Virus record (IMG/VR): IMGVR_UViG_3300017914_001762
Coordinates: 1-36,491 of that record
Direction: 5' to 3' (one strand)
Length of the DNA stretch: 36,491 bases
Origin: a virus
Lineage: Duplodnaviria; Caudoviricetes
Shown: positions 1-36,491 of the stretch, piece by piece
How positions within the stretch are numbered: the stretch's first letter is position 1
Layout: each line of letters starts with the position of its first letter
Program-made: the position numbers and the translations under genes
The notes under the pieces: generated by a model
Told to the model about the DNA's origin: nothing
What the model saw: the letters and a program-made list of their open reading frames with translations, nothing else
Database searches by the model: none

Positions 1-26
1 CGTAATATACCCGTGTACACCTATGG

Positions 27-90
27 TTAGTGTACTGTACTATATAGAGTGCATTTAATAGTTTTATGCATTCTGTATAGTACACACTAA
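27..90 (+). repeat. Long imperfect inverted repeat (hairpin)
   Basis: 36-54 (TGTACTATATAGAGTGCAT) pairs with 66-84 (ATGCATTCTGTATAGTACA): 19 bp, with the two non-Watson-Crick positions being G-U compatible on the + strand. 27-32 TTAGTG pairs with 85-90 CACTAA after a 3-nt bulge. Loop is 11 nt. Confidence 0.8.
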
Positions 91-106
91 TAACGTAAAA
101 AGGTAT

Positions 107-136
107 GGTTTGTGTATACCTTTATCACCTTTTAAA
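107..136. repeat. Imperfect direct repeat, copy 1
   Basis: GGTTTGTGTATACC-TTTATCACCTTTTAAA matches 679-709 at 28 of 31 aligned columns. Confidence 0.75.
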
Positions 137-156
137 CCGCAACTATAGTATAACAG

Positions 157-162
157 TAAATA
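157..162 (+). promoter_or_regulatory. Putative T4-type late promoter core (TAAATA) before a near-leaderless ATG
   Basis: TAAATA-ACTGT-ATG(168) with no obvious Shine-Dalgarno. Resembles the T4 late consensus TATAAATA. A similar ATAAGTA (429-435) precedes ATG 444. Confidence 0.4.
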
Positions 163-167
163 ACTGT

Positions 168-425
168 ATGTACACTCACATATCACGATTAACTACTACA
201 AATTCAAATACCTATACTAGTGCTGAAGAATGGCATAGTGAACATGGTCCCAGTGGTGTACACAACAACTATGTAATTAAAGGTACTATTCAGTGTGATG
301 GCACTGGTTCAGTTATACGCACACTAGTATATGACAATTACTCACAACGTCAATTACATAGTGCTAGTAAGAGATCAGTATCCAAGTCATTTACTAGCGA
401 GCTAATACAAGAGATATTGTCGTAA
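168..425 (+). CDS. Hypothetical protein (~85 aa)
   Basis: ORF track 105..425. Start moved to ATG 168 (MYTHISRL...) because the upstream part overlaps the repeat/hairpin region and ATG 168 follows TAAATA. Confidence 0.6.
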   Translation: MYTHISRLTTTNSNTYTSAEEWHSEHGPSGVHNNYVIKGTIQCDGTGSVIRTLVYDNYSQRQLHSASKRSVSKSFTSELIQEILS

Positions 426-443
426 TTGATAAGTATTAAACAA

Positions 444-617
444 ATGGCGAAATCAAAACATTTGTTTACACTGACAAGCGAGTATGCCAGTTATCAATCT
501 AACAATCCTTTAACAAAATATGTAGAACGTGTGTGCGGAATTAATAGTACACAAAAGGCGTTACCGACGAAAACTGCTACTCAAAAACTTCGCAAAAGAA
601 AATACCGGGCAAAATAA
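444..617 (+). CDS. Small basic hypothetical protein (57 aa)
   Basis: ATG 444 within ORF 426..617, MAKSKHLF...KLRKRKYRAK, with a Lys/Arg-rich C-terminus. Confidence 0.45.
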   Translation: MAKSKHLFTLTSEYASYQSNNPLTKYVERVCGINSTQKALPTKTATQKLRKRKYRAK

Positions 618-678
618 AAATTTTTGCTACAGAATTTTTTGGTATTTTACTAGTACCCTTGTCATTACTATATCAATA

Positions 679-709
679 GGTTTGTGTATACCCTTTATTA
701 CCTTTGAAA
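679..709. repeat. Imperfect direct repeat, copy 2
   Basis: GGTTTGTGTATACCCTTTATTACCTTTGAAA; see copy 1 at 107-136. Confidence 0.75.
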
Positions 710-749
710 AATTGCTTTAACCGACGTCTTCGTCAGACAGACCAGCAGT

Positions 750-884
750 TTATTCGCGGGGCCAACGGAACTCGTCCGGGTTATTACGGCGCCATTCTCT
801 TTCTTTGTATTTGGTATATACTATGTGATACACTACTGCGAGTGTGAGTATTCCGAATATTAATAATAAAAAGTCTAGTATCAT
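750..884 (-). CDS. Small single-pass membrane protein (44 aa), not in ORF track
   Basis: Manual translation MILDFLLLIFGILTLAVVYHIVYTKYKEREWRRNNPDEFRWPRE*. ATGA overlap with the stop of the upstream radical SAM gene. Hydrophobic N-terminus followed by a charged tail. Confidence 0.65.
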   Translation of the reverse strand: MILDFLLLIFGILTLAVVYHIVYTKYKEREWRRNNPDEFRWPRE

Positions 885-2293
885 TTTACGTTATCAAATA
901 TATGCGTCATGTCTGGAAATGCTTCTGCAAACACTTGTCCGCGATGTTGTTCTAGTCGTTCTACCCATTCTTTCATTTCGGGTAATCGTTGACTCCAGTC
1001 TTCTGCGTTCATAAAGTTAACGATATTTTCAAAACGTTTAACTCCATATGTACTTGCTAACCAAGTATCATAGTCTACGTTGTTTTCTTTTACACCTGTA
1101 CAACTTTGCCAGTTTTCTTTTAACCACGGAATAAAGTCTTCACGATATTTGCGTGTTACTTCTTGTTTAAAGTCCTTGGGTAATACTTTAACGTTTAGTT
1201 GTGGTGGCCAATAAGCAAAGTGCATATTAATACCGCCTGCTCCTAGAGGCCAACTGTTAATCTTTTTAAAGTTCTGACTTAATTTCCATTTAACAAACTC
1301 TGGAATATAATAAACATTTAATGCCATAATAGTAGTAGCAGTAGTTACTTCTACATTAGGTCCTGTGTTATCCAATACGTGGAACTGCTTTTCCTGATGT
1401 TCCCATATGGAAGGATAACGTATATAATCATTTTGTTTGCCATGGGCATCAATACTGTAGTGGAATCGTACACGTTTAAATTCGTCCCAAAGGTCAAAAA
1501 GGCGTTGTGGCATTTCTACACCATTTGAGTTATAACGCAATTCAATTTGTTTTGCGTATCCACGTTTTACTACTTCTTCCAATAGTGTATAGTGTTCTTC
1601 GATTACAGTTGATTCACCGCCTGCAAAGTACAACTGATACATATGAGGTATTTGTTCATACAGTTCGTCCCAAAACTCTGGATTGTTTTTGTGCCAGTTG
1701 TAACTAGCACCATCTACTTGTCCTTTGTTATACCACTGCATACTTTCTTGCAGTTTAGGATTTTCTAATGTAGGATATATCTTTTGCCAGTCTTTTACCC
1801 AACCACTGCTATCATGTGGACTACACATAACACAACCCAGTTGACACTTACTACCCATACGCAAATCTATATAACGTATCTTAGGTGGCACTGATCCATC
1901 TGCTTGAGTTTCTTTTACAATCTCTTCCAAGTCAAACCTATTACCCCAATACTCTGTTTCCCACATACGTTTACTGGCGTGTCCGGCTTCCTCTTCTTTG
2001 TAACACTTCAAACAACTAGCAGGTTTTTCACCTTTTAGCATTTGCAGTCTTACTGATTTCATATATGTATTGTTCCAAGCATCAGTTAAGTTAGTAGTAT
2101 TAAAGTTAGCAGGTGCACCATTGTCGTTTTTTAGTACGCCTACTTCTCCACCGCCTACTTTCTTACTACTGTCTGGATCTTGTACACTACTGGCATTTGC
2201 AGTACAACATACTCGCATATGTCCATTAGGACGACTTGATAAGTGCATCCAAGGTAAAGCACAAAATGTTTTTGAAGGGAGAGGTTTTTTCAT
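881..2293 (-). CDS. Radical SAM enzyme with N-terminal twitch/SPASM-like domain
   Basis: CxxxCxxC (CQLGCVMC), FAGGE and YNSNG motifs. N-terminal CALPW...VCC...CLKC Cys cluster. Confidence 0.9.
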   Translation of the reverse strand: MKKPLPSKTFCALPWMHLSSRPNGHMRVCCTANASSVQDPDSSKKVGGGEVGVLKNDNGAPANFNTTNLTDAWNNTYMKSVRLQMLKGEKPASCLKCYKEEEAGHASKRMWETEYWGNRFDLEEIVKETQADGSVPPKIRYIDLRMGSKCQLGCVMCSPHDSSGWVKDWQKIYPTLENPKLQESMQWYNKGQVDGASYNWHKNNPEFWDELYEQIPHMYQLYFAGGESTVIEEHYTLLEEVVKRGYAKQIELRYNSNGVEMPQRLFDLWDEFKRVRFHYSIDAHGKQNDYIRYPSIWEHQEKQFHVLDNTGPNVEVTTATTIMALNVYYIPEFVKWKLSQNFKKINSWPLGAGGINMHFAYWPPQLNVKVLPKDFKQEVTRKYREDFIPWLKENWQSCTGVKENNVDYDTWLASTYGVKRFENIVNFMNAEDWSQRLPEMKEWVERLEQHRGQVFAEAFPDMTHIFDNVK

Positions 2294-2295
2294 TG

Positions 2296-3516
2296 TTATC
2301 CTTTGTGTAATTCTAATTCAGGTATATAGTCGTTAATGTTGATATTACGAGCAGTATCTATATATTGTACATAATCTTTCAGCATTTGTCTAGTCTTTTC
2401 GTTACTGCCCCAATTGGCTACATCTTTGTAGTATTTAAGTGTATATGATAAATCTTTTTGTGTTTTTTGGTCTAATGTTTCATACACTTGTTGCATACGT
2501 TGAAGTCCTAGATGTAATTGTTCATTTGTTAGTCCTTGTACTAATAATTGTTTAGGTTGATTTAAATGATAAACATCAAACCCAATATTAGGAAAGTGTG
2601 TTTGTAGTTGTTTAATTGTATTTGGAAAATCTAAATAGTTTAAACTCATTACAGTCATACCAAAATAACATTCTACATTTTTGTTTTCTTTTTGATACTG
2701 ATCCATACGTTTAATATTTTCAAATATTATATCCCATTTGCCTGGATAACGTATATACTCGTTAACACTTCCCCAACCTTCTATACTGTGTACAACACTA
2801 ATACGTTTAATTTGTTTTAAATAATCGTGGTACTTTGTAATATCAACTGTATTGTTAATGTTTAATATTAAATGATTCTTTGGACTGTTTGCTGTTGCTA
2901 CTGCTTCTATAATAGGAGCAAACTCTGGCATTACAGTTGTTTCACCACCATTTAATTTGAATCGCCAAACGTTATCATACAATGGTTCTATCTTGTGCTT
3001 GTTATCATTATACCAATCGCCTACAAGTATTGGTCCTGTGTATCCTTTATGCTTTTTACTTTCTAATGCATATTGGCTACTGCGATTGTTATTACACATA
3101 ACACATTTACTATTACAATAATTACTTGGTTTAAAATCTAAATAATTTATATCTTTTATATCAGCAGTTTCTTTTTCATATCCTGAAAATGCAATTCCCC
3201 AATGTTTCTCGTATTGTTTTATTTCTCTTAATCTTTTACTAATGTTACCTGAACGTTCTTCACTGTAACATACCTTTTCACAATGCGGATTTGTTTCACC
3301 TGCTAACATACGACGTCTTATATCTTTAAACTTATTCGAGTTATATGCTACAGTTAAACTTTCTTTTGGATCTAAAGGTTTATCAAACTTTGTAATTTCA
3401 CAACAAGGACTAGGACTTCCATCAGTATTAACGCATAAGTGTTGCCATAACAATGGACACATCAAATGGTCTTTATGATATTCATCGTACTTTGGGTGTT
3501 TACTTATAGTTGTCAT
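2296..3516 (-). CDS. Radical SAM enzyme with N-terminal twitch/SPASM-like domain
   Basis: CNSKCVMC, LNGGE and SIEG...YIRYP motifs. N-terminal CPLLW...PCC...CEKVC. Confidence 0.88.
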   Translation of the reverse strand: MTTISKHPKYDEYHKDHLMCPLLWQHLCVNTDGSPSPCCEITKFDKPLDPKESLTVAYNSNKFKDIRRRMLAGETNPHCEKVCYSEERSGNISKRLREIKQYEKHWGIAFSGYEKETADIKDINYLDFKPSNYCNSKCVMCNNNRSSQYALESKKHKGYTGPILVGDWYNDNKHKIEPLYDNVWRFKLNGGETTVMPEFAPIIEAVATANSPKNHLILNINNTVDITKYHDYLKQIKRISVVHSIEGWGSVNEYIRYPGKWDIIFENIKRMDQYQKENKNVECYFGMTVMSLNYLDFPNTIKQLQTHFPNIGFDVYHLNQPKQLLVQGLTNEQLHLGLQRMQQVYETLDQKTQKDLSYTLKYYKDVANWGSNEKTRQMLKDYVQYIDTARNININDYIPELELHKG

Positions 3517-4291
3517 AATCTCTTTTAGTAATTAAACTTATTCTTAAACCGCCTTTACATTTAAAGAAAGGTTTTCCTATTGTACTGCTATGAACAGACG
3601 CAGTATCAAATGTATATAAACTTCCTGGTTGCCAGTTAAAAGAATTTTCAATAGTTAAACCGTTATATCTTTCTATTGGACTAGGTGCTCTGAATAACTC
3701 GTGTTTAACAAATTCATCTTCTGTCATTTTGTTTACTGTTTCTATATCACACCATCCATCTTTAATAGTATAAACATTATCTATTAAAGTATAATCATCG
3801 AAACTTCTATAATGCGTTGTGCTTTTCCAACCACCGTTATCAAATGTACAACCGCTGTCTACTACTCTTTGATCATAAAAAACAATTTTACTTTTGTTGT
3901 GCTTTGGTTCTAAATACAAAGGTATTAACAAACTTCTATAAGTTATATCATCTTTTTCAAATGTATTATCTATCTCTGGCATATCAGTATGGATACCATA
4001 TTGATGTGGAGTATGAAAAAAGTTACCACTGTACGTTGTTACTTTATCAAAGTCTATTTCGTCTTTTACTATATCTTTAATAACAGGAACAACAAAGTCC
4101 TTTGCTAACGTTTTAAAATTACCTCTAAAAAATAAGTTTCCTGTTGGACTTGTACGCCATGTTTCGGTCTTTCGAAACATAAACTCTGCAAGTTCTTTTA
4201 ATTGTTCTTCAGTAAAAACGTTTTGATATTCCATAGATGGTTTAACATACTTTGCAACATATTCGTTTTTAAATCCATTATCAAATTTCAT
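3500..4291 (-). CDS. 2OG-Fe(II) oxygenase-like protein
   Basis: HxD (GIHTD), distal His (FDTASVHSS) and a downstream basic residue, consistent with a facial triad in a jelly-roll fold. Confidence 0.6.
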   Translation of the reverse strand: MKFDNGFKNEYVAKYVKPSMEYQNVFTEEQLKELAEFMFRKTETWRTSPTGNLFFRGNFKTLAKDFVVPVIKDIVKDEIDFDKVTTYSGNFFHTPHQYGIHTDMPEIDNTFEKDDITYRSLLIPLYLEPKHNKSKIVFYDQRVVDSGCTFDNGGWKSTTHYRSFDDYTLIDNVYTIKDGWCDIETVNKMTEDEFVKHELFRAPSPIERYNGLTIENSFNWQPGSLYTFDTASVHSSTIGKPFFKCKGGLRISLITKRDYDNYK

Positions 4292-5376
4292 TACTTGAAT
4301 TGCTCCGCAAAAGGATCAAATTCGGATCCACATTTCATTGCACATACTTTTAGTTTTCCATCAGCACAACTAGACTTTGTCCAACTGTTTGCTATATCGT
4401 CAAATATACCAGTTGCAAATACTTTGTCTAATCCGTGTTTAGCATTGATAGAATCTTTACCGCCTACTTGTTCTATAAAGTCCCAAATAGGTTCTTCCTT
4501 TTTAGGATCTTTATGCCACCACTTGTACATACGACCGGCAGTCCAACAACAAGGAAGTGCCAGCCCTTCGGCACTAATATAAAGACTCTTTGTAGTATCA
4601 TTAGATACTTTACATCTAATTGATGCTCTATCATAATAGGCATCCATACTACCGTGTCTGTTGACTAGTTCTTCTTGTTGTTGTAATGCTTTGTTTAAAT
4701 ATTTATTGTCTGGCTTTTTGAGCTCAGTACTGTCTTTACCTTTACGGTCTTTTGCTTGATGAGATTCTTTTGCTTCGGTATTAGCAGTAACAAAACGTCC
4801 TGTCTTCTTACTAACAAAACTTTCAAAGCCTAGTTCATCTGCTAGTGCTTTTGCTTCATCTACTTGATGTTGATTATGTTCAAATATTAAAAAGTCCCAA
4901 CGAGCTCTTCCGCCACCTTTAATAAAGGCTCTCATACTTCTTTCAACATTGTCCCATACAACACCTTGCCTATATAAATGATTAGTATCTCGCAAACCAT
5001 CTACACTAAAGATGACGTGTCCATGTTTGCCAAATACTTGTGCTAGTTTAATCCACCAATCTTCTTTTTGTGCACCAGCATTTGTATTCATACTTAAATG
5101 TATGGTCGGATTGTTTTGGCGAAAGTATTCAAATATTTCTAATGTATCCGTAGCAACAATTGGATCACCCAAGTTACCACACATATACATTGACTTTAGT
5201 TGTTTAATAAATTCTGGTTTAAAGATATCTTTACAGTCTTGTAGTGTTAGTTCATCTAAATTAATATGTGGATTGATTCCTTGTCCATTCATATTTCTAT
5301 CACACATAGGACAAGCCGCTTGACACTTTTGCGTAACTTCTAAATGTATTGTATCTATATCAGTTATCTTGTACAT
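4291..5376 (-). CDS. Radical SAM enzyme with C-terminal twitch domain
   Basis: CQAACPMC, CGNLGDP, MNTNAG and FSVDG motifs. C-terminal C...PCC...CAMKC. Confidence 0.9.
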   Translation of the reverse strand: MYKITDIDTIHLEVTQKCQAACPMCDRNMNGQGINPHINLDELTLQDCKDIFKPEFIKQLKSMYMCGNLGDPIVATDTLEIFEYFRQNNPTIHLSMNTNAGAQKEDWWIKLAQVFGKHGHVIFSVDGLRDTNHLYRQGVVWDNVERSMRAFIKGGGRARWDFLIFEHNQHQVDEAKALADELGFESFVSKKTGRFVTANTEAKESHQAKDRKGKDSTELKKPDNKYLNKALQQQEELVNRHGSMDAYYDRASIRCKVSNDTTKSLYISAEGLALPCCWTAGRMYKWWHKDPKKEEPIWDFIEQVGGKDSINAKHGLDKVFATGIFDDIANSWTKSSCADGKLKVCAMKCGSEFDPFAEQFK

Positions 5377-6471
5377 CTATTCCCAACACCATGGTAGCAC
5401 TTGTTTACTATTTGTTTTTCTTCTTTCATCTAATGCAGATAAAAATCTTTTCATTTTATCATTTAGTTCTTCATTGTACTCATATTTTGCATACATATTT
5501 TTTAAAAACTTATGTTCACAATTATCAGATGCTTGTTTAACAACATCTGGCTTCAATGCGTTTAGAGATAATTGAGTTGGATTGTACAATGGATTCATTA
5601 GTATTCTACGTTCAAGTTTAGGATGTAAACTAGCAAACGTATCAAATGTTTTTTGTGTAACAGGATAATTTAATGCGCCAACTGTAATATTTAAAGTTGC
5701 TCTTACATTACTTTCGAATAAAACTTTTTTAAAATTAGTTAACCAAAGATCCCAATTCATTGGAAAACGTATATACTCATTTACTTCTCCATAACTTTCA
5801 ACACTAAAAGTCATGTGTACTTTTTTAAACTTATTTAAAATTTCCCATACTTTATCGGTAAAACTAACTCCGTTAGTTATGAATCTTAATTCAGTATTTT
5901 GTCTATTCCATTCATTGTTACTTAAACGTTCTATAAACTTAATTACATTCTTCATATAAAAAGGTTCACCACCTGCAAAGTTTATTCCTTTTGCTTTGTC
6001 TACTGTATTAGTATAAATGTATTCCCAATCGACTTTCTTTCTATTAATAGGAACACCTTTATGTGTACTTGCACTAAACTCATTATATATATCAATGTCC
6101 TCTGCCCATTTACTGCTCCAGTTGATATTACACATTACACATTTTAAATTACAAGTGTTATCTGGTCGTATATCCCAATAAGTTATTGCGTCATTGTTCT
6201 CATAACCATATCGCTTGTTATATGTTATTCTAGGACTAATCAATCCGGCATCTTCAGATACTTTACAAGGACTACATATATCTGGCCAGATACCATTTTT
6301 TAAATCTTTTCTTGCTTCTATTACATCATTAGAGTGTACTATTTCATCTATAGTTGAAACATAGTTAGTTGCAGATTTCATATTACAACAAACTCTGTTA
6401 TGATATCCGTTATCATTAACTCTTATGAATACACTATTATATAATTTTGCACAAAACATATTATTTCTCAC
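5377..6471 (-). CDS. Radical SAM enzyme with N-terminal twitch/SPASM-like domain
   Basis: CNLKCVMC, FAGGEPF and ITNG motifs. N-terminal FCAKLY...VCC...CSPC. Confidence 0.88.
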   Translation of the reverse strand: MRNNMFCAKLYNSVFIRVNDNGYHNRVCCNMKSATNYVSTIDEIVHSNDVIEARKDLKNGIWPDICSPCKVSEDAGLISPRITYNKRYGYENNDAITYWDIRPDNTCNLKCVMCNINWSSKWAEDIDIYNEFSASTHKGVPINRKKVDWEYIYTNTVDKAKGINFAGGEPFYMKNVIKFIERLSNNEWNRQNTELRFITNGVSFTDKVWEILNKFKKVHMTFSVESYGEVNEYIRFPMNWDLWLTNFKKVLFESNVRATLNITVGALNYPVTQKTFDTFASLHPKLERRILMNPLYNPTQLSLNALKPDVVKQASDNCEHKFLKNMYAKYEYNEELNDKMKRFLSALDERRKTNSKQVLPWCWE

Positions 6472-6871
6472 AAACTCTTTTTCTGAGATCGCTAGTACTG
6501 AATCTATGATCTCTTTTATTAAAGTAAAGTTCTATTCCTCTTTTGCGACATATGTCTTTACCTGTAAAGTCTTTATCTCTGTATTCTTCGCCTAGTATAC
6601 GAATGTTGATAGGCAGTGTTTCTAATATGTCTTCTAAATCTCTTTCAGTTTGATAAGGTACTACTTCGTCAACATACTCAACTGCTTTTAGTTGTAGGTA
6701 TCTTTCAAACATAGTTTGTATTGGACTGTTCTTTGTGTCAGGTCTATCGATAGTTGGATCACTTTGTAATCCTACAATCAAATAATCACACTTACTTTTT
6801 GCTTCACGCAACATAGCAACGTGTCCGGCGTGTAGTAAATCAAATGTACTAAATGTTATTCCGACTTTCAT
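6461..6871 (-). CDS. Cytidylyltransferase, TagD (glycerol-3-phosphate cytidylyltransferase)-like
   Basis: STFDLLHAGH (HxGH motif), LIVGLQSD and C-terminal RFSTSDLR; 136 aa. Confidence 0.88.
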   Translation of the reverse strand: MKVGITFSTFDLLHAGHVAMLREAKSKCDYLIVGLQSDPTIDRPDTKNSPIQTMFERYLQLKAVEYVDEVVPYQTERDLEDILETLPINIRILGEEYRDKDFTGKDICRKRGIELYFNKRDHRFSTSDLRKRVCEK

Positions 6872-7610
6872 CTCTTACTTTCTTATTATATTCTAATACT
6901 TCTTCGAGTATTGTTAAGTTAACGCCATCTACTTGTCCACTTCTTACAGTAGCAAGTGTGTCTTTTGGAAAACAGTGTCCTCCAAATCCTCTTTGACTTG
7001 TAACCGTACTATGACTATCGCCTATACGATCATCAGCACAAACAATATTTCTTACTTGTTCATAGTTTATACCCTTTGCAGTACAAAAGTCAAATATTTG
7101 ATTAAAGAAACTAACTTTAGTTGCTAAGAAACTATTGCGTAATTGTTTTGCTACAATTAGTTCTTCTGGTTGTGCAATATGTAAATTAACTTTGCCAAGT
7201 GCAAAGCGAAACAAGTCAACCCAATAGTTTGCATTCGCTCCGCCAAAGTAAAAGTCTTTGGTGTTTAATATATCTTGTTTCCAAGTCTTTGCTCTTAAAA
7301 ACTCTGGACTAAATGTTAAGTTCTTATTTTTACAACAATCAACTATTAACTTCCAGCCTTCAATACTGATTGTACTTTTAATTAATATATTTGCATCTGG
7401 ACATTCTTCTATAACATCACCCACGTTAGTAACATCACAATAACCATTGTTAGTGCCAGGTGTACTTACACAAATAATAACTGCATCTGCATGACGCAAG
7501 TCTCCATAATGATTCTTATTTGGATCACTTATAATAATTTCGTGATAGTCTTTAAACAATTCCTCCATTGCTTGTCCAACGTATCCATATCCTGCTATAC
7601 CTAATTTCAT
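6849..7610 (-). CDS. UDP-glucose/GDP-mannose dehydrogenase family protein, short form lacking the C-terminal domain
   Basis: GYGYVG Rossmann motif, ICVSTP, IKSTI, SPEFLR, AK..RN and GFGGHCFPKD. Start at ATG 7610 (ATGA overlap) preferred over 7631. Confidence 0.88.
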   Translation of the reverse strand: MKLGIAGYGYVGQAMEELFKDYHEIIISDPNKNHYGDLRHADAVIICVSTPGTNNGYCDVTNVGDVIEECPDANILIKSTISIEGWKLIVDCCKNKNLTFSPEFLRAKTWKQDILNTKDFYFGGANANYWVDLFRFALGKVNLHIAQPEELIVAKQLRNSFLATKVSFFNQIFDFCTAKGINYEQVRNIVCADDRIGDSHSTVTSQRGFGGHCFPKDTLATVRSGQVDGVNLTILEEVLEYNKKVRDESRNNI

Positions 7611-7834
7611 TTTGCTAACCAATATATCCAAACTAACATAGGAATAATAATTAAGAATTGTGGAGCAAAGTTAAGTATAATACTTTTCTCATTCCATTTA
7701 TATCCTACATATATCCAACCTGCGGCTCCTAGCATTTGTACAATACTATTCCAAGGTGTTATACCTGCTACATGAAGTACCATTGCTATTAGTATTAGCA
7801 CTGCACTTGTATATTTTACAATGACTATTGGCAT
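7607..7834 (-). CDS. Small multi-pass membrane protein (75 aa)
   Basis: Three hydrophobic segments. Similar layout (W.Y.GYK) to 26396..26644. Confidence 0.7.
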   Translation of the reverse strand: MPIVIVKYTSAVLILIAMVLHVAGITPWNSIVQMLGAAGWIYVGYKWNEKSIILNFAPQFLIIIPMLVWIYWLAK

Positions 7835-8046
7835 ACTAAATTTACTGCCTTGCCTGGTCCTACTTTACTTGGTAAGTCGCCGTGTTGTTCTATATACCAA
7901 TTGATAACTGCTTTGTACCAGTTATGGCTATTATGATGTGCTTGTTTATTGAACTGATGAATGTTAACACTAGTTGCATCCATAGTTGCCAATGCTCTTG
8001 CACTTTCTAATTGCAATTCCCTAATTGATAAATTATTTAAATCCAA
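7825..8046 (-). CDS. Hypothetical protein (73 aa)
   Basis: Overlaps both neighbours in the operon; no motif recognised. Confidence 0.7.
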   Translation of the reverse strand: MDLNNLSIRELQLESARALATMDATSVNIHQFNKQAHHNSHNWYKAVINWYIEQHGDLPSKVGPGKAVNLVCQ

Positions 8047-8899
8047 TTCTCATATACCTCGTATATTTGCCTAAGTCTAACTCACCTTCGTATAAAACTT
8101 TAGACATAGGAGTTTGCTCTCCAAACTGCTCTAGTGTACCTGCACAATTAACGTGTTCAGGTAATTCACTATAATCATTATTTTGTAATATAAGTAATTT
8201 GCCTTCTGGTATTTTATTGTACCATTCTGAGAAGTTTTCAATATGTTCACAACTTGTATTAATGATAGTATCTGGTTCTTCTGTAACCGGGTGACTCATT
8301 CTATTATTTGCAGTACTCCAACAACTCCATGTATGTCCATTATAATTAATATTGTGCATATCTTCAGTAATTGCTTTAAATTGCCAGCCTTGTTTTACCC
8401 AATGTGCATTTATAGAATCTGCAACTTTTTCACACTCGGGATCGATATCAAAACTTCTTATATTATAGATTTTTAATCTATGAGGCCAGTGTCTCGATAC
8501 ACCACCTCTTTCTGCTAAAGTTAATCCTCTGCCGGTTAACAAATTGTCATCTGCTTGATAAGGTTTTCTAGCAGACTTATGAATTAACATAGATGCTAGT
8601 AGTCCATACCATCCTCCTAAAATAAAAATATTACCTAATAACAATCCGCCTTGTCTTCCGTACTCAACAGGTAAATCATCTCTTCCATCTTGAAACCATG
8701 CTTTATTGTTTAGTTCAGTTATTACTTGTACTATCCATTGTTTACTTTTTAATTGACCAATACTCATAGCATCGTTGAAATCGACATCCATATTATTCAT
8801 TGTATTACTAATGTCTTTAAACATTGGGTCACTTGTTAACATATACATACGAGCAAACAAATCTTTGTCGTCATTTACATTTAAATCTTTCTTACTCAT
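8033..8899 (-). CDS. Class I SAM-dependent methyltransferase-like protein
   Basis: Gly-rich ILGGWYG (motif I-like), acidic SFDIDP (motif II-like) and INTSCEH. Start could be 8899 or 8905. Confidence 0.6.
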   Translation of the reverse strand: MSKKDLNVNDDKDLFARMYMLTSDPMFKDISNTMNNMDVDFNDAMSIGQLKSKQWIVQVITELNNKAWFQDGRDDLPVEYGRQGGLLLGNIFILGGWYGLLASMLIHKSARKPYQADDNLLTGRGLTLAERGGVSRHWPHRLKIYNIRSFDIDPECEKVADSINAHWVKQGWQFKAITEDMHNINYNGHTWSCWSTANNRMSHPVTEEPDTIINTSCEHIENFSEWYNKIPEGKLLILQNNDYSELPEHVNCAGTLEQFGEQTPMSKVLYEGELDLGKYTRYMRIGFK

Positions 8900-9563
8900 T
8901 TTCAAACCTTTCCTTTAACCATTGCCAGTTATTAATGTTTTTATAATCACCTGTATGTGCATACTTGCCATATTCTGATCCGGCTAATGCTCCTGCAATA
9001 CTATAATCGCCAAAGTCTCCCTTGCCAACTGTACACCAAGTGTTTAATCTCGAATCTGTTTCAGCATCTTTTTGTCCAGGTATAACTTTACTGCTTAACT
9101 TAACACATTCTCTAAATGCCGCTTTCCAAGTATTAAAAGGATCTGTATCATAATGTACAGTACTGCCTACTACTTGATAAGGAACAAATTTTGTGCTAAT
9201 TGCAGTTGTAAAGTCTACAACATTGTCTGGATCAACATCTAAGACTTTTTGAGTAGGGAATAATTTGATTCCACTATATCCATACACCAAGTCATTAACT
9301 CCGTTACGAGCTCTCCAAACATATACTGCATCTTTACCATACTTGTCTGGTTTAAAACTTGGATCGAATTCTTCTGTTATTAAGTTGTCACCTTCTATAA
9401 CATAATACATTTCAGTACGAGCCATTTTTGCACAGGCTTGGTGTGCATAAGGTAAACCCAAAACTCCGTGACTTCTTCTTGCCCACGGAAACTTTTTCTT
9501 TACAATATCCCAATGCTTATCTGCATTAGGTTCTTCGTAACTCATAAAAATTATATCAAACAT
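8892..9563 (-). CDS. Glycosyltransferase-like protein (GT-A-type, inferred)
   Basis: FMSYEEPNAD...HGV.G...AH...VIEGDN (DxD-like), YGYSGIKLF and AFREC. Paralog of 27238..28176. Confidence 0.5.
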   Translation of the reverse strand: MFDIIFMSYEEPNADKHWDIVKKKFPWARRSHGVLGLPYAHQACAKMARTEMYYVIEGDNLITEEFDPSFKPDKYGKDAVYVWRARNGVNDLVYGYSGIKLFPTQKVLDVDPDNVVDFTTAISTKFVPYQVVGSTVHYDTDPFNTWKAAFRECVKLSSKVIPGQKDAETDSRLNTWCTVGKGDFGDYSIAGALAGSEYGKYAHTGDYKNINNWQWLKERFENE

Positions 9564-10746
9564 TCTTTTTTAACTTCTTTTGTTTATCAAACTGTTTTTG
9601 TCTATTTTTAGCAATGGCTAATCCTGCTTCTTGCACGACTTGTTTACCTGTTTTTAAATCATCCACTTGAACAAAATTACTACCTGGATATGCAACTTTC
9701 TTACTACAAGTTTGACTGCATATTCTAATACGTGAACCTTTTGTAGTACCGTGTTCATTTGCTGACCAACTAGATACTAAATCTTCTTGATAGAATTCGT
9801 GGTTCATAATATCTTGCCAATTACGTTTTGCTAAATTGTTCCAATCTTCTCCCCAAATGCCATCTATTCTTTCTTTAAGTTCATCATTACGAAATACTTT
9901 AAAACTATTAAAGTAACAACAAGGCCAAAGTCTTCCGTCCCAACTAACATGATATTGACTTAATGATCCTTGCCATTCACAAACTATAGGATCATCAGGA
10001 ACTTTCACTGAATCTAATTCAAAGCCGTACCTTCTAATCTTTTTCATTTCTTTTCTACTCTTTAATAAAGTTTTATCTAAATCATTAAGTAGTGGACTTT
10101 TATTAATTCTAGTTCTAAATTTTTTGAATCCCATTTTTTTAGCAAGTTCTCTTGCTTCGTCAATTTGATGTTCGTTCCAAGGAAAAACTAAAAACTGCCA
10201 TCCAACTTTTGCACCAGTGCTAATTAATGCTTCTGCGTTAGCCATAATCTTATCCCAACGACAATTTTTACGATACAAGTGATTAGTATCTTCTAATCCG
10301 TCTATACTAAACCATACTATATGATTTTTATTCTTTTGTGATGCTAAAACTTCTCCCCATTCTTTAACATATTTTGGAGTACGCATACTTCCATTTGTAT
10401 GTACGCCTAAAAATATATCTGGTCGCAAATCTAAACAAAGTTTTGTTACACCAACTAAATCTTTATGTGCTAAAGGATCGTCAATAGTTCCTGTAAAATA
10501 TATTTCTTCTAGACTTTTACAGTTAGTCATTACATTTTCAAATACTTTTAAAGGAAGATATTTCGGTTTACCTAATCCCGGTCTATTCATCATAGGCAAG
10601 TTTGTTATGTCAACATGAATTCCATCTTTGTGCATTTGTTTCAAAGTTTTAAAGTCAATAGTATTACGTTGACAACTACTGCACAAAGCATTACATACGT
10701 TGCTTATTTCAAATTGAATCATGCGTGGGTTAGGAAGATAATGCAT
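9556..10746 (-). CDS. Radical SAM enzyme with C-terminal twitch domain
   Basis: CNALCSSC, GTIDDP, HTNGS and FSIDGL motifs. C-terminal C...PCC...CSQTC. Paralog of 4291..5376. Confidence 0.9.
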   Translation of the reverse strand: MHYLPNPRMIQFEISNVCNALCSSCQRNTIDFKTLKQMHKDGIHVDITNLPMMNRPGLGKPKYLPLKVFENVMTNCKSLEEIYFTGTIDDPLAHKDLVGVTKLCLDLRPDIFLGVHTNGSMRTPKYVKEWGEVLASQKNKNHIVWFSIDGLEDTNHLYRKNCRWDKIMANAEALISTGAKVGWQFLVFPWNEHQIDEARELAKKMGFKKFRTRINKSPLLNDLDKTLLKSRKEMKKIRRYGFELDSVKVPDDPIVCEWQGSLSQYHVSWDGRLWPCCYFNSFKVFRNDELKERIDGIWGEDWNNLAKRNWQDIMNHEFYQEDLVSSWSANEHGTTKGSRIRICSQTCSKKVAYPGSNFVQVDDLKTGKQVVQEAGLAIAKNRQKQFDKQKKLKKNV

Positions 10747-12251
10747 TAACTACAAACCTTTACACCGTATGCTTGTTCAAATCTATCTGCATCTGCTCTG
10801 TCATTAACCATAGGTTCGCCTCTAATGTTTAAACTTGTATTAAGTAATATAGGACAACCTGTGAGTACATACCATTTCTCTAATAGTTCTCTACAACCAC
10901 TAGGAAAATCTTTGCTTACTGTTTGTACACGACTTGTTCCATCAACATGAACAATAGCAGGAAACTCATCTGGCTTTTTACATTTCGCAACTACTTGCAT
11001 ATACGGACTTGTTTGTAACATAGCCGGCATTTCAAAATATTCATGAACGTGTTCTTCTAATATCATTGGAGCAAACGGTCTAAACTTTTGTCTACGTTTA
11101 ATTTCATTTACTTTGTCTTTAATTTCAGGACCTCTTGGATCTGCAAGTAAACTTCTATTACCTAATGCACGTGGACCAAACTCTGCTTTACCACTTGCTA
11201 CTCCTACAATTTTATTCTTTTGTAGTTCATCTATAATTGCATCAGTTGGGTATGCACCTGGTATAGGAGTACCTAAGAAAGGATTATCATTCCAATGTAA
11301 CTTACTACCATAGGCAAGTGCCGCGGCACCTAAACTACTACCACAGTCTCCTGGGTTTGGCATAATCCATATATCATCAAAAAAGTGTCCTAGTCCTCTG
11401 TTATATAAACAATTAAGAGCAACTCCTCCCATATAAACTAAATTACGACTTACATTAAAACCTCTTGCTCTAGCCATTACGTTATCAATTAGTTTTTCGC
11501 AAACTGCTTGAGCACTTGCGGCTATATTCATTTCATCTGCATTTTTTAAAAAGTCTTCATCAATGCCGATGTGTAAATTGTTTTTTAATCTACTATTACT
11601 AAAGTCGTGTATTAACTTTTCAACTTCTGCTTGATGTTCTGGTTTACCCCAGCCTGCCATACCCATCATAATATATTCTTCATCTAATGGACGTAAGCCA
11701 AGTCTGTGAGTTAATGCACTGTAATACAATCCAATACTGTGTGGATACTTTTGACTGTATAACTTTTTGTATTGTGCTTTCATATTTTCATCATACCAGG
11801 CGTGCCATATTGTAATAGTTTCCCATTCACCAATAGCGTCGATTACAACCACAGTTGCATCTTCAAATGGACTAGTTTGAAAGCCTGCCGCCGCATGAGT
11901 CATATGATGTCTATATGTTTTAATTGCGTGTGTCTTAGGAAGTAATTTTCCAAACTGTTTCTTTAAAGCACCTCGTGTAGTCCAAGTACTACTACGGTCA
12001 CCAAACATTCCTTGTCCAGCATATAATTCTCTTGTCTTCTTTAACCATGGCGTTTCATAAAAGCCTATAGCATCAAACGGTCCATAGCCGTCCATATAAC
12101 TGTTTGCTTGATTAATAATATCTTCGCATAAATCTTTGTCATGTTTCTTTTTACTGTAACGTTCACTGTGAGCGGCAAAACAAATTTCACCATCTTCAAC
12201 AACTGTTAAACCAGCATCATGGAAACCTGCACTAACACCTAATGTTAACAT
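10746..12251 (-). CDS. Carbamoyltransferase, NodU/CmcH family
   Basis: GFHDA, SERYSKKKHD, HHMTHAA, GGVALNC, PGDCGSSLGAA, EFGPRALGNRS, FRPFAP, VHVDGTSRVQTV and LLNTSLN motifs. GGAG Shine-Dalgarno before ATG 12251. Confidence 0.96.
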   Translation of the reverse strand: MLTLGVSAGFHDAGLTVVEDGEICFAAHSERYSKKKHDKDLCEDIINQANSYMDGYGPFDAIGFYETPWLKKTRELYAGQGMFGDRSSTWTTRGALKKQFGKLLPKTHAIKTYRHHMTHAAAGFQTSPFEDATVVVIDAIGEWETITIWHAWYDENMKAQYKKLYSQKYPHSIGLYYSALTHRLGLRPLDEEYIMMGMAGWGKPEHQAEVEKLIHDFSNSRLKNNLHIGIDEDFLKNADEMNIAASAQAVCEKLIDNVMARARGFNVSRNLVYMGGVALNCLYNRGLGHFFDDIWIMPNPGDCGSSLGAAALAYGSKLHWNDNPFLGTPIPGAYPTDAIIDELQKNKIVGVASGKAEFGPRALGNRSLLADPRGPEIKDKVNEIKRRQKFRPFAPMILEEHVHEYFEMPAMLQTSPYMQVVAKCKKPDEFPAIVHVDGTSRVQTVSKDFPSGCRELLEKWYVLTGCPILLNTSLNIRGEPMVNDRADADRFEQAYGVKVCS

Positions 12252-13252
12252 TTTCTCTCCAAATCTAAAGTTACGCAATGGTGTCCGCCGCCTAATGTAC
12301 GACTGTGTGTTAGTTGTACAGGCACCACTGTAAACTTTTCTCTTTCTAATCGTTTAATTAATTTTGTTTGTCTTGGATCAACAATAACTGTATTAGGATC
12401 AACACTTAATACATTCATACCAATCCAATTACTAGCATATGGATAATTGTAAAACTCCATATCTTCTACTTCATTTACCCAAATCTTTTTCCACTTCTTT
12501 AAAAACTTTGGAAGTTTTGCAGTAGTAACTCTTTGTTTGTTTAATAATAATGTTCCTTCATTTAACGCACAGATTGTACTGTCGATATGTGCGTATGCGT
12601 AAACATCTTCCCATACATGAACAGTATACTCTTCGCCTAGTACGGTACTCAACCATTGAGCACCGGCTACGTTACCTGTTTGACTTTTTAAGTATAACAA
12701 GTCTTTGCCAAAACGTAAAACATTTGCGGCATCAAATATTGGAGTTGATTCTGTTAGATTACCTTTATCATCAAATACTTCGTGTACAGGTAAACAATGA
12801 CGTGGTGCAGTTATCCACTTACAACCAGACTTGATTGCTTCGTGTCTAATATCTCTATATGCTTCTGTTTCGTGAAACCTGCTATGAAATAATACAGGCG
12901 TTTCGATTACAGTATTACCTACAACTAAAATAACATCACGTGGACAATAGTTATAAAAGCCATCTGCAAAATATCTATAACCGTGTACAGTTTGTTGAAA
13001 GTCTAAGACTCTTGGTCTTAATACTTTTACACCTAAGTCTTGTAATACTTTTTCAAAGTTTCTTAATTCGTGGTCTGTTAAATCTAGTACGTCTTGATTA
13101 ATAGGACCTTTAGGTTGAGGAGTTTCAGTCCATTTACTATGTTTAGCAACTTCGTTAAACACATCATCATACTTTGGGAATCTTGCTTTTTGAACATCAC
13201 CTAGTATAATACTTTTTAATGGATCCCACTCATTGTGTGATTGAATATTCAT
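12245..13252 (-). CDS. Amidinotransferase (glycine/inosamine-phosphate amidinotransferase family)
   Basis: NEWDPL, YCPRD, FDAAN, HIDST and GGGHHCVTLD (catalytic Asp/His/Cys of the pentein fold). Start ATG 13252 preferred. Confidence 0.93.
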   Translation of the reverse strand: MNIQSHNEWDPLKSIILGDVQKARFPKYDDVFNEVAKHSKWTETPQPKGPINQDVLDLTDHELRNFEKVLQDLGVKVLRPRVLDFQQTVHGYRYFADGFYNYCPRDVILVVGNTVIETPVLFHSRFHETEAYRDIRHEAIKSGCKWITAPRHCLPVHEVFDDKGNLTESTPIFDAANVLRFGKDLLYLKSQTGNVAGAQWLSTVLGEEYTVHVWEDVYAYAHIDSTICALNEGTLLLNKQRVTTAKLPKFLKKWKKIWVNEVEDMEFYNYPYASNWIGMNVLSVDPNTVIVDPRQTKLIKRLEREKFTVVPVQLTHSRTLGGGHHCVTLDLERKC

Positions 13253-13260
13253 TGATTTAC

Positions 13261-13983
13261 CTATTCTAAATTTAAACATTTTCGTATACTTGGATACGAA
13301 ACTTTTTGTGGTTTTTGTTCCTTATAATTATCTAATTTAACAATACCTACTGCCGATTGTTCTGGAGACAAGTAGTAATGGTAACCTGGTTCTTTATATT
13401 CTTCTTTATCCCAAGGAGACACTTTTAAATCTCTTCCATCATACCTGGCACGAATTAGCCAATCATAGGCTTCTCGACTGTTTAATAGTATAGCACCTCC
13501 TTTGCCAATAGTCAATGGCTTTCCGTTGCCAAAACTCAAACATTTAAAGATATCGTTGTCGTGCCATATATCCTTTTCTTCATCTACCTCTGTAAACATA
13601 TTCTTTTGTAATCTTCTAGCACTATCCCATATAGGATAATTACCTAATTGATATTCGCCTGTCCAATCTTTATCTTCAACTGAAAAAGTTAAATCTAATC
13701 TTTGTAACATCATAGCAACACTTAAATATGTTTGGTCAGGTATTGAAAGATGAGGAACATTTCTTGGGTGTCTTCTTTTATACCAACGTATACACAATTC
13801 CAATGCGTGTGTACAACAGTCAGTTGTAACTACATACGGAGCACCTGTGTACTCTGCTAAACGTTTTTCAAATTCAAATATAACGTCATATGGATCATTC
13901 CACCCAACGCCATATTCTTTTAGTAATTCCAGAACGTCTTGATTAATAATGTCCTGTAATTTGTAATGTGTATCTTGGTTCAT
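13261..13983 (-). CDS. DegT/DnrJ/EryC1/StrS-family PLP aminotransferase, short form
   Basis: FEKRLAEYTGAPYVV..DCCTHAL, WDSA (PLP-binding Asp) and SFGNGKPL..GKGG (PLP Lys). Exact start uncertain. Confidence 0.85.
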   Translation of the reverse strand: MNQDTHYKLQDIINQDVLELLKEYGVGWNDPYDVIFEFEKRLAEYTGAPYVVTTDCCTHALELCIRWYKRRHPRNVPHLSIPDQTYLSVAMMLQRLDLTFSVEDKDWTGEYQLGNYPIWDSARRLQKNMFTEVDEEKDIWHDNDIFKCLSFGNGKPLTIGKGGAILLNSREAYDWLIRARYDGRDLKVSPWDKEEYKEPGYHYYLSPEQSAVGIVKLDNYKEQKPQKVSYPSIRKCLNLE

Positions 13984-14461
13984 AACCTATATTACCTGCA
14001 CTATGTGGAACTCTACCTCTCCACATAATAGCACCTCCTCTGTGCCAGTTCATACTGAACTGATCTATTTCAAATAAGTGCCCTCGTTTTTTATCTTCTA
14101 AAAATACTAAACAACGTAAAACATCATCACTCTTTTCGATATTAAACAGTTGCTTGTATTTTGTAAAATGGTCTGCGTGTGGTGGCAGTATATCGCCTGG
14201 CATCATTTTATAAAATGTATAACCACAATCTTGCCACTCAAGTAAAGTACCTATGTCTTTTGCCCATGCAGGTATTCTTCCTTGGTCACTAAACATCATG
14301 CCTGTGTAATTTTTATGTGTGAATCCAGTTGCCTCCCACTTGGCTAATTGATGTTTATCTCCGTACTCAACTCTTTTGTAATCAAGTTCTTCATAACTAT
14401 CCGAATCCCAAGTTGGATTTAATTGAAATGTTTCGTATTCTAAACTAGCGAGTTTTACCAT
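13943..14461 (-). CDS. 2OG-Fe(II) oxygenase-like protein
   Basis: LPPHAD (HxD), VPHSAGN and RYTLQIT (2OG-binding RxS/T-like). Confidence 0.75.
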   Translation of the reverse strand: MVKLASLEYETFQLNPTWDSDSYEELDYKRVEYGDKHQLAKWEATGFTHKNYTGMMFSDQGRIPAWAKDIGTLLEWQDCGYTFYKMMPGDILPPHADHFTKYKQLFNIEKSDDVLRCLVFLEDKKRGHLFEIDQFSMNWHRGGAIMWRGRVPHSAGNIGYEPRYTLQITGHY

Positions 14462-15587
14462 AGTGTATTACTTTCACGTTAGGGTTACTTGTATAATATA
14501 ATCTCCACGGATCAAATACAACCGTATGTTCGTCAACGTTTATTTCATCTTCTGGATGAACTCTAACAATAACTTCAACTGGATTATCGAAACCATTTAC
14601 AAGTATACCACCATGTTTAGTTACATAGTGCTGTACTAATAAACTATAACTACCATCAGTGTATTCAACACCAGGCTTATATGTATCACTTGTAAAGTGT
14701 ATATTGGTTCCGTGTTTTAGTATTTCTTTTGCCATGTTCTCTGCTTGAACTTCTCTGCTTTTAGCAATAGCATCAAACAAGTCATAACCTAAATCTAATC
14801 TTTCTGCTAAATGTCTTAATGCAATATTATCACGTGGGTGACAAGGTCCACCATCTCCCATACCTGCTTTCATATATGCATCACTTGTAATTCTATATCC
14901 TGCTTTTCCTAAACTTTCGGTTACAACATCTACGTTCATGTTACCAACTTTTTGTGCAACGTCTTGTATCATATTAACTAAACTTAATCTTGCACTAATA
15001 AAAGTATTGTAAAATATTTTAGTTGCTTCTGCTTCTTCCCAAGTACCGATGTTATAGTGTGGATCATTTTCCATTATTGTTTTATAAAAGTCTACTAATG
15101 CTTTCGCATCACTATCGTTTGGCTTCTCTCCGCCTATAATAACCATATCAGGATTAACCATATCCCAAGCAACTGTACCCATAGCAATTAAGTATGGATT
15201 ATAAATGAATCTTGCTTTGTCTAATAATTGTGCAAACTCTCTTCTTGTTGTTCCAGGTAGTACTGTACTAATTAAAACAACAATAGTATCTTCTGTTGCA
15301 TACTTGTTTATTTCGTTTAAACATGATTTAACATTGTCAATACCAAAGTCTTTATTTGGTAAATGTGTAATAGGAGTTTCTCCTCCATATGCAGGATCGT
15401 GTGGAGTTTGTACTGCAACAAAAACAAAATCTTTGTTCTCTACTGCTAGTCTTGGATCAGTAACAACATCAACTTTGTCACTATCAACTTCTCTAATGTC
15501 ATAACCTGTTACTGAATGACCTTTGTCCACAATCATTTCTGAACAAATCATTCCTAACTTACCTAATCCAAACCATCCTATATTCAT
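14445..15587 (-). CDS. UDP-glucose/GDP-mannose dehydrogenase family protein (divergent)
   Basis: GLGKLG, AVQTP, ISTVLPGT, AEATKIFYN and GDGGPCHPRD. NPYL replaces the canonical NPEF. Confidence 0.88.
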   Translation of the reverse strand: MNIGWFGLGKLGMICSEMIVDKGHSVTGYDIREVDSDKVDVVTDPRLAVENKDFVFVAVQTPHDPAYGGETPITHLPNKDFGIDNVKSCLNEINKYATEDTIVVLISTVLPGTTRREFAQLLDKARFIYNPYLIAMGTVAWDMVNPDMVIIGGEKPNDSDAKALVDFYKTIMENDPHYNIGTWEEAEATKIFYNTFISARLSLVNMIQDVAQKVGNMNVDVVTESLGKAGYRITSDAYMKAGMGDGGPCHPRDNIALRHLAERLDLGYDLFDAIAKSREVQAENMAKEILKHGTNIHFTSDTYKPGVEYTDGSYSLLVQHYVTKHGGILVNGFDNPVEVIVRVHPEDEINVDEHTVVFDPWRLYYTSNPNVKVIHYGKTR

Positions 15588-16792
15588 GTTAATACCTTCA
15601 TAATATCTTTTCTAATTGCACCTGTTCTAATATGATTTCTATTATGTACAAGTGTTGGTCTCATATGTTCTCTTATTTGTTTTAATTCTTTTAGTGATTG
15701 TTGTTTAAGATCTAATAAAATATCAAATACTTTATCCATTCTTGTTATGGGGTCAAGTTCTTCGTCATAACTTTCGTCCCAAAATTCTGAAAACGTTTTT
15801 AGTCCCCAATGTTTTAATAACTCTAAACTATGTGGACCTGCTAGTAACAAAACTGCACTGCCTTGTTTCATAGGATCTAAAACTTTTTCACTTATTTGTC
15901 CCCAAGGGTACTCGTAGTTTGTTTCACAAGCAAGTGTAACAAAACTGTTTGTGTAATATTCTTCTACACCATCAGCCTGGTTATCACTAATACTATTTAT
16001 GGTTCCTAGGCCAGGATTCATATGTTCTTTCATACTAACTTTTTGTAATGGTCCTGATTCTACACTTAATGGTATGCGTAGATTAAGACTATTTCTTCCG
16101 TTAATGATATCTTTATAGTGTTTGCTTTTTTTGAAAGGAAATTTATACACAACATCAGTTGCATCGTGATAATGTGTTACAGGTTCATTGGAGTAATGAC
16201 GGTTCATAAAACTAACTGCTAAATGTCTGTGTTGATCCCAACGATATGTAAAGCAATTAACTTTATGTTTGATATCCATATTTAAACCGTCCCATTGTTC
16301 TCTATTTAAATGACAGTAACCCAAACTAAATGTGTCTAAAGGATAAATTGCCCAGTTGGCATATTGAGTGTTTTGGAGTGCATCTAACATACGATACTCG
16401 TTTGTAAATATTTTAAATTTACAGTTGTGCTTGTTGCACCAATTTTGTATCATATCAAATTCGTTGATTATGCAGTCTTGTTCAATAATACCTTCTGGGC
16501 AATTATATCTGGAGTGATTTTGCCAAACTGAAAGTACTTCATATAAAAAGAAATACACTGTTTGGTCTTTTACGTTAACCCTTGAATCCGACCAAGATTC
16601 GAACCAATGACAAGGTCCATTCAAAATGATATAAGGATTAATAATACCTAAGGACTGTAGTGATTCATCTACAAGAGGTATACTGCCAACAGTTAAAGTA
16701 TCAAATGTACTAGTTGTAGACGTTGCATCTACAATATGCTGGTCAAGTTCTTTACTAATATTATTTATATAAATTGTGTTAAATTGCATCAT
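15584..16792 (-). CDS. Glycosyltransferase-like protein (GT10/fucosyltransferase-like C-terminal motif)
   Basis: FVTLACET...ISEKVLDP resembles the GT10 F.L.FEN...Y.TEK motif. Start ATG 16792 or 16789 preferred over 16897, which overlaps the upstream gene extensively. Confidence 0.5.
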   Translation of the reverse strand: MMQFNTIYINNISKELDQHIVDATSTTSTFDTLTVGSIPLVDESLQSLGIINPYIILNGPCHWFESWSDSRVNVKDQTVYFFLYEVLSVWQNHSRYNCPEGIIEQDCIINEFDMIQNWCNKHNCKFKIFTNEYRMLDALQNTQYANWAIYPLDTFSLGYCHLNREQWDGLNMDIKHKVNCFTYRWDQHRHLAVSFMNRHYSNEPVTHYHDATDVVYKFPFKKSKHYKDIINGRNSLNLRIPLSVESGPLQKVSMKEHMNPGLGTINSISDNQADGVEEYYTNSFVTLACETNYEYPWGQISEKVLDPMKQGSAVLLLAGPHSLELLKHWGLKTFSEFWDESYDEELDPITRMDKVFDILLDLKQQSLKELKQIREHMRPTLVHNRNHIRTGAIRKDIMKVLT

Positions 16793-18125
16793 ACCAGCCC
16801 AAATATTCAGGAAAAACAGTTGCAAAGTCTGTACTTCTACGTTTATCGAGCTCTTGTGTATATACTTTAAAGTTTTGTCTATGATTGCTATGGTCAATAC
16901 TACGTTGACTACGCCAGTATTCTATAATACGTTTTAACTTATCTGTTTCGCTTTTATGTATTAACTCTTGCTTTTCCATGGTTTGCATATAGTCTACAGT
17001 ATTAACCATATACTGTTCAAATGTTTCATCTAGTATCTTAACATCCATCATTTCAGGATAACGTAAGTATGGAATATCAATGTACATACAATCTCTACCA
17101 TACTGTTTTCTTAATGCAATTAAATCATGTAAGTATTCTTTAAATGATGTAACACTCAGTGCATTATAAGTACACATAAACGTAACAACAAAGTTATCAT
17201 AATCTTTAAACTCTTTAAATACACGTTCTAAATTATTGAAAAACTTTTTGTAATCAAACCCAGTTCGTATGTATCCTGCTTTGTCGCCTTTTGCTTCTGC
17301 ACTTGTATAAATTTCTAATTTTCTAACTTTTCCACTTTGTAAAACTTTATGTGCTTGTGAAATAAACTTGTCAAATAATTTATCCTCTACACAGAAGTTA
17401 CTGTTAATACCTAGCAACAAATTTGTATTTGGTTTATCTGTATTAATAATCCAATCCATCATTTTAAAAGTATTCTTATTCATCAACGGCTCACCGCCTG
17501 TAACACGAAAAGTATGTAATGCAGGATATAAATCTGGCCACCATTTCCAAAATGCATCTACATATGGATTCTCTTCCCGTTCGGGTATAGGCATACGTCC
17601 TGAACGTTCTAACCATTCAATGTTATTGTAATTGTCTGTTGTACTAAAACCGCCATGTTGTTTGATTTCTTGCATCCATGCACTACTAATAGCAGGACTA
17701 CAATACATACATTTAAAATTACAAGCATAACCAAAACTTACTTCTACATAAGTTGGCTGAAAGTTTTTATCCCATGAGTTATTTTTAATTGTGTCAAAGT
17801 GTTGATTACTCCAACTAAATGCACTTTTCAAATGTCTATCACTTAATGCATTTGGATCTGCATCTTCAACTCGCCAACAGTAATCACACTCTTTAGGTCT
17901 ACCACCTTCAAGCATTTCTTTACGTTGTTGTTTTTTATATATTGAATTATGTAGTGAACTTGGATCTAATTTTATTTCATCAATAGGTACTTGATGTACA
18001 GGTGGGTGGTGACAACTATGTGCCGTTCCATTTTGTAAGTTAAGTGTTAACTGTGTCCATTTAGCCAAACAGAATCCAGGACCAACTGCATTCAGTTTCT
18101 CTTTCATCTCTTCTGGGTTAGACAT
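16779..18125 (-). CDS. Radical SAM enzyme with N-terminal twitch-like domain (CHH variant)
   Basis: CNFKCMYC, VTGGEPL and INSN motifs. N-terminal FCLAKW...SCHHP...CDYC. Start 18125 or 18134. Confidence 0.9.
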   Translation of the reverse strand: MSNPEEMKEKLNAVGPGFCLAKWTQLTLNLQNGTAHSCHHPPVHQVPIDEIKLDPSSLHNSIYKKQQRKEMLEGGRPKECDYCWRVEDADPNALSDRHLKSAFSWSNQHFDTIKNNSWDKNFQPTYVEVSFGYACNFKCMYCSPAISSAWMQEIKQHGGFSTTDNYNNIEWLERSGRMPIPEREENPYVDAFWKWWPDLYPALHTFRVTGGEPLMNKNTFKMMDWIINTDKPNTNLLLGINSNFCVEDKLFDKFISQAHKVLQSGKVRKLEIYTSAEAKGDKAGYIRTGFDYKKFFNNLERVFKEFKDYDNFVVTFMCTYNALSVTSFKEYLHDLIALRKQYGRDCMYIDIPYLRYPEMMDVKILDETFEQYMVNTVDYMQTMEKQELIHKSETDKLKRIIEYWRSQRSIDHSNHRQNFKVYTQELDKRRSTDFATVFPEYLGWYDAI

Positions 18126-18126
18126 C

Positions 18127-18822
18127 TTAAGCATATGTTTCTTTTAATATTTTCCAAGTAGTATAAGGCCCATCAACTTGATACCACTTGTCTTCAGGGT
18201 GTATCATTTTATCTGCTAATGGTTTATCGTTACCATGTTCGTGTATTCTATCTCCAAAGAAAACCATAGGAGCACCTATTACATCATAAACCTGTGCTTT
18301 ATTTTTTCCTTTAAGATGAATATCAATACTAGTATTGCCTCCAAGTTCTGCTTCAAAGCCTGTAAATAACTCATTGAATTGTTTACATATTCTTATACGT
18401 TCACCGTGTTCTTTATCCCAAGCAAAATATTCATCACGTTGTTCACCAACTGCATTTCTTCCTACTGTACTAAAGTTTATAAGTCCAGTTCTTTTTTCAA
18501 TATGATTACCAAATTTATTTTTGTATGGACTAAAGTCTACTTGTTGTGTTAGCCATTGATCCATATCAGCAGGAGCATTAAGATGTGTCGATTGAACTTC
18601 AGTTCCTTTACGCCACACACTATTACCTGCACATTGAAATACCATTGTACAGTTATCAACTATTTCGTGTCCAATTTGTTCTATAGTTTTTGCTCGATCA
18701 CTACCAGTAACGATAAAAACATTTTTATCTTTCATCCATGAAAGAAGCCAAAGTCTAAAATCAACTGGTATTATTTTTCTACTCTCTGATAGAGTACCGT
18801 CTACGTCAAATACAAAATTCAT
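18127..18822 (-). CDS. HAD-IIB enzyme, eukaryotic-type phosphomannomutase-like
   Basis: FDVDGTL (motif I), VTGSD, IEKRTGLINFS (cap motif of the PMM family), K in KGKNKAQ, and FFGD....GND. Confidence 0.85.
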   Translation of the reverse strand: MNFVFDVDGTLSESRKIIPVDFRLWLLSWMKDKNVFIVTGSDRAKTIEQIGHEIVDNCTMVFQCAGNSVWRKGTEVQSTHLNAPADMDQWLTQQVDFSPYKNKFGNHIEKRTGLINFSTVGRNAVGEQRDEYFAWDKEHGERIRICKQFNELFTGFEAELGGNTSIDIHLKGKNKAQVYDVIGAPMVFFGDRIHEHGNDKPLADKMIHPEDKWYQVDGPYTTWKILKETYA

Positions 18823-19151
18823 TATTGTTCCACAAATTTAAGTAAGGTCATCATAGCCAAGCCAGTTACAGTAGCACTTCCTAATAATGCAATCCAAAAA
18901 TTGTAATTGTATAATGCAACAAACATTGGAAAGAATATTAAACTTACTGTTACAAAGTAAACTGTTTGATATGAAAATGTTTTAAAGGTTTGATAGTCTA
19001 CACCACTATAGTGCATAATAGTTAATGTAATAATACTTACTAAAGGTATTCCCATTATAAATGCACCAGCGGTAGGATTCTTTTGTGCTAGTGTACTTAC
19101 AATACCAATTATTAATCCGCCTATAATAGACTTAATTAAAATATCTGTCAT
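18822..19151 (-). CDS. Four-helix membrane protein (DUF3147/GlpM-like)
   Basis: 109 aa with four hydrophobic segments; K.IIGG.....S..A...P..GA....IPLVS pattern. Confidence 0.6.
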   Translation of the reverse strand: MTDILIKSIIGGLIIGIVSTLAQKNPTAGAFIMGIPLVSIITLTIMHYSGVDYQTFKTFSYQTVYFVTVSLIFFPMFVALYNYNFWIALLGSATVTGLAMMTLLKFVEQ

Positions 19152-20284
19152 TGTTTTACTTTGTCTATTGCGTCTCTTAATTTTTGTGCACCTGCTCTCA
19201 TTCCTTCTGGGTGCTCGTGTATTGCACCTCCAACGTTTGCCATATAATCAATACCAAAGCGTCTTGTAATTTCAGGAATAAGTTCTGCTGTCATACCACA
19301 ACTTAATGTTGGTACAACATTATTTGATGATAGCATATGCATTGTTCTTCTTAATTCGTTTTCGTCGTCGCTTAAATATCCGCCCCACATACCTGTATGA
19401 ATTGTATCAACTCCACATATACTTGCTAGTTTACAAAGTACATACCAACTAATACGATATGCATTCTTTTCACTGCTAATAGTTTTGTCGCCGGATTTTT
19501 GATAGTGTACAAATATTGGTAGTCCTAATTCATTAACACTTTTGTAAACTCCGTGTCCACTCCAGAAGTTAATATGTACTCCATTACCGCCGCCGTCTGC
19601 AACCATTTTAACTCTATCTAGTATATGTAAAGGATCAGAATTAATACAATAGCAGTACACAACATTAGAACCTTTCAAGGCCCGTTGTACGACGTCTATG
19701 CGGGTTTTAAGGGGCAAACAAGACGGGTTCGACATTATCTCATCTTCTTTAATAAAGTCTACTCCACCTTCTACAAAAGCAGTAATAATTTCAACTAATG
19801 CTTTCTCTGTAAGTCCTGTTTTAGGTTTAACAATACTACCTAGTAATGGCTTGTTATAACTACCTACTAGTTCTCTAAATCCTTGTAAACCGTAACGCGG
19901 CTTTTTAGCATCACATAGTTCAAAGTCAATATCTAAGTCTAGTAATTCACAACCGTGGATATAATCTATATCCATTTGTCCACCCATTAGTACACAAAGT
20001 AATTGTGCAATACCATCAGTGGGCCAGTCTATAATTCTATAGGGCCAGCATATTTTAACAATGCCTGATTCTTTACCTGCAAAGTCTTCTGGCTTGCCAA
20101 TAATCTTTGCCGCATACTGACTAATAAGTTCAGGTGTTTCGTATTCGTTTCTTACACTAGGATTGCCTACACTTTGTCCTACGGCTAAACCAAATGCCGC
20201 ACGTTGTAGGTCATTACCTTTTAGTTTGTATGTTGCAGTAAAGTATTCTTTTGGATCTACCGCGTCCACGTATATATCAAGCAT
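19148..20284 (-). CDS. RuBisCO-like protein (form IV, RLP)
   Basis: LLGSIVKPKTGL, GGVDFIKEDE (carbamylated-Lys motif), FVHYQ, GVDTIHTG, SCGM and GGAIHEHPEG..AGA. The loop-6 Lys (K334 equivalent) is not seen (HTGMWGGYL). Confidence 0.92.
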   Translation of the reverse strand: MLDIYVDAVDPKEYFTATYKLKGNDLQRAAFGLAVGQSVGNPSVRNEYETPELISQYAAKIIGKPEDFAGKESGIVKICWPYRIIDWPTDGIAQLLCVLMGGQMDIDYIHGCELLDLDIDFELCDAKKPRYGLQGFRELVGSYNKPLLGSIVKPKTGLTEKALVEIITAFVEGGVDFIKEDEIMSNPSCLPLKTRIDVVQRALKGSNVVYCYCINSDPLHILDRVKMVADGGGNGVHINFWSGHGVYKSVNELGLPIFVHYQKSGDKTISSEKNAYRISWYVLCKLASICGVDTIHTGMWGGYLSDDENELRRTMHMLSSNNVVPTLSCGMTAELIPEITRRFGIDYMANVGGAIHEHPEGMRAGAQKLRDAIDKVKQ

Positions 20285-20301
20285 AGTTTATTTTACCTTC
20301 T

Positions 20302-20631
20302 TTATTCCTTAATGTCAAACATAAACTTGTCATTAGGATCACTAATATTTCTAACAACTGTAAGTTCAACATCTGTTAAGTATTCTACTTGGCTAACTTC
20401 ATAAGGATATAATATAAAAATATCACCTGGTTCAAATATCTCACCATTTAGTTTTATTTTACCCTTACGCATAACATTTATTTCAGTTCCTTTTTTGTGA
20501 AAATGATCCTGATGAAACTCTCCCTTTTTGTGTCTATGAATACCTACTTCAAAGTCTGCTTTCATTACACTAGGTTCAAAGTTTCCTACAAACCATCCAC
20601 CTTTCATATCATCTAGTTTAAACTTTTTCAT
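20302..20631 (-). CDS. Cupin-domain protein
   Basis: GGWFVGNFEP and HFHK..TEIN (HxH...E metal motif), then G.I..NG....PGDI. Confidence 0.8.
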   Translation of the reverse strand: MKKFKLDDMKGGWFVGNFEPSVMKADFEVGIHRHKKGEFHQDHFHKKGTEINVMRKGKIKLNGEIFEPGDIFILYPYEVSQVEYLTDVELTVVRNISDPNDKFMFDIKE

Positions 20632-20912
20632 TTGTGTTCCTGTATTAAATTATATTCATACAATTCTTTTTCTGTATTTACAACAAGCATATCTGGATCA
20701 TGTACGTCCATTAACTTTACTTCTTTAACATATACTTTACACATATCGATTAGTTCTGGATAATCTAAAACTAATTCGTTATCTAAAATAACTGTATCGT
20801 AATTACCTACTTCTAAAGTACGTTGTAAAATACTTCTACCATTACAGGCAACAACGGCAATAGGATAATCCCAACCTAACCATTTATCGTTTGATACAGA
20901 TAGTTTGCCCAT
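20628..20912 (-). CDS. Hypothetical protein (94 aa)
   Basis: ATGA-coupled to the cupin gene; no confident motif. Confidence 0.65.
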   Translation of the reverse strand: MGKLSVSNDKWLGWDYPIAVVACNGRSILQRTLEVGNYDTVILDNELVLDYPELIDMCKVYVKEVKLMDVHDPDMLVVNTEKELYEYNLIQEHK

Positions 20913-21562
20913 CCTTTATGTCCTTCCTCTAACGTATGTCCACCTTTACCTTGTTCCCAATTTTGACTTCTACACATATCAATAAAACTTGGCATAACAT
21001 AATTTACTTCTGTTAGCCATGCAGGATCTGGTTCATCTAGTGCAAACGTTTGAACTAGTTTTACATTTAAACTTTTTGCAATTTGTTGTAAGTTCCACAT
21101 ACGTTCAAACTGCATTTGTTTTCTACTTTCTTTTCCTAATGTTGTTGTATAATACGGGTGCATCTTTTCAAAAGTTTCTTTTAAGAAAGGATCAAAGTCT
21201 TCAATTCGACTATGCCCAGGTAAGTTATAACAAACATTATGATATGGAATATATGCAGGACCTTGCCAGTCAACTGCAACTTCATCTCTTTCAAATGTTG
21301 TCCAACATACAACAACTAATAACTCTGCACCCGGCTTTGTATTACACCATTCACGCATAAAACGTATTGTACGTCTTGCTATTCGACTGCCACTAGTTCC
21401 TCGTAACCCCTCATTGACAAAGGCTGGTATGTCAAGTTTATCTGACAAAAGTTTTGGCCAACTGTTTTGTAATCTGTATGTAGGTGTATTGTCAGTATAA
21501 GGCAAACCTAGTTCGTCGCCTTCTGTCCAACTATCACCATTTGCATACAAACATTTAATCAT
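20876..21562 (-). CDS. SGNH/GDSL-fold protein
   Basis: YANGDSWTEG (block I Ser), N.G..G.S..RI and C-terminal GH....GH..WA. Confidence 0.8.
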   Translation of the reverse strand: MIKCLYANGDSWTEGDELGLPYTDNTPTYRLQNSWPKLLSDKLDIPAFVNEGLRGTSGSRIARRTIRFMREWCNTKPGAELLVVVCWTTFERDEVAVDWQGPAYIPYHNVCYNLPGHSRIEDFDPFLKETFEKMHPYYTTTLGKESRKQMQFERMWNLQQIAKSLNVKLVQTFALDEPDPAWLTEVNYVMPSFIDMCRSQNWEQGKGGHTLEEGHKGWANYLYQTING

Positions 21563-21563
21563 G

Positions 21564-22286
21564 TTAACCTTTCCACCAAGTGTTATGATAGTTTGTTAAA
21601 TCTGCTGGAGTACCTACAGGACTAAAATTATGTGCTTGTACTTCGTAAGGTTTAACAATACAATCTTTAATTGTGTAGTTGTAAATAGGTGCTAGATAAA
21701 ATTCGTTATTATGCCTATCATTATTAGCAATCATTTGTTCAGCACCTTTAACAAATAAACTTCCTTTACTCCAATGATATAAGCCAACAGTAGCCATGTT
21801 ACTAATTGCAACTTTCTCTGCGGCTTCTGTGATGTGCCCTTCTTCGTTAACCTTAACAAAACTATGTTTGATATGATTATGTGGGTAGGTCATTACCCAA
21901 CTAACGTGTGGCTCGAGTTTACACTTTTCTAAAAACATTGAACTATCCCAATGTAATACTTGGTCACTGTTAATACTAATTAAAGGTTCGTCGTTGTTTA
22001 TAAATTCTTTTGCTTTTAATAAACTACAAGCGGCTCCTTCTGTTACATGGTCAAGTGTAACTATGTTAACAGTTTCAGCAAAACTTTTTAAGTGTTCTTC
22101 AAGCCATGGATAATTGGTCATATGCTCTTGTTGTACAACAAAAGTATACTTGCCGTCAATGTCTAAACTTTCTACTGAACTTTGGATCATTGTTGTGGCA
22201 CCAACTCTTACTAAAGGCTTTGGTATATCATAACCTGCTTCTTTGAATCTTGTGCCGGCGCCAGCCATGCCAATTATTATATTCAT
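21564..22286 (-). CDS. Sugar-phosphate nucleotidyltransferase
   Basis: MAGAGTRF...GY..PKPL signature, TEGAA, NSDQ, AEK, NEFYLAPIYN and GTP.DL. Confidence 0.88.
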   Translation of the reverse strand: MNIIIGMAGAGTRFKEAGYDIPKPLVRVGATTMIQSSVESLDIDGKYTFVVQQEHMTNYPWLEEHLKSFAETVNIVTLDHVTEGAACSLLKAKEFINNDEPLISINSDQVLHWDSSMFLEKCKLEPHVSWVMTYPHNHIKHSFVKVNEEGHITEAAEKVAISNMATVGLYHWSKGSLFVKGAEQMIANNDRHNNEFYLAPIYNYTIKDCIVKPYEVQAHNFSPVGTPADLTNYHNTWWKG

Positions 22287-22292
22287 TATTTC

Positions 22293-22415
22293 CTACTTGT
22301 ATATGTATGGATCTTTTTTCTTAATTTCTTTTAACTTTTTTCTATAAGCACGTTCAAGTTTGATTCTATATACAATGTCACCAAACCAACGTTTAATTTT
22401 TGTTAGTATACTCAT
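22293..22415 (-). CDS. Small basic peptide ending DPYIYK (40 aa), not in ORF track
   Basis: Manual translation MSILTKIKRWFGDIVYRIKLERAYRKKLKEIKKKDPYIYK*. AAGGA Shine-Dalgarno upstream; fills the gap between two operon genes. Confidence 0.85.
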   Translation of the reverse strand: MSILTKIKRWFGDIVYRIKLERAYRKKLKEIKKKDPYIYK

Positions 22416-23139
22416 TTAAGATTCCTTGTTGTAAATGTTTTACAATATTTGTTGCTAATAGTTTATGTCCTCGTTCGTTAGGGTGTCGCATAGGTGCTCT
22501 AACATCTTCAAGGTGTTCTACTTCCATTAATTGTCTAGTAAAACTAATAGGGTATGGGGATATTGCATCCAGCCATTTTATGTTTGCTTCGGGTGTACCT
22601 TTAACAAATTCTGGATTATCTAATGCGTATGTTTGTAATAACTTGATTCCTAGATTATCACATACTTGTTTTAGTAACCATTGCAAGTTAAAGAACTTAT
22701 AACTATTTACCTTACTACTGTTAAGCATTGTGCGATTCATATGATAATCTAGCATTAACTTATCAGTTACATTTGGTTTAGAATTCATAAGCATACTTGT
22801 ATATTCAACATCTAACGATTCCCATTCAGTATATCCATTGTCGTGCTTTCTTTCAACCGCAACAGGAAGTTCAAATCTTTCATATGTTGTCCATGCAACA
22901 ATTACTAATAATTCTTCTGGCTTACCTTTATAATTTCTAACATAGTCTATGGTCTTACGGAATATTCTATCATTACTTCCACCACCTTGTCCTTCGTTAA
23001 CTAGTTGTGGTATTTTTAATTCTTGTGCAACGTGCCAAGGCCAAGTATTATAAAATTTGTATGTAAGATGATCTGTAGTATCATCTTTTAACTCTTGTCC
23101 ATAAGTCCAACTATCACCGTTTACATACAAAGTTTTCAT
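22393..23139 (-). CDS. SGNH/GDSL-fold protein
   Basis: YVNGDSWTYG, NEGQGGGSNDRI, WT..ER and HPNERGH. Confidence 0.82.
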   Translation of the reverse strand: MKTLYVNGDSWTYGQELKDDTTDHLTYKFYNTWPWHVAQELKIPQLVNEGQGGGSNDRIFRKTIDYVRNYKGKPEELLVIVAWTTYERFELPVAVERKHDNGYTEWESLDVEYTSMLMNSKPNVTDKLMLDYHMNRTMLNSSKVNSYKFFNLQWLLKQVCDNLGIKLLQTYALDNPEFVKGTPEANIKWLDAISPYPISFTRQLMEVEHLEDVRAPMRHPNERGHKLLATNIVKHLQQGILNEYTNKN

Positions 23140-23906
23140 AGTTGTGATTTTACCTTTTTAATTATTTCTTCATGCACTAATCTGTGTCCAGTATAATCAC
23201 AATGTCCTGTACCTTTATCGTCTGGATAATTTTTACTCCAATACCCCCAGTCTACTGCTTTGTAGTTTTCTTCTGGAAGTATATTTTCAAACTCAGGTTG
23301 CCAACCCATAAACAAATGTGGTATGTTATTTTTCTTCATCAATAAATGACCCATTGACATAATACCATTGTCATATTGATTCTTTTGTTGCATATCAAAA
23401 AATTCTGCTACCCAGTCTCTTAATATACGCAACCTTTGTTCTGGTTCATGATGAAATTGAAACCATGTTCCTCTGTTGCGTCCTTGTTCAAAGAATGTAT
23501 CTAAGTTTTGTAAAGTTTCGCTTTGTAAAGTATTATCCGTTTCTACAGGAATAGGTCTACGCAAATTCTTTCTTGTGTGCGTATCATATGGTGGATAGTC
23601 TTGATAGTTTAGATATTCTAAACTAGGTTCACCTTTTTCTACAAGCGGTTTATACCATGATGTCCTTGCGGCATTTGTCATTGTAATTAGTACAAACGGG
23701 TTATTTGTTTGTGCAATTTTTTCAACTGCATATTTTATTTGTAACCAAATAATAAAATTACAACAACCAGGCCTGGCTAAAACTTTTTGTTCAACACCAA
23801 TTGCTTTTGCTGTAAGTCCTGCGTAACTTTTTTCAAAACAATCTTCATCCTCTAGTCCACTACCACAAGCAAAACTATCTCCACAAGTTACTAATAAGTC
23901 TACCAT
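23136..23906 (-). CDS. SGNH/GDSL-fold protein
   Basis: TCGDSFACG, LARPGCCN..I and GH....GH. Confidence 0.78.
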   Translation of the reverse strand: MVDLLVTCGDSFACGSGLEDEDCFEKSYAGLTAKAIGVEQKVLARPGCCNFIIWLQIKYAVEKIAQTNNPFVLITMTNAARTSWYKPLVEKGEPSLEYLNYQDYPPYDTHTRKNLRRPIPVETDNTLQSETLQNLDTFFEQGRNRGTWFQFHHEPEQRLRILRDWVAEFFDMQQKNQYDNGIMSMGHLLMKKNNIPHLFMGWQPEFENILPEENYKAVDWGYWSKNYPDDKGTGHCDYTGHRLVHEEIIKKVKSQL

Positions 23907-24754
23907 AAGTTATTCTCCTTGATAAAGCGATGCATTTCTTCTGCCCACAAGTCGTGTCCATATTCATTAGGGTGCATACCACTTATTACTTTTGCTTTAT
24001 CATCTTTTTGTGTTATATAACTGTAGCAACTATGTGGTGCAGTATCTTTTCCATAGAAGTTTTTACTGCTTATTTGTTCCCATAGCCATCCATCATTTTG
24101 TCCATTGAAGTGAAAGTGCCAACGTGGATCTGAATTACCTACTTCCATCTTTTCTGTTTCACTATTAATATAACCTTTGTCTTCCCATTGATTAATTCCA
24201 GTTTCATCTACATTATAAAATGCTTGAAAGAAAGCATATTTAATTTTGTGTACTTTAAAAAAGTTTTCTAATGTAATAACTTGTTGTACATAACGATTAA
24301 TATATTCTTCTTTGTTCCACAAGTATAATCTGTAATTGTCGAAGAAAGGTTGCATACCTCTTTGATGATATTCGTGATTAGTTTGGTTAGGCCATATAGT
24401 AGTCCAACCATGCTGATGTACATCAACTGGATCTCTATAATAAAAGTCTTTACGTTCTGGACTTGTTAATCCAACAACTACAAACAAATCATTTTCACAA
24501 TCAATGCCTGGCTTAATATAGTGTTGTGTAATCCAACTTAATGTTAAACGCACTATTCTATCATTACTTGCCGCAGGATAAGATATGTTAGTAAAGTCAT
24601 CTGCATCTAAAAGTTTTGCCAACTTTGTAGGCCATATTCTAGGAATACGATAAGCATTATTCTCACCGTCCCAATCACTAACTGTATCTGGTAAGTTAGG
24701 ATCTTTTATTTCACTTCCAAATGTCCAACTGTCGCCTGCTGTTAATAAATGCAT
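23900..24754 (-). CDS. SGNH/GDSL-fold protein
   Basis: TAGDSWTFG, NISYPAASNDRI, TSPER and HPNEYGH..WA. Confidence 0.82.
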   Translation of the reverse strand: MHLLTAGDSWTFGSEIKDPNLPDTVSDWDGENNAYRIPRIWPTKLAKLLDADDFTNISYPAASNDRIVRLTLSWITQHYIKPGIDCENDLFVVVGLTSPERKDFYYRDPVDVHQHGWTTIWPNQTNHEYHQRGMQPFFDNYRLYLWNKEEYINRYVQQVITLENFFKVHKIKYAFFQAFYNVDETGINQWEDKGYINSETEKMEVGNSDPRWHFHFNGQNDGWLWEQISSKNFYGKDTAPHSCYSYITQKDDKAKVISGMHPNEYGHDLWAEEMHRFIKENNLW

Positions 24755-25503
24755 TAGTACGCCTTTTTAATTTCTTCAAATTGTGTTTCAGGATCTAAAT
24801 CTTCTACACTAGTTCTCCACAATGTTTCTAGTAGTTGTGGGTTAACTTGTTCTAATTTAATGTTTCTTTTCAATGCTTGTTGATAAATTAAAGTTCCAGG
24901 ACTTAACATACTATCTTCTGGATCTTGCATATTGCCATTCATTAATTGTAAGTAACGTGGAAACGCCTCCCAATTATAATAGCGAAATGTATCACAAGCA
25001 ATATCCATACTAGGACTATCTCCCCAAAAGATAATATCACTTAATCCGTGCTTGCCAACATCAGTATGAACTAAACCTCTGTTACCAATACTGTAATAAA
25101 TTGTTCTGTCTTCAATTTGCCTATCGCCAAATGTTTGTCCATTTGGAGTTAGCATATCGTATCTACATTTGATAACTCTATTATATCTAAACGCACGATG
25201 TATCTCATATCTACGTTTCATAAAGTTTGCGTGTTGTATACTGTACAACATATTACCAAACGGTCCACTGTGATTAATAGGTTCACTTACTTTAAAGTCT
25301 ACTAAAAAATGATGACTATTTTCAATGTGTGCTTTTAGCAATTCAAAGTCAGTTAATTTGTGTACATTGTCTCCTGTTGCACTCCAAGTATGACAAAATA
25401 AATCTGCTTGAAATTCTTTAAAGTATTCTAGTATGCGTGGCATAGCCTTATTAAAAGTTCTTAATTCGCCACTAAAACAAATTGCAGTATTAGACTGTTT
25501 CAT
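24754..25503 (-). CDS. Putative glycosyltransferase-like protein
   Basis: AICFSGELR, D.F.HTW, M.YSI, IK.RYD and SD..F.G. Tandem paralog of 25490..26227. I recall this pattern from polysaccharide loci; function inferred. Confidence 0.5.
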   Translation of the reverse strand: MKQSNTAICFSGELRTFNKAMPRILEYFKEFQADLFCHTWSATGDNVHKLTDFELLKAHIENSHHFLVDFKVSEPINHSGPFGNMLYSIQHANFMKRRYEIHRAFRYNRVIKCRYDMLTPNGQTFGDRQIEDRTIYYSIGNRGLVHTDVGKHGLSDIIFWGDSPSMDIACDTFRYYNWEAFPRYLQLMNGNMQDPEDSMLSPGTLIYQQALKRNIKLEQVNPQLLETLWRTSVEDLDPETQFEEIKKAY

Positions 25504-26227
25504 AATCACCGCCCCCTGTCATGTGTTCTGCTTTTGGTCTTACTAATTTTATTGGTGGATAAATTTGTTCAAGTTTTAAATTACATTCTTTTAAGTAGTA
25601 AGCAAAAACGTGTTCCGGTCCATAGTGTAAATCATTATTCATATTAAAAAAGTTAATAGGGTGTCTGCTAAAATGACTAAAGAAGTCACAACTAACATCA
25701 TACACATCTGTTGGTGCTTGCCAATATAAATCGCCGACTCTCATTCTATGACCTTGTTGGTCAAATCCTAAATGTATAACTTGTACTGTATCTTTTTTTG
25801 GTTCTGGTACTTGCCATTGTTCATCAAACATAGTGTCCCAACGAAGTCTAATACACAAATCAAAGTTACTGTTGTTTTCTATTTCATAACGCTTTTTCAT
25901 AAATGCAGAATACATAACTCCGTAAAATTGACTTTGATAGTTTACATCATGTAATGCTTGATCCAATCCTACTGGAAACTCTATTTGTTTCATTACTGTT
26001 AAGTCTAAATTTGGAAGTTCTCTTTTTAATTCTTGTATTTCGTTATTACTGACTTCTTCTAAGTCGTCAACGCCTTTTGTAACTTTTACAAAGTTTGGAG
26101 CACTACGAGTTGTCCACGTGTGTCCAAAGTAATGTACTTCATGTTCACTAAATGTTTGTAACCAAGTAGGTAAACATTTACGCCAACTTTGTCTTAACTG
26201 TCCACTTAAACAAACTGCTATTTTCAT
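25490..26227 (-). CDS. Putative glycosyltransferase-like protein
   Basis: MKIAVCLSGQLR, F.HTW, SQFY, FD..IRLRWD and PE motifs. Confidence 0.5.
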   Translation of the reverse strand: MKIAVCLSGQLRQSWRKCLPTWLQTFSEHEVHYFGHTWTTRSAPNFVKVTKGVDDLEEVSNNEIQELKRELPNLDLTVMKQIEFPVGLDQALHDVNYQSQFYGVMYSAFMKKRYEIENNSNFDLCIRLRWDTMFDEQWQVPEPKKDTVQVIHLGFDQQGHRMRVGDLYWQAPTDVYDVSCDFFSHFSRHPINFFNMNNDLHYGPEHVFAYYLKECNLKLEQIYPPIKLVRPKAEHMTGGGDYETV

Positions 26228-26228
26228 A

Positions 26229-26402
26229 TTACCACCATCCTAATACTCTGCCATTACCTACAATAATAAACAAGCAAGTAACAATATGTAATAATACCCA
26301 AAAGGTTCTTATTACAAGAACTTTTTTATCATAAGGTTCAGTTTTTGTATCGTCGTATGACCCTAGTGCATACATCCATATTTTTAATAATTCTTTTACC
26401 AT
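26229..26402 (-). CDS. Small membrane protein (57 aa), not in ORF track
   Basis: Manual translation MVKELLKIWMYALGSYDDTKTEPYDKKVLVIRTFWVLLHIVTCLFIIVGNGRVLGWW*. Fills the gap exactly; one hydrophobic C-terminal helix. Confidence 0.8.
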   Translation of the reverse strand: MVKELLKIWMYALGSYDDTKTEPYDKKVLVIRTFWVLLHIVTCLFIIVGNGRVLGWW

Positions 26403-26644
26403 TGTATCCAGTTATATATTCCACGTATTGCTAAACACAAATACATAAGTTCCATTAATGCTCTCGGAATGTCTCGGTCTTTGTAACCCATGTATAGCCA
26501 AATGCTACAACTTACACAGGCAACTGCCCAGCCCATCCATTGTATTTCTGCATTACCACCCGACAGTAGAAATGCACTTAACATAGCAAGAGCAAATCCT
26601 AGCCATCTTACTCCATTAAGATTTTGATAAAATCGTATTTTCAT
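26396..26644 (-). CDS. Small multi-pass membrane protein (82 aa)
   Basis: Three hydrophobic segments with W.Y.GYK; resembles 7607..7834. Confidence 0.72.
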   Translation of the reverse strand: MKIRFYQNLNGVRWLGFALAMLSAFLLSGGNAEIQWMGWAVACVSCSIWLYMGYKDRDIPRALMELMYLCLAIRGIYNWIQW

Positions 26645-27062
26645 ACTTGCTCACCCAATCTGAACAAATACCATAGCAACCTTTTGGAATAGTATCTTGT
26701 TCTTGTTGCAAACAAATAACACTCATGTTAGTAACTTGTTTGTAAGGATATGTCCAAATATATCCTCTGCTTGTTAATGTTCGTTCATCTTGTTCATGCC
26801 AAAAACAATGTATGTTGTTTCTTAACATGAAGTGTAATGCTTCTAGATTTTTTGCATGATTCCAAAATGCTGGATTGCTTATAAAGTTTGCAGTAACTTC
26901 ATAAGTTGGTTCATCATGCCCTAACCAAATTTTATCTTTTATTACCCATACATCAACTTCGCAGTCATATCCCTTATCAACTGCGTGGATCAAATACTCT
27001 GGGTTATTTTCTCTTTCAGTATCTGGTCCTACGGTGTTTCCTCTATGGGCAATTAGTTTCAT
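26616..27062 (-). CDS. Glycerophosphodiester phosphodiesterase (GDPD)-like protein, short
   Basis: IAHRG, EN, CEVDV, LGHD and terminal GICSD. Confidence 0.8.
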   Translation of the reverse strand: MKLIAHRGNTVGPDTERENNPEYLIHAVDKGYDCEVDVWVIKDKIWLGHDEPTYEVTANFISNPAFWNHAKNLEALHFMLRNNIHCFWHEQDERTLTSRGYIWTYPYKQVTNMSVICLQQEQDTIPKGCYGICSDWVSKYENTILSKS

Positions 27063-27238
27063 TATTTTTTACCTAAAAACCTTTTAGCCGCTTGTATAGG
27101 ATTACGCAAACCTTCGTAAGTTTCATCGATAAAATCGATATGCTTACTTAATTTCTCTAGTAATAATTTTTGATTTGTTTCGATTTGTTGTAATCTAAGA
27201 TTAATTATTTCAAGTTCTTTTTCTAAATCTTTATCCAT
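27062..27238 (-). CDS. Small coiled-coil protein (58 aa), not in ORF track
   Basis: Manual translation MDKDLEKELEIINLRLQQIETNQKLLLEKLSKHIDFIDETYEGLRNPIQAAKRFLGKK*. TAATG overlaps at both ends; heptad Leu/Ile pattern. Confidence 0.85.
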   Translation of the reverse strand: MDKDLEKELEIINLRLQQIETNQKLLLEKLSKHIDFIDETYEGLRNPIQAAKRFLGKK

Positions 27239-28176
27239 TACTTTTTCTTCCTATCTGCTTCTTGCTCTGTAATCATAACTCCAAAACGTTTTGGATTCTG
27301 ATACACACTTTTAAACCAAATACTTCCTTGTGCATCTAAGTCTGCAACTCTAAAGTGTAAATCGTTTCTTAATCTGTCACCAAAATCTTTTATTGCTCGA
27401 CGTCTTACGTTTTCGTCTTTGTATGCTTCTAATTTTTCTTTTACAAACGGTTGCATAAAATCATAGTCTGCAATATGTGTATGATCCCAACCTTCTAAGT
27501 TTATTAGTGTAACTGCTTCTCTGGCTCCAAGTATTGCCCAATCGCCATACTCTATATCCATACCAACACTACACCATACACTTAAACGTTGTAAGTTCTT
27601 AATGTGATTCTGTTGTAAGAATTTATTCTTAGGGGGAAGTATACCTCTGTCCAATGACATTTTAGTACCTTCTCTAAATCCTGCTCTGTAAGCCTGTTCG
27701 GCAGTTTCGTTAATGCACACATCACTAAACGTGTCTGCCATTTGAAAGTATGTAAGCATCCAACAAAAGTCTACACTATGAGCACCGTCTTCGCTAACAT
27801 CATTCTCATGACTATTCATATTTTGTATGATATGTTTGGGCCATAATTTTAGTCCACCGTTACCATATGCTAAACTGTTTACTACATTATGTCCGCACCA
27901 ACTAAAAATAAAATCTTTTTGTTCTTCTTCATCTATTTCGATAGTTTGTTTAAAGAAGTCTGCATGAACTCTATTATCGCCGTCAACTGTAACAAGCCTG
28001 TGCTTTTCGGCAATCTCACCTGCTTTGTTATGTGCGGCATCAAATCCTTTTACACCGTGTACACGTTTTGCCCATGGGCATTTACTTAACAAGTCTGCCC
28101 AGTTCTTTTCTGCATTTGGTTCATCATAACTGATGTACACTACATCGAAGTCACTAATTGGATAAGTCTTTTTCAT
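27238..28176 (-). CDS. Glycosyltransferase-like protein (GT-A-type, inferred)
   Basis: YISYDEPNA, VHGVKG.DAAH, TVDGDN (DxD), YGNGGLKLW and AGFREG. Paralog of 8892..9563. Confidence 0.55.
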   Translation of the reverse strand: MKKTYPISDFDVVYISYDEPNAEKNWADLLSKCPWAKRVHGVKGFDAAHNKAGEIAEKHRLVTVDGDNRVHADFFKQTIEIDEEEQKDFIFSWCGHNVVNSLAYGNGGLKLWPKHIIQNMNSHENDVSEDGAHSVDFCWMLTYFQMADTFSDVCINETAEQAYRAGFREGTKMSLDRGILPPKNKFLQQNHIKNLQRLSVWCSVGMDIEYGDWAILGAREAVTLINLEGWDHTHIADYDFMQPFVKEKLEAYKDENVRRRAIKDFGDRLRNDLHFRVADLDAQGSIWFKSVYQNPKRFGVMITEQEADRKKK

Positions 28177-28744
28177 TTTCTACTTCCCTATATGCAACAA
28201 AACTGTTTAAGTCTTGTTCCGTTAATATTTCGCAACTATCGATATTTTTATATGGTGGAATATGATAGCCTTCATCTGTTGCATTATGTAAAACTATTTC
28301 TGCAAGTTTTCTCATATATTGTCCTTGTGGTACTACAAATATTCTTTTTGGTGCTGGTAATTGATTAGCCACTTTTATTTTTAGTGTACGTTCGTCTTTT
28401 ACAAATTGTAAAGTTACTAATCTATTTTTAACCCATAACCTTGAATCTAATTTTGGTATGTTAATATTTTTCTTACTATTATCAGCACTAATATCTACAA
28501 TAGTAACTGGATTAGTTGTTGAATCCACAACAAAATTATGTATATTACTATTCTGTAATTCTAAAAACTTTTCTTTATTGATAAATGTATGATGTTCTTT
28601 TTTATGTTCTTCGATGGGTAACGAAGACATACCTAAAACTTTACCAAGCATATCGTAATATAGATAAAATTTCTTTTCTTCTTTGTTTGGTTGCACACTG
28701 CCAAACTTTTCAGACATTAGTTTGTTTAGTTCATTTATATCCAT
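28154..28744 (-). CDS. Hypothetical protein (196 aa)
   Basis: Coupled to both neighbours; no motif recognised. Confidence 0.7.
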   Translation of the reverse strand: MDINELNKLMSEKFGSVQPNKEEKKFYLYYDMLGKVLGMSSLPIEEHKKEHHTFINKEKFLELQNSNIHNFVVDSTTNPVTIVDISADNSKKNINIPKLDSRLWVKNRLVTLQFVKDERTLKIKVANQLPAPKRIFVVPQGQYMRKLAEIVLHNATDEGYHIPPYKNIDSCEILTEQDLNSFVAYREVENEKDLSN

Positions 28745-29607
28745 TATACGCCTACTTGTTTTTCTAATTTACTTATTAGTTCATCAGTACACCAAGTTTT
28801 GTCAACATAATGTACAGGCTTTGTTTGATAGTAGTTATTAATCCACAAACCTTCGTTATTATATTGTCCATCTAAAAATTCAACCCACGGACTATCATCT
28901 ACTGTATAGTTTAATAGTCCTTGACATTTACTTTTCATATGTACAAAACTAAAACTTTTAGGTGGTCTAACTTTATCTTGCCATCCTAATAATCTAATTG
29001 CCATGCCATATACTTCATCAGTATATGCAACGTCATTGCCTTGTACTCTCATAAACTCGTTTGCATATTTTTCCCAGTGTCTGTAAATATCTTCAACTTG
29101 GTTGTAGAACGTTAGTGCTTCATCGCATTTACGAAAATAAGTTAAGGCACTATAGGCATTATAAAAGTTGTTGGCTTTGAATGCTCTTCTATAATATAAG
29201 TCGTCGCCAACTACATCTCTAAATGTATGAACAGTATCACATATAGCAACACCAAAGTTTCTGGCTTTCATTGCCTCCCAATAATAATTTACATCAACTG
29301 TAAATAGCATATCGGCATCAAGTTTAATTGTTTCATCATACGGTGTCATATGATAAACTTTCCATTCGTTTTGTAACTTCCAGTTATGCATTATTGCTTC
29401 ATCTGTCCAGGGGATAATCTCAACATTGAAGATATCTAAATAATGCTTGGGCAACTGCTTCAAATCTTCTTCAGTCATACCTACTGTTAAATCTGTAGGA
29501 CCTACGTTTTGGCTTGCTTTTAAACTTAATGCCAGTGCATATGCCATCCGGGGATAATCCCCAAACTTTTTACTGTACTGTGCGAAAGTAAAATATCCTT
29601 TGCTCAT
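28744..29607 (-). CDS. GT-A (GT8-like) glycosyltransferase
   Basis: A.ALALSLK, TPYDETIKLDADML (DxD), YF.K, TDE and HMK. Confidence 0.7.
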   Translation of the reverse strand: MSKGYFTFAQYSKKFGDYPRMAYALALSLKASQNVGPTDLTVGMTEEDLKQLPKHYLDIFNVEIIPWTDEAIMHNWKLQNEWKVYHMTPYDETIKLDADMLFTVDVNYYWEAMKARNFGVAICDTVHTFRDVVGDDLYYRRAFKANNFYNAYSALTYFRKCDEALTFYNQVEDIYRHWEKYANEFMRVQGNDVAYTDEVYGMAIRLLGWQDKVRPPKSFSFVHMKSKCQGLLNYTVDDSPWVEFLDGQYNNEGLWINNYYQTKPVHYVDKTWCTDELISKLEKQVGV

Positions 29608-30437
29608 GAATAAATCTCCATAAACTTATCATAGTTTCTTTCTATTTCATGCTTGTTTAAACAATGTACATTTGTATCTTTTAATAATACAGGAATAGTT
29701 TCTGTATTAAGAATAATTTTTCCTTTTGCAACATCTAATATATGTTCCATATTAAAACTATTAATTTGTCTTACTGGTAATGGTTTTATATAATCATCTC
29801 TAAACCCGCCTACAATATGACTAGCAATCGCGGCAGTTATATCATTACGATAATATGAATATGGAACTCTAAATGATTTTCTATAAAAATCATAATTCTC
29901 TTTTACATACTTTGCAACATCAAACCATTCTTGTGTTTGTTTACATTTACGAAAATACATAACAGTAAACCAATGTACTTTAGGAAAGCCATCTTCTATT
30001 ACTAATTCATAAATATGTTGTTGATGTTTTGCAGGTATACGAGTATGTGTGTTCATTAGCATAGAAGCAGTATTACCCCATACAGAATTTAACACATCAT
30101 TTTGTATTAGATAATCACTATCGATTAATAGTGTTTCTTCAAAAGGTGAGACATCGTAAGCAGTTAATCTATCAAGATTGTGCCAACTTACTTTTTTAAA
30201 TTTACCGTCAATGTATATTGGTCTAGTATTAATCTCTTCAACTTTTTCTTTCCAGTCTACAACATAATCAAACAAACTAACATCTTCTTGTAATTCGTCC
30301 TTAGGCGTAACTAATGCTACTGGGACGTTTAAAAAATGTTTTGCAAGTGTCGCCGATACTTTAGCCTGTTTTATATAGTTAAAGTCTGGATTGTTTTTAG
30401 CAAAGAGAAGAACACCTTTATTCTTCTGTGAAGTCAT
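29604..30437 (-). CDS. GT-A (GT8-like) glycosyltransferase
   Basis: SPFEETLLIDSDYL (DxD), MYFRK, RND and H..NK. Tandem paralog of 28744..29607. Confidence 0.7.
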   Translation of the reverse strand: MTSQKNKGVLLFAKNNPDFNYIKQAKVSATLAKHFLNVPVALVTPKDELQEDVSLFDYVVDWKEKVEEINTRPIYIDGKFKKVSWHNLDRLTAYDVSPFEETLLIDSDYLIQNDVLNSVWGNTASMLMNTHTRIPAKHQQHIYELVIEDGFPKVHWFTVMYFRKCKQTQEWFDVAKYVKENYDFYRKSFRVPYSYYRNDITAAIASHIVGGFRDDYIKPLPVRQINSFNMEHILDVAKGKIILNTETIPVLLKDTNVHCLNKHEIERNYDKFMEIYS

Positions 30438-30777
30438 ATTCTACTAACTCTTTGACTGTTCTTGCTTTTCTTATTCTACGCATCTCTGCTAATGCTTGGT
30501 TTTGCTCTTGAGCATATTTTTCCATGCATTGTTTTTTGAATTCTTTTACGTTAGTAATTTCTGTTGGATTGTCGTTCATGTCATTAATGACAGCAGTGTC
30601 ATAACCAGAACGTTCTAAGAGATCTAAGAAGTTTAGAAGCTCACTGTTGATCAAAAACAGTCCGCCCAGGTGACCTACCGTGAGCTTCTCTTTGACTACT
30701 TCTTTCAATAACTGTATTTGATTTTGTTGAACAGCAATATACTTTGATTTGTCGAATATTGAATCTATATTTTTCAT
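30418..30777 (-). CDS. Hypothetical protein (119 aa), first gene of the cluster
   Basis: AGGA Shine-Dalgarno upstream; overlaps the next gene. Confidence 0.8.
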   Translation of the reverse strand: MKNIDSIFDKSKYIAVQQNQIQLLKEVVKEKLTVGHLGGLFLINSELLNFLDLLERSGYDTAVINDMNDNPTEITNVKEFKKQCMEKYAQEQNQALAEMRRIRKARTVKELVEYDFTEE

Positions 30778-30789
30778 CTTGTTTCCTAT

Positions 30790-30819
30790 AAAAATAGTAG
30801 AGTGTTACTCTACTATTTT
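30790..30819 (-). terminator. Putative intrinsic terminator (perfect 13-bp inverted repeat)
   Basis: AAAATAGTAGAGT-gtt-ACTCTACTATTTT, with T-runs available in either direction. Lies between the structural genes and the enzyme cluster. Confidence 0.65.
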
Positions 30820-30843
30820 ATATTATAGGGGATAAAAAGTCAA
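30815..30843 (-). promoter_or_regulatory. Putative sigma70-type promoter
   Basis: Minus strand reads TTGACT (30843-30838) - 17 nt - TAAAAT (30820-30815), 37 nt upstream of ATG 30777. Confidence 0.6.
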
Positions 30844-30858
30844 TCTAATTTTTATAAA

Positions 30859-31779
30859 TTAGAATCCTGATACTTGTGTAATTGTTGGAGTTGCTGGTGC
30901 GTATTGTGTTGATTTTCTAAAACCTACACTTACAGCCGTTCCACTTGATACTGTATCAGCAGTACTTGGTGCTGTTGCAACGTGTTGGTCAACAAGACTG
31001 ATGTTAAAGTATACTCTATGGTTAGTAGTATCAATCTTTGCTGTCACAGACACGTCGTTGGCACCGTAAGCGCCACCACCAATGTTAGTACCTGTAAACA
31101 TTGCCTGGTAACTACTTGTTAATGAAGTGTAACCAAGTGATGCAATAGTACCAGATGAACCAGTTCTACTGATTGCACCTTTTTCTAATTTCAATGTACC
31201 GATTTTATTATTAAAAATGTCTCTCCAGTCATTATCTTGTGCTGAAGAACCATTTGGATGTTGGAAAGTTAAGTGAACTTCACCACCAGCATTGAAAAAA
31301 CCGTCTGCGTGTGTTTGACTTGTAAATTGTACATAAACTTCTGCATCGATTGTATCTGTTGATGGGTTACCCCAAGTACTACCTCTAGTACTTGCAGTTG
31401 CACCTGCAACTGTTGTTTGCTCACTTGCGTCAACGTTTGCTTTGTTTGTATTAATATCTGCTACTGCTTGTGATAAGTTAAGTGTACCAGAACCTGCTGT
31501 ACTTCCATCTAAGGCTTCAATTGTGTCACCTACTGCTGGGTTTGTACCTGGCAAGTTAACTGTAGTACCTTGGTGTGTTGCCGCTTTTTTAACTGCGTCA
31601 ATCAACGATGCCCAAGAACTAGCACTTACTGTAGCACTTGCACTTACTGTTGAAAGTGCAGAGTCGCCGTAGCCGTCGCCACTTTGATAAGAAGCACTTG
31701 GACCTACTACACTGTTAACCGTGTTAACGAAACCGTTGTAGTCCGCGGCTAAAATAGTATTACCTGAACTATATGTCAT
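30859..31779 (-). CDS. Virion structural protein (tail-associated, inferred)
   Basis: Very rich in Ser/Thr/Gly/Ala, FFNAGG motif, located downstream of tail-fibre genes. Confidence 0.65.
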   Translation of the reverse strand: MTYSSGNTILAADYNGFVNTVNSVVGPSASYQSGDGYGDSALSTVSASATVSASSWASLIDAVKKAATHQGTTVNLPGTNPAVGDTIEALDGSTAGSGTLNLSQAVADINTNKANVDASEQTTVAGATASTRGSTWGNPSTDTIDAEVYVQFTSQTHADGFFNAGGEVHLTFQHPNGSSAQDNDWRDIFNNKIGTLKLEKGAISRTGSSGTIASLGYTSLTSSYQAMFTGTNIGGGAYGANDVSVTAKIDTTNHRVYFNISLVDQHVATAPSTADTVSSGTAVSVGFRKSTQYAPATPTITQVSGF

Positions 31780-31813
31780 TGTTAATATCCCCTATATATA
31801 AGTTAGTCGTTTG

Positions 31814-33286
31814 TTAATTAACCTTAACGAAGCACTCTACAAGTCCCTCGTTACTAGTATATTTATTTTCAAGTGCTCTACCGACTACATTAAAGGCTGT
31901 AATTTCGTCCTGACTACCGGCTCTTGCTAGTCCATTACCTGCACTAACTAATCTATCACCTTTACGCACCTCGCCAATTACTCTTACAGGAACTCTTCCT
32001 GAAATAGCAATAGCAGGGTGTGTATCGTTGTCACCTGCACCGGCATTCATTAAGTATGCCGCTCTAGAACTGATTACGCCAAAAACGTTTTCAGTATTTT
32101 CTTCATTTACTTGAGTAATTTCTTCTGCACCACCTAGTGCCATTAGTGTACCCGGTGTATATACGTTGTCAGCCGCAAAGCGTTCTGCCAAGTCAGCATA
32201 TTGTGCCGATGTACTTTGTCCACTAAATGTAGTTGCATGAATTTCTGCAAATTTCACTGTGCTTGAACCTAAATCATGTGTGTTATCTGTATCAGGTAGA
32301 ATGTCGCCAGTGATAGTATTACTACCGTCTCTTGCTAATCCACTTGATGAACCTAATTGTGCATCAACATAGGCTTTAGTTGCAACACCTAAGTTTTGTG
32401 TTGGGTTTGCTAAAACTAAAACTTCACCAGTTGCACCATCAACAGTAATACCTGCTTTTGCTACACCGCCGTCGTTAACACCTAATATTAAGTCACCGTC
32501 TGATGTTACGTTTTTAATTGTTACATCAGAACCACTAACACTAACATTTAAGTCATTGTCTGCACCAACTGTAAATGCGTTAGTATCTACTGCTACTGCC
32601 AATGAAGCAGAAGTTGAATCTGCTTGATCAGAACGTAGATAGTTTGCCGCGGCTACACCGCCTAATGCATCTGAATCAGTTGCTGTTCCGTTTAATTTGT
32701 TGTTTGAAATATCGCTACTTAGATTATATCCTGGTGCGATACTTGAGAATCCTGTAATTGCTGGACTTGGTGTAAATGATGCATCTTTTGATACGATTGC
32801 AACAATCACATCTGAGATCATAATTTTTACACAAACGTGGTCATTTGCACCATCGCTGATTGTTTCAACGATAGGACCACTTTGTCCTGAACCAGAACTG
32901 AACGCTGGACCAACTAGTGTCCAACTTGAACCGTTCCATATTTTTAACTGCGAGTTACCAGTGTCCCACCATAGGTCACCAACTACGCCACCTGTTGGTG
33001 CAGATGAACTAGCAGTAGATGAACTAACAGTTTTAAAGGCAGTGCCTGTGTATACTTTTAATAAATTACCTGTAGTGTCCCACCAAAGTTGTCCTGCCAG
33101 CGGAGTAGTTGGAGCACTAGTCGCCGCAAAGTTCTCTAGTAGGTGTACAAAGTTCTCGTTTAACGCATCTCCGTACCCACTATAGTTTTTACCAATAAGT
33201 GTCAAATCAGTAGATGAACTGTCAATAGTACCGTCATTAACTGTTGCTAATACTGATCCACTTGTTTTTTGAATTGTATAGGCCAT
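31814..33286 (-). CDS. Tail fibre protein with C-terminal intramolecular-chaperone-like domain
   Basis: N-terminal L.LIGKNY.GYG...NENF..LLENFA, repeated G.LWWDT....LK.., ATKAYVD, and C-terminal AQYADLAE...GRVPVRV.G.V.KGD. Confidence 0.78.
   Translation of the reverse strand: MAYTIQKTSGSVLATVNDGTIDSSSTDLTLIGKNYSGYGDALNENFVHLLENFAATSAPTTPLAGQLWWDTTGNLLKVYTGTAFKTVSSSTASSSAPTGGVVGDLWWDTGNSQLKIWNGSSWTLVGPAFSSGSGQSGPIVETISDGANDHVCVKIMISDVIVAIVSKDASFTPSPAITGFSSIAPGYNLSSDISNNKLNGTATDSDALGGVAAANYLRSDQADSTSASLAVAVDTNAFTVGADNDLNVSVSGSDVTIKNVTSDGDLILGVNDGGVAKAGITVDGATGEVLVLANPTQNLGVATKAYVDAQLGSSSGLARDGSNTITGDILPDTDNTHDLGSSTVKFAEIHATTFSGQSTSAQYADLAERFAADNVYTPGTLMALGGAEEITQVNEENTENVFGVISSRAAYLMNAGAGDNDTHPAIAISGRVPVRVIGEVRKGDRLVSAGNGLARAGSQDEITAFNVVGRALENKYTSNEGLVECFVKVN
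31860..31867 (-). promoter_or_regulatory. Possible late promoter (AATAAATA)
   Basis: Same core as 33309 and 36281. Lies within the 3' end of the tail-fibre gene, about 80 nt upstream of ATG 31779. Confidence 0.35.
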
Positions 33287-33308
33287 TTTTTATTGCTCCA
33301 ATTTAATG

Positions 33309-33320
33309 TATTTATTCATT
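33309..33320 (-). promoter_or_regulatory. Putative T4-type late promoter (AATGAATAAATA)
   Basis: Intergenic, 22 nt before ATG 33286, followed by a GGAG Shine-Dalgarno. Identical 12-mer at 36281-36292. Confidence 0.6.
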
Positions 33321-33338
33321 TTTTAATATATCCACATA

Positions 33339-34007
33339 TTAACTTATAGTACTTAGATTGGTTAATGTTTGAATTCTAACTGTATAATCTATCTGAATCA
33401 GTCTGTTTAGGGACTTTTGTACTGGGTGAAATACAACATGAGTTAATAATTTACCCGTTCCTACAGTTCCGTTCCAAGATTTTAGTCCTAATTCGTCGAA
33501 TACGTAGGTACTTTCAAAGTTACTTGCATTATCAAATGCGGCTTGCCCACTTGGCTCACCGTAGTCTAATAAGCAACTAACAACGATATCTGTGTAAACC
33601 AAACTACTTGTATGGCTTACCTGCATTTTATTTCTTACTGGATCAGTGTTTAAACTACTAGTATCATCAACTACTTTATAGTAAGTTGGATTATACAAGT
33701 TCGCACTTTGTCCAGTATTATTGGCTGGTAAGTATGTGATAACACCTGTTGGGTCAACACTAGTACCACCATTACCAAAGTGCATTTCATGGATGAAGCC
33801 ATTAGTTTTATTTGCCAGACAAAGTGCAAGTGCCTCACTCATATTTTCGTAATGAATAGCATTACGTTTGTTTACAAATACTTCGCCACTTTCAGGATCA
33901 AAAATCTTAATGTGTCCTTGTACCTGAACTCCGCCTTTTTCATCTGGTTGCTTCATTTCTTTAATCTCTTTTTCTTTTTCGTTTTTATTTTGTTCTTCTT
34001 TTTTCAT
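33339..34007 (-). CDS. Virion structural protein (baseplate/tail-fibre attachment, inferred)
   Basis: Lies between two tail-fibre genes. G.IKI.D, MHFGNGG, FDELGL and LLTHVVFHPVQKS.NR...I.Y pattern. Confidence 0.6.
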   Translation of the reverse strand: MKKEEQNKNEKEKEIKEMKQPDEKGGVQVQGHIKIFDPESGEVFVNKRNAIHYENMSEALALCLANKTNGFIHEMHFGNGGTSVDPTGVITYLPANNTGQSANLYNPTYYKVVDDTSSLNTDPVRNKMQVSHTSSLVYTDIVVSCLLDYGEPSGQAAFDNASNFESTYVFDELGLKSWNGTVGTGKLLTHVVFHPVQKSLNRLIQIDYTVRIQTLTNLSTIS

Positions 34008-34009
34008 CT

Positions 34010-36253
34010 TTATATTTTTAACATAATTTCTACTAGTTTGTCAACAGTTTCGCTTCTTGTTTCTAAAGCAATACCTACCATTGGACCGTTACCATTCATA
34101 CTAACTTTACCATCAGCGATAGCATATACAGGTTGACCTTTTGTACAAGGACCTGTACAAGTAACTGGTACACGACCAATTAATGCTACTGGCATACCTT
34201 CTGCTTCACTATTCATTAAGTAAGCAGGGTTAGTAGAAATTACACCAGCAATAAATTCATCGCCTGGTTGATACTTTCTAATTTCTTCGTCGCCGCCGAT
34301 TACTACAACATCACCTGGCTGTACACTTTCATCATTTTTATAAATTTCAGCCAAGTCAGCATACTGAGCCTGTGTAGCCGTTCCGCTAAATGTACCACCA
34401 CTTAAAACATCTGTGCCTGGATTATATTGTAAATTTGTGTTTACATAGATGTCTTCATCGCCAGATGTAGCATCAACAAACGTTACATAATGTGCCGCTG
34501 AAGTACTAGTTGCTTGAATATTTATCTTGTCAGCATTTGTGGCATCTGTAGCCGAAGCGGCGTTAGTGGCATTTGCTACAGTTCCAGTTAAATTAAGTGT
34601 TACTGTATTATTAGTAATTGTACTTTCAATATTTGTACCACCCGCGATTGTTAAATTATCTGTTCCAACTGTAACTGTGTCATTTGCTCCTACGTCACCT
34701 GCAATAGTTAATACTGAACTCAATCCAGAAACTTGTGAATCAACATATGCCTTTGTTGCCGCATCTTGAGCCGCAGTAGGATCACCCATGCCTGAAACTT
34801 TATTTGTACCCATTGCAATACCACCTGACATTGTTCCACCTGCTAATGGAAGTTTTGCATCAAGTTGTGTTTGGATTGAACTAGTTACACCATCTACATA
34901 ACCTAATTCAGTATATGTTAGTGTACTAGGTATTCCATCTAATACATTTAATTCTGTTGCTGTTGCAGTTACACCTAATCCAGTTAACGACGCTGAACTT
35001 TCATTAACAAAAGTTAAAACACCATTACCGTCTGTTTTTAAAATTTGGTTTGCACTACCATCAGCAGTTGGGAAACTGTAAGCACCGTTAATATTAAGTG
35101 TACCTGTTGTTTGTACACCTGTATTAGTAGTTTCAAATTTCTTACCTTTATAACTTGAAGTGTTGTGATAAATTTCTGTTGCACCAGTTTCATATGCTTT
35201 AAGATAATTGTCAACACCGCCTGGCGTTTCAAGAACCATAGTAGAACTTTGTAATCTTAAACTACCTGTTCCGCCATCTCTAATAAAACTGTGATTACCG
35301 TTGTGATAAATTCTTAAATCTCTAGCACTACCAAAGTTTGCTTCGGCATTGTCCGCAAATTCTATTCGGTCATTTGAACTATCCCAAACTGCATTTGCTG
35401 AAGCGCCTGTTAGTGTAAAGTCTCCTGCTATAGTAACATTGTTCGGTAAGCCAATTGTAACTGTATCATTTGTTACTGTTGTTTCAATTTCATTTGATGT
35501 TCCTGCAAACGTTAAAGTTCCACCAGTTGTGTATGCGTCAGTTCCAGTATCGCCTGCTAAATTAATTGTTGAACTAACTCCGGATAATTGTCCATCTACA
35601 TAACCTTTAGTAGCCGCATCGGCTGTTTGTGTTGGTGTAGCAATATTAATAATTTTTTGATTTTTATTATCAACATCTGCACTTGGATTCCAACTAATAT
35701 CAATTGTATTGTTACTGGTGTTTGCGTCAACATCGATTGCTGTATCAATTGTTCTAATTGTATTGAATTCTAAATTAATACCTACTTTTTGTTTAAAGAT
35801 ATCTCTACCTGTACCAACATTACTACCTGTGTTTGCTTCACCACCTGAGGCACCTGGTGCCGCCATTGGTTTCCATGTACTGCCGTCCCAAGTTAAAACA
35901 TCACTTGTATTAGGTGTATCATTATTAACATTACTTAAACCACTAATTGCTGTAGCACTAATTCTTGTATCTACTAAACTGTTAGAGTAGTATAAGTTTG
36001 TTGAACCTTGTGTTAAATCATCTGTAGTAGCCGCCGCTATTCTGGCATCTGCTCTTGCATCTGTATAATATAGATTAGAACTACCTTCATTAATATTATC
36101 AGTTGTAATAGTAATATTTCCAGATAGTCCGTTAACGGCTGTAACGTTAGTATTTTCAATCGTAGTTACACGTGAATTTAAGTCAGTAAAGTTACCGTCT
36201 AACTCTTCAAAAGTTAGTGGTGTACTTTTTGTATTACGAAGTGTTATAGCCAT
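34010..36253 (-). CDS. Long tail fibre protein with C-terminal intramolecular-chaperone-like domain
   Basis: N-terminal PLTFEELDGNF, repeats of TTD.(I/L)..GS.NLYY, two DAATK.YVD modules, and C-terminal AQYADLAE...GRVPV. Confidence 0.8.
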   Translation of the reverse strand: MAITLRNTKSTPLTFEELDGNFTDLNSRVTTIENTNVTAVNGLSGNITITTDNINEGSSNLYYTDARADARIAAATTDDLTQGSTNLYYSNSLVDTRISATAISGLSNVNNDTPNTSDVLTWDGSTWKPMAAPGASGGEANTGSNVGTGRDIFKQKVGINLEFNTIRTIDTAIDVDANTSNNTIDISWNPSADVDNKNQKIINIATPTQTADAATKGYVDGQLSGVSSTINLAGDTGTDAYTTGGTLTFAGTSNEIETTVTNDTVTIGLPNNVTIAGDFTLTGASANAVWDSSNDRIEFADNAEANFGSARDLRIYHNGNHSFIRDGGTGSLRLQSSTMVLETPGGVDNYLKAYETGATEIYHNTSSYKGKKFETTNTGVQTTGTLNINGAYSFPTADGSANQILKTDGNGVLTFVNESSASLTGLGVTATATELNVLDGIPSTLTYTELGYVDGVTSSIQTQLDAKLPLAGGTMSGGIAMGTNKVSGMGDPTAAQDAATKAYVDSQVSGLSSVLTIAGDVGANDTVTVGTDNLTIAGGTNIESTITNNTVTLNLTGTVANATNAASATDATNADKINIQATSTSAAHYVTFVDATSGDEDIYVNTNLQYNPGTDVLSGGTFSGTATQAQYADLAEIYKNDESVQPGDVVVIGGDEEIRKYQPGDEFIAGVISTNPAYLMNSEAEGMPVALIGRVPVTCTGPCTKGQPVYAIADGKVSMNGNGPMVGIALETRSETVDKLVEIMLKI

Positions 36254-36280
36254 TGTTAAATAATTCCTGCTTTATATGTT

Positions 36281-36292
36281 TATTTATTCATT
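36281..36292 (-). promoter_or_regulatory. Putative T4-type late promoter (AATGAATAAATA)
   Basis: 27 nt before ATG 36253, followed by an AGGA Shine-Dalgarno. Identical to 33309-33320. Confidence 0.6.
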
Positions 36293-36490
36293 AATTTTTA
36301 CATAGTTTTCGTCAACATATCCAGTTGCTACATATCTACCACTTTGGTCAAAATTCACTGCCACAAGCGGTGTAGTACCCTTACATTCATTAAGGAATTT
36401 AGCCTGTTGCGGGGTTTGATACTGTATACTTTGTGTATCTGCTGGCGTATACCATATATTACTGTGTCCGTCTATAATTTCTTGTCTACT
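36284..36490 (-). CDS. 3' end of a gene truncated by the window edge (probably structural)
   Basis: Open frame ...SRQEIIDGHSNIWYTP...QQAKFLNE...GYVDENYVKINE* running off the window. Confidence 0.7.
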   Translation of the reverse strand, partial: SRQEIIDGHSNIWYTPADTQSIQYQTPQQAKFLNECKGTTPLVAVNFDQSGRYVATGYVDENYVKINE

Positions 36491-36491
36491 A

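What the first reader, a model, noticed from the sequence alone, without database searches (positions are those of the whole stretch)
18127..22286. Phage RuBisCO-like protein inside an apparent sugar-nucleotide biosynthesis module
Seen: an RLP retaining KPK, GxDFIKEDE and both His motifs, but with Glu after the carbamylated Lys (KEDE versus KDDE), HYQ where RuBisCO has HR, and no loop-6 Lys. It sits in the same run as a cupin, a sugar-phosphate nucleotidyltransferase and a PMM-type HAD enzyme. Established: RLPs do not fix CO2. Characterised ones catalyse enolisation-based chemistry on ketose-type substrates in salvage or catabolic pathways (methionine salvage enolase/isomerase, apionate and hamamelonate catabolism). 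Inference: here the RLP is anabolic, making an unusual ketose or branched-chain sugar phosphate that the HAD enzyme, cupin and nucleotidyltransferase convert to an NDP-sugar for the adjacent glycosyltransferases. No methionine-salvage genes are in the window.
Basis: partly seen in the sequence, partly recalled or inferred. Interest (0 to 1): 0.84.

Follow-up and report, generated by a model that had tools for sequence, protein, structure and literature searches.

The report
Phage RuBisCO relative feeding keto-sugar activation
A large phage carries an intact RuBisCO relative that lacks the residues for CO2 fixation and sits in a conserved cassette with a sugar nucleotidyltransferase; sister cassettes carry a phosphatase-type enzyme in its place, so it likely reshapes a keto-sugar phosphate that would then be activated and attached to a glycan, an untested building role for this enzyme family.

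Summary
The genes are real. The 378-aa protein has the RuBisCO fold and groups with a Beckwithbacteria homologue, so it most likely belongs to Jaffe's phage 'Form IV-like' clade, whose function is open. This scan noted the cassette before on other DNA.

New here: (1) a sister cassette keeps the same back end but has a beta-PGM-type HAD instead of the RLP, in phages and in two bacterial groups; (2) the nucleotidyltransferase and glycosyltransferase families are homologous to genes of E. coli capsule loci of the fructose-branch (K4/BcbEFG) type. Best reading: a non-carboxylating ketose-phosphate isomerase/epimerase feeding an activated-ketose pathway (about 50%). The sugar is unidentified; known xylulose clusters do not support a xylulose product. 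No methionine-salvage context.

The parts
19148..20284 (-). RuBisCO-like protein, 378 aa, phage/Beckwithbacteria 'Form IV-like' clade; keeps K175, K177, K201, D203, E204, H327, S379, G381, G403, G404 equivalents; E60->G36, T65->N41, N123->G102, H294->Q262 (likely), R295->K263, H298->D266, K334->Y303
   Evidence: pLDDT 95; Z 42.6 to 2CWX, rmsd 2.1, 365 aligned
20302..20631 (-). cupin, 109 aa, H43-x-H45-x4-E50; core partner (63 of 80 loci; fused to the NTase or to RLP+NTase elsewhere)
   Evidence: (phrog_24762)
21564..22286 (-). nucleotidyltransferase, 240 aa; core partner (78 of 80 loci); nearest solved relative V. cholerae 4EVW; homologous to the 241-aa gene of a K4-order E. coli capsule locus
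   Evidence: profile E 1.5e-4 to GDPD 7E0V
25490..26227 (-). predicted GT-A fold glycosyltransferase (DUF7796-like, RxD motif); family profile hits the 477-aa gene of the K4-order locus
   Evidence: pLDDT 86.5; Z 13.1 to BoGT6a, rmsd 3.4, 187 aligned
24754..25509 (-). second member of the same glycosyltransferase-like family
   Evidence: (phrog_13607)
18127..18822 (-). PMM-type HAD-IIB enzyme; neighbour in only 11 of 80 loci (5 of 50 clusters), not core
18822..19151 (-). small hydrophobic protein, PRK09272-like below cut-off; not conserved with the module
20628..21562 (-). two inserted genes (94-aa unknown; 228-aa DUF6071/SGNH-like), found only in close relatives (6 and 12 of 80 loci)

Best explanation
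The RLP is the front end of a conserved RLP-cupin-nucleotidyltransferase-phosphodiesterase-glycosyltransferase cassette and likely acts as a non-carboxylating isomerase/epimerase that turns a common host ketose phosphate into a ketose 1-phosphate, which the other enzymes would activate and transfer to a glycan. Shown: fold, residue pattern, synteny, fusions, alternation with a beta-PGM-type HAD, homology of the back end to fructose-branch capsule genes. Inferred: Mg/carbamate (K179, D181, E182) enolises the substrate with its phosphate in the intact P1 site; without E60, N123, H294 and K334 the enediolate is reprotonated instead of carboxylated. By analogy with the R. rubrum/R. palustris RLP 1,3-isomerase this could be xylulose 5-P <-> ribulose 1-P or ribulose 5-P <-> xylulose 1-P, which needs no phosphatase and so would explain why a HAD mutase/phosphatase can stand in for the RLP. 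Further inferred, weaker: the cupin adjusts stereochemistry; the GDPD-like enzyme, which is present where the K4-type kinase-like gene is absent, moves the phosphate to the anomeric C2 through a 1,2-cyclic phosphate; the NTase makes the NDP/NMP-ketose; the GT-A proteins transfer it to a virion or host-surface glycan.
For: Synteny within 8 kb in the best 80 of 201 viral loci: NTase 78, GDPD-like 68, cupin 63, GT-like 60, beta-PGM HAD 7, PMM HAD 11; after clustering RLPs at 90%: 49, 43, 40, 38, 3, 5 of 50. Fusions: 24 of 24 longer homologues are RLP-NTase (2 of them RLP-NTase-cupin) and P0105 is NTase-RLP. Sister module: best 80 of 152 HAD-NTase loci carry GDPD 52, GT 59, cupin 5, RLP 3. Cells: in 251 Pelagibacteraceae-family genomes, 4 strong NTase hits, 1 beside an RLP and 3 HAD-NTase + GDPD with no RLP in the genome; in 250 scored genomes of the order of G003, 5 NTase loci, 1 with RLP, 4 with HAD and no RLP. 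71 HAD-fused NTases nest inside RLP-linked NTases (FastTree 0.89-0.91) and share 22 of 23 conserved sites; the 5 Kfo-type NTases share 20 of 23. NTase profile hits the 241-aa gene (E 3e-40) and the GT profile the 477-aa gene (E 4e-20) of a K4-order locus whose HAD passes TIGR01689 EcbF-BcbF; bcbE, bcbG and kfoE mutants lack the fructose branch (PMC13552107, PMC8858990 passages). An RLP 1,3-isomerase on a pentulose 1-phosphate is established (PMC5893883 passages).
Against: No activity was measured and no glycan structure is tied to an RLP cassette. Similarity to the Kfo-type NTase is only 25-27%. The gene names kfoD/kfoH/kfoI for L183 come from gene order and sizes that I recall, not from the record; I did not obtain BcbG itself; the review read calls KfoE, not KfoD, the fructosyltransferase. 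Known xylulose loci give no support: the Y. enterocolitica O:10 cluster text lists no such genes and the E. coli review finds no precursor genes for O95/O97; C. jejuni HS1 adds fructose with one gene, and an HS1/8 insertion whose annotation resembles the HAD module gave no second capsule. K263 (K/R 183 of 195), K267 and H296 leave a partly basic P2 site, which fits a bisphosphate as well. The either/or pattern has exceptions (7 of 80 loci; 2 of 10 whole phage records) and rests on few independent events, since the HAD fusions form one clade and 80 loci collapse to 11 clusters.
Confidence: 0.5

Rival explanations
1. The RLP makes a branched-chain sugar phosphate (apiose/hamamelose type) by carbon-skeleton rearrangement or by carboxylation without cleavage, and the cassette activates that.
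For: Characterised RLPs handle branched sugar acids (OiaX model hit at E 2e-30, far below cut-off; other chemistry recalled). New invariant residues ring the site (R45, E49, D105, H237, N239, Q262, Y303, C329).
Against: No reductase or kinase among the recurring neighbours; a plain HAD would not replace C-C chemistry, yet it alternates with the RLP before a near-identical NTase; K334 and N123 are lost.
Confidence: 0.15
2. The RLP acts on a bisphosphate (for example RuBP/XuBP 3-epimerase or 3-ulose former) with a host or PMM-type phosphatase finishing the job, or the cassette makes an NDP-polyol/phosphodiester unit, not a ketoside.
For: Partly basic P2 site (K263, K267, H296); GDPD-like partner acts on phosphodiesters; PMM-type HAD lies next to the RLP in this lineage.
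Against: Neither HAD type is near the RLP in most loci (18 of 80 have one); the transferases have a GT-A fold; no polyol dehydrogenase recurs.
Confidence: 0.17
3. [quoted passage not shown]
For: RLP + cupin is the known rlp1/RPA2170 pairing; six radical SAM genes lie in the window; one close relative has a nucleosidase-like gene inside the cassette (L001).
Against: MtnW models score 103-131 bits against cut-offs of 409-514; the MtnW lysine at position 123 is Gly102 (role recalled); the MtnA family PF01008 is found in 0 of 5 RLP phage records while 9 of 14 controls ring; fusions are to the NTase; radical SAM genes are near the RLP in only 22 of 80 loci.
Confidence: 0.06
4. The protein is a CO2-fixing RuBisCO or a non-catalytic ligand-binding partner.
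For: Best sequence and structure match is form III RuBisCO 2CWX.
Against: E60, T65, N123, H298, K334 and likely H294 are replaced in all family members; the metal/carbamate residues are invariant, as for an enzyme; 144 bits against a form III cut-off of 497.
Confidence: 0.05

Closest known systems
'Form IV-like' RuBisCO-related proteins of phages and Beckwithbacteria (Jaffe et al., 10.1101/386292)
   Same: Phage-encoded, divergent key residues, one clade with a Beckwithbacteria sequence (L084; support 100/99); carriers include gp23-bearing phages.
   Different: That paper leaves function unclear and its main text never uses the word 'sugar'; the cassette, fusions and HAD alternation are not in the passages read. 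Its Fig. S1 (genomic context) could not be seen.
DeepYkr RLP, 5-methylthioribulose-1-P 1,3-isomerase of R. rubrum/R. palustris (PMC5893883)
   Same: Non-carboxylating RLP beside a cupin; model for the proposed carbonyl shift on a pentulose 1-phosphate.
   Different: Catabolic/salvage context with MtnP and MtnA, absent here; no NTase; the R. palustris RLP structures 3QFW and 2QYG are only 21% identical.
Fructose-branch systems of bacterial capsules (E. coli K4 kfo genes; P. multocida BcbEFG)
   Same: Homologous NTase and GT-like protein; built for adding a side-branch sugar.
   Different: They use a BcbF-type HAD and a ~520-aa kinase-like protein and have no RLP, cupin or GDPD hit.
HAD-NTase + GDPD + GT cassette of cultured cyanophages (S-PRM1, S-CAM9, B3) and bacteria
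   Same: Same back end, NTases nested in the same tree.
   Different: beta-PGM-type HAD in place of the RLP; cupin rare (5 of 80); itself uncharacterised.

Membership tests
RuBisCO large-subunit superfamily | N-terminal alpha/beta domain plus TIM barrel with K201-x-D203-E204 | tested here: met
   PF00016 over cut-off; model pLDDT 95, Z 42.6 to 2CWX over 365 residues; KEDE 195/195
Bona fide RuBisCO (forms I-III) | E60, T65, N123, H294, R295, H298, K334 conserved | tested here: not met
   G36, N41, G102, Q262, K263, D266, Y303; E60, T65, N123, K334 losses hold in either register
Form IV-like (Jaffe) | Clade of phage sequences with Beckwithbacteria homologues | tested here: met
Form IV-like (Jaffe) | Outgroup to all other RLPs | tested here: inconclusive
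   Trees lacked YkrW, DeepYkr and Photo references; deep branches unsupported
IV-YkrW / MtnW enolase | Lys at the Asn123 position (K98, role recalled) and NCBIfam cut-off | tested here: not met
   Gly102 aligned to that Lys; 103-131 bits vs 409-514
IV-DeepYkr MTRu-1-P 1,3-isomerase | MtnP/MtnA context and methylsulfurylase-type cupin | tested here: inconclusive
   PF01008 in 0 of 5 phage records, but a host could supply it; no direct cupin comparison was possible
IV-DeepYkr MTRu-1-P 1,3-isomerase | 1,3-isomerase activity | not testable with these tools
   needs an assay
OiaX/OiaT acid-sugar RLPs | EQS/DQS-x-GT motif, HR at 294-295, loop-6 Lys, four-carbon acid-sugar kinase neighbour | tested here: not met
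   106 bits vs 700; separate clade; kinase neighbour seen in references but not among recurring neighbours
K4/BcbEFG fructose-branch system | NTase plus GT-like transferase of these families | tested here: met
   profile E 3e-40 and 4e-20; names of the K4 genes recalled from order and size
K4/BcbEFG fructose-branch system | BcbF-type HAD and BcbE/KfoE kinase-like protein | tested here: not met
   none among 41 window ORFs or the recurring families of 80 loci

The most novel reading that the evidence does not exclude
The phage Form IV-like clade is the first anabolic branch of the RuBisCO superfamily: a ketose-phosphate 'end-swapping' isomerase without His294 that, with a cut-down GDPD acting as a cyclic-phosphate mutase, forms a kinase-free route to nucleotide-activated ketoses, interchangeable with a HAD-based route, and used by phages, giant viruses and bacteria to put keto-sugars on glycans.
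Probability: 0.25. Interest if true: 0.88.

Novelty: new variant of a known kind. Interest (0 to 1): 0.68.

Why it matters
It gives a testable function to a RuBisCO clade described in 2018 as functionally unclear, with at least 2,193 sequence clusters of the superfamily hit and hundreds near 50% identity. RLPs characterised so far salvage or degrade; one that builds a glycan precursor, without His294, would widen what the RuBisCO scaffold can do. The same work could settle how ketose donors for capsule branches are made, for which my searches found no named nucleotide donor. The HAD twin in cultured cyanophages offers a practical handle: both cassettes should give the same product.

Tried and rejected
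PMM-type HAD as pathway member: rejected (11 of 80 loci). My first mapping (H260 = His294, P2 site fully lost) was dropped. Xylulose as product: no support from Y. enterocolitica O:10 or E. coli O95/O97 texts; three blastn searches of E. coli genomes with cassette DNA found nothing, so wesB/wesH were not tested. GT family as WavE relative: not supported (HHalign probability 0.08 with only two WavE sequences). RLP in GenBank phages: no match in 50,697 records; plasmid matches were all under 30% identity in the 40 of 374 rows shown. The 21 weaker hits among 351 genomes of the Beckwithbacteria class are bona fide form III-type RuBisCOs, mostly beside e2b2-like genes, not this family. NCLDV capsid search rang nowhere and is uninformative. 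Sequence search of the GT profile against PDB gave only chance hits. No complex prediction, read mapping or metagenome scan was run. Paper searches returned little of use.
Full report
Setting. The window is a linear virus record estimated 10% complete, all genes on the - strand, GC 30-41% with no break at the finding. Virion genes fill 30.4-36.3 kb and a glycan-tailoring island the rest. The closest long relative (RLP 85% identical, 307 kb) has a gp23 capsid gene, as do 4 of 5 carriers tested.

Observation. The four named genes are intact and tightly packed. The 378-aa protein passes PF00016 but none of six NCBIfam RuBisCO/RLP cut-offs. Its model (pLDDT 95) matches RuBisCO and RLP structures at Z 36-43 against 18 for the next fold. 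In 195 distinct homologues, K153, K155, K179, E180, D181, E182, S328, G330, G352, G353 are invariant, so the carbamate/Mg and P1 sites are kept; G36, N41, G102 and Y303 replace E60, T65, N123 and K334 in all (the reference list of active-site residues is from a figure legend of PMC9570433). I had no coordinates for a direct superposition. Under the favoured register the family has lost His294, which from memory is kept in most RLP clades.

Family. 2,193 clusters of the superfamily were hit, the listed 120 at 51-99%. A tree of 35 rows puts 27 family members, including the window protein and a Beckwithbacteria copy, in one clade (100/99). Jaffe et al. (10.1101/386292; abstract, outline and 12 passages read) reported about 90 such phage sequences and three from Beckwithbacteria as 'Form IV-like', function unclear. 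Their supplement with the gene context was not visible and may already label the neighbours. The phage RLP as such is therefore known. This scan also described the cassette on other genomes (8 notes shown from 89 windows); I reached the synteny result before that look-up and do not count the notes as evidence.

Module. Within 8 kb of the RLP in the best 80 of 201 viral loci: NTase 78, GDPD-like 68, cupin 63, GT-like 60, PMM-type HAD 11; in the 43 loci with full flanks NTase 43, GDPD 38, cupin 35; in 50 clusters at 90% identity 49, 43, 40, 38 and 5. The profiles were built from these loci. Eight of 9 genome-collection loci have the NTase. All 24 longer homologues are RLP-NTase fusions, two with the cupin as well, and P0105 has the reverse order. 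The GT-like protein at 25490-26227 is predicted to have a GT-A fold. So the PMM enzyme drops out and genes at 24754-27062 come in.

A twin cassette. Cultured phages have no RLP match, but 20 records have the NTase; of four opened, three have it fused to a HAD beside GDPD-like and GT genes and one fused to a phosphatase-annotated domain. A scan with a HAD-NTase fusion gave 152 loci; in the best 80, GDPD 52, GT 59, cupin 5, RLP 3, these three being contigs already in the RLP set. The HAD is beta-PGM-like and is near the RLP in 7 of 80 loci; searches of 10 whole RLP phage records found it in 2, both known from flanks. In cells the pattern repeats: 1 RLP versus 3 HAD cassettes among 251 genomes of the family of G001, and 1 versus 4 among 250 scored genomes of the order of G003; these genomes are incomplete. 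HAD-fused NTases nest within RLP-linked ones and share 22 of 23 conserved sites. The simplest reading is that RLP (with cupin) and HAD deliver the same or a similar substrate. The number of independent swaps is small.

What kind of sugar. The NTase's only PDB hit is V. cholerae 4EVW. Its profile hits genes of five enterobacterial/Aeromonas capsule or O-antigen loci at E 1e-45 to 3e-40, and the GT profile hits a protein in three of them at E 3e-32 to 4e-20. One locus has the K4 gene order, and its small HAD passes the EcbF-BcbF family; I name its genes kfoD, kfoI, kfoE, kfoH from recalled order and size. Passages of PMC13552107 show that bcbE and bcbG mutants lose the fructose branch, and of PMC8858990 that kfoE deletion gives unfructosylated chondroitin. 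This points to a ketose donor, at 25-27% identity. Against a xylulose product: passages of PMC11380512 and PMC7685785 (and its supplement) show no such genes in xylulose O-antigen clusters; passages of PMC7901785 show a one-gene fructose transferase and no product from a similar-looking insertion.

Mechanism. An RLP that enolises but cannot carboxylate can only move protons. Passages of PMC5893883 describe an RLP converting 5-methylthioribulose 1-P to 1-methylthioxylulose 5-P and 1-methylthioribulose 5-P. The same shift on plain pentulose phosphates would yield a ketose 1-phosphate from a pentose-phosphate-pathway metabolite without a phosphatase, the product a HAD mutase or bisphosphatase would also give. 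The roles given to cupin, GDPD-like enzyme and transferases are inference. Methionine salvage is unlikely: the MtnW lysine is absent, PF01008 was found in 0 of 5 carriers with 9 of 14 controls positive, and the fusions are to the NTase.

Novelty and verdict. Searches of the held library found no paper with 'rubisco-like protein', 'nucleotidyltransferase' and 'glycosyltransferase' together, none naming a CMP/CDP-ketose donor by six terms, and none with 'form IV-like' among the 15 listed since 2019; subscription journals are mostly outside the library. A word look-up in the scan's notes found no earlier mention of the KfoD/BcbG link. Verdict: a known but uncharacterised RLP clade in a well-supported anabolic glycan cassette; new variant of a known kind; linkage to sugar activation about 90%, ketose-phosphate isomerase/epimerase about 50%, the full kinase-free route about 25%; interest 0.68.

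Noticed in passing
window:881-18134 (-): Six radical SAM/SPASM ('twitch') genes, a carbamoyltransferase, two UDP-glucose dehydrogenases, an amidinotransferase-like gene, a DegT-like aminotransferase, a 2OG-type hydroxylase and a cytidylyltransferase in one run: a large glycan-tailoring island.
   Followed up: no
window:20876-24754 (-): Four DUF6071/SGNH-like paralogues, possible acyl- or phospho-modifying enzymes.
   Followed up: no
window:30418-36253 (-): Virion structural and tail-fibre-like genes directly upstream and on the same strand as the glycan island, compatible with virion glycosylation. The record is about 10% complete; the closest long relative is 307 kb with gp23.
   Followed up: partly
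L028, L038, L040, L066: Loci with an NTase-cupin fusion on the opposite strand; L066 is a GVMAG contig and their NTases group with the triple fusions P0241/P0242, suggesting a giant-virus branch of the cassette.
   Followed up: partly
L081, L084, L086: The Patescibacteria/Beckwithbacteria/Planctomycetota copies have Phe at position 260 and lie in glycosyltransferase-rich loci.
   Followed up: partly
L181:9854-12566: An E. coli O20/O137-type O-antigen locus begins with the BcbF-type HAD, ~530-aa and NTase trio, which predicts a ketose in that O-antigen.
   Followed up: no
L202, L204, L218, L219: Form III-type RuBisCO fused to an e2b2-like isomerase domain in four genomes of the Beckwithbacteria class.
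   Followed up: no
L087, L089: Contigs filed under Bacteroidota and Balneola MAGs look like T4-type phage DNA by gene content.
   Followed up: no
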